Assembly (NCBI GenBank): GCA_010015805.1
Contig: ML978134.1
Coordinates: 558,001 to 622,000 of the forward strand
DNA length: 64,000 nt
Direction: 5' to 3'
DNA from: Rhizodiscina lignyota
Lineage: Eukaryota
Both the position numbers and the translations under genes were made by a program. The notes under the pieces are model-generated. The model made no database searches. It had not been told where the DNA came from and was given only the letters and a program-made list of their open reading frames with translations. Numbering within the stretch: the stretch's first letter is position 1; each line of letters opens with the position of its first letter. This document shows, in pieces, positions 1 through 64,000 of this stretch.

Positions 1-813
1 CATGGAGACCGGATTTGCTGCCGGAGAATGCAAACATTACAGTAGGCACTCAGTTCAAGCTTGACGATTTCCCAACGACAGATCAGACGTGCATGGATGA
101 CCGCACACCGCCGCGTCTGGCCTTCCAGGCCCACATGGCACCCCTAGATATCAAGTTCAACGGAAATGGCTCCGCCGCGTGGGTCACCTTCCACGGCAGC
201 TGGTAAGTTATCTTCTCCTTTACCATGCGATCGCCACGTGTCCTCCATTCAACATTTCTCACAGTTACACAGGGACCGCACCAACCCCGTCGGTTACAAG
301 GTGTCAGCTATCCAGTTCGCCAACGGCTCCCCGGTTGAGCCGGCCAACTCCTCCGTTGCCGCAATCGACATCTTCGCGAACCCGGACAATTCCGCCTGCC
401 CCGACAAGTGCTTCCGTCCCGTCGGCCTCGCCTGGGATATACAGGGCAGGCTGTTCGTCACCTCCGATGCTACTGGCGAAGTCTACATGATCTTGAGGTC
501 GGATGGGACGCCCACGAATGGCAGCTTGCCCGACTCGGTCATCAATGGGCCGAGGATTGGATCCGCAGTGGCCAGCGCTGAGCCGACCGCTACGAGCACT
601 GGTGGTGTCAGCGGTGCTGGAAGTGCGACTCCGACTCCATCTAGCAGCGGAAGCGGTAGTGCTGGTGGAGCAAGTGCAAGTGCGAGTGGAAGCGCATCGG
701 CGAGTGGAAGTGCTGCGGCTGCATCAAGCTCTGGCGCTGCCGTAATGGCCATGCCTGGGTCGCAGATGGCTATGGGAGTTGGTCTCGGTTTGGGAGTGTG
801 GAATTGGATCTAG
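1..813 (+). CDS. 3' part of a PQQ-dependent sugar/sorbosone dehydrogenase-like beta-propeller protein (AA12-like) with Ser/Ala/Gly-rich tail and probable GPI signal
   Basis: Motifs PRLAFQAHMAPLDIKF...WVTFHGSW, then intron 203-272 (gtaagt..acag), then DRTNPVGYKV...CFRPVGLAWD..RLFVTSDATGE. Low-complexity S/A/G linker and hydrophobic C-terminus. Truncated at the window start. Confidence 0.75.
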
Positions 814-1748
814 TCACGTGATGCGACTCGGACGACACCCAAAGGCTAAGTATGAACCATTAAGATACCTACATGAGTGATGAGGCAACGAAGCGATTGA
901 GTGATGTCTTGGATGAGTACGGGTGAGGAGTGAGTTGTGGCGCACTAGATGTCTCGACATTGACGTGGGAGGTGAAGTGTTTGTTAAGCTCTCGTTGATT
1001 TCACTCCTAAGTTGAACTTGAAGTTATATCAGAAAGACGTGAAGCATCTCAGTATCTCACTACACTACCTCTATCTTCTTCATTCAATCATAGGCTATGT
1101 GTCAATCGTGCTCGCCACCTCCGTGACTCCGCGTAGCCTTTGTGCGTATAAGTACATCCTTCCACCAATTCCTTAGCCTCGCACAACCTGGCTTTAAGCA
1201 CTTCTCTATCTACCAGAACTCGTTCACGAAGACATAGACTGCTCTTTTCGTCTGGTATAAAGTGCGCTTTGGCTGCGAGAGACTGATTTATCTCTCGGCG
1301 TCACTTGGTGTCGCCTCCCCCTTCGCTCCTCTCTCGCACCATCTACCGACCATCTCTGCAGCCATCTACATTATCAAAAGTGGTTTACCAACCTCACACT
1401 ACGTTTCACTACCAGCCTCGTGAGTATTTTGGCTTGTGGTTGGTGAAAAAGGGTGGTGGCGGCGGATCGCTAGCTATTGTTCAGCGCATTGAGAAAACCT
1501 ACCAGCCTCCGAATTCAGCACTGAACAAAAAGGACACCGGCCTCCAAAATAATCTTTGAATTCTCTCATCCATCTTCATTCTGCATACATAGGCTGCGCG
1601 TCTTTACTTTCAACGACTCGTTCTATCTCTCACGCACTGGGTGCTCGAGAGACTCACTCTCCGAAAGGCATCACATATCCTCACTCTGACTACGGTCGAC
1701 TTTTACCCCGCAAGCGCATTCCTCACTGACTACCTACTACGGTCTACA

Positions 1749-3578
1749 ATGGCGAACCTTAACAACTCTTCTGCCAATACCGCCGCTCCCGCAACTCCAC
1801 CTCCTGGTGAGTGGAAGTTGCCCAACGAGGTATGTTTCGTCCAGCTCTAATTCGCTCCTTGCACACATTTCGCAATCAATGCGCTAACACTCGAGGCAGC
1901 TCACTCTCAAGATTGCGCTCTACAGCCAAGACCGCGAAATCTGCAACCTCGCAGCAGTCTCCAAGAAGACTAGCGAGGTCACTGCGGACAACAGCCATCT
2001 CTGGCGCATCATCTTCTGTCAGGAGTTCGACCTTCCTACCGACAAGGACCTTACAAGCAAGGAGATCAAGGAGCTGTATCAGAAGCGTCGCAAGTTCCTC
2101 CGTTCCGGCTGCTTCTGCTTCAAGGATGGCAACACCAAGGGCGAGACCAAGGCTCTTCGCTCATTGCTTGAGCTCATCATCGGTGAGTCCACAACTTGTC
2201 TGACTTGAGACCTTTGAACATTGTTGGCGCTGACTCTATTCACAGAGGCGTACCCTAGCTGGTTCTCTGAGGCTCATGGCCACCTCGTCTCCCTCAACGT
2301 CGCCAAGGTGAACATCTTCGCCTATGAGCACAACCTTCTCGCCAACGTCAACCGCCACTTCCGCGGCAACAAGAACCCGCAGCTCATCGCCCTCCAGCTC
2401 GTCCTTCCGCACCTCAATCTTGGCCTTGAACTCGGTGGCATTGCCCTGAATCCGACCTTCGGCTTCCACGATTCGCAGAAGGCTGTCTACGAGACCGCGC
2501 TGAGCAAGCTAATCTTCCAGAATGGCTGGAACAACATCGACGTCGAGTGGGTGATGCACTGCACGAACTTCTTCAAGTATCACTTGACTTCACCCGATGC
2601 GCAGACTGCCTTCCAGGCGTTCGCGGAGATACCGGATGAGTTCCACATCAAGGCACTTGAGGGTGGCCTTCACAACGAAGGACATGCGCTGGGAAACAAG
2701 TGGATGGGAACTTTCGGTATGCTTGATTCCCAAATTTCCTGAAAACAATCATGTTACACTTACTCTTTCCAGCCTACCTTGACCAGAACGAGCTCGGTGC
2801 TCTCCGCAGGGCTCGCGCCAACGACAATCTCGACATCTTCCAGGACAAGCACATCGACGAGAGCAAGTTCCAGATGCTGAACATGGAGTTTCCGACTGGC
2901 GACATGACGTCTGAGTGGCCGAGCTACTTCGAGGACTCCCTTCACTCCCTCGCCCCTTTGCACGAACCAAGAACCAGGGCACAGCGCCGTTCCCCGTCTC
3001 CCAGCAAGAAGGCCTTCTACTTCGAGGCTGATGGCATCGATGAGGACGAGTGAGTATAATCCTACTCAAACTCTCACATCTCTGTTCGACTGAGACTGAC
3101 TTGTGTAGCAGGCCTTTCCGCAGCAAGGGCTGGCTCAACCCTCTTCCGTCCCAGTACGGAATTCCAGGCTGGCAGCGCATGACCATGATGAAGTACTTCG
3201 AGGAACCCGACGGCAGCCCTGCCATGGACTCTCTATGGGCCTACGAGGGCGTGGTCATCCCCGGCGGCAAGGTGATCGTTGGTCGCTGGTGGTCTGTGTC
3301 GGGTCTTCCAATCAATGTAAGCTCTCTTCCACCCCATGCATCTTCTGCAGCTGACACCATCGCAGCAGAACCAGTACTGCGGTCCCTTCATCCTCTGGGC
3401 CATCCCGCGCGACGACGACTTCGACCTCCTTGGCTACGTCGCCGACCAGACCGACGGCCTGCCAATGATGGACGGCGCCGCTGACGAGCCCGACGCTTAC
3501 GAGCTCGACACTGACGAGGATTATGTCCAGACACCCAGGACTATCGAGATCAAGACCCCCACTACCCCCTTTTTCTAA
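1749..3578 (+). CDS. Multi-exon F-box-like domain protein
   Basis: ATG 1749. The spliced N-terminus reads WKLPNE|LTLKIALYSQDREICNLAAVSK...LWRIIF (F-box-like). Later exons include GWLNPLPSQYGIPGWQRMTMMKY and WAYEGVVIPGGKVIVGRWW...GPFILW. About 5 GT-AG introns; stop at 3578. Confidence 0.65.
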
Positions 3579-3820
3579 TTGACTCTCATTCTCTTCTATT
3601 GGCTTGCCTGGGTTTTCTCTTGATTGTATGGGGGGGTTGTTGGATGGATAAAAATGGTGTTGGGGACACTTCTGTTGATAGTTGATACCCGGATTGAAGA
3701 TACAATCCCTTGACATATGATGGCAATGCAGTGATGACACAATCTTAATGTCCCTCTCCAACTAAGCTCAAGAGTGATATGTAAAGAACCCTGTTGAACT
3801 GTCACGTCCCACACCTCGGT

Positions 3821-4425
3821 CACTCTCATTAATATATGATAAAGTCAATGGACTTGTCACCTATGCAATTCTCATACACACTGGCCAAACTATATTAAAT
3901 TAAACCTCCACCGATGCACAAACTTTGGTCCCACAGCAAAACTCGACGAGATATCGTACGCTCCACTCCATCCGCCCTAATAAGCCTCGACGAGATCGAC
4001 AATGTTGTCACACAGCTGTGGTACACAAGACTTCCAAGATACACAGTCTCACTAGTTAATATAAAGAACCTTCATTGCAGCCGCACAATCTCCACAAACA
4101 TTAGCTAAGCTGTATTATATGAACCCTTCATTGATGCTCTAATCTCTGCTGAAGAGCGAGGCTCGATTTATCTATACGCTTTTGATAAAGCCGGGCTTGG
4201 TCAGCTTTGAGGAGGTGGAGAATGCTGCGCTTTAGCTTCGGCGCACAGAACTGCTAAGATACGCAGTCTCATTAACCAATATAGAGTATGTTCACTGTAG
4301 CTGCACAATCTTCATAAACATTGGCCAAGCTATATTATATCACCCCTTTCATTGATGCTATAACTCCCGTTGAAGAGCGAAACTTGATTTGTTTATCCGC
4401 TCTTGACAGAATCGGGCTCGGCCTT
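3821..4425. repeat. Three diverged direct repeats with a period of about 220 bp
   Basis: Units start near 3821, 4044 and 4264. Shared blocks include cagtctca, gcacaatct, cattRgcYaagctRtattatat, ttcattgatgct and gaagagcga. The first copy is the most diverged. Confidence 0.7.
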
Positions 4426-5373
4426 CATTGAGTCAACTCTTCTCATCTTCTATATCTGATAGAGTACAAGGGTGTCGGAGTTGTACAGTTTCTCAACACA
4501 GAGCCAATTGCTTTATTTCGAACCTTTGACTACTTCTGAATACTACTACGTCCCTAACAGTTTCTTTGAAGGAGGGTGACAAGGTAGATCCGTAAGCGTC
4601 TAGCAATGGCCTCTGCTCTCCTGGAGAACGAATTTGAGAAGATAGTACGAGCTTTAGAGCATGGCGTTCCGTTTCTAGAAGAATGAGATCCGAAATATAC
4701 AACGAGCTGTCGAGCATGGTGATGCCTCGCAGGAGAGAGAGCTTTGCAACACGAAGGAGCTGGTTTCTCATGAGCGTGTGAAGCCGGTAATAGCGTCTCT
4801 TTTCTGTGATAACGAGAAGAAAATCTTCTAAGGCAGGCCTGGCAAGCTACTCCCTGATAACCTCGAATGTAGACTCACCAATATGCGGAAGCTTCTTGAA
4901 CGGGCTGAATGCGACTCTAATAGAGCGGCTCTGTAGACTCCTCGCTCGCGGGAAAGCAACTCCTTCGTATACTACAAGCTTTCGAGCTTGGCGTCTCTCT
5001 CTGTGATGAACTCGTCAACTCGCAGGCCAAGATGCCACAGAAGAGTACGATCCCGTCCATCCTCCAGGCACCCTCGAGTCGAATCTCAAAGCCTCCGCAA
5101 TATCTCGGTACAATAGACCCCAAGACACTTCCACAAGTTGAAAAGACGGAAGTCGAGACGGCCGAAGCCGAGGGTCTTCAGCTTACACCAAAGTTCCCGA
5201 ATTCGTAGGAGGTATAGACGTTCAATGATGGCCCACGTTTTTCGTGAAGGTATCGAATTTGCTGGTACTTCGTCGTGCCCTGGCACGTCTAATTATACAA
5301 CGCCCAGACTCCTTGCGAGACTTGCTTTTCCCACAACGTGCGCCCAAATGCATGCTTGATGTTACCCAGCACT

Positions 5374-6469
5374 TCACTCCTCGATGTTTTTGACATTCTC
5401 CCATCCGCCGCTGAGCCTCTCCTTCCACAGGCTAACTCTGTTGTCTCCTGTGCTGACGGCCAGCACGTTTCCACTCAGACTCCAGCTTACTCGCCATGCG
5501 ACCGCTTCGAAGTTCAGTGTCGTAGATTGCCAGTCGCCTGCCATTTCGATTAGCGAACCTCGATCAACGTCGGTAGACTGAGAATACCTACCACCAGCAG
5601 GATTGTTGCTCGTCCAAATCTTCACAGACTTGTCCTGACTCGCGCTCGCAATATAGCTCTTGCTCAGCATGGTTGGCGCCCAGGCAACATCCCTCACCCA
5701 ATCCGAATGTCCCGGCAGGGTCGTGATGCAGTTGTACGTATTTGACTCAGGATTCCACTCCCATATCTTAACCGCACAATCACTGCCACCCGTCACGAAC
5801 CTCCTCACCACACCACCTGCTTGTCCACCAGCGCTGGTCACTGCTCCTGGAGCTATAGCCGGCGCCCACGATACAGCATTAACGCCTGTCCCGTGCGCTT
5901 GAAATATCTGATGACTCCAGCTATTATCCTTGAACTCTAGCACACTGACATTCCCATCACTACTCGCACATGCCAGCAGACATCCTGCTTCGTGTGGACT
6001 CCAGGCCACGAGGTTGACGCTTGCAGTGTGTAGCTCGAAGTTGTAGACTTTGGTCCACTGGTTGTTGCTTTCGCGCCAGATGAAGACCTTGCCGTCATAT
6101 GAAGAGGATGCGAGGATGGTGCCGTACTTGGGGTGCGCCCATGACACGCACCATACCGCGCCTTCGTGGCCTTTCAGCGTTTCTGTAAGACGATGCGAGT
6201 CGCCCTCAACTTCGAAGACTTTGATGGTCTTGTCGGAGGAGCATGTTGCGAGGCGGCGGCCGTAATAGTCGAGGACCGCATCGTGCTGGAAGAGGTCAGA
6301 TGAATGCAACAATGAGCTCATTTCGAGGGTTTGGAGCTTCATGAAATGCGACAATAGAGGAATTTGATAGACGTACGATCATGTCATCGTGGGTAGAGTT
6401 TGATATTACTTGCGCCTGTGTTCAATTAGCTCCATATTTGCCAAACATGAGCGATTCGACGCATACCAT
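5374..6469 (-). CDS. SEC13: COPII coat / nucleoporin WD40 protein Sec13
   Basis: ATG-only first exon at 6469 followed by gtatgc; exon 2 [13 protein letters not shown]; then [45 protein letters not shown] and [15 protein letters not shown]. Confidence 0.96.
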
Positions 6470-6755
6470 GGCTGTTTACTCCACCAGCTGTACTTTTCGA
6501 CGAAGCACAACACCAAAGTCGCGAATCGCGGGCAGCTCACTTCGGGCGACGTGTTAATCCGCGTGTGCAGATCGACCCTTACGCACGAATCGGGTAAGGC
6601 GCCCCTCGGATGGGCCTCGGCTTTACGGTTCTATATCGTGAACATGCGGAAGGAATGGCGAAAACTGATCATGCACCCTACGAAATATTACTTTGTCTCC
6701 CTGCCCTTATCTTCTTTCTTCTGCTAATGTTTAGGACCGTGAGATAGCCATCACC

Positions 6756-8521
6756 ATGGCAGACGCTCTCTGTGGGCCGTCGAACCCGCTCCAAAACTTC
6801 CAGAAGCACTCGAACGTCGACCGAACGCTTCAGCAAGACCGATTAATTTCTCGCCATTCTCCCTCCCAAGTAAGCAGCTGCTCACCATGTAGACATATAA
6901 CCATGCACTAACATATACAGGGCTTTCGCTCCTCTCCTGGACCAGCAGCTGGCAGTCTCGATCCTGAGTTTGAAGCTTTCCAGGCCGGCATACCCACTGG
7001 CCCCGCGCCTCACGAGTTCCACCAATTCCCGCATCAACCTCTGCCTCTGCACGCCGCTGAGCCACTATCACAACCACCGGGATGGGCTGCAGATTTCCAG
7101 CGCCTTCACATCTCTCCACAATCCCACTCTCCTGCTCCTGTGCTCTCTCCTCAAGCACAAGCTCATAGACAAAGCCCCGCATCATGGCATCAAGACTTCC
7201 TCCGACAGCAACATACTCCCCCAACCTCTGCAACGCCACCGCAGATGCAGCAACATGCTCCCATGCGCTCGGCATTCTCCAGCATGCCAATGTACGGCAT
7301 GCACAACCCCTCCACATCATTCTATGAGCCGAGCTTTGACGAACGGCCTGCAATGACTGTTGCAGAGGGGAAGCAGAGAGAACAAGTGCAAGCAGAGGTT
7401 CAATGGGATGATGCAGCGTTTGAACGTGCGTTTGATGCTGTCCATCAGGAGACGATGTCGACCGAAGATGACTTTGCCGATGCATTTTCGGCAGACTTGC
7501 AGGAGATTGGTCAGCGGCTGGATGCACAGAATCTCGATACCAAAGAATCGCTGGAAGCGGATATCCAGAGATTCAAGGACCAAGTGCACGACGATCCTCT
7601 GGCAGATCAACATGACATTCTCGATGCCATAGAAGCCGAGGCTCTTGCGCGCCAGAGGTTTGAGGACGACCGGCTGCTGGAGGAAGAGAAGCAAGACATG
7701 CGACCACCGGATGCAGACGAGGACGAACTCAGTCGGACGGCCGGCCAGCTACTGGAGAGCGTATCCCACGAGACGAGCAAGAAATTCCAAGAGAGCAACT
7801 TCCTGGCACTGATGCGTCGCCTCCGGGACAGGGAGGTGCGCGTTGAGGGGGATAAGATGGTCGAAGTGCGTGATCCTTTTCTCACCAGTTCTGCCAACTT
7901 CATCCCATCTGCTACATCCACTCCGGTGTCTACCATCTCTACCGCTTCTTCTGTACCGATGTCTGTCACATCAAGCCGGACTTCGCTGTCAGTCGAGGAG
8001 GCAGTGAGAGAGGAGATGGCCTCGAGACCCATGTGGATAGATTGGGTCGATGCGGAGGGCCGGAGACATATACATCCAGCACCTGCTGCTGATGAGCAGT
8101 GCAGGCTGTATGGGTGCAGCATCACGGATGGGCATCTGCATGATACCCCCTTTGTCGACACGAATTCTGACTCGGACTTTTATTGATAGAATTGACTAAC
8201 GAATTTCCCCTAAGCTACCAGACCGACTCACTATCCATGATGAATGAGCCACTACTGCACGACCGCATCGATCCCATCCTCCAGGACTCCGATGACGGCC
8301 GCACGATTTATACCTCCTCGATGCCGCCGGAGTTCCTCCAAGAGCTACCGAAGTACCCCCTTAAAGATGAGTCCATGATGAGTGGCGCCATCAGCAGGAG
8401 TAACTCGAGTTCCGGCTTTGCAGACGGTGAGCGCACTCATGTTGTCCCTGGCCCGAGCGGAGCACGCGCAAGAGCGGGCTCGCTTGGAAGCAGTGTGTAT
8501 GCAGGGGTCAGGCCGTGGTAG
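6756..8521 (+). CDS. PEX20: PTS2 co-receptor peroxin Pex20 (3' end ambiguous)
   Basis: N-terminal MADALCGPSNPLQNFQKH (conserved Cys); intron about 6870-6920; WxxxF motifs (WAADF, WHQDF); C-terminal KFQESNFLALMRRLRDREVRVEGDKMVE. The last exon is uncertain (see findings). Confidence 0.85.
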
Positions 8522-9649
8522 CCTTGGACTCCTAGCTCATTGTATGTATCCCGACATAATAAGCTTCTACCATCATGAGCATGTTGCCAACGAAGTAGCC
8601 CAGTAGCACTGCTCCTATAACTTCCCTCTGAGCAACTTTCGCTGCGAGCAAAGGCTGACACCCGTTGCTCGCAGACATCGACATCGCCATTTCCGCTTCA
8701 GTCCGCTCGCAGATGGCCCGATACGAGCCACCGCAACGAAATACCACGATCAACGATACTTCGCGCCTGAACCTCTACCGTCTTCCCATCGAGTCATTCC
8801 CGAAACGAGACGACCATCCCGTGGCGCTTGAGAAATCCGTAGAGGATGAGGAGTGGGCAAGCTGACTAGCCGATTATAGTGACGCGAAGAGCGCGATTGA
8901 ATTTACTGCGGTCTCTGATCATGGATTAAGAGATAGCGCGCCGCCGGCGGGGGATGTTCCAAAAGGGATTGCGGAGTTGTCGTATGCGAAGGGTTGCTTT
9001 CTGTGGAGAGATGGGCAGCTTGTTTAGGAACAGCTGCGATCGAGGTCAAAAAGGTACCGGATTCACAAATCGAATGTACATATGAATAAATGGTGCTAAA
9101 GGGAGACTGGATGTACACAGAAAATACATACTCAAACCCTCGCTAGGCACCCGTGGAGAAGACTGCATGTGCACGGACTACGTAGCTTGCATTGATGTAT
9201 AACGATTGCGATTTACTTTTATACCTTCAGCGATTTCGATCTCTTCTATAGATATACGGCCGTCCTTGTACATAAGTTCGGCACCACGGGGAGTGGCTTC
9301 AATTTGAGAAGAGTATATCGGCCTCTCACTCTCTTCCAAATCCCTCTTCTTCAACAACTTCCGAGAGAGCTTTGCAAACGCCTCTCACTTCTCACCACAG
9401 CCTCTTCACTTAACCATCTGGCGTCAAACATAACCTGATGGCCTCAACAGTAACTCCAGATGATTCTTACATTCAAGGCTTGATACTCCGGAGCTAGACA
9501 CCTCGAGAATACGAACAGTCACGTCCACGATATTCTACATTATTCCTTTCAGGGTCGCCCAAATGCTACACAAACGCCGCCTATGCCAAGTCTATGCAAA
9601 ATGCAGGTCGAGTCGAGATGTCCTTCCCAGCCAGCCAAGGCGCTCGAGA

Positions 9650-10741
9650 TTAGAATAAATCATCTTCGTCAATGTCCATACCCCTTCGTCGAGCCAAATA
9701 TATTCTCCCACTCTCGTACACGCCTAAATACAGCCCGCTGCCTATCATTGTCCAGACGCCTCTCAGAGCGCCGCCTCTCCATAAGCCTTTGAAGCCCTGC
9801 TCCTGCACAATCTCCTTCCCAATGGCCCAGGAGGTCTTCCTCTTGCGCGGCTTTGCCTGTTTCGCAGCACGGCCCATAGCGTCGACGAGACCACTCGTCT
9901 CTCCTTGCTTTACCTTTTCAAGGACTGCTTTACCACTGGGAGCGCTCTTCTGGTCCGCGCCATGGTGACCATCAGCCGCAGCAAGCATGATCCGCGTCTT
10001 GACCACATCGATCGGCGTCGTCACCACCGCCGCGACACTCCCTGCCGTGCCAGCGCTCAGCGCAGTGATCAGACCGCTCTCGAGCAACGTCCCAGTCCTC
10101 TTCCCGCTCCGCTCGCGGTAGTCCTTGATGAGCAGCTTGAAGCGCTCGAACATCGGGAACTGCAGCGCGGTGAAGGGCAGGTTGCGTCCTGCGAGCGCGG
10201 CGTACCCGCGCCATAGGCCTAATGGGTTGGCGCGGAACTTGGCGAGCGTTTGGACCGTCGCGTTCGTGGCATTGCGCCGGTGTCCGTTGTCTACCATCTG
10301 AGCGTTCTGCTTGATGACCTCTGCGGGGGTCAGGATGGCGCAGGACACCAGTTCCGCAACTGCGGAGGCGGCGCTGTGAATGAATGGTTGTGGGAGCAAG
10401 GGCACGCCATGGTCCTTCCCGCCAGACCTCTCGCCCACGATGGGGTTCGCGTTGCTGAGGGAATATTTGACGCCCTCATATGTCGTGAAGAAGGCCCCGG
10501 ACGAAGGGAGCGTCGCAATGATCACGCTGCCAACGCCCTGGTATAGCCCGCGGAACAGCGCGGCGCGGTTGATCACCGCAGCGGCATTAGGTGTGGAGGA
10601 TGGAGAGGTGTACAGACGCGCATAGTTCGGGGACTGGAGGCGGGTCTTGAGGGTGTCGAGCGGGTAGACGAGCAGGTCGACAGTGAAGGCTGCGACGGCG
10701 CCGGCGATCCAGATGTCTGCGGAGGTGTTGTTGTGGGACAT
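9650..10741 (-). CDS. Mitochondrial carrier family protein, S-adenosylmethionine carrier (Sam5/Pet8)-like
   Basis: Three Px[DE]xx[KR] signatures (PLDTLKTRLQ, PAEVIKQNAQ, PIDVVKTRIM) plus GLYQG, GLWRG and GLWRG motifs. Intronless, 363 aa. Confidence 0.85.
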   Translation of the reverse strand: MSHNNTSADIWIAGAVAAFTVDLLVYPLDTLKTRLQSPNYARLYTSPSSTPNAAAVINRAALFRGLYQGVGSVIIATLPSSGAFFTTYEGVKYSLSNANPIVGERSGGKDHGVPLLPQPFIHSAASAVAELVSCAILTPAEVIKQNAQMVDNGHRRNATNATVQTLAKFRANPLGLWRGYAALAGRNLPFTALQFPMFERFKLLIKDYRERSGKRTGTLLESGLITALSAGTAGSVAAVVTTPIDVVKTRIMLAAADGHHGADQKSAPSGKAVLEKVKQGETSGLVDAMGRAAKQAKPRKRKTSWAIGKEIVQEQGFKGLWRGGALRGVWTMIGSGLYLGVYESGRIYLARRRGMDIDEDDLF

Positions 10742-12514
10742 GCCATCAACAATTCACGCCTGGAGAGGAATTGGAATTTTTCGGCATCTGCATGACGATG
10801 CATATCGAAGTGGTCAGCGGCGGAGAGTTTTATCTGATTGATCTGATAAGTGAGTCATCTGGATTGGTGCAGAGCCGAGACGGGAGTGCCGCGTGGCGCC
10901 GGCTCGGCCGACATCGGACCGAGCCACAGATTCGACGTCAGACGTCGATGGGAGGTCAGGAGGAAGGAGAAGTGAAGGTCGACGTCTGTCGTCCCAACGG
11001 CTTTTCGAATAACGTGAGACGAAACACTTATGCATGATGGGGCTGAAAGGGGCAATGCGATTCTATGCAATGTCGATATTGCGCGTCGCAGATGATCGCG
11101 CTGCTGCCAACGCGACTGGCCGTCGAGCTGCAAGCGCGCACGTGAGCGGCCGCCCAGCGCTGTGCGATGACGTCGTTCGGGCAGCGCACTGGGGGGGAAT
11201 GCGCTGGCAGAGACCCCCCCCCGCTGCTGCTACGCAATGCTCCCGACCGCGATGTCGACGTCCTTGAATTCAGACCGCGCTGTGTAGGAGGCTGTTCACG
11301 GCAAGGCGCTGGAATCGACGAGACCCTGATGTCGCAGGACCAGATTGGCTCGAGCGAGAATCAACGCCGTCTTGGGGGAGGGCCGAAGCGTGCGGGAGCT
11401 CCCATCTGTACCGAGATTCACAGAGCGCGGGCGGATGAGGAAAGTGGGCCGCGAGAAGAAGCACAAACTCAGAATTCGAATCGCCGAAAGAGCTCCAGCA
11501 TCGATGATGGCCCCCTCGCGCCTGCTTCACCCAATACCCTCGCGATCGCACTTCCTCAACAGCATACCCCTTGACTAAGCCCTGTGCTCTGTGGCATGTA
11601 TAATAGCCGTCACTGATCCGCTGCACCGCTCTGCTCCCTCTGAAGCCTGCCCTACAAGCCTCCAGGGTCGGTCGCAAAGCCCATTCTTCATCTGGACCTG
11701 TCCCTGCCTCGTCCCGTCCAAGTCTGTATGCTTCAACTCGCCTCGCTCGGTCCGTATATATTTGACCGGAGCGCTTCACCTCAGCCTCTCGACAGCTCGC
11801 CTTCACCCATCTCCCAAGACGCCAAAACTTCCTGCACCGCCCGGTTTTGGCAGGCATTACATCACGCTCAGTCATTCCCCCCAGCTTTTGTCGCGCCATC
11901 CTTGCGTTGCCCGCCAGTGACGCTGCCCCTCCACCAGCGACTCGTCGCCGTCACTCCGAGACCAAGGCGACAGGTTTCCGTGCTAGTCAGCCCAATCTCT
12001 TGACCGGACCACCCAGCCACAGCACTTTCGCCGCGGAGCGCTACTCATCATTTGACTCTCACACGGCCAAGGAAAGCGCTCGACGTGCCCGCTTAGGGAA
12101 GCAATAAATACTGGCGACACCCTCCCGCGCCCAACCTCCTCTCTGCAACCACCGCGAAAAACACTCCGATTTCGACAACTCGTCAGCCTTGCCCCTCACT
12201 CTCGCCTTGTTCCTCGATTTCGATCGCACAAACCTTGTCCGCTTCGTTTCAGCGTGCCAGCCGCCCTTCCCCACATAGGCTACGTCAGGCGTTGCAACCG
12301 ACGAGGGTGAGTATTCCTTCCTCCGCACACTTCCTATCGCCTCTCGCACGAGCGCCACAGCTAACTCTCGCTGCTTGAACCAGACCAAACGGACACTGGA
12401 GTTTCCACGAGCGACCACAAGCCACAGAGAGAGACCAGAGAGCAGCTTTGAGCACACGAGCAAAAACACCACCACATCCCTGAGCGAGTGACACCAGGTC
12501 ACGAGTGAGCAGCA

Positions 12515-14221
12515 ATGTCGGACTACGGCTACGACGACGCTCCACGCAGGCGGAGATCGACCCGCGTCCGCGACCGCGACCCAGAATATGTCACGGAGAC
12601 TACCTACATCCAGCGCGGACCTGGCCAGCCATCGCGAGACTTGGTATTCCGCGGCCGTGATGATGACGTCGAGGATATTGAGCGCGACTTTCCCCCGCCA
12701 GGCAGCAGACGCTCGACCTATCGCGATGACTATGCACCACCACGCCGAGCACGTTCGGTAGGCGGCCGTCGATATGACGATTACGATGACTACGACGAGT
12801 ATGCGCCTGCAGCCGCTGGTGCCGCTGGTGCAGCTGCTGGCTATGCTGCGGGTCGCGCCCGTCGTGGCAGTCGCTACGACGACGGCTACCACAGCGACGA
12901 CTATGAGAGACCCCCCCGCCGCGAGCGCCGCAAGTCAAAAGTCACCGAAGTTCTTGAAGATCTTGGTCTTGGCGGCGTGGCGGGCGCAATTACGGGCCGC
13001 TCTCGCAGCAGAGGTCGTGGAGATCACTATGATAGCGACTCTGACCGAAGCACGCGCAGCCGTCCTCGCGACAAGTCTCAGAACAACCGCAAGAAGTGGC
13101 AACAAGCAGCTACTGCCGCTCTCATCGCCGGCGCTACAGAAGCCTATCGCGCGCGCAAAGATCCTAATAAGGGCACTCGCATCGCCACAGCCGCCCTCGC
13201 GTCCGCAGGTCTCGACTCCTTCCTTGACCGAGAACCTGGCCATCACTCCAAGCGTCACGTCCTTGAATCCGTCGTCGGTGGTCTCGCAGCCAACCGTCTC
13301 GCCAATGGACCCCGCGACCGTTCCCAATCCCGAGGCCGTTCCGCGTCCCGCTCCCCTTCCCGAGGAGGACTCCGCTCACGCTCACGCTCGCTCTTCCGCT
13401 CTCTCTCCCGTGGTGGCCGCCGTGATGACTCCGGAGACCGAGGAGGATCCCGCTCGCGCTCGCGAGGCCGTGGCCTGAAGGACATCGCCGCGCTCGGCGG
13501 CGTGGCGGCGGTCGGTAAGGCCATCTACGACCGCGTGCGCAGCAAGAGCCGCGGCAGGAACAGGAGCCGCAGTGAAAGCGAGGATTCGTATGTGCCTAGT
13601 AGGCGCCAACAATACAAGGGGGCTGACAGAGGAGGACCAGACGACGATACTGAGCGGGGCCGCTCGCAGGCCGCGTCCTATCCCGAGGTAGAGCGCAAGA
13701 GGGGTGAGAGCAGCAGTAGTGTGAGCACGACCGATCTGGAGAATCAGCGCAAGAAAAGTCGAGGTAAGGAGTTGCTTACTGCCGGTTTCGCGACTGTTGC
13801 CACCATCCACGCGGCGCACGGCGTCTACTCGAGCATGAAGGCGTCCGATGAGCGGCACAAGGCCGTCGCAAAGGGCGAGATGACGAAAGAGCAAGCGAGA
13901 AAACAGAAGAGCAAAAACATGCTTCAGGACGCCGCCGCCGTGGGCATCGCTGCGCTGGGTATCAAGGGCGCCTTCTCCGAGTGGAAGGAGATGAACGAGC
14001 AGCGCCATGAGGTGAAGGAGCTCGAGGAGAAGCGCCGCAAGAAGAGGAAGAGGAGAGAAAACCAGCGCAAGGATCAGAGACAGAATCAGTATCCGCAAGG
14101 TCCGGGAATGTATGCTAATCCGTATGGCCCTTATCCAGCGCCGATGCCGGTGTATGGCGACGCGAATCCGTACAACGTGGGCAACTTACCACCGCCTCCC
14201 ATGGGTGCGCCGCAGTACTGA
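12515..14221 (+). CDS. Arg/Ser-rich fungal protein, DUF3824-like
   Basis: 568-aa ORF with RSRSRS tracts, QAATAALIAGATEAYRAR, TAGFATVATIHAAHGVYSSM and LQDAAAVGIAALGIKGAFSEWKEM, and a Pro/Tyr-rich C-terminus. Confidence 0.7.
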   Translation: MSDYGYDDAPRRRRSTRVRDRDPEYVTETTYIQRGPGQPSRDLVFRGRDDDVEDIERDFPPPGSRRSTYRDDYAPPRRARSVGGRRYDDYDDYDEYAPAAAGAAGAAAGYAAGRARRGSRYDDGYHSDDYERPPRRERRKSKVTEVLEDLGLGGVAGAITGRSRSRGRGDHYDSDSDRSTRSRPRDKSQNNRKKWQQAATAALIAGATEAYRARKDPNKGTRIATAALASAGLDSFLDREPGHHSKRHVLESVVGGLAANRLANGPRDRSQSRGRSASRSPSRGGLRSRSRSLFRSLSRGGRRDDSGDRGGSRSRSRGRGLKDIAALGGVAAVGKAIYDRVRSKSRGRNRSRSESEDSYVPSRRQQYKGADRGGPDDDTERGRSQAASYPEVERKRGESSSSVSTTDLENQRKKSRGKELLTAGFATVATIHAAHGVYSSMKASDERHKAVAKGEMTKEQARKQKSKNMLQDAAAVGIAALGIKGAFSEWKEMNEQRHEVKELEEKRRKKRKRRENQRKDQRQNQYPQGPGMYANPYGPYPAPMPVYGDANPYNVGNLPPPPMGAPQY

Positions 14222-14993
14222 ACCCATTTCTCTGAAGGCCGGTTAGCGTCATGGCGTTGATATGGTGCGTTTTGGGAAGAGTTGTGGTTTTTGAGAGTAG
14301 AGGGTGGTGGTTGACGATAGATTAGGGTTTCTCATGATGTTTTTCTTTTCCCCTCCTGACGATACACTCGTTGTCGATGACACACAATTCCATCTTCTAC
14401 ACCTCTCCTTTGATTTTCGGAAAGGCACACTTGATCATGCACACACGGTTATGGAAACATCACGATGGAGGTTACTGGCTTTTTCAAGCGTAATGAGATG
14501 TTGATGCATTGCGAAATGGGAACAGGGCACGGTGGAACTCTTACGGTCAATGGTCAATGGACAAATGGTTATGGATCACGGTCTCACGAAACTGCGATGA
14601 TACCTACAAACTCTGTTCTGAAAAAATTCCCTTCGCCTATGGCGCCGACCATAGATGGGCTATTCTGGGTCTTCTACACTTCTTTCCAATGGGGGTCCCA
14701 TTTTGTTTTTCCCTTTCTAGGCTACAAGATTGTTTTTTTCTCACGAGGTTATGACTTTTACGGCCACGAAGCAGAATCGCAACAAAAAATTAATATGATT
14801 TAACCAACTACAAGTACAAGAGTGCGCCTTGAAGCTACCGGTGATGCTGTATACGTGATGCTGCGCTAGCTATGCTATGCTCTGATAATTCGAAACGCCG
14901 CCAATAGCACACAGGAAAACGCCGCCGCCAACATAGGAGAAGTTCTACAAAGTCACGTCTAACCAACACAATTGCCGTCTCCAACCTCTCCAC

Positions 14994-17833
14994 TCACGCC
15001 TTCAATCTCCTCTCCTCGCACCTCACACAATACGGATCCTGGCCCCTATCCCCCTGTCTCAAGAAGTACCTCCCGTCGCGAAAGCCACCGCCACACTCGG
15101 CACACACAAAGCAGCCCTCATGCCACTCCGCGCCTAAGGCCTTGACGACAGTGTCGACGACCGGCTTCCTGCACTTGCGGCACTTGGTCGAGAAGCGGTT
15201 CGTATGGCAGCCGACGCACCACGCGTACCCGTCCTTCTCGACGAACGGCGTGCGCGAGTCGAAGGGGTCGCCGCACTGCGCGCAGAAGAAGTGGCCGGCG
15301 TGGAAGGTGCCGCCGCACGCGAGCACCACCTCGCCCTCGATCGGCGTCTTGCAGCTGCGGCAGCGCGGCGAGAAGAACTCGTGGAAGTCGAGGTGGCAGT
15401 AGAAGCGCAGCGACTCGTCGTACCCGTCCTGCTCCTCGAGCTTGTGGTCTTCCTCGGCGCTGCTGCCGTCGGACGCTCTGACGCTCTGGCCGGCGCTGCG
15501 GGCGCGCATCCGGGCGATGCGTTCAGCGCGCGCGGCGTCCGGCTCGGGGTAGAACGCCACGCACTCGAGCGCCTCCGCGCAGTGGTGGCAGCGGAAGCAC
15601 TCTGGGTGGAAGCGCGCGCCCGCGGCGGAGACGATGCGGCCGGCGATGGGGAGGGCGCAGGATGTGCAGAGGGCGGTGGCGCGCGAGGAGATTGGGGCGG
15701 CGGGGGACCAGTGGGGTTTGCTCTGGGTGTGCTGGGTGAGGGAGGAGCGGGCCGCGGAGGACTTTTTGGTTGGTATGGGGAGGGGGCGGGTCGGTGGCGG
15801 CGTCGGTGGTGCGGACGCTGGGTCGTTGATGGCGATTGTGGGGATTGGTGAGGGTGCGGAGTTGATGGATATGCTGGGCGCTGGTGGAGCCGAGTCGATC
15901 GCGATCGTAGGGACTGGAGGAGTGTCGTTGACAGCGATTGTTGGAACCGGTGGAGTGTCGTTTATAGCGATGACTGGAACTGGAGGAGAATTGCTGACAG
16001 CGATGGTAGGAATGGGAGGAGGATTGCTGTTGACCGAGATGGCAGGAATTGGTGGCTGGTTGACCCGAATCTCTGGCACTGTTGGAGAATCTGGAAGTGT
16101 GATGGTAGGGACTGTAGAAGTAGAATTGAGCTCGATGGACGGTTTAGACCTTCTGCGTGGGACAGTCGCTAAGCGGAGGGACGTTGATGGCTTTGTAGGA
16201 ATAGGAGGAGTAGAAACGGCCTGCATATTGGCAGGTTTGGTGGGTGGTACTGCTGGTCTAGCAGACTGGCTCGATCCACTCGTTGACTGGAAGTTGATCA
16301 ATGGTTTTGGTGGGACTGAAGGCGTTGCAGTCGGCGTTGCTTTCTTCTCGATTTTCAGCGGTGCTGGTGGTTCAGGCTCCTTGGAGATTTCTTCCTTCAG
16401 CTCAATCTGCTTCGGCTCCTTGAAGCTGACAATCGGCCTGCCTGGAGTGTCGCTAACAAGAACCGGAGTCGGCAGCTTTGCGCTCCTGTCTTTCATCCTC
16501 ATGCTTGTTGCAGCCCGAATATCATCGCCTCTGACCTCTTTTCCATCCTTCATTTTGATCTCCTCCTCCTCTGGTGGATCGAGCTTCGGAGTTGGGTTGA
16601 AAGGGGGGATCAGGTCATTAGACGTGTACAGCGGGTTGCGTGATTGGCTTGGCGGGTTCTTTTGAATCTCAATCTTGTCGAACCTGTTGATCTCCAGTGG
16701 TGGAGAAGCAGGGTTTCTGGTGGCATTTGAGTTGGCCCTGGCGAATTGCACTCTTGCAAATGGGTTGCGCCTGGATGGGAGGGGAGAAGTCTTGACTGGT
16801 GCTGGGTCCATGGCCTTCTTGTTGGGTGAAATTGGCTCTGGCTCTTCATATATCTTGTCGTTTGGATCAGTGAAGATGCCTTTCACACTGGTTCCGCTAA
16901 CTTTGCGTTTTGTCGATCCACTGCTCCTACGTCGCGAAGAGTTGAAAATAGACTCTGCCAATCGAATCTTTGCATTCTGCTCCGCAGGTTCTCTGGAAAT
17001 ATTTCCACCAGTCTCCTGCTCTTGTGGGGCTGACGCGTTCACCTTCGACGTCAGCGATGAATTGCTGGGTTCACGACTGTTTGGTTGTGAAGCACTGCCA
17101 CTGCTGCTGCCTGACGCCGATCGGGCCGAGCCAAAGTCGCGTATCTTCGCACAATCTATATCTTCCGCACCTCCAAGACTGTGACTTCGATTGTAGCTCC
17201 CTTTGCGCAGATGGTCACGGTACCGATATGGCATGTCTGGGTTCTGATGTTTCCAGACAAGCTCCGACGCTTCATCCTGTGCTGCGTTGTGGATTCGAGT
17301 ATCGTCTGCCAAGTCCATATCCTCCAGTGCGCGTCTCAGCGAGTGAGCTTCCTGCCTCTCCATCCATCGCATGCCGTTCTCCATGTATTGAGCGTTGGGC
17401 GGACTGTCGGTGCTGGTCGTGGTAGGAGCGGGTGAGACGGAGCGGATGGGTGCTTGGGCGAGAGGACGACCTAGACGCGGAGAAGACATTGACTCAGGCG
17501 TAGCAGATTGCGTTCGGCGATGTGATAGCGAGCTGCCGCTTCGTTGAAGGAGCTCGTGTGTAGGAGGGGCATTTTGATCAATGGATAGCCGCTCAGGACT
17601 TGGAGTCGCGACTGCCGGGACGGTTCTTCGTGAGGTTGGAAGAGGACGAGCTCCAACAGGCCGTGGGGACTTGTATGAACGAAGGTCTTGAAGGTACGAT
17701 GCTGCTACGCATTAATAGGATGGAATGGGTTTCCAAAGCTGACATAGGACGACGACTGACCAACTTGGTCCGTAGACATGTAGCTTGGACCGCTTATCGA
17801 AGCGCGGTCCTTGCTCTTCGAGCGGTGCAACAT
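14994..17833 (-). CDS. LIM-domain (paxillin-like) protein
   Basis: Exon 1 MLHRSKSKDRASISGPSYMSTDQV starts at 17833. An intron (gtcagt at 17760) joins it in frame to ASYLQDLRS... and the 831-aa ORF. Three C-terminal LIM zinc fingers (CTSC..HPECFRC..C; CRSC..HAGHFFC..C; CRKC..HEGCFVC..C). Confidence 0.88.
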
Positions 17834-18867
17834 GGTGAGTGAAGGAATGCAAAAACACTCAAATAATTCGCTGGAATGCTAGACACTGTGAAAGAATGTG
17901 AAGAAGTGGACAGTCTCGAGAGCTCATGAAAGGTACCCGTTCATGTTGCGACAATTGTAAACGCGGGTACCCCGTTGGCCCAGTAACGTCCGAAAATATG
18001 AAGCACTTTCGTGCGACAGAGCAGGGAACCCCTTGAAATGCTTACTAGACACACAGGAAAGAGAGTAAGTGAAAGTCAGCATATACGCAACGACATGTCA
18101 ATGTTCAAGAGGGCATAAGAGGGTGAAGAGCGTCGTTCACGCCGTTTGCGCGCTGGTGGTTTCGCCAGTTGTGACAAGGAACGCCATAGCGCACGAGCTT
18201 CCAGAAGTCCGGGGTGCCCTCCGCCAATTGGGTGTCGAGAAGGCCGTCCATCTTATCACAGCTATCACTGCCTCGGTCTCAAATTTATTGGATCGTCTGC
18301 GCTATAAAGAGTAGGAGCCATTTCCGCTATAGCATTTGAAATTCGGAATGATTACCAGTTGCGTTTCGAGGCGGTGGGGGAGCTGATCAGCTTTATCTGC
18401 AACCAAGCATGGTACTAGAGAAGACTATCTCCATCTTCATTCTCCTGCTCTCTTCACCTTCCGCGGTAGCACATTCTGGAGAACGAGTCGAATATGGTGT
18501 AGGAATGCATCACAACTACTCCGTCGTCCGCACCGAACGGTGACTGTATCTGTACGCCAATGCTTGAGGTCGGCGACTCGCAACTTATTTCCCCATTATT
18601 TCCATCTCCGAGTGCTGGACCCGGCGCAGATGCGGGAGTGACGGCACCATCTCCACACTCTAAACGAAGTGGATCTGAATTTTCATTACGAACTCTTGCC
18701 AAAAGGGCACCGGAAAAAGCGAGACAACTCCAGCATTAATCCGAGCCCTTAAAGGCTCACCCCATTCGCATCTTATGGCGAATGTACAACCTCCCAGCCC
18801 TTTCAGTTTACCCCGGATTTGGTACCACGAAGCGACGTCATTGGTGCGCTAAATTTCCAAAACTCCT

Positions 18868-20417
18868 ATGAACGCCATTAGTCCAAGTCACTCTTTAGAG
18901 GTCTCTCATGAAACCGAAGATACCTCACGCAATAAGGAGCTTTTTGAGAAGGAGGGTCATGGGGGAGAACATGAGACAGATGAAGAGCCAGAGCCAGAGC
19001 CAGAGCCACAGGTCATAGTCGTGGACAATCCGCCAAATGGAGGATACGGTTGGGTTTGTGTTGCCGCATCAGCTATGATCAATGGCCACACATGGGGCCT
19101 GAACAGCGTATGCTCGTCTTCACTCTTTCGTGAGAGAAGATTCTGATATTTGAACAGTCATACAGCGTATTTCTCGCCCACTACCTGGCCACCAATACCT
19201 TTCCCGGTGCTTCTCGGCTAGATTTTGCCTTCATCGGCGGCCTGTCAATCGGTACTGCTATGGTCGTCTCCCCCGTGGCAACGGCCTCTGTTCGACGCTT
19301 TGGTACTAATATGACACTCCTCATCGGCGTCTTCTTCGAATCAGGCTCCTTCATTGGAGCCTCCTTCACCAAGAGCATCTGGCAGCTCTTCCTCTCGCAA
19401 GGCCTTTGCTTCGGTCTGGGAATGGGCTTTCTCTTCGTCGCCTCAGTAGGCGTGGCCCCACAGTGGTTCACTACCCGCCGCTCTCTCGCTGGTGCAACAG
19501 CCGCCGCTGGAAGTGGTCTTGGCGGCCTCATATACAGTCTTGCAGCGAATGCCATGATCCAGTCCATCGGCCTGCCCTGGGCATTCCGTGTCTTGGGCAT
19601 AATCTGTTTCGTCGTCAACACCATCAGCTCGCTCCTTATGCGCGACCGTAACAAGCTCGTCAAGCCCAATCAGCTCTCTTTCGACTACCGCTTGTTTCGC
19701 AACCTGGATTTCATACTCCTTTCTGCCTGGGGCATCTTCAGCATGCTCGGCTACATCGTGCTCATCTTCTCTCTTGCAAACTATGCTCGCACTGTGGGAT
19801 TGACAGCGAAACAAGGCAGCGTCATCTCTGCACTTCTAAACTTGGGCCAGATGATTGGTCGCCCTCCGATCGGATACTTTAGCGACGCCATGGGGAGGCT
19901 AAATATGGCTACCATTATGACGTTCTTATGCGGCATCTTTGCTCTTGTCATTTGGATATTTGCCAAGTCCTACGGCGTCCTCATCTTCTTCGCGTTAATC
20001 GGTGGTACTGTTGCTGGGACCTTCTGGGCCACCATCGGACCCGTGGCAGCAGAGGTGTTCGGTCTTAAAGAACTACCGAGCGTGCTGAATCTGACGTGGC
20101 TCATCATCACGCTGCCAACAACATTCTCCGAACCGATTGCGTTGGAAATTGTGAGCTTCAACGGCGGAAGCTACCTTGGCGCGCAGATATTCACAGGATT
20201 CATGTACATTGGAGCTGCTGCATCACTTTGGGCGCTAAGAGCTAGGAAACTGGGAGCACTGGAGCGTGTTGCTGCCCAAGAGCACAGGTCCGCTCAGGAT
20301 ATCAATCCAGTGACGGAAGGAACGGAGATAATTGATGAGGTCCAGAACGCGTCGGAAAAGCAAGAGTTGGATATCTCGCCGTACTTCTCGCGGCTTGTCA
20401 AGTGGCGCAGAGTATGA
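18868..20417 (+). CDS. MFS transporter, monocarboxylate porter (Mch)-like
   Basis: PPNGGYGWVCV motif; intron 19108-19157; QWFTTRRSLAG; GYFSDAMGRLN; many hydrophobic helices. Confidence 0.88.
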
Positions 20418-21675
20418 GGATGCGTTATTTGGTTTTGAAGGAATGTAGGCTACATGAAATGCAAGCTCACATTCGCCAAAAGAAGTGTCTGACACCATGA
20501 CATCAATGGGAGATAATTGCACCACTTGGAAGATGGAAACAAGCGCCCTGTGTGACCTCCCCAAGAGCGAAGACTCCCGTCTGCGATCCATTTGATGCCT
20601 GCACAACGTTTGCATGCAGTCATCGATGCGTTGAGCGAACATCCAGCGCTCGTCACCGCAACAACAAGTCCAACAGATCTGGTGCTGCACATCGCTCCTT
20701 GGATCGACTTTATGGAGTGCTTTGACAACGCGGCCACTCCAGGATGATTTCAGCAGATGGAATCAGCCTACGATAGTAACAAGTCTACTATCGTTGATAC
20801 ATTGTTAGCATCATGGACTTGCAAGATGCGTTGGGTTTCGTCAATGCGCTCGTCATGGGGAATCAGAGTTTAAGTGTCTTCATCCTCCCACGCATCTTAT
20901 GGCGTATTGACTCGTACATGCGTCGGCCATAACTGCGAAGCTGAATTGCTGATTCATCGAGACGCCATACGATAGGGTCGGAATATTGTCGAAGAGCAAG
21001 TTGGTCGATGGGAGTCATGACGACGTGGACAGCAGCTTAATAGTTCGTTGTGAGTTGGAGAATTGGATTATTTGCTTTGCCAGTGACTCGTACTACTTAT
21101 CAGCAGCCAGAATTAAGATAAGCCTGCTAAATTGAACACTGGAGGATGTGACAGATGCACCTTCAACGAAATCTGCAGACTGCCTCGCTGTTCTTGAATC
21201 AGGCAGCATTGAGTGATCCGGACCGAGGACCTGCTTCTATACCCGTTTCCGACAGTTAAAGGACCCAAAAAGCTGCGGATGGGTGGCTCCGCCGGTGAGA
21301 ATATGATTCCTGACGCACCTGGAGAGAATGAAGCGCACGTGCAATGCATCCGAGGCCCCAGTGGCGTCGATCGACGATAACAGAGCGCATCAACCGGTCC
21401 TAGCGCGCGGAAGGGAACCGGTGCGGCGGGCCGGGCCACCAAAGCCGCTTCCCCGAAGGGTCCATGCGCACCAGCCAAAGGGAAGTGGAAGTTGAATGTA
21501 CAAACTGTGCCTCTTCACCTGCTCGAGCTTGCTCCGTACATGGCGACCAACTTCCCGGTACCTCGCTTATTATCCATTGTTCCTATTTCCCCTCGCGCAT
21601 ATCTACCATGTCGCTCCCCACTCATCTTGCTCTGTCTGTACCACTTTCCTCCATAATCAATCTCTCTGCTTCACC

Positions 21676-23472
21676 ATGGGCGCCGATGGCAAGCTCGAAT
21701 CCGGTATCTTGGTGCAGGACCTGCCGGTGGGGTATAGAGATGATGTGCCGTGGGAGACTGGCAAGTACGGAACAGAGGCCGACAGGCGGGACATGAGGCG
21801 AATAAACAAGAGACAAGAGCTGAGGGTATGTTTTATACCAGGATTCCCTCTTCACATCTACACCGGAGTAGTGTTAATGGATGCTAGCGAACCTTCCGCT
21901 TCTTCGCCATCTTCGGTTATGCGGTGATCCTTGGGAATACTTGGGAGTTTGCACTCGTGTATGGACCCACGGTAGCATCTGCGCTCATTCCGCAATGATC
22001 TCGTCTCATGAAATCGCAGCACCGGCATCTTCTCCATTACCAACGGCGGCACGGCCGGCGCGATCTGGATGTTTGTCGTGACCTGTTTTGGCATGTTCTT
22101 CGTCATGCTGTCAATGGCTGAAATGGCCTCGATGTGAGCTTCACGCCTTCCCTCCTCTTGCATTCCATCGCTGACTTGCCTAGCGCTCCTACCGCCGGCG
22201 GCCAATTCCACTGGGTTTCCGAATTTGCTCCCTCGCGCCACCAAAAACTCCTGAGCTTCTGCGTCGGTAAGTAGCATTGGCTTTGGACCAGAGCTGATAT
22301 TGACCCATATAGGCTGGCTCTGCGTCTTGGGATGGCAATCCGCAATGGCGGTTGGGGGCATTATCGTGGCAGAACACATTCAAGCCTTAATGGTTCTAAG
22401 TGACCCCTCTTATGTGATCAAGGGCTGGCAAGAGGCTCTGTTCTCTATCGCTGCCGTCATCATCTGCATTCTTTTCAACATCTTCCTTGTCCGAAAGCTT
22501 CCGCTTTTCCAAGGCATCATTTTCACCCTCCACATTTTCGGATTTTTCGCCATCGTCATCGTCCTCTGGGTGCTGGGACCTCGTTCTAATGCAAAGGACG
22601 TATTCACGACATTTTCCGACAATGGCTGGGGTAGCGATGGGGTATCATGCCTGGTCGGCCTACTCTCTCCAGTCATCACCCTAATTGGCGCCGATTCCTC
22701 CTGTCATCTCTCCGAAGAGGTCAATAACGCGTCGTGGGTCCTCCCAAGGGCAATGGTCGCCACAGCTTGCGCCAACTACTTCCTCGGCCTCTTTATGACT
22801 ATCACCTTTATGTTCTTCCTTGGTGATATTAACACAGCGCTCAGTTCACCCACCGGCATGCCGTATGTCGAGGTCCTTCATAATGCTACTCAATCAAAAG
22901 GTGCCACTATTACATTAACCTCCCTCCTCATGGTCTTACTCCTAGCCTGCTCGGTCAACCAAGTCACTACTTCCTCCCGCCAACTCTTTGCCTTCGCTCG
23001 CGACGGTGGACTACCGTTCCATAAATGGCTCTCGTACGTCCGGCCAGGCTGGGACATTCCTATCAACGCCCTCAGCGTTACACTACTCGTCTCTGCTGCC
23101 CTGTCGTTACTTTGTATCGCTTCTCCTATCGCTTTTAACATCATTTCCTCGATTAGCGAAACTGGCCTCTTAACCTCGTACATAATCGCAATTGGCTGTA
23201 TCCTCGCGAAGCGCATGAGGGGGGAGCCATTTCCGCCGTCGCAGTTCTCACTTGGGAACTGGGGATATGTGGTTAACATCATTGCCATGTGCTTCTTGTG
23301 CATCGCAAACGTATTCATGTTCTTCCCGGCGGCCCCGAATCCGACTGCGGAGACGATGAACTGGAACATTGTCGTTTACGGGAGCACGGTCATCTTCATG
23401 CTGATATACTATGCTTTCCGAGCGAGGCATGTCTACGAAGGACCGGTGACGCAAATCATAAAGGATGAATAG
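21676..23472 (+). CDS. APC-superfamily amino acid permease (GABA/choline transporter type)
   Basis: Spliced N-terminus with NGGTAGAIW, SMAEMAS and APTAGGQFHWVSEFAP; then GWLCVLGWQ, HLSEEV and SSRQLFAFARDGGLPF. About 4 introns in the 5' part. Confidence 0.9.
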
Positions 23473-24622
23473 CGAATTAGAGTCAGCGAATCCACGGGCG
23501 CACGTTGAAAAAGTAGAAAACTTCCATCAGTGTAATAGCCTTTTCACACTCACCTTTATCCTTTAACGTGAACGCAAGGTTATTCATGCTAGTTAGTGTG
23601 TCTGGATGCCCCGCCCCGAGCACTCTCTTTCGAGTGTCCATCACTTGCACCTCCAGCTCTTCCCCCTCATTCCATCGGCCTTGCTTCCAGAACGCGGCTC
23701 TACTGTGGAACTCGCTTTCCTCTCATTTGCGACCAGTAAGCGGATGAAGTGTTGTCAAGATATCCTGCATCTAGGCCAGGCAACTTGAGACGTCATATGT
23801 ATACCTAATTACGCTCTATCCAAGCAGCGTCGTGTTCCGCTCGAACTGTGGTGTATTTGCACGGCTGAAGTCACCATTAACTGCGTGCATCGTTCAGGAT
23901 TGCGCGATACATAGGAACCGCTGTTGGCGATCTAGTATACTTCTGATGGCAAAAACGACAGTGTTCGTGTTGTCAAAATGGCTCTTAGGAACGATACATA
24001 CAATGGATTTGCCAGAATCGACACGATCCTCTCAAGAGTGGAAGAGGTTGACCACGTTACACTACGTTGGTTGGAGACTTCAGGAGAAGGCATCAAATGG
24101 AGACTAGGCCCGAAGTGGATATCGTCAGTTTTTAGGCTTTCCCCTTTTCAGATTCGTGGATATCTTCTCGGGCCGGCTTACAGTCAATAGGAGGCTAGGG
24201 TGCCGCAATTCCACCATCAAAGATGCACCAGGCACTGCCAATCCTAGTCTCCAAGAGGCTCTTTGACGCCATTTTGCCGCTTGTTACGCGATTGTTTGCT
24301 GATGACTCTAGCGGTACCACTTTAGGAAAGGAGCATTCCGACCGCCTCAACGACTTCGAGCTCTTCGAGGATCGTCCGCGAAAAGTGTCCTGATGCAATT
24401 TCTGATTTCGCAACCTCTACCAAATTGAGAATCGTTTTGTCATCACTCCCGTTGTTCAATTGAGTCAATCGGAGAGTAAATGCATCGTGGTCTTCTTGGC
24501 TTTATGAGGATAAAATTCTGTTAAGCCTGAGGGCTGGATTTCCAACTCAAAGATCAAAGGCATCTCCAGCTATATCCTCTTGCTTTTGATGGATCGAATC
24601 CTGAAATTGTTCGTATACAAAC

Positions 24623-26215
24623 ATGTCTTCTACCTGTGTCCTTGAGCTTGAGGACTTCTCTGCTCAATCGGAGCAAATGACCGGCAAACCGCAACACCCA
24701 CCAAGGGTGAAAACAGCGTCGAGAGAGCCTAGCATTGTCTCGATTGCATCAAAGCAGAATCTAGACGGCACTCTGCCATCTCCGACGACAGCAGTAGTCC
24801 AACAGCAGCAGAGATGGAATCATCCGCGCATCAACGTATACAGAACATTGTCGACATTTTGGTGCTTCGTCGTTCTGGGAGCAAATGACGCTGCATTAGG
24901 TGTATGTGAGACCTTCTCACTGTTCGAACCAGTGCTGATAATCTTTTTTTTTTCCAGGCTCTAATACCCTACGTATGATCCCCCTACCTTGATTGCATAT
25001 GATTCCCTTCTCTCACAGACAATTCAGTTAGAGGAGTACTATAATCTTTCATATACCGTGGTCTCGCTTGTCTTTCTTTCCCCATTTGTGGGCTACGCGG
25101 CCTCGGCTCTCCTGAACAACTATGTCCATCACAACTTTGGACAGCGAGGAGTCGGAATCATCGGCCCCTCTGCTCACATGCTAGCGTACATAATCTCCTC
25201 AATTCATCCACCCTTCCCCGTCCTCGTCGTCATCTACATCCTCGCAGGGTTCGGCAACGGCATCTCCGATGCTGCATGGAATGCTTGGATCAGTGATATG
25301 GCGAACGCGAACGAAGTAATGGGATTCTTACATGGGTTTTACGGGTTGGGCGCGACAATCAGCCCATTGATCGCGACAACCATGATCACGAAGGGTCATC
25401 TGCCATGGTACAATTACTACTATCTCATGGTGCGCTTCATCATTCCCTCTTTATCTTTTTCATCGTATTATAAAGCGAGGACAACTTTGAAATGCCTGCA
25501 TTCTCACCCCTTCTAGATCGGATTCTCCTTCATCGAACTCGTCTTCTCCTCAGGAGCCTTCTGGACTGCAACCGGCCCCGTCTACCGCGCCTCCCATGTG
25601 CGAACCACCGACGTAAAGGGTAACCGTATGAAGGAAGCGCTCTTTATGAAGCCGTCCGCTCGCATTACATGGCTCACGACAGCCTTCCTTATCGGCTACA
25701 TGGGTATTGAGGTCGGCCTCGGCGGTTGGATTACCACCTTTATGAGAGAAATCCGGCACTCCTCCCCTTTCGCTTCCGGCATGACGGCCACGGGCTTCTG
25801 GCTCGGGATGACTGTCGGTCGTGTTGTGTTGGGCTTCGTGACGCCGCGGATTGGCGAGAAAAGAGCGATTATCATCTACATCCCGCTCGCGATGGCGCTG
25901 GAACTGTGCTTCTGGCTTATTCCGCAGAAGATTGTATCAGCTGTGACAGTGGCGATTGTGGGATTCCTGCTCGGTCCACTCTTCCCAGCCGCGATAGTCG
26001 CGGTGAGCAGGTTGCTGCCGAAACATTTGCATGTCAGTGCAATCGGCTTTGCCGCCGCGGCTGGAGGAGGTGGTGCAGCGCTTTTCCCGTTCGCCGTCGG
26101 CGCGATTGCCCAGGCAAAGGGTGTTGGCGTCTTGCAACCGATTGTCCTGGCGCTGTTAGTGGTGATTCTGTTGCTGTGGCTTTGCCTCCCGCGGATGGGA
26201 GAGAAGGAGGAGTAG
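24623..26215 (+). CDS. MFS transporter (Bsc6/fucose permease-like)
   Basis: WNHPRIN, GANDAALG, GFLHGFYGLGATISP, YMGIEVGLGGW and GFWLGMTVGR motifs; several introns. Confidence 0.85.
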
Positions 26216-26594
26216 TTTTGCGGCTTCTCGGGGATACTATGCCGCAGCGGAAAAGGGCAGTAAAAGCTTTGGCAAGGAAAACACATTATGCCACGGTGGA
26301 ATTATCGACAATGCACTCAAGCTTGGTCCAAGGTGTTATAAAAGCTCTAGGTTATGTCGACAATAAAAGTTAAGCAGCCTTGGTTGGCCCGGAATAGAGC
26401 GCGCTTATGTCTCCCTCTCCTTCTAAGTACTACTCAGCTTGGAGAGCCGCCATTCACCGATGTCTTATACATTTCAATCGTACATCTTCCGCTATTTTCA
26501 TCTCCGCTCATGATTCCGGCTTGTTTCGAGGAGAGGACGCCGTCGATGATGCTCTTTCCCGGGAGGAAGATCGCGTTTCTGTATGACATTTATC

Positions 26595-26828
26595 CTATGA
26601 TATCCAGTCAGCGTCCCAAGACGATGTTGAAGTCGGCGTCACAATAGGGCTGAGCTCGTCGGGTATCGCGCTGATATTATTGACTCTGCCCTCGATTCGT
26701 AGGCGATTCGAGGCCGTGGTTGTGCAGTTCTCGCATCGCTTGCTGTGCGGACAGCACTGCTCTTTGCATTCCTGGTTGCCAATATTGAGTGCATCGCAAA
26801 GGCAGCAGAGCCACTTGTCTGCTGGCAT
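26595..26828 (-). CDS. Small Cys-rich putative zinc-ribbon protein
   Basis: MPADKWLCCLCDALN...ECKEQCCPHSKRCENC matches the WxCCxC...C..HxxRCxxC pattern seen in small fungal proteins. Gene boundaries are uncertain. Confidence 0.45.
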   Translation of the reverse strand: MPADKWLCCLCDALNIGNQECKEQCCPHSKRCENCTTTASNRLRIEGRVNNISAIPDELSPIVTPTSTSSWDADWIS

Positions 26829-27501
26829 ATTTCTGTCTACTCACACTAATGAGAGGTGTTCTTGATGAGAGAAAGAAAAGACTTGTCGTTTCGGAGATCG
26901 GTATCGATTGAGTATGAGAGACCATATTCGAAATTACATTGATGCAGACAATGAAGAAATCATCGACGGTGCAGGTTAATATATCTTGAGCATATAAAAA
27001 ATAGACCGCTGGAGGGCGCTGCGGACTGTCACCGCTTCGTGGGAATTCAAACTCTGGTGAGGACACTTTTCACAGCTGCAATGCAGGCCACGAATGGCTC
27101 GAACTCGGATTGGCGATGGATTCAAGAATATTCTATCCGTAATGCCGCTGCCATAGCGATGTTATGCGATGATGGCCACTGTTGGTGACCAGTTTGAGCA
27201 ATTCCTCGTGGCAAGATTTTCATATTGCAAGTTTCAGACAAGCGCCTGAGCACGAACTGCGGAGGGTCAATGTCGGAGGCACTCAAAACTTGGTGCATTG
27301 AATAAATCGATACCTCGGTACAATATAAAATTAGCAAAAGCCGTTGAATTCTACCGTTAATGCCAGCGGAGTGTTACAAATGGAGAGTATTGCAAGGCGA
27401 AATGTGACTTGGGTCAAACTAGCGTCGGAATCCTTATTCGGTTGATACAAATGTAGACAAACTGTGACAGCGCGAATTCCTGCATGGTATCTATATGAAT
27501 C

Positions 27502-30092
27502 CTAGCTATACTTTTTATTCCCTTGTAGCTTAGCTGTTGTGCTGCTCGCCATGTCCTCATCAACCAGTAGCTCTGCCACCTCGTCATTAAGTGCCCTGAC
27601 ATTCACAATCCCTCTCCAGGCATGCAAACGTTCAATTCCGCCGCCTACATTCTCCAACCTTCCCGCATTGCCCTTCCGAGATGCTAGAGCTAACAGCTCT
27701 CCGACGGATTCCTAGCTGTTGGAAGTCCAGCCAGTAAGTAGCAATAGCATGAGGTGCCCAATTGCAAGTGCTGCTTGGCATAGCAAGACCGTTGCTGCGA
27801 GTTTGACAGTGATGTTGCGGGTAGACCAAGCATATCCAAACCGCTGAACTTCGAAGCTGAACGCCGTAGTCGTATCCTGATTTGCTTCATAGAAGGACAG
27901 TGGGGTGTCGTAAGGCGCATAGGAAAGGTTTCCTACGTTGAGATTATCCAAGATTCTCGCAAACGGCTGGCCTCCGTCGCCTGGATCGTGAACGACAACG
28001 CTTGCGTTTGGATTTAACAGATAATTAACCCGAGAAAGGCTGTCTGCTACATAAAGGCCGAGAGTCGTAGCAACTTGCCATGGTATATTTTGCTTTCCTT
28101 GGATTACATACAGCTCGGGAGTGTAGTGGACACCGAAGTTCTTCACCATCATAGCCAGAGGCCGAGGATCGGACACACTAGCGTTATTTATCGCCGAAGC
28201 GTAAGATGGTGGTATCACTATCTGAGTGGTTTTATTCAAGTTGCGATAGTCGGATCGATTGAGCGCATCGTAGGGATCGGGTGAATCTTGGTATACCAAG
28301 TTGTCTGTGCGTGGATCTAGCCAGAGAGAAACGGGAACCCAATGCGCGAGGATAGAACATGGAAGAAGCTGGAAATTCTCCCACTCATCCTTGAGAACGT
28401 AGACTGCCGCTGCAGAAGACGCATTTGTAAAGTTACTCACATCAATGAATTCTACAGAAACGCCGTTGGTGGAATCGTACCTAATCACAACACTATCAGC
28501 AACCAATAACGCATTACAAGGGAATATAAGGTACGAGAATCATTGTGCCGCCACCGTCAAATATTCTTGTATACAACTGGAGGATAATATTAATTTGACG
28601 GGAATACGCAGCGAAGCATCGCGTCTAGGTCTAAAAGTTCCGATATGTTTGCAGCGTAAAGCATATGTTGGGAAAAGAATAGCTACTTACCAACCAGTGT
28701 TAAGATACTGAACCGGAACAGGCCAGTGGACATCGTCGAATTGCTTGTCAACTTGCGACACAAGCTGGCGATGGGGAAACTCGATACCTCTGGAACTATT
28801 CGTTAAGTTGTACATCGCACACTCGATTTGGACCAGTGGCTTCTGCATAGCAACGGTACTGTTCACCAGCCGTGGAGTTAAGATTGGACGAGAGATATTC
28901 TTCGGCTTCAGCTCTTGTTCGCTCACCCACTCCCAGAATGATCCCACATCCCGAGCTTGTCGATTACTAACTGTTGATGCAGCCGTCCAAGTAGAGCCAC
29001 TGTTCTTTACTGGTTCCTGTGGAACAGAGGTAGCATAACGGAATACGCCGCCGTCCGCGTCAACGGAGATGTTTGGATGCATGAGCTGATTTTCAAACGC
29101 CGAAGCCCAACCAGCAAAATGGTCAAGGCCAGCAGTAACAGAATATTCGTTCGTAGGATCAATGAACCATGGATCGGGTACAGTTTTGGGCCAAATACTC
29201 CCGGCTGAGATGTTCAGAAAGCATGTTTCTGAATCTCTATGGAACGGGTCCTTCAGATCCCACCAATCAAGCTGCGGAATCATGAGAACGGCAGAGGATG
29301 GACCGACTAAAGCGGCAAGTATTACCTAGTAACTCGTCGGTCAGTTGAGAAGTCATCGCAAAGACACGTTCGTGAGATACGTACATTTACCGCTATTAAA
29401 ATACCAAGGAACGTCCATCGGTAAACCCTGAAACGGTGACGGCTGTCCTGGCTTGTCGATCGAGTGGTAGTAGCGCCGGCCCAGAATTCCCTTGAGAAGA
29501 GATAGTAAACATCTGTGAGTCGATATGGCGCTGTGACAAGGCCCAGTGGAACGCCCCCGTTCGACAGCAAGGAGACCTGGACTCTGTGCAACACAATGGT
29601 TCCAAGCGATAGAGTCATCATTAATTCGTGCGCTTTTGCGGCGTATTGCAAGGAATCCAGTACGAGATTCTGGCCGGCAGCTCCGAGATCGCTCCAATAG
29701 ACATTCTTGTAATTCAAAGCAAGGATTATGATGGTGATGAACAGAGGAGGGATGTGGACCAGGATGGACCACAGCAAATTCAAACTCTGACGTCTAGTTG
29801 TATAAATGACTTTGGGCGGTTCGCCCCGTCTGGTGTTCTTATACACACGGGTAACTGTGCGATGCAGCTCCGTCTGGCTCGCTGCTGCAGAGGCTTCTGT
29901 GAGAGGTATCTCGTCCTGTGGGGTAAAATTGATCTGTACGTGGTCATTCAATGACCTTAAATTCTTCCAAGCAATTTCAGTTGAGGCATTGCGAAAACTG
30001 ACTGTGAGCTGCGCCGACAGAAGAAGAGAGATTGAACATTTCAGAAAGATCGGAAGGTTGGGAAGGCTTTGGAACTTGATTATACATGCCAT
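27502..30092 (-). pseudogene. Fungal multi-pass membrane protein of unknown function with a premature stop (truncated allele or pseudogene)
   Basis: Three ORF segments join through GT-AG introns (near 29.3-29.4 kb and 28690-28481). Motifs LQYAAKAHELMM, LVGPSSAVLMIP and VQRFGYAW. In-frame TAG at 27714-27712, after which the frame stays open to 27502. Confidence 0.65.
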
Positions 30093-30522
30093 GATACTGA
30101 ATCTTTTCTTCAGCCTCTTCGGCGCTTACGAATCGTTGGACATAAGGCTGAAGGAAGGCTGCATCTGCTGCGTCTGCTTTCGAACTGCCCGAGTTATTTT
30201 AGGGAGACATAGGCTTGCATATTGGAAGGCTGTTAGTGCAGACTTTTACTCCCATATCGCACTATAATATGAACAAGGTAGTTCTTTCAGTTCACAAAAT
30301 AGTCAGACAAGATGCAGTTCGAGAGTGGAAGTGTATTTTGAAGGATCATTCTCACGCTCAGGGGTCAACTCGGCTGTAAGTTCAAGTCACGGGGCAGTTC
30401 GCGCTAACCAGGGACCCCGGCTGATCCCGAGATTCGCCACCTCCACATGAACTTGCCACGAGAACGTCGTCTTCCTCTCTTCCTCTCCACTAACCTTACT
30501 GCTTGGTTGGACAATCATCAGT

Positions 30523-31985
30523 ATGGCGCCCTCATCTGGCGCATTATTCCAGCAGCTTCTAGGCGGAGCAGCCAAACAGATCCGGTACGCATTAAGTGCA
30601 ACGATATCGGGTTCAGCAACTAACAATGACGCAGCCTAGCATGGCTGAAGGCCTCTCGAGTTGTCGAGAGTCAAGCTCCACGACAAGCAGAACTGCAAGC
30701 ACAAGTGCAACCTGCATACGCTCGAACCGCACCTAGACATCCTATTCACCCAGCCGCGGCGCTTCGCCAGTCCAAAGGCCGATGGTATACGACCCATGCG
30801 GCTATTAAGAACGCAGCTCGTAACTTTACGACCTCGACCTCCCACGCATCGCCGAATGCAAGCCATGGCCGCTCCAATTTCCCAACATCTCGCGTCAGTC
30901 GGGCCATTTCTCAGCTCCCAGGCCGTGCTCGTGCTCCTTTTGCCTCGACTCTCCGACCGAATCTGAGCGGTGGAACCCTCGGTCGTACAGCTGGAGGCTA
31001 TGGCTTTGGCTCTGGGCGCATTGGAGGACAGCGATACTTCTCTCACGCACCTTCTGTACAAGCACAAGTCGTGCAGAATGTGTCACAGGGACTTCGAGCT
31101 TTCTTGATCGGTGGTCAGAAGGCACAATTCGACGGCGTTGATCCTTTGACGGGTAACAAGCGTTTTAAGGCCGTCACTGCACTGCAGAAGGAGGCGTCAG
31201 AGAAGCTCTCCAGCCTTCCGCGTGCCACTCCAGGATCATTCATCGACTTCCACGTCAACCCCACCATCACCGCGTTGACGCCTCTGAACTCCGTCGCAGG
31301 GTTCACAAATACCGAAATGAACAGCTACGCGCCTGTTTCAAACACTGGTCTGCAGACCTCAGGCCTTTTGGATGTTCTCTCAGCCGACTTCTCGCGCGCA
31401 TTGAAAGACCTTGCGCTCATTCTCAACGACCTGAAGACCATATCAACGCTTGGCGACCTACCCATTACATATCGGGAGAATCGATCATGCCTCCGAATAC
31501 ATTTTCCTGGCTGCGATGCTGATACGGTCGAGAAGCTCTGCATAGAACTGGGCATTAAACGTGGCGTTGTCGGACAAGATCCCGATTTTGATGACTACAT
31601 AGGCACAGAGATAGCACTGCTCTTCCCGTTCGCGCCGAGCAAGACTGTTAGCGAATGTAGCTTCTTCGAGAAACCGGTCGAGCGAAGGTTGTATCAACGC
31701 CGTAGCGAAGAGGTTCCTTGGCGGGATATGTTATCTCCTTCACAATCACCATCAGAGGTCGCATTCAGTACGCTGTCTAATGATGGTCTTGAGATAGACG
31801 AATTCGAGCCGGTTGGCGGCATCGAAGAATCGAATCCGTGGCTTTCGAGCCCCTCCGGCTACGAGAGCATCGAGAGTAGCCACTTGGTCAGTGAGGCAGC
31901 TGATAAGAATGCCCCACTGGAATTTCAAGGATTCGAGGGACTATACAGGTTCATGGAAATGTGTGATGATAGGCGGATGATTTGA
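30523..31985 (+). CDS. Conserved fungal hypothetical protein (RYFSH / HFPGCD motif family)
   Basis: Exon 1 MAPSSGALFQQLLGGAAKQIR, then an intron ending at 30634, continues in frame into the 426-aa ORF with RAPFASTLRPNL, RYFSHAP, LDVLSADFSRALKDL, LGDLP and HFPGCDA. Confidence 0.7.
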
Positions 31986-32182
31986 GGATGGCGTTGGAAC
32001 ACTGGCATCTCCACTAGGCTCAATTTGTCTGTATATTTCGTAGCATGCGCGCTTGCATTCGTTTCCCTTGGTAGGGAGAATGACCACAGATGAACAGACA
32101 TCTGATGGCGCGTTCGCTCATTACGATGAATTTCGTATGTACAACGAATCGAATGAATTGAATCATATCAACCATCTGTTCC

Positions 32183-32733
32183 TTACTTGGCGGCGCCTCC
32201 CTCCCTGACCCAATCCGCAAATTCCCTTCTTTTTGCCTGCAAACTGATTAGCATTGTCTCCGCGTCTTGCGTCTCACGAAGGGCAGACTCACCCTGATAT
32301 CCAAGAAACCGTTTCTCTGATCTAGGACCGCGAATGGATTGCCCACCGTTCCACCGGCTCTCACCTTCTCTTCCACTAACGCCCTTCGCTGTTCCAGTGA
32401 CACATGATCCTCCTTCTCAACAGAAGAAGCCCATACCGCCCATTGGATGGGTCGTAATGAAGGCGCACCGATCACGATGCCTGTGCAGAGGACAAGGAGA
32501 GAGAGGAGCGTTTCTATTGTGATATCGAGCGGGAGAGATGTGATTTCACCGGATGAGGAACTCGATGAGGAGCTGGATGTAAGGAGAGAATGCTCGTAGG
32601 CGGAGTATACGCTTGTGCGCAGGTTAGCATTCGAATTTGCGAGGCGGAGAGATCAATAATGATTGGAGGGAGCTTACGCATGGGTGAGGAATATGACGCC
32701 AGTCAAGTTTAGAGAGTTCGAGAGTAGACCCAT
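32183..32733 (-). CDS. EMC5: ER membrane complex subunit 5 / MMgT-family protein
   Basis: Three-exon model only partly in the ORF track: MGLLSNSLNLTGVIFLTHA|VYSAYEH...LPLDITIETLLSLLVLCTGIVIG...LRPIQW...RNGFLDIR|AKRREFADWV. Confidence 0.8.
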
Positions 32734-33134
32734 GTTGTACTTTGCAAGTTACATGTCATATACTGCTCTGGGTTGATAGGAAACGTCCAACTTGGAAGAA
32801 GCTACTAGAGGCGCCGAAGCGCGCGTTAACGGAAAAATTTCGGCTTCCTCTGATCCCCTCAGGATGGCAAGGCGGCGGCAAATTCCGACGTGGTTCGAGC
32901 CTTGATGAAGCTCCCAGGGTATTTTATATTCCCAATACCAACTCAAGCTTTCGTCTAACACTTTCACGATATAGCGACGCTCGTGAAGGGCTGAGAATCG
33001 AAAAGAGATTAGTCAGCATTTCCGCGACACGCTTATAAAGAATGTCCACATCATAGACGCCACGATTTCGAATCAAAAGGCCAAGTTCGAGCAAACTCAG
33101 TTCACATTCGTCACTCTCCTCTCTCACGCTCAAG

Positions 33135-34325
33135 ATGTCCGATCCAGGAGCCGTTGCCGTCGTTTGCGTCGGCATGGCCGGCTCAGGCAAAACCACATTC
33201 ATGCAGCGTATTAACTCGTACCTCCACGCAAAGCACGACCCGCCGTACGTGATCAACCTCGACCCAGCAGTGCGCAATGTGCCGTTCGAGGCGAACATCG
33301 ACATTCGCGACAGCGTCAACTACAAGGAGGTTATGAAGCAGTACAATCTCGGTCCGAACGGTGGCATCCTCACGTCTCTGAATCTCTTTGCGACAAAGAT
33401 TGACCAAATACTTGCGCTGCTCGAGAAGCGAACAGCAGCGCCGCCGCCAGCAAAGCCAGGAGAGCCTCAGGCGAAGCCGGTGCGGAATATCATTGTCGAC
33501 ACACCGGGGCAGATTGAGGTGTTTGTGTGGAGCGCAAGTGGCGATATCTTGCTTGGATCGCTAGCTTCCTCGTTTCCCACGGTCATTGCGTACATCATCG
33601 ACACCCCGCGCACAGCATCGACCAGCACGTTCATGAGCAACATGCTCTATGCGTGCAGCATATTGTATAAGACAAAGTTGCCCATGATTTTGGTGTGCAA
33701 CAAGACCGATGTCAAAGATGCGGAGTTCGTGGAGGAGTGGATGACGGATTTCGAAGCCTTTCAGGCGGCGCTGCGAGAAGAGGAGGAGAACCCAGAAGGT
33801 GGAGACGGATTAGGCGGAGGAGGCAGTGGGTACATGGGCAGTCTGCTGAACAGCATGAGCCTGGTATTGGAAGAGTTCTACAGCCACCTGAGTGTTGTGG
33901 GTGTCAGTTCGATGACAGGTGAAGGCGTGGATGATTTCTTCGCGGCGGTGAGAGAGAAGGCTGCAGAGTTTGAGCGGGACTACAAACCTGAATTAGAGCG
34001 CAGACGGCAGCAGAGGGAAGAGGAAAAGAAGGGCAAGCAGGAGAAGGATTTGAACAGGCTGTTGAAGGACATGAATGTGTCTACTGCTTCGAGTTCGAAG
34101 CAGACAAAACCGCCGAAAGCGGAGCCGGAGACGATCAGCGACATGGAGGACGAAGACGATGATGACGATGATGGGGACCTTGTCGACCCGGATGAGGAAG
34201 ATGATGATGAGGAGAAAGATGGTCTTACGCAGAGATACCAGCAAGCGCTCAAGGACAGCGAGAGTAATCCACATGGCGATGACTTCAGCTTTGCCAGATA
34301 TATGCACAAGGCGAACATTGGCTGA
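33135..34325 (+). CDS. GPN1: GPN-loop GTPase 1 (Npa3/XAB1)
   Basis: [10 protein letters not shown]-loop, NLDPAV, LGPNGGI (GPN loop), [13 protein letters not shown] and an acidic C-terminal tail. Intronless. Confidence 0.95.
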
Positions 34326-35644
34326 GCAGTTGCCAAATATGCGAACGACGTTTCACTGAGGCAGCAGCGCTCTGTCCGCGTGACTAGATTCATGAAAGGA
34401 ATGCACCGGAGAAGGCCGTTTGCGAATCGGCGGTCTATATGGAGTACGGAGCTTCCCTGTGTCAACTACCACAGACACGTCACGAAGCCCAAATGACGAC
34501 CTGGAGATATTCACTGTTTTGGTCCGCAAGCGCCCGCAGTGAGGAACTTGTCTTGCTACGAAGCACTCCTCGCGCCTCTTGGCCGCTTAATTGCTGGTAC
34601 TACCAGGATCATGTAGCATATAATGGCGCAGATTAAATCACACTACAACATCATGCGGATTATTCTGTTGATCCCTGGTTCTGTTGAGGTATGTTGTGAC
34701 ATCACATGAACCTTATGAAACCGGTTGTTGTCCTACATTTCTTATAAAGACTCGAGCCGACGCTTTGGCTGCCGTGGCATATATATAATTCTCTCTCGTA
34801 TTGCTGAATGCTGCGTGAGTTCGCACCTACAGTACCTACTATGTCCTTAGAAACGCCCAACGAAGGCCATGTTAAGCAACTGATACATTCACTCTCAGCT
34901 TGCATCGAAGCAATAGCCCACGCTGTCCCGAGCCATATTCGCATCCCCTCGCGTCTCCGTTCGGCCAATCCTTTTCGACCGGACACGACCCCGATGGGCC
35001 AAGGGCATAGTGCCAACGAGCCCGATACGTATGTATGGAGCGCGATTAAGTACCACAATGATGGTAGGCGAACATGACTACGGCGTCCTACACCAGCCAT
35101 AAACACTGATCCTTCTGATCACTACAGAGAGACAAAAAATATCCCGAAAGACTGGGATCCCGCGCCTGCCGCTGAAGTTCTCACCGGATCTCGCACGTGG
35201 AGCGGAGCAATGGGCACAACACCTCCTCAAAACAAACAGCTTCAAGCACTCGAACGCGGATGGTGAGTACGGCGAGAACCTGTGGATGGGTAGTGGCAGG
35301 CAGCTTCGCGGTCCAGCGGATATTCAGAAGATGATTGCCGATGCACATAGTAGCTGGATTGAGGAGGGTCATCGACCTGGCGAGAACACACATTATTCAC
35401 AGGTACGTATCTAACGCTGGTACATCCGTGTCACAAACATGGAGGAGCTGACCGTGTTTCTGGAAGATGATCTGGCCGTACACGACAGAGCTTGGTATCG
35501 CTCATGCGTACCGCGACGGTACCGCAGTGGTTGTTGCGAGATATTCGCCACCTGGAAACATATTGGTCGTTTGTCCGCTTAAGGGGTATCACATTTCTTC
35601 GATGTAATGAGCGAACGAGGGATTGAATGTTCCGATTAACGAGT

Positions 35645-36560
35645 CTAATGGAGCGGGTGGTCGGTGAGATCGATACCCTTTGATTCAAGGAACTCGCGAC
35701 GCTCCATGAACCGGTGATTGAGTGTCCACTGAGTGACTGCATTCAAGTCTCTACACCGATACCTTCCATGCTCGCCAAAGTTGAGGTAGTCCTCTGTCGG
35801 AGAGAGGTTTACATCAGCATTACACATCATGCCCTGTCGGATCCAGTCCACACAGTGTAGGCTGTGATTGTAACCTTCAGACCCGTAGGCGAAAAACTGA
35901 TGGTTTGGGTGGTTGAGGCGCTCACGAACAACCTCCTGATATGGGTAAGCATCTTGGTTGGACTAAGTCGTTTCGCATAGGCTTACTAGACAGTGTAGCT
36001 GGTGGAATACTTCTACTTGATATACGCTGCTGCCAGGATACTTTGGAGGCGCTGCGGCAGAAGGAGGCAATCCTCTCTCAGCCGCCCATTCATCTGGGAC
36101 TATAACAACTCCGCCTCCCTCTGGAAATGGTGTTAGTCAAATAGAGGAACCACTTTTTTTACAAGCAGCTTACTAGGATGCATGCTGACACGCCAATAAA
36201 TATCATTCTCATCAGATTCCGGTACGATATCTGGGTTGGACAAGAAGGTAGTGGGAGTATTGAATTTATTTAGTTCATCATCTGAAACATTTATGAGTGT
36301 TTGATAGAACTGGTATCGAAGGGGACTTACACGAATCATTGATCAGCGATAAAGCCTGGCAAGGTGTCCAAAGGGTGAACCAAAGTATTGTAGCTATCAC
36401 GGCTAGATTGAGACACTGAACTATGAGAACCCATGTACAAGTATTTAAGCCGTTGTGATGTTGAAGTGATCGAAGCACAGGTAAATCAGAAGCGCAATTT
36501 GGATCATGCTGTTCACTCTCCTTCTGAGTGAGAGGACGATAGCTAGTCAATACTCTCCAT
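35645..36560 (-). CDS. UstYa-like / DUF3328 oxidase #1 (start codon out of frame)
   Basis: Four exons with introns 36330-36282, 36173-36121 and 35986-35936. N-terminal TM helix, then GGGVV..GLPPS...YQVEVFHQLHCL|EVVR...NHSLHCVDWIRQGMMCNAD...CRDLNAVTQW. Two HxxHC motifs. Confidence 0.85.
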
Positions 36561-36842
36561 GATGAAGAATTGGGGTCAGACAGGAAAGAGATTCTAGCTT
36601 GAGCCTACAAAGTTCTTATCTTATAAACTTTGAAACAGACCTAACGCTGATTTAACCTCACTCATCTGACTCATAACCTAGTTCACGCTTAAGTGGGACG
36701 CATCCCTGAGTAAGTTAGTCGATTTTACAAATACATACAAGGTTATTGGCAGCGCAAATCTCCATACCCACTGCATATATTAATGTAAAACCTCTGCAGC
36801 GGCTTATTCAAGCCTATTGCATCAACCATACATATAACTATT

Positions 36843-37871
36843 CTATGTTTCTAGTAAACTCCCATTATAATTGGTTACTTGGTGCTGAACTAATTGTTCT
36901 TTAACAGCATTCCAATCTCGACAATTGTGGCCTGACCCTATCCCATCGAATACTATTCTCGACGATCCATCCATGCGCATACTTTCATGGCCAAACGTGA
37001 GAGTTGTGTCACCTGAGCGAGCGTATCAGTACGGCTCCAAAGTAAATCATACGTTTTGAACTCTGCCGCGTGTCTTACCAGCACAAAGTATTCCTTGTCG
37101 GACTGTTGATGTTTGTTAGCCACGGAAGACATAATGAGCCAGATTAGTTTAGCTATCTTACTAATATCAAGACAATGAAAGACATGTTTTGGGGTACTGT
37201 ATTTTGATGTGGTACCTTTGTCATGATCAATTATCACCCTCCTGAGGGTAGCCTAAATATGCGTTATCAAACAGAAGGTTATTAAAGATATAGGGCAAGA
37301 ATTACCAAGCAATGAAGCTGATGGATAAGTGACGCTTGATATATTTCAGATCTTTCAGGGTCGTTGATTTCAGACTCGTTGGAACGGTCCCATAGCACAC
37401 TTTTTGGTAAGTTGTGCTGCCGAGGGTATGGCACACGGACGTAGCCAGCGCCAACTGAAATCAATTCAGCATCAAGTATATCAGAGCATAGGGATTGTTT
37501 TATACGTGGCAGCATATCATCCCAAGCTTTATCTCCGAGCTCACTAGTATCCCAATACTCTTCCGCCTTGACGAACTCGGTGTATATGATTGGAACTGTT
37601 GAATCTCAGCGATATACATGTTTGTAAGGTAGGAGATCTCACCAGCAGGAAAGAAATTTATGGGTGAGCCCAAGGACCTCTCCATCCCAATATGAGAAAC
37701 CTTAAATATCCACAAAACTACCAAGATTAACAGCGCTAAGAACACGAAACCAATTCTCATTGCTAAAGCCTTAGAAAAGGTCCACCGACTACTGATCCAT
37801 ATGGTGGAGTGGGATTCGTCTATCAGTTCTTCCTCATCTTGGGCTATCGCCTTGTACGTGTTTGAACCCAT
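36843..37871 (-). CDS. UstYa-like / DUF3328 oxidase #2
   Basis: Six exons with introns 37642-37596, 37505-37455, 37305-37253, 37161-37103 and 37078-37013. Reads MGSNTYKAI..., TM helix, AWDDMLP.GAGYV...IHQLHCL...KHVFHCLDIIRQGILCAGDTTL...DGIGSGHNCRDWNAV. Confidence 0.9.
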
Positions 37872-38751
37872 CGTACTATGTAGACGAGAGAAATATTGTC
37901 GATGATATCTGTCTAGCAAGAAGGAAGACTTCTTCGGAACTCCTCATAAAGAACAATTGCTCTCAATTACTAATGTGAAAACCATATCTTTCCATAAACG
38001 GCAAAATGTAAAGGACGCACTAAGCCTGCTGCTTACTGTAAATTAGCCTCCTGAGGGGTTTCAGATAAGCCTCTCGTGTAATCTTGTGTTCAAATATCAC
38101 ATAGATCGTACACTTAGCAGCGTGGCGCTTCGACGCATCCAAACGCGTTTGGAGCGTGTCGGTGGGTCGGATCTAACAGCGTCGGCTTGAAAACGAACCA
38201 AAGGCGGCGAGAGATTAGTCCATATTGAATAGATTTGCCACTGTTGCGCTTTTTAACAAATTAGAAGCTCTGATATATTAAGTACTGATAGCCTAGACGC
38301 ATCTAGATATCGCTTAGACGTAATCGAAGAGACCGGTCAGCTCCAACGCACATGGATCTGACGCAATAGTTCAATGCTTAGAGTGCGGAGCGCGGCCGCG
38401 AGCCACGCTAGACTACACTTCTTCTTGGAATATGCCTCTGTGTCAAAAAATCCTAGATCCACAAATGCTCTCAAATTCCTAAAGTGTTCTCGTATTCGTC
38501 TTATCTCACTTCGTATTCTTGTCCTCTCTAGGCGCTTCGTCTTTCCCCGGATTTTCGATGCATTTAAAGCTTCGAGCCGTGCTCAAATTCAGATGGCCAG
38601 ATTGCCTTCAATTAATGCATTTTGAATAGCTTTTAACGTTTTCAAATCTGCATTTCATAACAGCTCAAATCTGAGCATAAAAGAAGACCAATCTCTCTAC
38701 CTTTCCACCTCATCATTTCTCCTGAAGCACCAATTCTACAGCTCATTCATA

Positions 38752-38916
38752 ATGCGTTTCACTCTATTCCTGCCTACAGCATTGCTGTACTTCGCTACTA
38801 CAACCGTTGCGGCACCGGTACAACAAGAGAGAGCTGTGGTTCCTAGCCTCGATGCCCGAGCTCGCTGCTTTGTAGGCATTTGCGGAGGAAGTAGCAATTT
38901 TTCGGACCGCAAGTAA
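38752..38916 (+). CDS. Small secreted prepropeptide, candidate RiPP precursor (54 aa)
   Basis: MRFTLFLPTALLYFATTTVA-APVQQERAVVPSLDAR-ARCFVGICGGSSNFSDRK*. Signal-peptide-like N-terminus ending VA|AP, an LxxR pro-site, CATAATG start context and a TATA-like CATAAAA at about 38676. Too short for the ORF track. Confidence 0.75.
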   Translation: MRFTLFLPTALLYFATTTVAAPVQQERAVVPSLDARARCFVGICGGSSNFSDRK

Positions 38917-39001
38917 ACAATCCTAGGTCAGTATAGTATAATATTCACTCTGTATATCTGCTTGATCTACTATACGATAAGTACACCGCAGCTAAATACT
39001 A

Positions 39002-39064
39002 CGCAGCAGACGAACCAGACTCCGCAGCAGACGAAACAGACTTCACAGCAGACGTACCAGTTCT
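39002..39064 (+). repeat. Three 21-bp imperfect tandem repeats
   Basis: cgcagcagacgaaccagactc / cgcagcagacgaaacagactt / cacagcagacgtaccagttct. Confidence 0.85.
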
Positions 39065-39495
39065 TTAGGCATCGGATTGAACGGATGAATCTACACTGCA
39101 GAACACTGAACATACTTTATATAGTTTAAAGTGATCAAATGCCACAAATTCTGCACTATGACTGTATTAAGATTGGCTACTAGCTCCCACCATATATGTC
39201 GCACTGTAATTGATAGTACCGTAAATTCTCCTTCCTCTGACTACGTTTATTCTGAAGGTCTGGCCGTACGAGTATAGAACTGAAGTGAAGGCAAATTCAC
39301 AGTCTTAACTTTAGTAAGTACGTACACTTGAGGTTCTACATTATTCCTTTGCTACGCGCCCTTCAGATATGCAAAAAGCTCGTATTTGTACGCTGGAGTA
39401 ATAATGCTAAGCTGGGTCTCAAATGCTATCGCTTCCCTTCCCCAGTATTTACTAGACTCAACGCATCATTTCACTCTTTTTACAATTTTTCCCTC

Positions 39496-40158
39496 ATGGC
39501 ACCCCATCATTATAGCGAGCTGCCAGTAACAAGCACGTTTGATGGTCATGAAGAAGATGAGAAAACCCCCTGGGTGTCTCGGAAGCCTCCATCTTTTTAT
39601 CTACCAGCTGTTTCGGCCATATTAGCCATTGCTTTCGCCATCGCCATCACCCTCCTATTTTTAACAGGTCTGCCACTCAACAAATGTACCATTGAAAATG
39701 GCATGCCATCTGGAACCTCTCATACTAGAAACGAACCGCGATATCATAACTGTGGCTCGACACCTGACGAAGCCCGTGCTCGCGGGTGCCACTTCGAGGT
39801 CTTGATGGGTATCTGGCAACTCCCAGAATGCTTCGACGCCGAACTGCAAGAGGAATATCTTCACTATCGAAATTGGAAATGGTTCGAGGACGAGGCTATG
39901 ACTCGGGAGGTGCCAATGGAGGTATTGTCAAGAGGAGACCATACAATAGCCTGGGCGACGAATGAATTTCATCTGATACACTGTATGTATGTCTGGATAA
40001 AGCAGCATAAGGTGTATAAGTATGGAGGAAGCCTGGATCACGACTCTCAGAGCACTCACCACACAAGACATTGCGCGCATTATGCGTTGGAAGGGCCGGA
40101 ACCTATGACGCCTGTAAGAAATGGCTACCCAAATTGCACAAGAGTACATAGATCTTGA
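39496..40158 (+). CDS. Divergent DUF3328-like twin-HxxHC membrane-anchored oxidase #3
   Basis: Intronless. MAPHHYSEL..., TM helix, NCGSTPDEARARGCHFE...W..PECFD, FHLIHCMYVW (HxxHC 1) and HHTRHCAH (HxxHC 2). Confidence 0.75.
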   Translation: MAPHHYSELPVTSTFDGHEEDEKTPWVSRKPPSFYLPAVSAILAIAFAIAITLLFLTGLPLNKCTIENGMPSGTSHTRNEPRYHNCGSTPDEARARGCHFEVLMGIWQLPECFDAELQEEYLHYRNWKWFEDEAMTREVPMEVLSRGDHTIAWATNEFHLIHCMYVWIKQHKVYKYGGSLDHDSQSTHHTRHCAHYALEGPEPMTPVRNGYPNCTRVHRS

Positions 40159-40744
40159 AAATTGAAATATACTGTTACCTATTACACAGGAATTTGCTCA
40201 CCATGATGGCTATCCTCGTTTTTCAGCTTGTGAATGTGGGTCATAACCAACAGAAACCTCCCGTGACGAGAACGCGCCAATGCTTTCTAATGCAACAAAG
40301 CTAGTAAGGAGCTATAGGCATAGGTACTTTTGAATTAAAGACTACCCTTGTCCTTAATAGCTTTTGCGAACAGTCTCTGTCTACCATGCAATACTAACAT
40401 TCGCCTTGAGTGTTACGGAGGAGCGTCACTTTGAACAGCCTCGAAACCACCAGCCACAGCAGGCTACGAGAATACGTCTTCACTCGTAATAAATCACGTG
40501 GAATGGATCACTCAAAATCCCGGGCGAAGTAGATTTTGGTTGCCTGATGCGATTTGACGAGGTTGAAAACATGCGGTGAAAAACTCAGGCCTAGAATTGT
40601 GATTGATAGGCGCCACGTCGTCAAAGCTCAGCCTTCTGCACTGCCTTCATTTTCTCTGCCGCTCTGCAAGGCTGAACTCTACAATATTATTTCAACCGAA
40701 CGATCGCTCGCAGTGTGATACTCTCCTCGAATACGGTCCGAGTC

Positions 40745-43700
40745 ATGCGTCTTTTGCAATGCGTTAAGGCTGGCAAGTTTCAGCTGACCAGAGACTTTAT
40801 TCGTAACGATGAAATCCCGCCGTATGCGATCCTTTCTCACACTTGGACGGATGGAGAAGAGGTCACCTTTCAGGATCTAACCGAGGGCACTGGCAATGAC
40901 AAGGCTGGCTTTCAAAAGATTCGCTTTTGCGCAGAACAGGCTGAGCGCGACAATCTGCGATACTTTTGGGTTGACACTTGCTGCATCGACAAAACAAATA
41001 GTGTCGAGCTTCAAGAGGCTATAAATTCCATGTTCCGCTGTTACCAGAAAGCAGCTCGATGCTACGTCTATCTATCCGATGTCTCGACAGCGAAGCGGAA
41101 AGCAGGTAGTTTGTCGTCTGACCCGTCCGCCGAGTCTACGTGGGAATTGGCCTTGAAGGAGAGCAGATGGTTTACTCGCGGCTGGACCCTTCAAGAACTT
41201 CTTGCTCCTCTCTCTGTTGAATTCTTTTCTCGAGAGGGGAAGCGACTAGGTGATAAGAGAAGCCTGGAGCGGGAAATTAACGAGACAACGGGGATTTCTA
41301 TTTCAGCGCTTAAGGAAACTTGTTTGTCCGGGTTCAGTGTCCATGAGCGATTTAAGTGGGCAGAAAATCGAAGCACCACGCGCGATGAAGATCAGGCATA
41401 CTCGCTACTCGGCATATTTGGCATCCATATGTCGCTCATCTATGGTGAAGGAAAAGAGAGCGCGCTTAAGCGTCTTAGGGAGAAGATAGATAAACCGTCG
41501 AAAGGTACGCATCCAACCCACTACACAACGTCAGCGCTGATTAGCAACCCAGAACTCCACGACGCATTGCAGTGGCTATCGCCCGTGGACTTTGCTGCCG
41601 AGCAGTACGATATTATTAGTCGAAGACATGAACGTACCGGGCAATGGTTTCTCGACTCTACAAAATTCCAGAACTGGCTTCATGAAGGCGACAAGACGCT
41701 CTTTTGTCCGGGCATCCCAGGAGCTGGCAAGACAATAATGGCCGCTACTGCTATTGACCATATCTCGGCACTACCTGATAAGGTGGGATTGGCCCACATA
41801 TATTGCCGGTATAAAACGCAAGCCGATCAGAGCGTCTCGACCCTACTCGCCGCTCTCTTGAAGCAGCTAATACAGGGTAGACCGCAAACAGTGGCTGCGA
41901 CTACGCTCATCCAGCAGCATTTTGAACAGAGGAGACGGCCATCTCTTAACGAGTTGTTTGGAGCTCTGCAGTCTGTCTGTGCGGACTATCCGAAAGTGTA
42001 TATCGTCGTCGACGCATTGGACGAATGTGACGACAGACGTGGTGATCGGAGCACAATTGTCGATAAACTTGGTGACCTGCAGGCTGGAACAGACGTGCGA
42101 CTGTTAGTCACGTCTCGCTCGCTACCCGAGATTGACAACAAGTTTCAAGCGAGCCCTCGGCTGGAAGTCTACGCCAATAAGGAAGACGTGCGCCACTTTG
42201 TGGCGAGCCAGTTGTCACGTCTATCGAACCGCATCAAACGCGACGACGAGCTCAAGCGTGCTGTACAGAATAAGATTGTTGAAGCTGTCGATGGCATGTA
42301 CGTATTTTGGATTCTGCCTGCAGCGCGACCTTCTTGCTCACGAAACCCGTAGGTTCCTCCTCGCGCAACTCCATGTTGACTCGCTTCTTGATAAGTGGAC
42401 AAGACGCGAAGTGCTAACTATGCTGGACAAGCTATCGAAAAGATCAGCTGTCGGAGAGGCACTAGAAGAAGCCTATGGTGAGGCGATCAAACGGATCGAT
42501 GGGCAACGGTCTAGAGCTCGCTTGCTGGCGAAGCGCATTCTATCTTGGATAACGTATGCACGAAGACCGCTTACAACGACAGAGCTGTGTCACGCACTAG
42601 CTATCACACCAGGAGATAAGGCTCTGAATAACGACGACGTATATGACCCGGAAGATCTCATCTCCGTCTGTGCTGGGCTTGTCACTGTAGAGAGCAATAT
42701 CATCCGCCTTGTTCATTACACGACGCAGGAATATCTTGTCAGGGCATGTTTAGCATGGAACCAGGATGCTACGGAAGAGATAGCAGTAGCCTGTCTAACA
42801 TACTTGTCCTTTGACACATTCCAAAGCGGCAGCTGCACCAGCGACGAAAGCTTCCAATACAGGCTCACCGAGAATCCATTCTTCGACTACTCGGCGTCCT
42901 ACTGGAGTGAGCACGTACGACCGGTAGAGGACTTCCCTATTGTTTCCGATTTGGCACTAGTCTTCCTTTGCAATGAAGCATTAGTTGATTCTCACATTCA
43001 AGCTGCGTCGGTGTCACCGTTACGTTACAGACCCGAGAGTTTCAGTGAGGATTTACCAAGCCGAACAACTGGGATGCACCTTACGTCGAGTTATGGGCTA
43101 CTCTGTTTGACTGAGAGGCTCTTGAAAGGGGAGCAGGGACAGAGTGACGTCGAAATCGATGCAAAGGACTCGTACGGCTGCACGGCGCTGTGGAAGGCTG
43201 CATCGAACGGGCACGAGGCGATCGTTAAGCTGCTGCTAGACACTGGTAAGGTCGACGTCAATATAAAGGAGAGCTGGAGAGGCGACCGCACACCGCTATT
43301 AGAGGCTGTATCGAACGGGCACGAGGCGATTGTCAGGCTGCCGCTAGACACAGGCAAGGTCTATGTCAATACAAAGGACTCGAGTGGCCGGACGGCGCTG
43401 TGGGAGGCTGCATCGAACGGGCACGAGGAGATCGTCAGGCTGCTGCTAGACACAGGCAAGGTCGTTGTCGATATAAAGGACTGCTATAGCCAGACGCCGC
43501 TATGGAAGGCTGCATCGAACGGGCACGAGGCGATCGTCAGGATACTACTAGATACGGGCAAGGCCGACGTTAATATAAAGATGGACTGGGACGGCCGGAC
43601 GCCGCTATAGGAGGCTGCATCAGAGGGACATGAGGCGGTCGTTAGGCTACTACTAGACATAGACAAGGTCGACGTCGATGTAAAAAACCGGTTTGACCAG

Positions 43701-44081
43701 ACACCGCTATGGGTGGCTGCATCGAACGGGCACGAGGCGATCGTCAGGATACTACTAGATACGGGCAAGGCCGACGTTAATATAAAGATGGACTGGGACG
43801 GCCGGACGCCGCTATGGGAGGCTGCATCAGAGGGACACGAAGCAGTCGTTAAGCTACTACTAGACACAGGTAAGGTCGACGTCAATATAAAGGCCTACAG
43901 CTTGACGCCGTTGTCGGTAGCTGTATCGAATGGGCACGAGGCGATCGTAAGACTACTGCTGGATACGGGTAAAGTCGACGTCGATACGAAGGACCTGTAC
44001 GGCCAGACGCCGCTACGGGTGGCTACATCGAGGAGGTACGAGGCGATTGTTAAGCTGCTCGAAAATCGCGCCAGTGTATAG
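40745..44081 (+). CDS. NLR-type HET-NACHT-ankyrin protein with a premature stop in the ankyrin array
   Basis: HET domain (YAILSHTW, WVDTCCIDK, SRWFTRGWTLQELLAP); NACHT Walker A GIPGAGKT and Walker B IVVDALDEC; introns 41505-41552 and 42298-42352; about 8 highly similar ankyrin repeats; TAG at 43608-43610. Confidence 0.9.
43160..44060 (+). repeat. Highly conserved ankyrin-coding tandem repeats (about 102-108 bp units)
   Basis: Repeated ggctgcatcgaacgggcacgaggcgatcgt...ctagacacaggcaaggtcgac. Two near-identical blocks start at 43508 and 43715 (offset 207 bp). Confidence 0.9.
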
Positions 44082-47000
44082 TATATTCGGCCTAGTCTTA
44101 CAACCTATCATCCTACCCGCCTCCCTATCGTGTTGCCTTTCTTATATATCTCCAAGGTACTAGCTCAAATCCCGTTTGAGATGGCAACGGAATCCTCCAG
44201 TATTCGGCTAACAGATCTCGTTCCGTAATTATTAAAGCAATACCTGCTCTAAAACGGGCCTGGACAAGATGACGGCGATTTCAAAGTTGCCTCAGTGGCG
44301 GGGTTGCTGGTAACTCAGCATCGTAGAGATTAACTCTGATCCACGGCCTTTAGGGGAGCCATCCAGTCTCTTTATTAAAGAGAGTGAGTGAGAGGTTGGA
44401 GTCGCGGTCATAGAGGCGCATTCTGGAGGATATTTGGATGGAAGGCTGAGGCTTCGCGAGCTGGCGGTATCCCATGCTGGCCGAGCAGCTGCAGCATGCA
44501 GAGCTGCTCCACGACACTATAATGCCATATCGTTTGTAGTCTATTCGACACGGTAAGTCAAAGATGGTTGAGTCGAATAAGCATGAAGTGAGTCACGGAG
44601 AGCTTCTTATTTAAGCTAATCTGAATTAGGTAAGGTATATGTTAAGAGGTGCCGGTTAGTGCGGGGATAAAGCTCCGGAAGGCGATTCTGCACGCTCCTG
44701 TATTCCAACAGGAGAAATACTGGATGAGCTATCAATTCAAACACTGGCGAGCCATTGAGATGTGAAAATTACATTTGCAACATGATACATACGATATGAG
44801 AATGCACGTGATCTGGAGTAGAGCCACAGAACATTGCATCAGAACTTACCAGAATACTGCGACGCCTGCTGATGCCACTTGAGCGAGGATGAGGCTACAA
44901 AACTCTCGTGAGGGTCCAATTTCAAGACAGAGACTGAAGTGGCAGACTCCTCCGCACCCATTGCAACGGCTTCCTTCGGTTGAAGTTTCTGCTAGCCCGA
45001 GAGCCAGCCAGGGCGGCAAATTTTTTTGATAGAGTTTGCAGGCATAAGCGAATTTGCTAGTTAGCTAGAGTCAAGACAGTTCCGCATTCCAATTCATCAG
45101 AATGCTCCAGATCTCTCACCCTCCACCGGAAGGGCCTCCCGCTCCAGTCAGGAGTTGATTCGTGCCTGACTCAAGGGATGGGCCCCGTCAACCTGGCGAG
45201 CAAACTTAATCCTGCGCTCTGCAGATTCCCCAGAATCTTGAATGTCGATCGGCATGTGAGCAGGGTCTTCACCTCTCGTGAATGGAGTCGGCTCCGTCCT
45301 TGCGTGAGGCAATGGCAAGATGTATGCTGTCCAATGGCGCAAGGGCGACCCTTCATTCGGCTCCCTGCATTCGTCTCGGGAAGGCCAATCCAGAGGGTCC
45401 TGTGGCCGTGCCTTCGGAGATACTCCGATGAAGAAGGGAAACTGCGCCATTCATTGGCGACAGAGCTGTAGAGATCAGCAAAGGGCAGATATCACGGGAT
45501 AAAGTGAACTCAAAGAACGCTACGAGTGACGTAAGGCAGCCGCGAAATGATGACCGCATTGCGAAATTATGCTCAGATAAAAAGCAGGCGGAGAACACAT
45601 CCACAAGGGGGGCTGTCGCAAAACGCTATCTGTGCCACACCATGAATAGTCACAGGGGCAGCAAAATGAATGCTGCAGGGAGCTTACGGAGGGAGTACCT
45701 GTACATGCAATTAACTGTGGCTTCAATAGTTTAGATTCCAAACCAAGGCCCTTAGCTCCCAGGGTCGGAGGACAGCATCGAAAATGTGGCGAAACCCCGC
45801 ACTTTGCGGGCCATTCGCGCGGAATGGGATTCTTCAGTTTGCCATTCAAGCCCTGCATCTCCCCCGCTATTTCACCGAGTGGATACCTCGAGTCGGGGCG
45901 CTAAGCTCTCGTGAACCGAAAGTGGCAGAAGGATCGAAGTAACGCCGACTGGAGAGAGTGCAGTGCATTCGGGCATGGTATGGTGTTGCAAAGTCAACCT
46001 AACATCTGAAGCACCAGGATAGGACATCGATAGAGAAAGGATTCACAAATGACCTGAAGGTTGACAGATGATGGACGCATAAGACACGTTTGCAGTGCCA
46101 AATTGAAATCACTTCCGAACGGGAATGTCAGAAATCGAGATACACGGGTTCAACGTGCAGTCGCCTGACCAAGTTTTGAAGCGGTTGAGGGTTTCCCGAC
46201 AGGGTATCTCACGATGCAGCCTTGCTCGATCGGCACTGGCGTAGCAACCGCTCGCGCGAAAAACCTCGTGTGGCTGAAGTGGAGCAGTCAAGCCGCAATT
46301 ATTGGCCCATTACGAAAATGTCTTCGTCCCGCGTTGCCTTGTTCGTACATCATCCGCGTCCTCCTGACATCCAGGAAAAAGCAGAGCGCAATGCTCTACG
46401 TGGTTGTTCGGTTTCCACGACGGTGTGGTTTACACGGCAATTCATTAGGCTGTTGTGGACGCCCGACTTGAGCTGAAACTCACCGTGAAGGTGTGAAAAA
46501 CGTTAAGTCCGAGTATGGCACCGCCTCATCTCCGTCGATATCGCGACATGCCAGGCAATAGTAGATGAGGCACCATGGACGCGACTCAGGCCTCACGATG
46601 CGATCTGGAAAGGGTAGGGATCATCGCGGAGTTTCATGCTAGCTGGTGAAAGGATTGCTGACTGACAGCGAACGCATCCACGCACGAGATGGCATGCCCT
46701 GCATGAAAGCAACCCAGCCTTTCCTGTGTCATCACAATCCGATTCTGTGGCCTCGGAAACGGCACCGAAATTTCTGCAGCCCAGATTTCGTTTTCCTGTC
46801 CTCTTGCCGGCTGCTTTTTGCAGTCCCTGTGGTTCCTGGAGAAGAGTACCTCACGGGAGCTGCCAGAAGCGCAAACCCACAAAGTGCATTCCATCCGATA
46901 GCTGGGGTGCGCTGGTGCAACAAAACGAAAGCGAGTCGCAAGATGAATTTTGGGTGACTGTGCCTGAGCCACATCAGCGATCTCGCGAAAAAGTGACGGT

Positions 47001-48938
47001 GAGAAGGAGAAAATCAAGGAAACGGGGCGAAATTGCAGCAGCACAGATGATTGGGATCTGCCCGGGAAATGTCAAATGCGATGATTGAGCGGAGGCCATT
47101 GCTGGCATGCGCTGTCTGACAGAGGGGGGATGATCGAGATTCGACATGGGATTCGAGAGAGTGACGTTGGCGAAGGGCCGCTCGGCGAGACCCTGGATTG
47201 CCAGATCGCCAGCATATCTCTCGATCGAGCGCGCGAGTCACGTGCGCGGCCCCTGCCCCGCCCACGGTTGGGAAGTGGAAGTTAAGCTCGCGCCAGCGCT
47301 GCACGCACCTGGAAGGCGCGACGCAGGGTGCTGCCCGCTTACCTTCCAGGTTAGCTGCACGGGTCAATGATGTAATTGCATCGTGAGCAAAATCGAATGG
47401 AAGGAAGCACTCCCCTCCGCAAGTTTTCGGGAACGCGCGTGTTTCGACGAGCGCCTAGCGACAGAAGGGCAGCAGCTCTCGCCATGGCTGATTCGACCCC
47501 ACGCCAGCCTGGTGTGTCGAGAGTGTGTAGAGCGCAAACATCCACCCATTCACGCTCTGTCGAACAGCACTCCATCACCCGAAATCAAGGCTGATGAGCT
47601 GCACTCTTGCCGTATCGGCTCTGTTCGTTCCGGCGATGCTGCTGTTGCGCCTCGTCCTGTAACCTGCTTGTTGCGCTGGCTCTTCGCTGTGCGCCCTCGG
47701 TAAGTTGGTAACGCCCCAAGCAACACCAAGCATGGAAGATACGAAGTGACAGTGGACAGTGCTGCCCGAACAACTCGCCGAGCTCGAGCAAGCGCCCGAG
47801 AGGGAGGAAAGCAAAATTACGAGCGGCCCTGGCACGCAATGCCTGGAGTTGGACCGCGCGAATAGGCGACGCACGGGAGACGCGACAGGTTCCTGTACAT
47901 CGAGAGATCGAGGGCATCGCTCGATCTCGATCGAGTGCACAAGGATACCCGCCTGTCTGAGTCTCGGGCGTGAAAAGTGCCTTGGAAAGTTGGAAGCGGG
48001 GAGAACGGCCGACAAGCGGCGAAGTGGTGCAAAAAATTTCCTCTCAATGTGCTTTTCACTAGCTTCTCGCCGTCTGTCGTCGTCGTCGTAAAGTCGACCG
48101 CGCCGCCGTAAAGTCAGGACAGCTTGACGCTGAGCGGCGGGCGCAACTCCGAACGTTATCCAGGGTCCTCCTCTGGACGCCTCCCCTGCTCCGGGCCAAG
48201 TTCACACGCACGCGAGGAGTGGATCAGCCGGATGCGGCTAGCGCTTGGGTGAAGTCGGTGGCTTGCTGCCGGTGCTGATGGCTGATGCTGGAATGCGGCG
48301 TACATCATTGCGAAAAGCAGGCAAGCCGCTGTGGAGCTGTCCCGGCCTGCTTTTCTTAGCCACTATCCAGCCCTGCCCGTCCACGCCGTGCAAAATGCAT
48401 ATTCGAAATGCCATCTTCACCCACGAAACCCTGCGCCCCCGTCCTGCGCGCGCTGTTGCTCACTCCCCTCCCCTGCCCTGCCCACTTTCTTAAGGCCCGG
48501 CGCATCCAGCTCCTCGTCCCTCAAATGCGCTTATAAGCACGCGTGCGCACCCCTTCCCGCGTCATCCTGCGCGTTGCCCTGAGTAGCCTTGACCCATCTT
48601 CTTCGACTTGATATCTGCTATCCTCGCCTGCTGTCCGTCTGCATTGCACACCAGCAGCTGAACGTGCGCAACGCTGCCCATAGCACTAGACACCCCATCG
48701 TCACCGACTCCACGCCGCTCCTTTGGCCTCGTCGGCGGCTTTGGCTAGCGAATCCATTCTGGCGACCAATTGTCAGACGCCCATTTCCCTTGGTCCCTTG
48801 GAGCGCAGGCGGGTTACACAACGCGTCCGTTGCGCCCCGCCATTTCTGCGTTAAATAGGCCCGCCTCAGCTCTGCGCCAAATTCCACAAGCTCCTCGCTG
48901 CCTCGCCAATTCTCTCCCACTCCCGCTGCCTCTAGACC

Positions 48939-49988
48939 ATGGATGGGAGGAACTCTTTTGGTCGTCGTATTTCGTTGTTGAACGAGAGCGAGGGCCCCAC
49001 GCACATCAGCAGCAGTCGAAGCGACAGCAGCACTTCGGGCTCCAGCAACAGGCTTCCGTCGCTGCCGCGCTCTACCCATTCTCGAACGTCCAGCTACGCG
49101 TCCACGCCGGAGCTCTCGCCCCAGACCCCGCCCCTCTCCCGCAGCGACTCTTCGGATTCGAGAATCATGCAGATTCCTTCACCCATCACCCCCGACTTCT
49201 CGTTCGACGCGCCCTTCCCACCACAGCAGCAGCTGCCGTCGCCCTTGTTCTCGCAAAAGTCCTTTTTCCCGCAGCTGCCGAAGGACGCCCAGGCCATGGC
49301 CTACCCACCAATGCCGCAGCCAGGCTCTGCGTTTGCTTATCCCCCACCTCCAGTTCCAGCGCCAGCGCAGCAGCAAGCTTACATGCCTGCAACTGCTCCA
49401 GTTCCTGCGCCAGCCCCGGCCTCACCGTCCAAGTCGGAATCAAAGGCCGGATCTGCGGGTAAGCCAGCGTCGAAGAAGAACCACTACCCTTGCCCGATGG
49501 CAAAGCAGTACAACTGCCCCGACTACTTCACCACCTCAGGCCACGCAGCTAGGCATGCGAAGAAGCATACGGGCCGCAAGGATGCCGTATGCCCTGAATG
49601 CAACAAGGCCTTCACGCGGAAGGACAACATGGAGCAACATCGCAGGACCCACCAAAACGGCCGGAATTCACAGAAGGGGGACGACGTGTCCCAACCGCGG
49701 AAAGTAAAGGCTCCAGGAAGCAAGAGACCCAGGCCATCTCCATTGCAGCCAAACAGCACGATAGTACCGCCTATCGATCCAATGCTACCAACGAGCCCTG
49801 GTTCATCCATTGCATTCTCCGATGCTGCTTCACTTTCCCAATCCATGCAGCCACTGCAGAATTTCACTTCGCCATACATGGAGCCAATACCCTACCGCTA
49901 CGACCTTCCAACCAGCTTCACCGCGGGCCTTGACACGCTCGCAATAGTAGCAACAGGCGAAGACCGAAAGCGAAAATTCAATGGATAA
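48939..49988 (+). CDS. C2H2 zinc-finger transcription factor, Nrg1/CSP-1-like
   Basis: YPCPMAKQYNCPDYFTTSGHAARHAKKHTGRKDAVCPECNKAFTRKDNMEQHRRTH. The FTTSGH first finger is typical of the Nrg1 family. Pro/Ser-rich N-terminus. Confidence 0.85.
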   Translation: MDGRNSFGRRISLLNESEGPTHISSSRSDSSTSGSSNRLPSLPRSTHSRTSSYASTPELSPQTPPLSRSDSSDSRIMQIPSPITPDFSFDAPFPPQQQLPSPLFSQKSFFPQLPKDAQAMAYPPMPQPGSAFAYPPPPVPAPAQQQAYMPATAPVPAPAPASPSKSESKAGSAGKPASKKNHYPCPMAKQYNCPDYFTTSGHAARHAKKHTGRKDAVCPECNKAFTRKDNMEQHRRTHQNGRNSQKGDDVSQPRKVKAPGSKRPRPSPLQPNSTIVPPIDPMLPTSPGSSIAFSDAASLSQSMQPLQNFTSPYMEPIPYRYDLPTSFTAGLDTLAIVATGEDRKRKFNG

Positions 49989-52304
49989 TGTCCATCCCAC
50001 CTTCCATTCGACTTCACTTCTCCTCCCCTGCGCAGAAGCTTAGAGCAGCGTCTGGCGCATGTTGGCGGCTTTTAGGCCGTATAAAGGCGTTCAATGGAAG
50101 ATTCTGGCATGCGTCTACGGAGGTTAGACGCGCCGCTAGGGAAACAGGTTCACACAGCGGTCACAATTATTCGGTGTTGACACGATAGCCAACGCAATAG
50201 ACGACTTTTACTTTGTCCAGCCCGTCATGGCTACGAACTGTATTACGTACAAGGGAACGGCGTTCCACGGCCATTACTTTCTCACTCCTGTTCTCGGCTG
50301 AGACAGCACTGGCTTGGATAGGGACAGACTTCGCCTTGAGCGCGAATCGAGCTGGGACAGCATATGGGACGGACATGGAGTGGTAATCTGATTTCTGTTC
50401 ACCTCGCAGCTCAACAGAGCTGCCATAGCTGGCAAGGACCAGCTTGCTGGAGGAGCTGAACAATAGCTTGTGCTCATCACTGCTTGAGCTTGATATACCA
50501 ATTGAGAATTTCAACTGCGAATTCTGTTACTGCTTCATCGCTGTGCCTCGCTCATACTCCATAATTCGAAATTCACTCCACTTTGTTCGTTTCGCCATGA
50601 CTCGAGACATGACGTCGCGCCAGCCACTGTCTTCAGGTGCCAGGCCCCAGAGATACGGAGGGCGCAGCTCCGCAGGGTGTTGAACACAACCTCTCTCAGG
50701 CCACCTAACATTCGGTCCCCGAATTGTGAGAGTTGCCACGGCGGTGTGTACCCCAACGACATGGCATGGTTCTGGGGACAATTGCAACCCTGCACAACCC
50801 TGCATGGGCATCACGAGTGAAAATGCGCATGAGGGCGATCGGGATCTCCAGCAGCAACATTCGGCACCGCACTGCGTCTGAAGGATTGCAGCTTCATGTT
50901 TCCTCATCCAGACGCCTTGCAATTGCTATTTACTGCTGTCTTCGCGCACATGCTTCCCATCCTACCTATCTCCAGGAGGATGTCGACGCTGAAAGCCATG
51001 GGAAAGTGTCTCATCCCGTCGCCATCCGAACAGCCCATCCCCAATCCACAGCCCAAGCCCGTCTGCCCAAGTCATGAAGCCTGCACTGGCCGCGCTCACG
51101 CTCGAGAGTAGACACGCGGGCCAATGCTGTGAGTTTGCTTCATCTGTTGGTGTCTTTCGTAATCGGCTCCGGAGACTTAAACCTTCTGAGCCAACCACGT
51201 CTCGCACTCTCATCGTGCATACGAATTGAGCGCGCCCCCAAAGACCCTGATGAGCAATGCGTTCCCGCCGCCCAAGCGACGCCTTTCTTTCCTTCTGCTG
51301 CTGCATGTCAGGTCCGTTCCGCGCGCGCACACGCGGTGACGCGAGTTAGTCGAGGGCAGCGAGGGTTGCGGGTGTGGAGAGCGCGCAGAAGGGTCTGGAA
51401 GCGCCGTTATGCAGGCCTGCATCCCCGTCGCGTGCTATTCAGGTAAGCTTCTCGAAAGCCTAAGGGTCTCGCGCGATGATGGGGTGATTGTGGAGTGCTC
51501 GCTGGCTTGGGACAAGGCACGGATGGAGGAAATTCCTAAAGAAACATCGCATCAGCGGCTGAGTAACCGGAAACGAGTACGGGGGAGAGGCGTCCTAGCC
51601 TGTACCGTCTCGAACCGTCTTGAACAGGAGTTGGGACGGGGCAATGGTTGCATTTGGACGGTGATAGTAGCCTTGTAGCCTTGTAGCAGCGGTTGCTGCA
51701 CAATTGCGGCTCCGATGGTGCAGGAATCTAAATATCCCCCTGTCTGTATGTCATCATTCAACAGCAGAGAATCACGGAACAGCCTTTCGTGCGACAATTT
51801 CCCAGAATTGGCACTGCGGAGAATTAATGAGCAGAGTACCTTGGAGGTCACGACATCTTCACTATCTTATCACCCGAATCGGGTTTAGCGTGTGAAGCTC
51901 CCTGGACGGCCCATACAAATCTCAAATACATGTAGCTCTCGATATTGCTCACTATTGTACTTCTCAGTTTCACAGACGCGACCATCGAGCTGTGTTTATC
52001 GACAATCGTGTAGCGCAGAAGGCGAAACAAGATTTGGAGGATGCTGTTTGTGACTCCCAGCCCCCGCAATGCCATGTTTCATGGATCTGCCCGCCTCCGC
52101 ATTTGCGTCGTCATATCTATTCGATGGTCAAACAGATGGCTAAGTAGTGATTCTTAGCTCTCTTCTAACCTCCTCGGTGTCAATTCAGCGCTGTACTCTA
52201 CGTTTGACTTTGTTTAGCACAGAGACTCGACCTTTTCACAGCTATTCGTCGATTGTGGTCAATCAAGCGCAAAATCCTCCTCTCATACAAGCTCTGTTCA
52301 CAAG

Positions 52305-53242
52305 ATGCGTCCACTTGACCTTCTCTTGCTCATTTTGAGCTCGAATGCACATGCTTGGGAGCTTGGAGAGAAGCGTCAAGCATCCTCGGTGTAAGCAGTG
52401 AGCTGCTTGAGCTCTAGACCAGTAAAAGCTAACCAAAATCTACAGCTCTGACGCACAATTCTCCTCCGCCGCCTCGCAACTGATATCCCTCTACATCCCC
52501 CCTTCCGCAGCCTCAGCAATTGTATCCGCCGCATCAGCAGCGTCGGTTTCGGGCGAGCCCGCAAGCGTCATCGAGTCCGCCCTCACAGGCACCGCCACCC
52601 CAACCTGGCTCACAGCAGTTCCGAGCGCATACCAATCAAACATCCAGAGCTTGGACTCTGCAATAAGCGAGCTTAGAGGCCAAGCGAGTGCGGGCAGCAT
52701 AAGCGGTGCACCATTCATGTTGTCAAGCATCAACGAGAGTGGTAAGACAGTGCTGACGACGGTGACACCACTGTCAACAGTACCCACACCGAGTGGGACT
52801 TCTGTAGAAGGAGGGACTTCGGGCAGTACGAGTGGGAGTGGGAGTGGTTCTGCGTCAGCTACGGGATCGGCAAGTGGCGCTTCGACGGTGAGTGGATCGA
52901 GCACTGCGGCCGCCGGTTCGACGAACGTGCCGTCCAGCACGACTACGACGACTGTCTCGACTAGCACTTCGGCCAGTGGCTCTGTATGCGTCTTTGGTAA
53001 CGTATATATGTATTGTGGAAGGCTGACGTATATATTAGGCATCATCGAGCGGCTCGTCTGTGACTTCCTCCCCCAGTTCGTCCACTGGAACCGTGTCGAC
53101 GATAACAGGGAGATTGTCTGCTACCACGGTATCCGAGCCAGCAAGTTCGAGCAGCAGTTCGACAGGAATGGCATGCGCCACAAACGTCCCTGGCATGGCC
53201 GTTGGTGTCTTGGGGATTCTTGGAGCTGTAGTCGCCCTCTAG
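52305..53242 (+). CDS. Ser/Thr-rich secreted, probably GPI-anchored cell-wall protein
   Basis: Signal-like MRPLDLLLLILSSNAHA; introns near 52391-52445 and 52984-53038; TPTWLTAVPSAYQS motif; S/T/G-rich stalk; hydrophobic end GMAVGVLGILGAVVAL. Confidence 0.75.
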
Positions 53243-54619
53243 GCGGAATATACCAAGAAAAGATTGACACCAGGCAAGTGATTGGACGAGCCTCTTGATC
53301 CCTGTGTGAAAGACTGGCAGTATCAATCCCACTCATTCGGTTATGACTAGCACAATACCCCTTTTTACGTTTCGGCTCCTTGTATGGCCATTTTCAGAAT
53401 GATATTACACATTGTACATATTTTGTGGCAGCAATCGCTCTCTGAGTCTTTGATACGATACAGAACCTAGTGTGAAAATCTTCGTTTCCAAGTAACTAGT
53501 TCCATGGTCCACACTCACTGACCATTACGTACTTTCGTGGACAGATGTTCGAACACGACCAATCTCCATATGCGTGGGACAGTCAACTGGGGGTGTGTGG
53601 CGTATCTGCATAACAGCTGTTACATAGCGATCGGTGTGACAGATGTAACGTCATACAGAAGTGGTCGCGTGAGCAATCTCCTGTTCCTAGCTGCAGACCT
53701 GCAGCGTGGGAGTGTGGGGAGCGGTGTGGGGGATGGGACGTAACGACAAAGAATAGGTATAAGACTTCAATACTAAATATGAAGGGCTGGAAAGCTTCTA
53801 TATACTCTTCATCGTGCTGGGAATCCATCTAGAAGAGTTCTGTTCCCCGAAGCGACTCCCTAGAACCATATACCAGACCTTAGAATTGTCGAGCACAAAC
53901 TATCAGCTTACTGTATCCGAGTTAGGTATCCGAGTTGGGTATTTTCATCCGTTTTGCTTGGGAGTACAGTCTCATCACAGGGAATGTCTCTCATCATAAT
54001 CACCAATACATGTCTAAACGGTAACTTCCAGCTCTTGAGACGCAATGTCGCTATTCAGTAACTTGCGTAAATATTTGGAGTAGTACTGGACCCTTAATTT
54101 GGACTGTCCGGAAGTCCCTTGGTCCCCCCTGCCGCAATAATGCGGCTCCTCCAAAGGCTAGCACGCTCGTCCACGGTGCGCTAGGACGAAGATCGTGATG
54201 CTACGAACTGAGGAGTATCGGGCCGATTGAGGAGACGTCGGAGTCAGCTATCGGGAAACAATGAGCTCGATACCATGAAAGAATTCAGGGAATTTCGAAT
54301 CTCCATGAAAAGGGTAAATGAAAAACTGGTATTGACTTGCGTGAATGAAATCCGAAGCTTAAACAGAAATCATTGTCGTAGACGATGTGATAAGATCGAC
54401 GTGAGAAACCCTGCATACATTTTTCTTAACCTTCTTTTAGCAAGGTACGGCTCTTCCATCCGAACTCACCCCTTCCTACGAATAAGGGCCGCCACTGAAG
54501 AGCCTATCAACTTACCCGTTTACTACCCCAGATTTTTGGATGGTAGAGCGGTGTGAAGACGAAGCTGCCGAGCTGACGTTCCCGGCTTCGTCATTGTCTT
54601 TGGAAACAGCCGGCCAACG

Positions 54620-54643
54620 AACGTGCAGCACTCGACCCACGTT
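54620..54643. promoter_or_regulatory. Pair of candidate Pho4/NUC-1-type CACGTT sites upstream of GDE1
   Basis: AACGTG at 54620-54625 and CACGTT at 54638-54643 in inverted orientation, about 260 bp upstream of the GDE1 ATG. Confidence 0.3.
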
Positions 54644-54897
54644 CCCGCATTTGGGCTTGCGCCCTCAAATATTTCTTCAGGAACAACGACCCTTCGAGAA
54701 CACAAAACAACACATGCAAATGGCGGCAAAGCAGGCCTCAATTCTGCTTCGATCCTCATTCTTCCGCCCGTCGCGTGTTCGCCTGCGGCCGCTGTGAGCG
54801 TGCTGTACTCGGCGCCCAAGTGGCGAGAGACGCAACCATCCTTATCGACCGATCACCTTGTCTTCTTGAATATCCTTGAGGAGGATTGTCCGACAAG

Positions 54898-57800
54898 ATG
54901 AAGTTCGGACACAATCTACCGCGTAATCAGGTACCCGAATGGGCAGCATCGTATATCAACTACAAGGGGCTCAAAAAATTGATCAAGGCCGCAGCGGAGT
55001 CTGTGAGAGAAGGAGAAGACCCGGATCTCGCAGGTATAGCAACCTCCAGCACGATGCCGAGCTGACACGCGAGCAATATCTGCTCTGGGCGTGTTGGACA
55101 TCTTCTCACTTCTGTCCAGAATTCTTCTTCACCCTCGACCGAAACCTTGAAGACGTCGATGGATTCTACAACAAGAAGTATGGTGATGCTTCTCGCAGAC
55201 TGCGGCTGCTCTACGATCGGTATGGCAAGGCCTTACCAGCGGATGGTATGGATCGGGACGAGGTGGAGGATCTCATGGGAGCTCTGCTTGAGCTTCGTGG
55301 ACAGCTGAGGAAGCTACAATGGTATGGGGAGGTGAACAGGAGGGGCTTCATCAAGATTACGAAGAAGCTGGACAAGAGAATTCCAGTTCAATCGAGCCAA
55401 CGGCAATACTTGGCGACCAAGGTGGACCCAAAGCCATTTGCTACCAATTTCAGATTGGCCCAGGACATGAGAGCAGTCAATGACTGGATGTCTGCTCTTG
55501 GAGAGGTCAAGACCTTTGACGATGTAGGATCGTCACGTTCTTCGGCTTCAATGAGGCATGTATCATCACGGGCGATCCTAAATTTACCCCCTGGCCTTTT
55601 AGATACTGTCGACCAGGCCATTCGGAATGACGATGCGGCTATAATCTCAGAAGTGCTACTTGAAGCAAATACGGACGAAGATTCGACCACTCCAGCTTTC
55701 CAGAAGTTGCTCCTGAATCTGCTACAGCGAGCTATATCTTGCAAGAGCAAGCTCTGCATTGAAACTCTTCTCAAACGAATTGTAAGCTTGGACGAGGAGG
55801 ATGATCTGAATAAGCGCAACTGCATCCACCGTCTTGTCATCTCAATTGGACGCACAAAGACTGCGGAACAACAGAGTCAGGAACCTTCACCAAGCAAGCC
55901 ATTCGACCCGCCAAACTTTATCACACCAGCAGAATCTCCAATGATGCTGCCACCTCCGTGGACGAGGCCGGAAGAAGAGGCAACCAATGTGCTTAGCAAA
56001 AAAGATGACTCTGTGAAGCTGTTGACGTTCCTCTTGGACAAACTTCAACCTTCACAGCGATCTGCACTCCAAGCTCGGGACTCGTACGGCCGGATACCCT
56101 TACATTATGCTGCCCATTACGGGTTTGTGTCCATTTGCGAAGAAGTTGTTAAGCATATGCAAGACTGGGGCCAATTTGATGTCAGCCACGGAATCGATTC
56201 TGCAGTATGGCAAGATAATGACGGCTTTGCACCACTGCATCTGAGTGTTGTCGGTGGCCACTATCTCACCACCAAAGCATTGCTCGAAGCTGAAAAGTGG
56301 CAAGGGCATGAACAGGCGAACCATGCCTTCAGGAGAAGTGAGGCAAAATCCGGCGCAGTCCTGGCAATAGCCACCAAATCGAACTACTATCCCATCGTTC
56401 AACTCCTCGTAGACGCTGGCGCTGACATAAATTACCAAGATGAACAAGGTGAGACGGCGCTGCATGTTGCTGCTCGCTTTGGACATGATAAATGCGCCGA
56501 AATTTTGATCCACGGCTCAGAAGAACAGAAGACAAACCTTGAGATTACCGAAAAGACCTTTGCATGGGCACCTTTGTTCATTGCTTGCGTAGACGGACAC
56601 CTTGGCGTGGTCAACTTGCTCATCGAAGCTGGCGCGGAATTGGGCAAGACGGATTCTTCTGGCTGGACACCAAGAGAACATGCTGCGCTCCGTGGCCACA
56701 TGGACATTGCCCGTCGCCTCACAGAAGTTCTCCCACCTCCACTACTCACAGCGCCAGATTCGTCTTCTGGCGTGTCAGGCTCGCCTCCCAACCCCCATTC
56801 TCTGGGGGAGCGGCGGTCTAACGTAAATATAAAGGAGAGCGGGAAAATGTCCCAGCCAGTCAAGACATTCGGACATCGCTATTTAAATAAGGAGAGTATG
56901 ATACTTCTCTCCCTCGGTACAATGGACATGCGAAAGAACGTGGATCCTGTCAAATTGGACGACATTCCTCTTGCGGACGCTCACGCCACTCAGCTGGATA
57001 CGGCGTTGTCTGTCGTCGTTTCTGCGAAAGGCGCCAATGGCGAATCAACCGTAATTGATCTCCCAGTGCAAGAAAACATCAGCACGGATCCTATCACGTT
57101 TACAGCAGAAGACCCTACCAAGGTGAAATTGCTCTTCGACATTGTTCCAACATATGCTGGCTCCAACGAACGGAGGGTCGGTCGTGGCGTTGCTTTACTT
57201 TCCAGCATCAAGCCGAGCATTGGTTCCAAGCGTATCACCCTCCAAAGCGATATCAGTGTCCCGATTGTTGCTGCCAATACCTTGGAGGTCATTGGATCGG
57301 TCAATTTCAACTTTCTCATCATCTCGCCTTTTTCTCACCCGAACATGTCAATTACTGAAGAGCGCACATACTGGAAGAGTATGGCATCGACAATGTTGAT
57401 TGGACACCGTGGCACTGGCAAGAACTTTCCGCCTGGCTCGTCCAAGTCCTTGCAACTGGGCGAAAACACCATCCAGTCGTTTATTACCGCAGCGAACCTG
57501 GGTGCATCCTACGTCGAGTTTGACGTACAGCTGACAAAAGACCTTGTCCCGGTCATCTACCACGACTTTCTTGTCAGCGAGACAGGAATTGATGCGCCTG
57601 TGCACACTTTGACTCTGGAGCAATTCCTTCATATTGGCGAGGGACAGACTCCACGTCCATCTAGACCTGGTTCCCCGATGACTTATCCAGAATCTGCAAC
57701 CTCCAAAGATTTGGCCAGTGGAAAGGACAGGGCTCGAAAGCCACGCTCCTACTCAATGACCTCGAACAAGGACGACCGCACTTCGGAGCTGGCAGAACGA

Positions 57801-58566
57801 ATGAAGCATACACGTGACTTCAAGAAGAAGGGTTTCAAGGGTAACGATGGCAACTTCATCCAGTCCCCATTCACAACCCTTGAGGAAATGTTCAAGAAGC
57901 TGCCAGAGTCGATCGGCTTCAACATCGAAATGAGTAAGCAGCCGATGTACTATGCTCAAGTGTACAAGGACTGACCTAGGTTTTATAGAGTATCCAATGC
58001 TTTTCGAGTCTGAAGATGAAGAGATGGATACTTATGCAGTCGAACTCAACTCGTTCGTCGATACAGTGCTGACGAAAGTCTACGACCTCGGCCGCAAGAG
58101 GAACATCATCTTCTCGTCATTCAACCCGGACATCTGTCTTCTTCTGTCCTTTAAGCAACCTTCTATCCCAATCCTGTTCCTTACAGATTCAGGCTGCTCC
58201 CCTATCGGTGACATCAGGGCCAGCAGCCTCCAGGAAGCAATTAGGTTTGCGAGCAAGTGGAATCTTCTTGGCATTGTGTCCGCCGCGGAACCACTAGTGA
58301 CATGTCCGAGACTCGTCAAGGTCGTGAAGGAGTCCGGCTTGGTGTGCGTCAGTTACGGCACGCTGAATAACGAGCCATACAATGTGAACGTGCAGGTCAA
58401 GGAGGGCATTGATGCTGTTATTGTGGACAGCGTGCTCAAGATCCGCAAAGGTCTCACGGAAGGAGATTCAAAGACTGCGCCAGGGCAAGCACAGACGCAA
58501 ATGAACGGAGCCACCAATGGCACTGTGAATGGGGCAAATGGGATACCTATTCCGACGAAGTCATGA
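54898..58566 (+). CDS. GDE1: Glycerophosphocholine phosphodiesterase (SPX-ankyrin-GDPD)
   Basis: MKFGHNLPRNQVPEWAASYINYKGLKKLIK (SPX), ankyrin repeats, then IGHRG, ENTIQSF, VEFDVQLTKD and FSSFNPDIC. Introns near 55.03-55.12 kb and 57.93-57.99 kb. Confidence 0.95.
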
Positions 58567-60037
58567 TCAAAACTGTCACGACATTCTCACCTCTGGCGCC
58601 TGGCTGGGGTTTCAGGCGTTTGTGGGCGGAAAAGTGCTTTTTAGGCGAATGAGCCTAAATAAAGCTCAAATAGACTTATCAAGAGCTGCTCGAGGAAGAC
58701 GATCTGGTAACAGATCTGCATTTCCCACCTAGCAGACTAGACAAAAACAATGTGACGACTGTACGATCATTCCCTGCTCATCGCAAATCTACATAATGTC
58801 CACTTGAAGAAGTCGTCAACCTGAAGGCTTTCAAACCCTCTCTCCGCTCCTGCAAGACAAAGGAACCCTCGATTCTCATTCGGCTCATCGTCGCCCCTCG
58901 CACCATGGATTTTAGCTTCAGACACTGTACGTGAAGGTTGGGATGGCGTCCTGCGAAAGCGGTCGGCTTGTAAATATTGTTGAAGATCTGGAATCAAAAA
59001 CTATTCATCGTGAAGATGCGAACGGGGCGATCGTGTGTCTTAGAGACGGTCGCAGTGCGTGTGGTAGCGACAGATATCGGGATGTGCCAGAAAGCAGAAT
59101 TTCTCAGACGGAGGAGGATCCCGAAGGACGCGATAGTAAGTCCCAAATGTAAACATAGTTGCCGAGATGATCATCCAGCAGCACCCTAGTCTCGCCCAGA
59201 GGAGCAACTGGACAAGTTGCTTGTGCCTGGCTCGCAATTCTTGCAACTCCTTGTCTTTGAGGGATTCAATGGAGTCCATGAGGCTGTGCGTTTGGAAGGC
59301 TGCCACAAGGGAGAAGGCTAGAACAGTGGATGGATGTAGGTGAGTAATATTTATTGTGGAAAAGAGTCCACGTGTGGTCGATTCAGATGTAGATTCGAAA
59401 GTCAAAGATTTAATGTCAGAGGACGTCTCGTAGATGGGGTTTTGTCTCATGCACGTCAAGACCTCCGGTCAGTTCTGCGGCACAGCACTCATCGGGCCCT
59501 ACACTGCCACAGGACAACAGTTATACAAGCCACCATTTCTAGTATGTCAACCGATCTGATATGGTCACTATATCCATCCTTAGGGCTCAAGATAATGCTT
59601 ATCGTAGTCACGTGGCCCATTCCATATCTAGTATGGTATTAAGATCAGAGAATGAGATAGTTGTCCTGCATTGATGCCAAGCGTAGTAGAACACGGAGGA
59701 CTATCTGCCGATTCAATTTGCAAGCAAATCAACTGTTTGCCAAATACGGTTTTTAGTCTTCTCATATATTGTGGTACGTAAGATACATAGCCCTTTGCTA
59801 TGTTGCGGCTCGCTCGTCTCCGCGCTCTGCCTCGGATCTGCAAAGATCATCATGCGGAGATCACCATCAGAGTAGCTGAGCGACATCAACCAGCTATGGG
59901 TGGATATACTACTCCGACAATAGAGTTGGGCTTTTTCTAAATAACCATTTTATGCTTGAACTCTTTCTCGCACAAACCGTTTCATCTGTATTTTCATTGA
60001 ACTCTCCGATTCTAGCACATTGATGTGAGACTCCGTC

Positions 60038-62729
60038 ATGGCGCCTCCCACTGAGCAGTCAATACCTGTCACCTATATCCGCGGCGGCACCTCCAACGCC
60101 CCATTCTTCTACGATCATGATTTACCTCCAGCAGGTCCTAAACGTGACCGCTTCTTGCAGCGGATCATGGGTTCTCCAGATCCGATGCAAATAGATGGCC
60201 TAGGTGGTACAAATATCGTGACATCCAAGATTGCCATTATCAGCAAATCAGACCGGCCGGGAGTGGATGTTGAGTACAACTTTGTGCAAGTTGGCATTGT
60301 CGACGACGTTGTCGCATACAACGCCAATTGCGGCAATATTTCATCTGGCGTGGGGCCCTTTGCGATCGACGAGGGCCTGCTCAAGGAGCAAAGAGAGGGT
60401 GTCAGAATTGACGAGAGCCTAGAAACGAAAGAGGTTAGAATTTGGAACACGAATACGCAGAAGCTGCTTGTTGAGCACGTTCCAATCAATCCTAAAACTG
60501 GTAAGGCGCTGGAGGCTGGAGACTTTGAGATTTCAGGGTGCCCTGGGACTGGAGCCCCAATTCTCTTGGACTATCGCAATGTTCGAGGACTCTACTCATT
60601 CTGCAAACATCACATGCTGATCCGAACAGGTCATTGGATCGCAGCTTGGTGGCTCTGCCCTCCCGACAGGAAATGCCACGGATCGCACAACCGTCGACGG
60701 GCTGGAAGTCGAGTACACCGTCTGCGATGTGGCTAATATCTGCGTCTTTGCTCGTGCTCAAGACTTGCAGATTCACGGTAATGAGGCATCGGCAGCACTC
60801 GATGAGAACAAGAAGCTCCTCGCCCGTATGAAGGAGCTCCGTGGCAAAGCTGCACAGAAGATTGGCATGTGCAAGGACTGGCGAGCGGTGGACGAGGAAT
60901 CGCCCATGGTTCCGTTTGTTGGACTAATCTCGCCTGCAACGAGGGAAGATTGCCATATACAGTCACGATTATTCCTGGATAACAAGTGCCATACTGCGAT
61001 GGCTGGCACAGGCGCAACTTGCACGGCTGCCGCCAGCAAGATACGAGGAAGCATCGTCAATCAAATTGCGAGACCGCAGTCCAAGAGTGAGACTGAGTTC
61101 AGGATCCAGCATCCATCTGGTTACATACCGGTTGTGGTCAAGGTGAAGCCCGGCACAGAAGACCAACCAATACCAGACTTCGATACATTGTCCTTTATTC
61201 GAACTTCGCGTCGATTCTGGGACGGCCACCTGTATATCCCAGATGACGTCAAGTATTGCTTTGAAGAAACGAATGGCGCCTCGAGCAATAGTGCTACTAA
61301 TGGCCATGTCAACGGCGAGGTCAATGGGCATACCAATGGCACGATTGCGAACGGGCATGCGCCAGAAGATACCATTCCATTGACCACCAAGACTCTTGCA
61401 GAGTTCGTTGCGAACCTCAAGTACTCCGATATCTCCGAGGATGCTCTTTCACATCTTCGCCTGCTCCTCCTTGACTATATCGGCGTCGCCTCCGCCGGTG
61501 CCACCCTCGCCGAATCTACCAAACCCTTCCTCCGCGCCGTCGGACGCCTCGACACCGCCGGAGGGACAGCGACCGTTTTCGCCAACGATCAGAAGTGGGA
61601 CCCACGATACGCAGCCCTCCTCAACGCTGCGCAGTCTCATAGTCTCGACTGCGACGACACGCATATTGCCGCGGTCCTACATCCAGGCGCGCCGATCTTC
61701 TCTACAGCCTTGGCCGAAGCCGAGACGTCCCCTCTCAAGCCCTCCGTCGAGGAGTTTTGGGTGGCAGTGGCATCAGGCTACGAAGTTGCCGTCCGCCTCG
61801 GCCTCGCTATCGGCTTCGGTGGTCATGAAAAGGGGTTCCATACCACAGCCACCGCCGGGCTTTATGGCGCTATATGCGCTCTTTGCGTTCTCCGCAAGCA
61901 CGATGTTCAAAAGGTGGAGGATGCGTTTGGATTGGCAGTCAGCATGTGTGGAGGCACTCAGCAGTTCATGCAGAACGGATCGTGGAACAAGCGACTCCAT
62001 CCCGGGTTTGCGGCGCAGAGCGCCTTCACAGCAGTCGCGATGGCGGAGGAGGGTGTGATTGGAGCGGCGGAACCATTGGAGGGGAGATATGGACTTCTCA
62101 CCTGCTTTGGCGATGGCAAGGGTCATTGGACTATGAAGCCTTTGAAACAGCATTGGGAGCTGCTAGGGACGGCAGTAAAACCTTGGCCGGCGTGCCGCTT
62201 TGCGCACGGTCAGATCGAGCTCGCCGGGGAGATGGGTGAGAAGAGCCAAGGGAAGCGAGTGAAGAGTCTGACAGTCAAAATGGGACCAAGTCCATACCAA
62301 ATCATAGGAGAGCCTGTAGAACACAAACTTCGGCCGAAGAACATTGTCGAGGCGCAGTTCAGCAGCTACTACCAAACAGCCGTTGCTTGGCTGCGAGGCT
62401 CAAAGCTGGGCTGGAAGGTCTACGACTTGGTTGGCGACTCTGACGTCTTGGAATTTATAACGAAAATTACCATTGACGTCGACAAGTCGTATGACTTTCT
62501 GGAGACGGCTATTGATGTTGAGTATGAGGATGGCTCGAAGGAGAATCGCTTCCTAAAGGCGCCGAAGGGAGAGCAGGTCAACCCCGTGACATGGGAAGGG
62601 GAAAAGGAGAAGTTCATGGGTTTCGCTGAAGCCGTTTACGGAGAAAATAGGTGTAAGGAGATATGCGATGTAGTAGGCAAGTTGGAGCAGCATGGGATCA
62701 GCGAGCTCATGTCGCTGGTAAGAAAGTGA
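60038..62729 (+). CDS. PrpF (DUF453/aconitate isomerase-like) and MmgE/PrpD family fusion protein
   Basis: RGGTS, GSPDPMQIDGLGG..TSK and NCGNISSGVGPFA; intron 60581-60629 restores LPTGN; NG-rich linker; then LLDYIG, HSLDCDDTH..HPG, KRLHPG and KPWPACRFAH. Confidence 0.85.
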
Positions 62730-63098
62730 AAAAGCGCAGACATTGGAAAGAGAAGAGATGTCATCGTCTTTATTGGCGTAACTGGCTCCGTGGAATTTCA
62801 AAATTCGTCGATCTCGCGAGGTATCACCACACCAGACTGCTTACCCGCCTGTCCCGGCCCTGTTGAGGACCGGGCATGACGAAGGATCCTGGATACATTC
62901 GGAAGATATGCGTGGGCCTCAACTGCCCCGACGATCAGAATATTTATGGGCGCAGGAACTTGAGGGGATCGAATTGCCAGAGGGACATTTGATCAGCATC
63001 TCAACGATTAGTGAACCTTGCATTCCTAGCCGACGTCGCGATCTATTTGGTCGGGAGGGCGTTAGGTAGTTGGCATTCTGCCGCTGGTTCTAGGGAAA

Positions 63099-64000
63099 TC
63101 ACATGAAGTAACCGCCATTTGGTTTCTCAGCCAGTATAGGCTCTACACCTGGCTGGACCGAACCCCATGGCCCTTTTGTCAGCTCCCATTCATGATCTGT
63201 CAGCCCAAGGTGTGCCCACTTATTGTGTGCGGCCTCTTGATATTGTAAGTGTACGCAGTGGTCAGTGCAAGCCACATGGGCAGCTTCAAGAAATTGTCTG
63301 AACTTGTTTGCAATCCATTCTCCATGCATATGCTGTTCGAAGGCTGTGTACAGCTCGTCGAAGCCAGGACGAATGGTCAGAGCACCATGAAGCTGTCGCC
63401 AGCATCGTTCCATGCTTGCATCATATTTTTCCGGCACCATCGCTTGAGGCAGTTGAAAACAGAATAAATGGACAAGTGATAGGTCCCGAGCCGTCCACTG
63501 GTTCCTGAAGCTCAGGGCGAGGTGCAGAGAGAGGTATCGAACTATGTCCAAGAATAGCTCAGTTGCCTTCATAGAATAGTCGACTTGGAAAGTAATATCT
63601 GAGCCTTGCACGATTGAGAGCAGCCCATAAACCTTGTCTCGTGGATCACTGCATTTGTTAGCATGGAACTGGAGGAGAGCCGTGCGTAGTGGGCTCCTCG
63701 TGCGTGTCGTCGCATATGTGATCAGGTAGTTCACGTGCTTGGGTAAAGGAATTGTCCCAAATGTCCACCGGCGTATTAAGTCAAGATATTCCCAAGGCAT
63801 ATGTATATCGCCGCCATAAACAACAATCTTTGCCGCCAAGAGCAGCTCTTGAACAATCCATAAACGTTCCCAGTAGTCGATGGCAAAGAAACGCTGGACC
63901 GCCGGTTGTATATTGCTCCAGTCGGAAGGGCTCTCGAGTGATCCATACATGCCAGACGGATTATAGGTACCTCGAGAGTGTTTCACCAGATACCGCATGG
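63099..64000 (-). CDS. HET-domain (het-6-like) protein, 3' part
   Basis: YWERLWIVQELLLA, CSDPRDKVYGLLSI and VDYS motifs. Truncated by the window end. Confidence 0.8.
   Translation of the reverse strand, partial: MRYLVKHSRGTYNPSGMYGSLESPSDWSNIQPAVQRFFAIDYWERLWIVQELLLAAKIVVYGGDIHMPWEYLDLIRRWTFGTIPLPKHVNYLITYATTRTRSPLRTALLQFHANKCSDPRDKVYGLLSIVQGSDITFQVDYSMKATELFLDIVRYLSLHLALSFRNQWTARDLSLVHLFCFQLPQAMVPEKYDASMERCWRQLHGALTIRPGFDELYTAFEQHMHGEWIANKFRQFLEAAHVACTDHCVHLQYQEAAHNKWAHLGLTDHEWELTKGPWGSVQPGVEPILAEKPNGGYFM

Follow-up and report, generated by a model that had tools for sequence, protein, structure and literature searches.

A compact fungal-RiPP-like locus in Rhizodiscina lignyota with three DUF3328-superfamily genes and a candidate precursor ORF

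It was established only recently that DUF3328 enzymes are oxidases with a binuclear copper site, able to carry out difficult C–H chemistry on peptides, and to our knowledge fungi hold thousands of copies, most of them without a known substrate. In the dikaritin clusters (ustiloxin, phomopsin, asperipin-2a and victorin), at least one UstYa/DUF3328 gene with paired HxxHC motifs adjoins a gene for a signal-peptide precursor, as described in PMC7329392 and PMC12048977, and several diverged UstYa paralogues share a cluster, as they do at the locus reported here. Dikaritin precursors are Kex2-processed and contain many KR-delimited copies of the core, usually with Tyr. The survey of Umemura (PMC7329392) describes DUF3328 genes as peaking beside precursor genes, with 31.8% of 9399 DUF3328 genes near a repeat precursor; the remaining 68% or so are not, so unlinked substrates are common. 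According to PMC12048977, the original Ding definition of the class, which included a tyrosinase or methyltransferase, was later relaxed such that DUF3328 alone is class-defining.

A second point of comparison is the cyclochlorotine cluster, which like the present locus has three DUF3328 paralogues, there CctO, CctP2 and CctR (PMC12435403). CctR is described in that work as a homodimeric hydroxylase, anchored in the membrane and facing the lumen, which depends on O2 and a binuclear copper site and uses an HxxHC(x)nHxxHC signature, its lumenal position requiring a substrate in the secretory pathway. It serves here as the mechanistic template, likened by description and motif rather than by sequence comparison with the Cct proteins, and its substrate is an NRPS cyclic peptide, whereas the 64-kb stretch of DNA analysed here (the window) contains no NRPS. 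In lichen fungi of the Parmeliaceae, clans R1 and R2 were called as RiPP clusters, by antiSMASH-type criteria, from UstY homologues that carry two HxxHC motifs. No repeat precursor was found in them, and the authors raise, as explanations, that the precursor has only one core or is unlinked (PMC12048977); UstY clusters lacking a detectable repeat precursor, and the single-core idea itself, are thus already in print. The lichen clusters carry accessory genes (a tyrosinase and an O-methyltransferase in R1), whereas the present locus has none but does offer a concrete candidate ORF. Two further systems resemble that ORF in part. The K2PP small secreted proteins have a signal peptide and a short disordered pro-region ending in LxxR (PMC8528282), although they are folded effector proteins. 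Acalitide (AcaA/AcaB) derives from a short 81-aa precursor without repeats, with a single core and disulfide-forming cysteines (PMC10840396). Its maturation depends on AcaB, a peptidase-cyclase, and on general disulfide isomerases; no DUF3328 enzyme takes part, and the likeness is one of architecture, with no sequence similarity claimed.

Rhizodiscina lignyota is a wood-dwelling fungus, and at positions 35645–40158 of the window it carries two genes on the minus strand (A and B) and one on the plus strand (C), all within 4.5 kb of distinct base composition. Genes A and B lie about 0.2 kb apart, and the 1.6-kb gap (1624 nt) between B and C holds a small ORF from which gene B is divergent and gene C downstream. 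All the features that the initial annotation had listed were found where it placed them. The parts now recognised are as follows:

35645–36674, minus strand: gene A, canonical UstYa/DUF3328 (Pfam PF11807 on exon ORFs; splice model), exons 36604–36331, 36281–36174, 36120–35987 and 35935–35645, stop codon 35645–35647
36843–37871, minus strand: gene B, intact canonical UstYa/DUF3328, 250 aa (splice model; agreement with P0151), exons 37871–37643, 37595–37506, 37454–37306, 37252–37162, 37102–37079 and 37012–36843
38117–38243, no strand assigned: short dispersed repeat between gene B and the small ORF (word depth 332–432 against 156 around it)
38676–38751, plus strand: promoter- or leader-like stretch 5′ of the small ORF (consensus-like motifs)
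38752–38916, plus strand: small ORF of 54 codons, unannotated, candidate precursor (ORF scan)
38998–39060, no strand assigned: tandem repeat, three copies of 21 nt (Tandem Repeats Finder score 91, 85% matches)
39496–40158, plus strand: gene C, single exon, 220 aa, type-II-like membrane protein (uninterrupted ORF)

The locus is AT-richer than its surroundings, as first reported, with a GC content of 0.440 over 35600–40300 against 0.529 and 0.524 in the two flanks (also seen in a 1-kb profile) and a TpA/ApT ratio of 0.86 against 0.62–0.64. Repeat-induced point mutation (RIP) was considered as the cause of this AT-richness, but the (CpA+TpG)/(ApC+GpT) ratio of 1.22 lies far outside the range generally taken to indicate RIP, and the idea was rejected. 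An independent contig of a DNA run, at a depth of about 156, matches the window sequence, the gene A start region included; the run is probably the window's own source, and the match shows no more than that the sequence is reproduced. An Rfam scan of 35500–40400 gave no matches. Genes A, B and C stand far beyond chance, the small ORF only marginally.

The two spliced minus-strand UstYa/DUF3328 genes of the initial annotation were confirmed. Against PF11807, with its curated cut-off of 25 bits, the last two exon ORFs of gene A score 40.1 bits (E 4.7e-10) and 30.8 bits (E 3.4e-7). Gene A has introns of 49, 53 and 51 nt and encodes one membrane helix and two HxxHC motifs (HQLHC and HSLHC). Enumeration of start codons gave no in-frame ATG in its exon-1 ORF, a nearby ATG at 36559 being out of frame; the best rescue could be an ATG at 36674, joined through a 64-nt GTGAGG..AAG intron (36661–36598). 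The missing start is no assembly slip, since the independent contig is identical there at a depth of about 156. Gene B runs from an ATG at 37871 to a stop at 36843–36845 with five GT-AG introns of 47, 51, 53, 59 and 66 nt, and likewise encodes a membrane helix and two HxxHC motifs (HQLHC and HVFHC). Public annotation merges A and B into one 381-aa model, the NCBI protein P0151, which scores 153.4 bits against PF11807 with two UstYa stretches, while a lone gene B exon scores 17.1 bits. The first five splice junctions of gene B match P0151 residues 1–204, and the last exon of gene A is 100% identical to P0151. By sequence, A and B are diverged canonical UstYa paralogues, with 28% identity over 170 aa (E 6e-15) in an alignment that takes in a C-terminal CRDW segment, the gene B copy of which is absent from the fused model. 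Divergence at this level is typical of non-redundant paralogue pairs. Gene C and the small ORF appear to have no public gene model, and the expectation that annotation would miss the locus was thus borne out.

All three products share the HxxHC(x)nHxxHC signature given for the DUF3328 superfamily in the CctR work (PMC12435403), at residues 167/196 in A, 151/179 in B and 159/189 in C, a spacing of 28–30 residues, and the adjacent helices of that description are seen in the gene C model. Each has one hydrophobic 19-residue window (mean Kyte–Doolittle 2.15–2.86) and no second. Membership of the Pfam family itself is a narrower matter. Of the third gene as initially annotated, the 220-codon plus-strand ORF and its two HxxHC motifs stood but the label 'DUF3328-type' did not: the PF11807 check, passed by A and B, gave 14.2 bits (E 0.039) for gene C, which at this score under the 25-bit cut-off is not a Pfam DUF3328 member. 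In the weighing of the cluster as a whole, the PF11807 scores of A and B and the helix and double HxxHC that gene C shares with the description of CctR were counted in its favour, and the lack of an obvious gene A start and the sub-threshold score of gene C against it.

Gene C has a predicted membrane helix at residues 33–56 and motifs HLIHC (159–163) and HTRHC (189–193), which a confident predicted structure (pLDDT 85, with 144 of the 220 residues reaching 90 or more) places on consecutive helices 156–176 and 187–199. An exhaustive search found 1682 fungal representatives, clustered at 50% identity, at E≤1e-3; a word-index search gave no match at that threshold among proteins of 121–385 aa. 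Two of 60 family members match UstYa at E≤0.01 (best 8e-4). An hhalign comparison of the family with P0151 paired both motifs, equally spaced in the two, with E 6e-4 and a probability of 28% in an alignment confined to the motif region, and an atlas search placed a UstYa cluster at rank 18 with a score of 0.85. By these comparisons gene C belongs to a large family of fungal proteins for which Pfam has no model, only remotely related to UstYa/DUF3328. A relative, P0001, is 81% identical, and a metagenome homologue is also a single ORF, on a 1430-nt contig without neighbouring genes. Against the PDB, Foldseek gave a best E of 0.67, VIA-align a best Z of 3.4 among 48,161 chains, and sequence searches nothing meaningful.

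The 54-aa ORF at 38752–38916, separated from gene B by 880 nt and from gene C by 580 nt, is present as initially annotated. It lies within a few genes of DUF3328 genes, as precursors do. Its product has a predicted 21-residue signal peptide, judged by inspection and by a crude rule of our own that was written after the ORF had been seen, with a hydrophobic MRF... N-terminus and small residues at −3 and −1. The remaining 33 residues contain one LxxR site (LDAR, residues 33–36), a C-x4-C pair and two Phe, whereas Tyr, KR and RR sites and repeats are all absent; the lack of KR-delimited repeats had been noted from the outset. By these absences the ORF departs from known dikaritin precursors, and the K2PP proteins differ in being folded, where cleavage at LDAR would leave a peptide of 16–18 residues; Asp at P3, as in this site, is described as unfavourable in PMC8528282. 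Upstream lie a TATA-like CATAAAAG (38676–38683), a CCAAT (38688–38692) and a pyrimidine-rich tract reaching to about 38724, followed by A at −3 of the ATG, in sequence (38600–38759) with a GC content of 0.356 and a GC skew of −0.40. From their consensus-like appearance these motifs may form a promoter or leader. The ORF itself is a local GC peak (0.519).

Chance was gauged in 2000 first-order shuffles of the B–C gap, 73% of which held an ATG ORF of at least 54 aa and 5.6% an ORF of the same length with a crude signal-like start. Among 5.8 billion clusters the word-index search returned no candidate homologue, and the best atlas score, 0.75, is no better than chance. A codon-usage log-odds test, for which 18 Pfam-supported ORFs of the window served as training set, lacked power: even A, B and C, which are real genes, score between −0.14 and +0.05, where the null has a mean of −0.06 (sd 0.11), and the small ORF lies at −0.04, equalled or exceeded by 36% of null ORFs. 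A complex prediction of two copies of the gene A lumenal domain with the 33-residue post-signal peptide gave 0.02 (mark 0.34), uninformative either way. Splicing of the ORF into the 21-nt repeat, which begins 82 nt 3′ of its stop and is probably 3′ UTR or intergenic, was rejected as unsupported, the only donor being a weak GTAAAC overlapping the stop codon. The signal-like start, promoter-like motifs, GC peak and lack of NRPS or PKS in 64 kb were counted for a precursor, and the lack of a homologue, unremarkable length, lack of repeats, KR/RR and Tyr, and Asp at P3 against. The precursor role inferred in the initial annotation was not upheld at the strength given there: position, signal-like start and promoter-like motifs speak for it, but neither search gave a homologue and there is no post-signal Tyr. 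A single-core RiPP precursor is a plausible if tentative reading of the ORF.

The wider neighbourhood is bare of other biosynthetic genes, as the initial annotation had noted for tyrosinase, methyltransferase and peptidase genes. The 130 ORFs of at least 110 aa in the whole window gave no domain of a tyrosinase, methyltransferase, peptidase, NRPS or PKS, nor did 100 of the 101 ORFs of 62–109 aa at 26.0–35.7 and 44.0–50.7 kb, the one left out being a gene A exon. When ORFs of at least 40 aa from every frame of the window were divided at dibasic sites, none yielded three or more fragments with a 4-mer in common, as a repeat precursor would. The locus differs from dikaritin clusters in having no tyrosinase or methyltransferase among the 130 plus 104 ORFs scanned, and in that one of its three enzymes falls outside PF11807. 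The dispersed repeat, at which two other contigs of the run branch (38117–38146 and 38211–38243), probably plays no functional part.

The locus is of a recognised kind, a fungal-RiPP-like DUF3328 cluster, and the reading we favour, at a probability of roughly 40%, is a compact one with three DUF3328-superfamily oxidases and the small ORF as the likeliest locus-encoded substrate. If the genes are expressed, A and B would act as canonical UstYa paralogues and C as a member of an uncharacterised sister family, each enzyme with a short tail at the N-terminus, a single membrane helix and, bearing HxxHC(x)nHxxHC, a Cys-rich domain. By analogy with CctR they may be tethered to the membranes of the Golgi, endosomes or vacuole, the catalytic domain facing the lumen, and may dimerise, coordinate two copper ions with the four histidines, and consume O2 and electrons in peptide C–H oxidation (cross-linking, hydroxylation, halogenation or desaturation). 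The 54-aa product would enter the ER by its predicted signal peptide, perhaps lose the residues up to and including LDAR to a protease resembling Kex2, and be modified by A, B and C in its C-terminal 16–18 residues, the C-x4-C/Phe region, on its way out. This account in full, with a genuine single-core, repeat-free and Tyr-free precursor whose C-x4-C/Phe tail is tailored by all three copper enzymes, we consider unlikely.

Two other readings concern the genes themselves. Were the 381-aa fusion correct, B and A would form one tandem double-DUF3328 protein through an intron of roughly 700 nt, giving two enzymes instead of three. P0151 does join B residues 1–204 to gene A from exon 2, gene A does lack its own in-frame start, and, since DUF3328 is active in dimeric form, as described for CctR (PMC12435403), one can conceive of a covalent pseudo-dimer. 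Yet the fused model leaves out 46 residues at the C-terminus of B, which run in frame to a stop and align with the conserved CRDW end of gene A, skips the open, helix-encoding 91-codon first exon of gene A, and calls for an intron quite unlike the eight others in A and B, all of 47–66 nt; we hold it to be doubtful. Rather improbable is decay of the locus to a remnant that makes no product, its gene A start lost and its sequence drifting to AT. The in-phase ATG missing from exon 1, with its frame-shifted neighbour, is confirmed by the contig, the base composition has shifted as described, a dispersed repeat has inserted, and the gene C copy of the closest relative is listed only as a 117-aa piece; but B and C are fully open with every invariant family residue, the 91-codon first exon and the later exons of gene A are open with splice sites and motifs intact, a 5′ mini-exon with a GTGAGG donor could provide the start, and the dinucleotide ratio of 1.22 lies well away from RIP by the generally known threshold.

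Harder to set aside is the reading in which the oxidases are functional and their substrate is encoded elsewhere or is non-ribosomal (an unlinked precursor, an NRPS peptide or another metabolite), the small ORF being a chance or unrelated secreted peptide. We regard this as quite possible, though short of probable. An ORF of this length is expected by chance in the gap, this one has no homologue in either search and none of the repeats, dibasic sites or post-signal Tyr of known precursors, and the literature allows it: the majority of DUF3328 genes are not beside a repeat precursor in the Umemura data (PMC7329392), DUF3328 enzymes are described as tailoring NRPS products too, cyclochlorotine being an example (PMC12435403), and lichen UstY clusters likewise have no detectable precursor (PMC12048977). 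Set against this, no NRPS, PKS or other backbone gene occurs in the 35 kb upstream or 24 kb downstream, a signal-like start is uncommon in the shuffled gaps, and the ORF occupies the only large gap in the cluster, with promoter-like sequence ahead of it.

Should the small ORF turn out not to encode the substrate, the locus would be an orphan 'fungal-RiPP-like' call of the ordinary sort. It illustrates how annotation hides such loci, with two genes fused and two ORFs apparently uncalled. If the account given above in full is true and the ORF is a single-core precursor, this would be the first DUF3328 RiPP without a Kex2 repeat precursor. The locus is also about the smallest test bed available, because it comprises only three such genes and one candidate peptide: four genes to express, and one defined peptide that can be followed by mass spectrometry. 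For the double-HxxHC sister family, the presence of gene C beside canonical UstYa genes is a testable hint of the same enzymology and, if that full account is true, would give the family its first functional context.

The Rhizodiscina lignyota locus (a Dothideomycete of the order Aulographales) is a fungal-RiPP-like DUF3328 cluster, a known if loosely defined class. Between a GTPase gene and an NLR-type gene it contains two minus-strand UstYa/DUF3328 genes (A and B), a plus-strand gene with a double HxxHC motif (C) and a small ORF that is the candidate precursor. The features are arranged as follows.

33057–34322: neighbouring GPN-loop GTPase gene
35103–35607: CAP/PR-1-like gene (PF00188, E 6.7e-8), convergent to gene A and ending 38 nt from its stop
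35645–35647 (stop), minus strand: gene A
37871 (ATG) to 36843–36845 (stop), minus strand: gene B, 250 aa
38752–38916, plus strand: small ORF of 54 residues, candidate precursor
39496–40158, plus strand: gene C, a single 220-codon ORF
40676–44078: HET/NACHT-like (NPHP3_N)/ankyrin NLR-type gene, directly downstream

The stretch is AT-richer than its surroundings, as the initial annotation had it, with a GC content of 0.440 in 35.6–40.3 kb compared to 0.529 and 0.524 on either side, and its TpA/ApT ratio is 0.86 versus 0.62–0.64 in the flanks. RIP was considered as an explanation of the AT-richness and rejected, the CpA+TpG depletion index of 1.22 not being RIP-like by the usual threshold.

The minus-strand exons of A and B were read from the sequence and assembled by coordinates. 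Gene B has five GT–AG introns of 47–66 nt and encodes one hydrophobic helix followed by the motifs HQLHC and HVFHC, while gene A, with three introns of 49–53 nt, carries HQLHC and HSLHC. The two share 28% identity over 170 aa (E 6e-15), which marks them as old paralogues. The start of gene A is less straightforward: its first-exon frame has 91 open codons and encodes a membrane helix, but holds no in-frame ATG, and the nearby ATG at 36559, shifted by one base, opens a frame that ends after five codons. An assembly slip does not account for this, since a separately assembled contig of a single DNA run, which is probably the window's own source, is identical here at a word depth of about 156. 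Among 113 one-intron options enumerated, the most credible start is the ATG at 36674 with a 64-nt GTGAGG..AAG intron at 36661–36598.

That both are spliced UstYa genes is borne out by the Pfam model PF11807 (cut-off 25 bits), against which exon ORFs of gene A score 40.1 and 30.8 bits. A public 381-aa NCBI protein of this species, P0151 (35645–37871), which matches the last exon of gene A with 100% identity, reaches 153 bits in two stretches; it consists of residues 1–204 of B joined to gene A from exon 2 onwards through an intron of about 700 nt (from about 36984 to 36281). This fusion is probably an artefact of the gene model, because 46 in-frame residues at the end of B (36843–36983), which align with the conserved C-terminus of A, are lost from it, and because it skips the open, helix-encoding first exon of A (36331–36604) and calls for an intron far outside the 47–66 nt of the other eight in these genes. 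The suggestion that annotation pipelines could miss the locus holds in part: A and B are present, though merged, and gene C appears to have been left uncalled, as a word-index protein search with it found no match in a database that does contain P0151.

Gene C is the least conventional of the three. It does carry the double HxxHC motif and a membrane helix expected of the ‘DUF3328-type’ oxidase it was first taken for, but scores only 14.2 bits against PF11807 (E 0.039), below the cut-off. An exhaustive search returned 1682 representatives at E≤1e-3, of which 836 reached E≤1e-10 and three E≤1e-30; the closest relative, P0001, is a 117-aa fragment with 81% identity, and the second-closest is 38% identical. 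A metagenome homologue is likewise one ORF. These sequences form a large fungal family of membrane-anchored proteins of about 220 aa with the pattern CG..A..C..W..C followed by HxxHC...HxxHC, for which there is no Pfam model. Eleven positions are invariant in a 60-member alignment (C86, G87, A93, C98, W107, C112, H159, H162, C163, H192 and C193), and only two of the 60 members have even a weak UstYa Pfam match (best E 8e-4). Profile comparison of the family with P0151 by hhalign aligns both HxxHC motifs at the same spacing, with a probability of 28% and E 6e-4, and an atlas search places unnamed Ascomycota clusters on top (0.95–0.96) with a UstYa cluster at rank 18 (0.85). The AlphaFold model (pLDDT 85) has a membrane helix at 33–56 and the motifs on consecutive helices at 156–176 and 187–199, a predicted arrangement that matches the one described for CctR, a DUF3328 enzyme of the cyclochlorotine cluster (PMC12435403). 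No solved structure resembling gene C was found by PDB sequence and structure comparison. Taken with the Pfam result, these resemblances suggest a protein that is DUF3328-like by architecture, outside PF11807 and only remotely linked to it.

The small ORF begins with a hydrophobic MRF... leader, with small residues at –3 and –1 of a predicted cut after residue 21, and the 33 residues that follow contain the sequence LDAR, two Phe and a C-x4-C pair, and lack Tyr as well as any KR or RR site. The ORF is preceded by a TATA-like element, a CCAAT box and a pyrimidine tract, and forms a local GC peak (0.519 after 0.356). A codon-usage test had no power. Just downstream, at 38998–39060, is a 21-nt tandem repeat (three copies, 85% matches), one frame of which gives Arg-rich heptads; no credible splice joins it to the ORF. 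The gap towards gene B contains a short dispersed repeat (38117–38243; word depth 332–432 versus 156 around it), which two further contigs from the DNA run match only over its 30-nt ends, and which may be a miniature transposon remnant.

Pfam was searched with 130 ORFs of 110 aa or longer from the whole window, with 100 of the 101 ORFs of 62–109 aa in 26.0–35.7 and 44.0–50.7 kb (the other being a gene A exon), and with four long unassigned ORFs. None of the scanned ORFs encodes an NRPS, PKS, tyrosinase, methyltransferase or peptidase, in keeping with the reported lack of the last three nearby. The CAP/PR-1-like gene belongs to a secreted-protein family that is not known to be linked to DUF3328. 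The ankyrin part of the NLR-type gene consists of tandem units of 102/207 nt (8.6 or 4.3 copies, 74–80% matches), as is typical of fast-evolving fungal NLRs. Further away, 54927–58563 holds a one-intron SPX–ankyrin–GDE1 C2–GDPD gene for a Gde1-type glycerophosphodiesterase, and a long ORF at 60029–62726 encodes the C-terminal half of PrpF ahead of the N- and C-domains of MmgE/PrpD. The N-terminal half of PrpF lies in the ORF before it, and the whole resembles a PrpF–PrpD fusion gene.

DUF3328 proteins, as described for CctR, are membrane-anchored, lumen-facing, disulfide-linked homodimers in which HxxHC(x)nHxxHC binds two copper ions, with O2 and electrons required (PMC12435403). The presence of three enzymes of this kind, in the absence of a neighbouring backbone gene, suggests a substrate in the secretory pathway, and the only candidate encoded in the locus would be the small ORF product, modified by A, B and C and perhaps cleaved at LDAR by Kex2-like processing. 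LxxR fits the expanded Kex2 motif, although Asp at P3 is unfavourable (PMC8528282). We put this full precursor model at roughly 0.4.

That the substrate is instead unlinked or non-ribosomal is almost as probable, itself short of even odds. Of 2000 shuffles of the gap, 73% contain an ATG ORF of this length, and no homologue emerged from word-index protein or atlas searches, both of which favour such a substrate; against it, a length-matched ORF with a signal-like start arises in only 5.6% of the shuffles, by a rule written after the ORF had been seen. Two separate questions partly overlap with both readings: a true B–A fusion, as P0151 would have it, is unlikely given the exon evidence, and a decaying locus is a little less probable again.

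Known DUF3328 RiPPs derive from Kex2-processed repeat precursors, whereas the small ORF has no repeat, as initially noted, and a search for dibasic-delimited repeats among the window's ORFs gave no hits; the locus is therefore not a classical dikaritin cluster. In the survey by Umemura, DUF3328 genes lay close to 22% of 7878 Kex2-processed repeat precursors, and such a precursor was near 31.8% of 9399 DUF3328 counts (PMC7329392). For lichens, UstY-based clusters in which no precursor could be detected have been published before, together with the proposal of single cores (PMC12048977), and we found no experimentally proven non-repeat DUF3328 precursor in the open-access literature. The interest of the R. 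lignyota locus lies in offering a concrete single-core candidate, and in its tie to a large, as yet unnamed, double-HxxHC family.

Follow-up and report, generated by a model that had tools for sequence, protein, structure and literature searches.

Dikaritins, also called ust-RiPS, among which are ustiloxins, phomopsins, asperipin-2a as well as victorin, arise from Kex2-processed repeat precursors that are tailored by UstYa/UstYb, and their cores are 4 to 6 residues long. As published, their precursors typically contain several cores, most of which bear a Tyr (PMC7329392, PMC12048977), and Tyr is present in 65.6% of the repeats linked to DUF3328 genes (PMC7329392). These genes peak in number directly adjacent to Kex2-processed repeat precursors, and only 31.8% of the 9399 DUF3328 genes surveyed have a repeat-type precursor no more than 15 genes away (PMC7329392). 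For DUF3328 clusters of lichens devoid of repeats, it was raised in 2025 as a possibility that the precursor is encoded elsewhere or corresponds to 'a single core peptide' (PMC12048977). Our literature search, conducted at the level of titles and abstracts and largely in journals available without subscription, found no description of a single-core or Cys-based DUF3328 peptide.

The DUF3328 proteins are described as membrane-anchored, lumen-facing, binuclear-copper proteins that hydroxylate, halogenate or cyclise peptides (PMC12435403). CctR, the member characterized in that report, possesses one transmembrane helix, its C-terminal domain lying in the Golgi, endosome or vacuole lumen; it forms a disulfide-linked dimer and binds two coppers via an HxxHC(x)nHxxHC motif (PMC12435403). 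It hydroxylates a C(sp3)-H bond of a non-ribosomal cyclic peptide in a reaction that requires O2 and electrons, and the work also cites two further DUF3328 proteins, a halogenase and a cyclase, for which these requirements hold as well (PMC12435403).

Epichloecyclins are likewise secreted ribosomal peptides produced by a small DUF3328 cluster (gigA, the DUF3328 gene gigC and kexB), in which GigA is a multi-repeat precursor and the kexin gene is the cluster's own (PMC10540207). Acalitide (AcaA/AcaB) is a single-core fungal RiPP bridged by Cys, with two CxxxC pairs, two disulfides and a lactam that a dedicated peptidase closes head to tail, no DUF3328 protein being part of the pathway as described (PMC10840396). 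The K2PP secreted effectors, exemplified by the folded proteins SnTox3, ToxA and SIX effectors, carry a signal peptide and then a short pro-region at the N-terminus that terminates in LxxR, which is an expanded form of the Kex2 pro-domain motif; for this protease Asp is reported as unfavourable at P3, and Ala is absent from the five alternative P2 residues listed (PMC8528282).

In the 64-kb window, i.e. the whole stretch of DNA analysed here, the gene P0001 appears to encode a conserved small secretory peptide and is surrounded by UstYa-type genes, making it a candidate single-core variant of the DUF3328-tailored peptides (Table 1). The 54-aa ORF given for this position in a preliminary description matches our translation exactly, and the layout into signal, pro- and C-terminal peptide proposed there agrees with the sequence and recurs in the sole homologue. 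The DUF3328 neighbours that it implied correspond to the UstYa-type genes flanking the ORF. Its general premises are also found in print, namely that LxxR acts as a Kex2-type pro-domain motif (PMC8528282) and that dikaritin precursors usually carry repeated cores with Tyr or another aromatic residue, described as multi-core and mostly Tyr-bearing (PMC7329392, PMC12048977). The new fungal RiPP or peptide-effector class that it envisaged at this locus is a possibility, not a result.

Table 1. Coordinates of the peptide gene, its parts and the neighbouring UstYa-type genes in the window, with the number of residues identical between P0001 and its homologue P0002
Feature	Position	Strand	Basis	Identical to P0002
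Gene B, UstYa/DUF3328-type; exons 36604-36331, 36281-36174, 36120-35987, 35935-35645	35645..36604	-	own four-exon model	
Gene A, UstYa/DUF3328-type, 250 aa; exons 37871-37643, 37595-37506, 37454-37306, 37252-37162, 37102-37079, 37012-36843	36843..37871	-	own six-exon model	
Possible core promoter: TATA-like ATAAAAG (38677-38683), CCAAT (38688-38692), pyrimidine-rich tract to ~38730	38677..38730	+	sequence reading	
P0001, single-exon gene, 54-aa pre-pro-peptide (stop included)	38752..38916	+	translation, full-length homologue	35/54
Signal-peptide-like region, residues 1-20	38752..38811	+	sequence reading, own heuristic, homologue	12/20
Pro-region, residues 21-36, C-terminal end L-D-A-R (LxxR)	38812..38859	+	homologue alignment; cleavage putative	9/16
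Variable dipeptide, residues 37-38, AR (EP in P0002)	38860..38865	+		0/2
Conserved core block, residues 39-54 (Cys39 to Lys54), CFVGIC-G-GSSNF-S-DRK, C-x4-C pair, terminal Arg-Lys	38866..38913	+		14/16
Gene C, divergent UstYa-like, single exon, 220 aa, short C-terminus	39496..40158	+	motifs, BLASTP, Atlas	

The ORF of P0001 comprises 54 codons, from ATG to TAA. Its signal region combines Arg2, a 21-residue run free of charged residues and of His, Asn and Gln, and a T-V-A tripeptide before the proposed cut, with small residues at positions -3 and -1. We screened the window with a crude signal-peptide heuristic of our own (not SignalP), which requires an early basic residue, an extended hydrophobic stretch without charges and small residues at -3/-1: P0001 is among the four ATG-ORFs passing it out of the 260 of 40-100 aa in the window, and is not included among the three that pass at a stricter setting used earlier. 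Residues 1-28 give a weak match to Pfam MF_alpha_N, which covers the N-terminal part of yeast alpha-factor precursors, that stays under the cut-off (E 0.15, 12.4 bits for a cut-off of 22). The hallmark of K2PP proteins, a pro-region ending in KR, RR or LxxR within the first half of the sequence, is found at L33-D-A-R36, where cleavage is predicted. A Kex2 cut at LDAR is plausible, not ideal, because Asp is unfavourable at P3 and Ala is outside the listed alternative P2 residues.

The mature part contains C39 and C44, forming a C-x4-C pair, together with F40 and F50, and is devoid of Tyr, as the preliminary description had read it, the Cys and Phe residues being invariant in P0002. Over residues 39-54 the composition is two Phe, two Cys, three Ser and zero Tyr, and Y13 falls in the signal region. 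The CFVGIC-x-GSSNF-x-DRK motif has a single match across the six frames of the 64-kb window, where no second copy of the peptide or of its core motif was found. The 54 residues contain no KR/RR dibasic site, and a repeat search revealed no tandem repeat within the ORF. Upstream, the putative promoter elements lie 22-75 nt 5' of the ATG, which has an A at -3; their reading as a core promoter leans on general knowledge of filamentous-fungal promoters.

To look for relatives of the peptide, an exhaustive phmmer scan of 1,835,955,588 representative proteins was performed and returned two matches at E <= 1e-3. The first, P0002, is a 54-aa full-length relative aligned over 1-54/1-54 with 65% identity (66.3 bits, E 1e-13). 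This sole homologue is known as one sequence, encoded on a 3371-nt contig of a public run assembly, and has no name and no Pfam domain. The second, P0003, was rejected as a relative: this 630-aa protein is internally repetitive and matches through three short stretches (E 6.3e-4), pointing to a repeat artefact. A word-indexed search of 5.8 billion clusters gave zero homologues of P0001, a profile search with P0001 and P0002 recovered P0002 alone, and none of the 305 pattern matches obtained in a metagenome scan with the peptide profile was confirmed. The ESM Atlas returned no look-alike (best score 0.75), and a PDB sequence search at E <= 10 gave 0 matches for P0001, for gene C and for the last exon of gene B.

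The alignment of the two peptides shows that L33, A35, R36, both Cys and both Phe are invariant. The signal-peptidase site reads T-V-A/A-P in P0001 and A-V-A/A-P in P0002 at the same position, and the LxxR site reads L-D-A-R and L-E-A-R, respectively. Conservation is highest in the core, with 14 of 16 identical residues versus 21 of 38 for the rest of the peptide (Fisher one-sided p 0.022). The 18-mer mature peptide proposed there from the LxxR cut is borne out in part: the LxxR is kept in P0002, but the AR dipeptide that would open the 18-mer is replaced by EP, so that the conserved unit begins at Cys39, not at Ala37.

Genes A, B and C each encode an HxxHC(x)23-25HxxHC motif and one strongly hydrophobic N-terminal 19-residue window. 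The model of gene A has five GT..AG introns of 47-66 nt, and its product presents one hydrophobic helix (40-58) followed by HQLHC at 151 and HVFHC at 179 (gap 23). It is similar to gene B (BLASTP E 3.4e-15), and, searched exon by exon, scores 17.1 and 15.1 bits with Pfam UstYa (PF11807), under the gathering score of 25 bits. The last and third exons of gene B exceed this cut-off (40.1 and 30.1 bits, respectively); its product carries HQLHC and HSLHC (gap 24) and a hydrophobic window at 59-77. No in-frame ATG was found ahead of its membrane helix in the gene model, and gene B may be broken.

Gene C is divergent (Pfam UstYa 14.2 bits, E 0.039, under the cut-off). It encodes HLIHC at 159, HTRHC at 189 (gap 25) and a hydrophobic window at 38-56, and its BLASTP match to gene B (E 0.002) spans both HxxHC motifs. 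In the Atlas, the clusters nearest to it, at 0.95-0.96, contain unnamed Ascomycota proteins 213-239 aa long; UstYa is the first family with a name to appear, at 0.85, and has 173 of 256 features in common with it. A word-based homologue search gave 170 candidates, 0 of them at E <= 1e-3, and a metagenome scan gave 55 pattern matches, 0 of them confirmed. AlphaFold2, run on the single sequence, produced a model with a mean pLDDT of 41.7, in which only the membrane helix 35-56 is confident (pLDDT 70-92). A complex prediction with two copies of residues 62-220 of gene C and residues 21-54 of the peptide, run with no alignments or controls, scored 0.03 against a mark of 0.34, which is evidence neither way. 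Two Cys follow the second HxxHC motif in A and in B, and one in C, which does not have the Cys-bearing C-terminal part of A and B. Judged by these motifs and similarities, A and B are members of DUF3328, and C is a DUF3328-like outlier under the Pfam threshold. By analogy with CctR, we infer a lumenal topology for the three products.

The ATG of gene A is located 880 nt upstream of that of P0001, on the opposite strand, which defines a divergent promoter region common to both genes. Gene B adjoins gene A, beyond it, and gene C starts 579 nt downstream of the P0001 stop. Counting both sides of the peptide gene, the three HxxHC genes all lie within 3.2 kb. The four genes fill an AT-richer islet of ~4.5 kb (GC 0.42-0.45, for a window mean of 0.52). 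We considered RIP as the cause of this low GC content and rejected it, since the second index stays well above the threshold of ~1.03 (0.84-0.96 for the first index and 1.18-1.32 for the second in the 36-40 kb interval). Between 34400 and 40800, the search for shared promoter motifs gave only short two-copy matches, treated as chance, and a 21-nt (seven-codon) tandem repeat. The latter is present in three copies 82 nt downstream of P0001 and is open in several frames.

We also scanned 34 ORF translations of the 64 kb and found no NRPS, PKS, tyrosinase, methyltransferase, peptidase or kexin domain. The choice of translations was ours, covering ORFs of at least ~95 aa close to the locus and of at least 130 aa elsewhere, and may thus have passed over genes that are small or contain many introns. 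Among the scanned ORFs of the islet there was no tyrosinase, methyltransferase, peptidase, transporter or regulator gene, and no repeat-type precursor was found in the 64-kb window.

Like the dikaritin loci, this one associates a signal-bearing precursor gene with DUF3328 genes having two HxxHC motifs, in a small cluster without NRPS, and processing in the secretory pathway would be expected, with a Kex2-type site before the core. Unlike dikaritin precursors, P0001 has one core, with no repeats and no KR/RR sites. This core is a Tyr-free 16-residue block with a conserved Cys pair and two Phe, and no tyrosinase or methyltransferase gene was found near it. Of the features of a dikaritin-type precursor, P0001 therefore shows two, a signal peptide (by our heuristic) and nearby DUF3328 genes, and lacks two others, the repeats with KR/RR sites and the core Tyr, which is the reason why we do not file it as a dikaritin precursor; it possibly works like one. 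If it is the substrate of A-C, it would be a single-core, Tyr-free relative of the dikaritin-type (DUF3328-tailored) peptides.

The multi-repeat GigA and the cluster-own kexin gene of epichloecyclins (PMC10540207) have no counterpart in the islet, where no protease gene was found among the scanned ORFs. P0001 resembles the K2PP effectors in its signal peptide and short pro-region ending in LxxR, but keeps only 18 residues past the proposed cut where the K2PP examples are folded proteins, and it has an Ala at P2 and, at P3, an Asp, reported as unfavourable (PMC8528282). With acalitide, compared here by its description (PMC10840396), it shares a single-core fungal precursor; it differs in having one C-x4-C pair, three HxxHC genes nearby and no peptidase domain among the scanned islet ORFs. 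As for the enzymes, A-C have in common with CctR the HxxHC(x)nHxxHC signature and one membrane helix at the N-terminus; the substrate of CctR is non-ribosomal (PMC12435403), whereas no NRPS was found in the ORFs scanned around P0001.

The reading that we put forward, tentatively and as something short of probable, is that P0001 encodes a single-core, Tyr-free, Cys-pair pre-pro-peptide that would be a substrate of the flanking copper oxidases in the secretory lumen. We favour this link to the oxidases because of the divergent promoter, the shared islet, the motifs and the fact that no alternative substrate gene was found. Counted against it are the single homologue, the score of gene C under the Pfam threshold and the perhaps broken gene B, as well as a precursor with an unfavourable P3 Asp, no repeats, no KR/RR and no core Tyr in an islet with no tyrosinase, methyltransferase, peptidase, transporter or regulator gene among the scanned ORFs. 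In addition, the association with HxxHC genes has been seen once, at this locus, and P0001 was picked for its neighbours in the preliminary description, which is a selection bias. The ORF, its pattern of conservation, the motifs and arrangement of the neighbours and the lack of another obvious substrate gene among the scanned ORFs are observations; secretion, every cleavage, any modification and the pairing of enzymes and substrate are inferred, and the pathway would run as follows.

The signal peptide (residues 1-20) would direct the product into the ER and be cut after T-V-A. Residues 21-54 would then pass through the lumen of ER and Golgi, the site of the DUF3328 catalytic domains, as shown for CctR and supposed for A-C. 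There, the conserved 16-residue block may be oxidatively tailored by A-C. Candidate reactions are the hydroxylation or halogenation of aliphatic or benzylic C-H bonds at Val41, Ile43, Phe40 and Phe50, or a cross-link in which a Cys thiol or a Ser hydroxyl would replace the usual Tyr phenol. Such tailoring might supplement a Cys39-Cys44 disulfide or take its place. The plain disulfide is the default chemistry, being the simplest account of two Cys in a secreted peptide; its six-residue ring has the size of an oxytocin-type ring, a resemblance only. Finally, a Kex2-type protease would cleave behind L-D-A-R, trimming may remove the terminal Arg-Lys as well as the variable dipeptide, and a product of ~14-18 residues would be secreted.

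The evidence for a real secretory peptide provided by the homologue and its conservation applies equally if P0001 is a secreted pro-peptide handled by the general machinery only, the UstYa-type neighbours acting on something encoded elsewhere. Signal peptidase, an ER disulfide closing the Cys39-Cys44 ring, a Kex2-type cut and carboxypeptidase trimming would then suffice, and the peptide would serve as a signal, an antimicrobial or an effector-like molecule. We regard this account as doubtful rather than improbable. The core does not contain Tyr, the usual cross-link partner in DUF3328 chemistry, and acalitide offers the precedent of a disulfide-based single-core fungal RiPP described without DUF3328 (PMC10840396). 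Furthermore, DUF3328 enzymes are reported to tailor non-ribosomal peptides as well (PMC12435403), and 68.2% of the 9399 DUF3328 genes have no repeat-type precursor in the 15 genes around them (PMC7329392), meaning that orphan UstYa genes are common.

The account by general machinery has nevertheless to accommodate the three HxxHC genes within such a short distance of P0001, the 880-nt divergent promoter region and the AT-richer islet that they share with it. The published totals (9399 DUF3328 genes, 1461 strains, PMC7329392) amount to about six per strain, and the spacing of the three around P0001 is hard to obtain by chance. Nor was the gene of another substrate found among the ORFs scanned in the 64 kb. 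In addition, conservation extends 10 residues beyond the Cys ring (GSSNF-x-DRK), which a simple disulfide loop does not explain.

A different objection is that P0001 could be a chance or decaying ORF between UstYa genes, P0002 being residual DNA similarity in a related fungus. Taken by itself, a 54-codon ORF is weak evidence of a gene because short ORFs are abundant: the whole window has 260 between 40 and 100 aa long, and 77 ATG-ORFs in the 28-50 kb interval reach 50 aa or more. The same objection can draw on the zero homologues of the word-indexed search, on the best Atlas score of 0.75, on a single relative that is unnamed and without Pfam domain, and on the neighbouring gene B, itself perhaps damaged. 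It is, however, difficult to reconcile with the pattern of changes between the two sequences, whose 19 replacements require, over 162 nt, 24 or more nonsynonymous base changes, these alone giving a base divergence of at least 15%. Despite this divergence, start, stop, length and frame are common to both, with no indel, the changes avoid the C-terminal block, and the signal-peptide-like features and the LxxR are kept in P0002. GC content is also higher in the ORF (0.52) than in its flanks (0.44 in the preceding 751 nt, 0.41 in the following 579 nt), in an islet without RIP signature. A non-functional ORF is in our view very unlikely. On the grounds of the homologue conservation, the contrast between segments, the kept start, stop and frame and the GC content of the ORF relative to its flanks, we consider P0001 very probably a real coding gene.

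That P0001 is a first exon only, its TAA falling inside an intron that starts at GTAAAC and coding resuming in the 21-nt repeat region, is barely conceivable: GTAAAC does overlap the last Lys codon and the stop, and the downstream tandem repeat is open in several frames, but P0002 stops at the identical residue, GTAAAC lacks the G that is usual at position 5 of fungal splice donors, and the downstream frames contain no recognisable domain or KR-flanked repeats.

Returning to P0001 as a substrate of the flanking oxidases, the strongest form of this reading would make it the founding example of a single-core, Tyr-free, DUF3328-tailored class, in which the 16-residue core is cross-linked through Cys/Ser or functionalised at C-H bonds of Phe/Val/Ile. 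We consider this form unlikely. No fungal RiPP with such Cys/Ser-based or C-H chemistry is described in the searchable literature, and, if this form is true, part of the orphan DUF3328 pool without a nearby repeat-type precursor would be explained. Genome mining for DUF3328 peptides currently seeks a signal peptide together with Kex2-flanked repeats. If P0001 is modified, the mining rules would have to add short non-repeat ORFs, which gene callers usually skip, the substrate range of this newly defined copper enzyme family would widen past Tyr-based ethers, and a new peptide scaffold would be gained. If it is only a disulfide peptide, P0001 would still be a conserved, previously unnamed secreted peptide. 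The locus represents a compact test case, its four genes occupying ~4.5 kb, small enough for a heterologous host. Outside the islet, the window contains a CAP-domain ORF and a HET-NACHT-ankyrin gene, along with housekeeping-type genes for a GPN-type GTPase, a mitochondrial carrier, permeases, WD40 and LIM proteins, GDE1 and PrpF/PrpD.

In gene B, the minus-strand UstYa/DUF3328-type gene with a four-exon model, an in-frame ATG was sought upstream of the membrane helix (36543-36604), and none was found. The nearest ATG (36560-36558) is out of frame and is followed five codons on by a stop (36545-36543), and the first in-frame Met of the open frame is residue 125. The missing start could be due to a frameshift or an error in the assembly, to a non-standard start, or to a 5' exon left out of the model.

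The other features described here are collected in the table below.

Features within and around the islet, the AT-richer stretch of about 4.5 kb that holds the peptide gene and genes A, B and C
Feature	Coordinates	Strand	Remarks
Three long open frames	27712-30125	-	in succession
ORF with CAP (cysteine-rich secretory protein / PR-1-like) domain	35103-35414	+	E 6.7e-8
GC-rich palindrome	38382-38409
Stop-to-stop ORF	38970-39116	-	48 codons
Tandem repeat	38998-39060		21-nt unit x3, 85% matches
HET / NACHT-type NTPase / winged-helix / ankyrin-repeat (NLR-like) gene	40745-44081	+	shortly after gene C

The palindrome, with 19-nt overlapping arms around GCGGCCGCG, falls within the 880-nt region separating the divergent starts of gene A, also of UstYa/DUF3328 type, and the peptide gene. 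A regulator might bind at this site, or the palindrome may be due to chance. The tandem repeat, whose period corresponds to seven codons, lies 82 nt past the stop codon of the peptide gene. The stop-to-stop ORF, with three Cys-rich heptads, covers it on the minus strand, and plus-strand frames are open across it too. We take the repeat to be microsatellite-like DNA, probably either 3'-UTR or intergenic.

The CAP-domain ORF adjoins gene B, at the islet edge away from the NLR-like gene. The latter likely contains a 55-nt intron (42298-42352), and its ankyrin array is broken by an in-frame TAG (43608-43610, plus strand) where sister repeats have Trp. Between 43 and 44 kb of the window, the dinucleotide indices are RIP-like (TpA/ApT 1.31, (CpA+TpG)/(ApC+GpT) 0.80). 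The three minus-strand open frames, of 275, 212 and 267 aa, gave no Pfam match at E <= 0.01, and probably represent one spliced gene.

Follow-up and report, generated by a model that had tools for sequence, protein, structure and literature searches.

The fusion gene and its predicted product

The window analysed here, a stretch of 64,000 nucleotides from Rhizodiscina lignyota, carries a gene predicted to encode a single protein of 880 residues, in which a PrpF-family domain is joined by an Asn/Gly-rich linker to both domains of the MmgE/PrpD family (Table 1). Judged from the sequence and its stop-to-stop ORFs, the coding region opens at the first in-frame ATG (60038) and closes with a TGA at 62727-62729. 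The two exons match consecutive parts of the Pfam PrpF profile (PF04303, 371 positions, cut-off 27): exon 1 covers profile positions 3-164 with 191.3 bits, and exon 2 covers positions 172-371 with 107.7 bits. Because the profile runs on from position 164 to 172 across the exons, splicing would restore one continuous PrpF domain. The intron contains a branch-like ctgat motif, and reading through exon 1 without splicing leads to a stop at 60736. The junction DYRN/VIGS aligns with unspliced homologues, and for two homologues (P0005 and P0007) the gene calls start at this junction, as exon 2 does. On this comparative evidence, both the splicing and a single transcript are predicted.

Table 1. Features of the fusion gene, in window coordinates
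Feature	Position	Strand	Details
Exon 1 (start codon and PrpF N-terminal half)	60038..60580	+	181 codons; sequence, Pfam
Asn20 of RGGTSN (codon)	60095-60097	+	exon 1
Catalytic Lys64 (codon)	60227-60229	+	exon 1, by alignment
Cys98 in NCGN (codon)	60329-60331	+	exon 1, by alignment
Intron	60581..60629	+	49 nt, GT..AG, phase 0; from sequence
Exon 2 (PrpF C-terminal half, linker, whole MmgE/PrpD part, stop)	60630..62729	+	699 codons and TGA
PrpF-family domain, C-terminal half	60651..61241	+	PF04303 positions 172-371, 107.7 bits
Asn/Gly-rich linker	61242..61379	+	~46 residues; alignment columns ~425-505 of homologues
MmgE/PrpD N-terminal domain	61392..62120	+	PF03972, 190.6 bits
His at IDS-epimerase second-base position Tyr145 (codon)	61824-61826	+	Tyr in at least 90% of relatives
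MmgE/PrpD C-terminal domain	62184..62675	+	PF19305, 81.2 bits

One uninterrupted ORF (60621-62729) runs from the C-terminal half of PrpF through the linker to the end of the PrpD part, where MmgE_PrpD_N and MmgE_PrpD_C score 190.6 and 81.2 bits (Pfam cut-off 32.1). As this single ORF spans both families, an annotation artefact as the source of the fusion was ruled out. The preliminary description, which had a single 49-nt intron and a complete PrpF domain joined without a stop to a full MmgE/PrpD domain through an NG-rich linker, is thus borne out, as are its two family assignments, both of which rest on Pfam matches above the gathering scores.

The linker varies in length and sequence among homologues. 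In an AlphaFold model of one homologue, P0010 (mean pLDDT 82.8, pTM 0.55), the equivalent residues 393-412 have pLDDT values below 50, and both domains fold with no inter-domain arrangement predicted. We take this model as evidence neither for nor against docking of the domains.

The PrpF half resembles 3-methylitaconate isomerase

The PrpF half matches PF04303 over its full length, in two exon pieces above the gathering score, and retains all 42 columns that are invariant among 30 PrpF-like proteins. In the alignment, Lys64 and Cys98 occupy the positions of the Lys and Cys in 3-methylitaconate isomerase (Mii) and of the residues mutated in the LigU entries 6P3H and 6P3K. They correspond to K73 and C107 of Shewanella oneidensis PrpF (SoPrpF), for which an excerpt of PMC5690661 describes a catalytic role. 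Both motifs pointed out beforehand, NCGN and RGGTSN, are present; in the latter the window protein carries Asn where at least 90% of the homologues have Lys, and RGGTSK is indeed the usual form.

The best match among solved structures was Mii (3G7K), with 143.6 bits for exon 1 and 112.8 bits for the C-terminal half, compared with 135.4 and 49.8 bits for LigU and 119.2 and 44.4 bits for the PrpF structure. The family profile gave 370 bits to Mii and at most 258 bits to any other chain. Neither NCBIfam equivalog model was reached: the 2-methylaconitate cis-trans isomerase PrpF model (TIGR02334, cut-off 440.55) gave 149.6 bits for exon 1 and 45.3 bits for exon 2, and the 4-oxalomesaconate tautomerase GalD/LigU model (NF033377, cut-off 440) gave 170.7 and 128.3 bits. 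By sequence, we place the PrpF half in the Mii clade, albeit with a partial similarity to Mii itself; a Firmicute Mii orthologue scores 486 bits to 3G7K, far above the PrpF half of the fusion. Mii isomerises methylitaconate and also itaconate, according to an excerpt of PMC4720413. A reading by the gallate pathway, with an oxalomesaconate tautomerase and a hydratase, was dropped, since the PrpF half is nearer to Mii and an RraA-like aldolase occurs only in cluster L007.

A fungal point of comparison is Adi1 of Ustilago maydis, a PrpF-family isomerase of itaconate metabolism that is said to be closely related to Mii (PMC4720413, in excerpt); it is likened to the PrpF half here by its description. 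As described in the same excerpt, Adi1 is a stand-alone protein of 443 residues, its gene being clustered with those of Tad1, of transporters and of a regulator, and it has no PrpD-like fusion.

The PrpD half belongs to an uncharacterised clade

Both MmgE/PrpD domains (PF03972 and PF19305) score above the gathering thresholds. The six conserved family residues listed in an excerpt of PMC12290011, H85, D88, H99, H150, K198 and K266 of IDS epimerase, are all retained unchanged when aligned with 2HP3. Where the second base lies (Tyr145/Tyr148 of IDS epimerase, 2HP0/2HP3, and Msi), Tyr is found in at least 90% of the rows of a 20-row alignment of the clade, whereas the window protein has His, at position 155 of its PrpD half. 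Msi is an (S)-(R)-methylsuccinate isomerase whose gene always adjoins that of methylsuccinyl-CoA dehydrogenase (PMC12290011, in excerpt); among the scanned window ORFs there was no match to an acyl-CoA dehydrogenase.

The best-scoring solved chain was B. subtilis 'IRG1' (7BRA), against which the single sequence reached 85.2 bits and the clade profile 188.5 bits; the excerpt of PMC12290011 judges this protein not to be a cis-aconitate decarboxylase (CAD). The clade profile gave 183.9 bits to IDS epimerase and 162 bits to CAD, and the single sequence gave 54 bits to CAD. CAD (IRG1/ACOD1; CadA in A. terreus) has the MmgE/PrpD fold in common with the PrpD half, and six of the eight hCAD active-site residues (D93, T97, H103, H159, K207 and K272) are kept, but H277 is replaced by Cys and Y318 by Val. 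In an excerpt of PMC6789909, A. terreus CAD itself differs at four of these eight residues. The NCBIfam 2-methylcitrate dehydratase PrpD equivalog gave 45.5 bits (cut-off 950), and the ten PDB matches of the PrpD half at E<=10 include no methylcitrate dehydratase chain.

Sequence comparison places the PrpD half in an uncharacterised clade whose nearest neighbours are B. subtilis 'IRG1', IDS epimerase and CAD, with true 2-methylcitrate dehydratase at a great distance. Since this clade lies no farther from IDS epimerase than from CAD, decarboxylation stands as a proposed chemistry. The active-site residues do not separate decarboxylase, epimerase and dehydratase, because the hydroxyls of Tyr145 (epimerase) and Tyr318 (hCAD) superpose and because of the four differences in A. 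terreus CAD. Homologues of MmgE/PrpD occur in about one-fifth of prokaryotic species and are mostly uncharacterised (PMC12290011, in excerpt).

Recurrence of the fusion and the trees of its halves

An architecture search, suggested by the preliminary description together with a phylogeny of each half, found PF04303 joined to PF03972 in 31 of 120 homologue clusters among those listed, at 39-54% identity. These 31 clusters come mainly from Chaetothyriales and are all unnamed; eight are named fungal records, and the four of their species that were checked all belong to the Chaetothyriales. Among the best 150 representatives at the 50% level, about seven extend over both halves. The fusion is rare but recurrent. 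The PrpD-like domain can also stand alone, according to the gene call of a relative whose PrpD part is 85% identical and which has no PrpF domain.

In the PrpD tree, the fungal halves form a clade of 49 rows (support 99), and the nearest bacterial clade, of 17 rows (97), consists mostly of genes adjacent to PrpF genes. In the PrpF tree, the fungal halves fall within a clade of 88 rows (100); the 14 rows whose partner is of the close PrpD type are all found in this clade too. The PrpD tree mixes fused proteins with stand-alone ones, and the fusion label needs nine changes on it. Between the two trees, the subclades of the halves look congruent. We found no paper on the PrpF-MmgE/PrpD fusion or on the bacterial gene pair; PMC6731263, PMC9804861 and PMC8471276, in excerpt, deal with ordinary methylcitrate genes and not with the fusion.

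The bacterial gene pair and the fungal surroundings

The closest bacterial relatives of the two halves are adjacent genes on the same strand, in both orders. Such adjacency was found at 15 of 80 genome loci (nine with PrpF first, six with PrpD first) and 12 of 79 metagenome loci. In several pairs the start and stop codons overlap by 4 nt, and one locus (L080) carries a PrpD/PrpF fusion in the reverse order. A PrpF-like gene is present at 74 of the genome loci; at 45 of these it is accompanied by a LeuC-like gene, at 33 by a lyase of the PEP-mutase/ICL family, at 26 by both, and at 13 by both together with a PrpD-like gene. Because motifs of both halves were used to gather the loci, the co-occurrence counts do not represent an unbiased sample. 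By their scores, the partners are LeuC/LeuD and, below the threshold, PrpB. Several of the hydratases exceed the NCBIfam LeuC/LeuD cut-offs, and some LeuCD-type partners belong to the homoaconitase/IPMI type, so that tricarboxylates could be among their substrates. The clusters also encode transporters (TctC, TctA or MFS) and regulators (GntR or LysR); a gene for citrate synthase was not seen in those examined.

The trio of isomerase, LeuCD-type hydratase and PEP-mutase/ICL-family lyase found around the bacterial relatives is also that of the Mii system of Eubacterium barkeri, the source of the closest solved relative of the PrpF half, with which it shares the Lys/Cys pair. In the nicotinate fermentation of E. 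barkeri, the partners of Mii are dimethylmaleate hydratase and dimethylmalate lyase, and a B12-dependent 2-methyleneglutarate mutase would be expected in the locus of a Mii orthologue. The Firmicute locus with the Mii orthologue likewise combines the same hydratase and lyase with a B12-binding mutase, whereas no B12 gene was seen in the clusters with a PrpD-like gene. This difference fits the PrpD-like enzyme as an alternative supplier of the isomerase's substrate. The fusion differs from the Mii system in the same way: it has no B12 mutase, and a PrpD-like enzyme is attached instead, fused in fungi.

The fungal gene has no such partners nearby. The statement that no partner genes are adjacent held when extended by tblastn and Pfam to the whole 64 kb, in which no aconitase-, lyase- or TctC-like partner was found. 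No hydratase or lyase partner adjoins the gene in the window or in the fungal-type contigs examined, with the one exception of an Aconitase_C-like ORF in L099, and Pfam found no B12-binding gene among the scanned ORFs of the window. Itaconate clusters of the Adi1 type contain Tad1, Itp1, Mtt1 and Ria1; no itaconate-cluster gene, Tad1-type included, was matched among the scanned window ORFs.

A proposed two-step enzyme and its alternatives

The analysis shows the gene model, which families the domains belong to, that their catalytic residues are conserved, that the fusion recurs, and how the bacterial genes adjoin one another and what surrounds them. From this we infer that the two domains probably act one after the other on acids resembling itaconate or aconitate; which step comes first, what reaction the PrpD-like domain performs and which substrates are used are likewise proposed. 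We tentatively favour one bifunctional enzyme, in which an itaconate-type acid is produced or epimerised by the PrpD-like domain and then turned into a citraconate-type acid by the isomerase. The N-terminal domain would act as a Mii-clade delta-isomerase of the PrpF family, catalysing an allylic 1,3-proton shift by means of Lys64 and Cys98. The C-terminal domain would be a cofactor-free MmgE/PrpD-family enzyme that adds or removes a proton at the carbon beside a carboxylate. It would deliver a 2-methylenesuccinate (itaconate-type) acid, most likely by decarboxylation of an aconitate-type tricarboxylate or, alternatively, by epimerisation of a chiral 3-substituted itaconate, and the isomerase domain would convert this acid into a 2-methylmaleate (citraconate-type) acid.

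Bacteria encode these two enzymes separately, in neighbouring genes that head a conserved module, in which a LeuCD-like hydratase and then a PrpB-like lyase would hydrate and cleave the product. This hydratase and lyase call for a methylmaleate-type product and not for itaconate. A further step, which we regard as speculative and rather doubtful, is that the fusion and the bacterial five-gene module (PrpB-like lyase, LeuC-like, LeuD-like, Mii-like and PrpD-like) represent an undescribed CoA-independent pathway, leading from an aconitate-type or chiral alkylitaconate-type acid through a citraconate-type methylmaleate to pyruvate and a second acid. Paraburkholderia fungorum (L015/L071) is one example of a bacterium that carries the five-gene cluster.

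A scheme resembling the methylcitrate cycle is unlikely. The PrpD-like domain would dehydrate a citrate analogue, such as an alkylcitrate or another diastereomer of 2-methylcitrate, and so yield the 'wrong' isomer of the aconitate, and the PrpF-like domain would convert this into the cis form usable by an aconitase-type hydratase and a methylisocitrate-lyase-type enzyme. The four enzyme families of the bacterial cluster are those of the 2-methylcitrate cycle (PrpD, PrpF, aconitase family and PrpB), TctC/TctA tricarboxylate-transporter genes are frequent neighbours, the lack of a citrate-synthase gene in the clusters would fit an imported substrate, and in a fungus, a gene that stands alone could supply the organism's own methylcitrate cycle. 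PrpF isomerises methylaconitates, and in the known cycle PrpD and AcnD with PrpF are alternatives rather than partners (both from an excerpt of PMC5690661). However, although the cycle's PrpF and PrpD belong to the same two Pfam families, both halves of the fusion score far below the NCBIfam equivalog cut-offs, the PrpD half being remote from true dehydratases in its PDB matches as well and the PrpF half closer to Mii. Moreover, the partner hydratases that pass as LeuC/LeuD are alkylmaleate, that is dicarboxylate, enzymes.

The preliminary description had proposed a bifunctional enzyme that channels trans-aconitate to cis-aconitate and on to itaconate. Bifunctional action on aconitate- or itaconate-type acids remains the most sensible function class, but this particular flow, with an Adi1-like PrpF half and the PrpD half as a cis-aconitate decarboxylase, is disfavoured and appears quite improbable. 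Both activities exist in the two families (PMC4720413 and PMC6789909, in excerpt), six of the eight hCAD active-site residues are conserved, and the two mismatches are not decisive given the variation in A. terreus CAD. What leaves this route a small probability is the close relationship to Mii that has been described for Adi1 itself (PMC4720413, in excerpt). Against it stand the placement of the PrpF half in the Mii clade, the loss of hCAD H277 and Y318, and the position of the PrpD clade, no closer to CAD than to IDS epimerase or to B. subtilis 'IRG1', the latter judged not a CAD (PMC12290011, in excerpt). The LeuCD-like hydratase and PrpB-like lyase beside the bacterial pair also could not use itaconate without further isomerisation, and none of the scanned window ORFs matched an itaconate-cluster gene.

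Least likely of all is that the domains do not act consecutively, being a neutral join of independent enzymes or having lost one activity in this species: the window protein alone has Asn and His for a near-invariant Lys (RGGTSK) and Tyr, the 85%-identical relative lacks a PrpF domain in its gene call, fused and stand-alone forms mix with nine label changes, and the homologue model shows no fixed arrangement of its well-folded domains (pTM 0.55), but the adjacency recurs in many bacterial phyla in both orders and with overlapping stop and start codons, an independent reverse-order fusion exists, the 42 invariant PrpF columns and the six family-wide MmgE/PrpD residues are kept, and the subclades of the halves look congruent.

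Significance

The fusion ties an orphan MmgE/PrpD clade to a Mii-type isomerase and thereby yields a short list of testable reactions, a link supported by the conserved bacterial adjacency and by a defined downstream pair of hydratase and lyase. If the product of our favoured two-step enzyme is of the citraconate type, the protein would be a compact biocatalyst for itaconate isomers, which are polymer building blocks and immunometabolites, and it would point to a new route for the consumption of plant or fungal tricarboxylic and alkylitaconic acids by soil fungi and bacteria. Should the CoA-independent pathway prove true, it would give the orphan MmgE/PrpD clade its first function and would provide fungi with a natural one-protein route to citraconate or alkyl-methylmaleates.

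Structure of the fusion gene

The preliminary description had one 49-nt intron in a gene that joins a complete PrpF domain to an MmgE/PrpD domain with no intervening stop, and the gene model, the Pfam profiles and a stop-free single ORF (60621-62729), running from the C-terminal half of PrpF through an Asn/Gly-rich linker and the entire PrpD part, agree with it. Exon 1 covers positions 3-164 of the 371-position PrpF profile and exon 2 covers positions 172-371 and then matches MmgE_PrpD_N and MmgE_PrpD_C, each hit scoring well over its Pfam gathering threshold, so the splice rebuilds one whole PrpF domain. Unspliced, exon 1 meets a stop at 60736. The junction lines up with unspliced homologues in the alignment, and the intron position appears conserved because the gene calls of two homologues, P0005 and P0007, begin at the identical junction. 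From the sequence, we infer the transcript structure of the fusion gene. The motifs recognized earlier are present, namely NCGN with Cys98 and RGGTSN, the last position of which is Lys in at least 90% of relatives.

In the AlphaFold model of the homologue P0010, both domains are folded and the linker is disordered (mean pLDDT 82.8 and pTM 0.55 for the model). The PrpD part of another homologue, P0004 (a 471-aa gene call), is 85% identical to that of the window; its residues 1-11 match the N-terminus of the window protein (8/11) and residues 11-471 match the linker end and the PrpD part. Judging from this alignment, P0004 appears to have lost the entire PrpF domain in frame. The fusion homologues P0020 and P0028 end in -ARL, which we take to resemble a peroxisomal PTS1 signal, and the last residues of the window protein are -VRK.

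No partner genes were found anywhere in the 64-kb window, extending the earlier remark that none is adjacent. The upstream GDE1-like neighbour is a housekeeping-type gene bearing no relation to the fusion. Four fungal-type metagenome contigs examined likewise carried no partner genes, save an Aconitase_C-like ORF in L099. This ORF lies divergently beside a stand-alone PrpF-like gene, itself a member of the fusion clade, which ends in a short Asn/Gly-containing tail resembling the start of the fusion linker.

Coordinates of the fusion gene, its surroundings and features of metagenome or genome loci
Feature	Sequence	Position	Strand	Description
Exon 1	window	60038-60580	+	181 residues; begins at first in-frame ATG of upstream ORF, 60038
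Intron	window	60581-60629	+	49 nt, GT..AG
Exon 2	window	60630-62729	+	699 residues and TGA
NLR-like gene	window	40676-44081	+	HET, NPHP3_N/NACHT-type NTPase, many ankyrin repeats; three adjoining ORFs
GDE1-like glycerophosphodiesterase	window	54212-58566	+	SPX, ankyrin, GDE1 C2 and GDPD domains; immediate upstream neighbour of fusion gene
299-codon ORF	window	63099-63998	-	downstream of fusion gene, extends past window end; no Pfam match at E<=1e-3
Aconitase_C-like ORF	L099	2711-3193	-	short, LeuD-like
Stand-alone PrpF-like gene	L099	3956-5188	+
Reverse-order fusion	L080	7998-10499	+	Streptacidiphilus sp., 834-aa ORF, PrpD-like then PrpF-like

Distribution and phylogeny

In a 90%-identity cluster collection, 182 proteins matched at E<=1e-3 among 8000 candidates scored, and PF04303 and PF03972 occurred together in 31 of the 120 clusters among the matches listed, with 39-54% identity to exon 2. 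Eight of these 31 fusions carry NCBI names, every one "hypothetical" or "uncharacterized" (Cladophialophora chaetospira, three Exophiala species, Rhinocladiella mackenziei, Cyphellophora europaea, Penicillium riverlandense and Fusarium zealandicum); all four hosts whose taxonomy was checked belong to Chaetothyriales. Among 1.84 billion representatives at 50% identity, one or other half was matched at E<=1e-3 by 14,824 proteins; of the best 150 of these, about seven, plus two fragments, spanned both halves. The architecture is genuine, recurrent, narrowly distributed and without a name, and no description of it was found in the literature searched.

Trees of both halves were built with IQ-TREE at its quick setting (LG+G4, SH-aLRT support only). 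The PrpD tree of 121 rows comprised the window half, 21 fusion halves, 17 hand-picked stand-alone fungal proteins, 4 bacterial proteins and at most two tblastn hits per locus, each stop-free over >330 query residues. The fungal sequences all fell into a single clade of 49 rows (support 99), with fusion and stand-alone forms intermingled. The nearest bacterial clade had 17 rows (97), both lying inside a 68-row clade (99); eight of the 17 are adjacent to PrpF-like genes, five are near one, three are without, and one is a homologue from the 90%-identity cluster search. In the PrpF tree (151 rows), the fusion halves and three stand-alone or fragmentary rows formed a 25-row clade (99), nested in an 88-row clade (100) with all 14 bacterial rows paired to the close PrpD type and apart from a clade of 63 rows (100) that is mostly Firmicute.

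Bacterial counterparts

We gathered 80 genome and 79 metagenome loci by scans with motifs from both halves, which biases the sample, and counted genes by local tblastn (E<=1e-8).

Gene content of the bacterial loci; absences are weak evidence because many contigs are short
Content	Genome	Metagenome
PrpF-like gene	74/80	60/79
PrpD-like gene also present	32	21
Pair adjacent on one strand	15 (9 PrpF first, 6 PrpD first)	12 (9 PrpF first, 3 PrpD first)
With PrpF-like gene: LeuC-like large subunit	45/74	31/60
With PrpF-like gene: PEP-mutase/isocitrate-lyase-family lyase	33/74	23/60
With PrpF-like gene: LeuC-like and lyase	26/74	20/60
With PrpF-like gene: LeuC-like, lyase and PrpD-like	13/74	12/60

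Stop and start overlap by 4 nt in several pairs, and L080 is the sole stop-free join among the 159 loci. This true fusion has a long branch and falls in another PrpD subclade. The usual gene order is regulator, lyase, LeuC-like, LeuD-like, PrpF-like, PrpD-like (e.g. L138, L153 and L015), with TctC, TctA or MFS transporters and GntR or LysR regulators as recurrent neighbours. The hydratase partners score as LeuC/LeuD over NCBIfam subfamily cut-offs, and the lyase is PrpB-like, under its cut-off (265.8 vs 354.4). These clusters, many of them on short contigs, showed neither a citrate synthase nor a B12-binding gene. On a single Paraburkholderia fungorum contig, two PrpF-like/PrpD-like pairs (L015 and L071) lie on either side of a single lyase-LeuC-LeuD set and a gene for an MFS transporter, with a third PrpD-like gene downstream, a layout suggesting that one locus deals with several related substrates.

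The fungal gene joins, as a "Rosetta-stone" fusion, two enzymes kept side by side in bacteria, where the pair heads a conserved, uncharacterised module that continues with a hydratase of the alkylmaleate type and a lyase of the methylisocitrate/dimethylmalate type.

Affinity of the PrpF half

By sequence comparison, the nearest solved relative of the PrpF half is 3-methylitaconate delta-isomerase (Mii, 3G7K). Exon 1 scored 143.6 bits to Mii, 135.4 to 4-oxalomesaconate tautomerase (LigU) and 119.2 to Shewanella oneidensis PrpF; the PrpF C-terminal half scored 112.8, 49.8 and 44.4, respectively. A profile of 22 family members gave 370 bits for Mii and at most 258 for every other chain, and the half scored nowhere near the equivalog cut-offs of PrpF or oxalomesaconate tautomerase. 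Mii is likewise the best match of the proteobacterial isomerase paired in L015 (329.6 bits vs 233.1 for PrpF).

A Sedimentibacter PrpF-like protein scored 486 bits to Mii, and its locus holds a dehydrogenase, LeuC-like, LeuD-like, a 619-aa B12-binding protein, the isomerase, a MutL-like protein and a lyase, which we take to be the layout of the Eubacterium barkeri nicotinate-fermentation cluster. Unlike this locus, the clusters with a PrpD-like gene have that gene beside the isomerase and no mutase.

Lys64 and Cys98 of the PrpF half align with the catalytic pair described in part of PMC5690661. Mii acts on methylitaconate and also itaconate, according to passages of PMC4720413. That the isomerase shifts an allylic proton, the scaffold being a methylenesuccinate or an aconitate, is a well-founded assignment of its chemistry.

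Proposed function

We tentatively favour a reading in which the PrpD-like domain would deliver an itaconate-type acid, by decarboxylation more likely than by epimerisation, and the isomerase domain would convert it to a citraconate-type acid. As a single sequence, the PrpD half scored 85.2 bits to Bacillus subtilis "IRG1", 72.4 to iminodisuccinate (IDS) epimerase and about 54 to cis-aconitate decarboxylase (CAD); a 20-sequence profile gave 188.5, 183.9 and 162 bits. Six of six residues common to the MmgE/PrpD family (H85, D88, H99, H150, K198 and K266 in IDS-epimerase numbering, as given in part of PMC12290011) are present in the alignment. Six of the eight residues in the hCAD active site are kept, H277 being replaced by an invariant Cys and Y318 by Val. 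Where the epimerases have their second base (Tyr145), Tyr is found in at least 90% of the clade, His in the window protein and Ile in mouse CAD. These residues do not settle the PrpD chemistry, because the hydroxyls of Tyr145 and Tyr318 coincide on superposition and Aspergillus terreus CAD itself differs at four of the eight positions, as stated in sections of PMC6789909.

A methylcitrate-like dehydratase coupled to an aconitate isomerase is an unlikely arrangement; the 10 matches of the PrpD profile included no 2-methylcitrate dehydratase chain, even at E<=10, and the PrpD equivalog score was 45.5 against a cut-off of 950. Flow from trans-aconitate through cis-aconitate to itaconate, as first suggested, is disfavoured and improbable, since the conserved hydratase and lyase would then have no substrate, although Adi1, the Ustilago maydis aconitate delta-isomerase, is itself Mii-like according to part of PMC4720413. 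That the domains are uncoupled or partly decayed seems less probable still, the window's PrpF domain keeping each of the 42 columns that are invariant in an alignment of 30 sequences. It departs at 13 of 53 nearly invariant columns, within the range of 7-20 seen in the other fusions.

The families of both halves and the kind of chemistry are already known; the literature searched describes neither the architecture nor the orphan PrpD-like clade, nor the partnership with a Mii-type isomerase that this clade conserves. If confirmed, the predicted pathway from an itaconate-type to a citraconate-type acid would make the finding more interesting.
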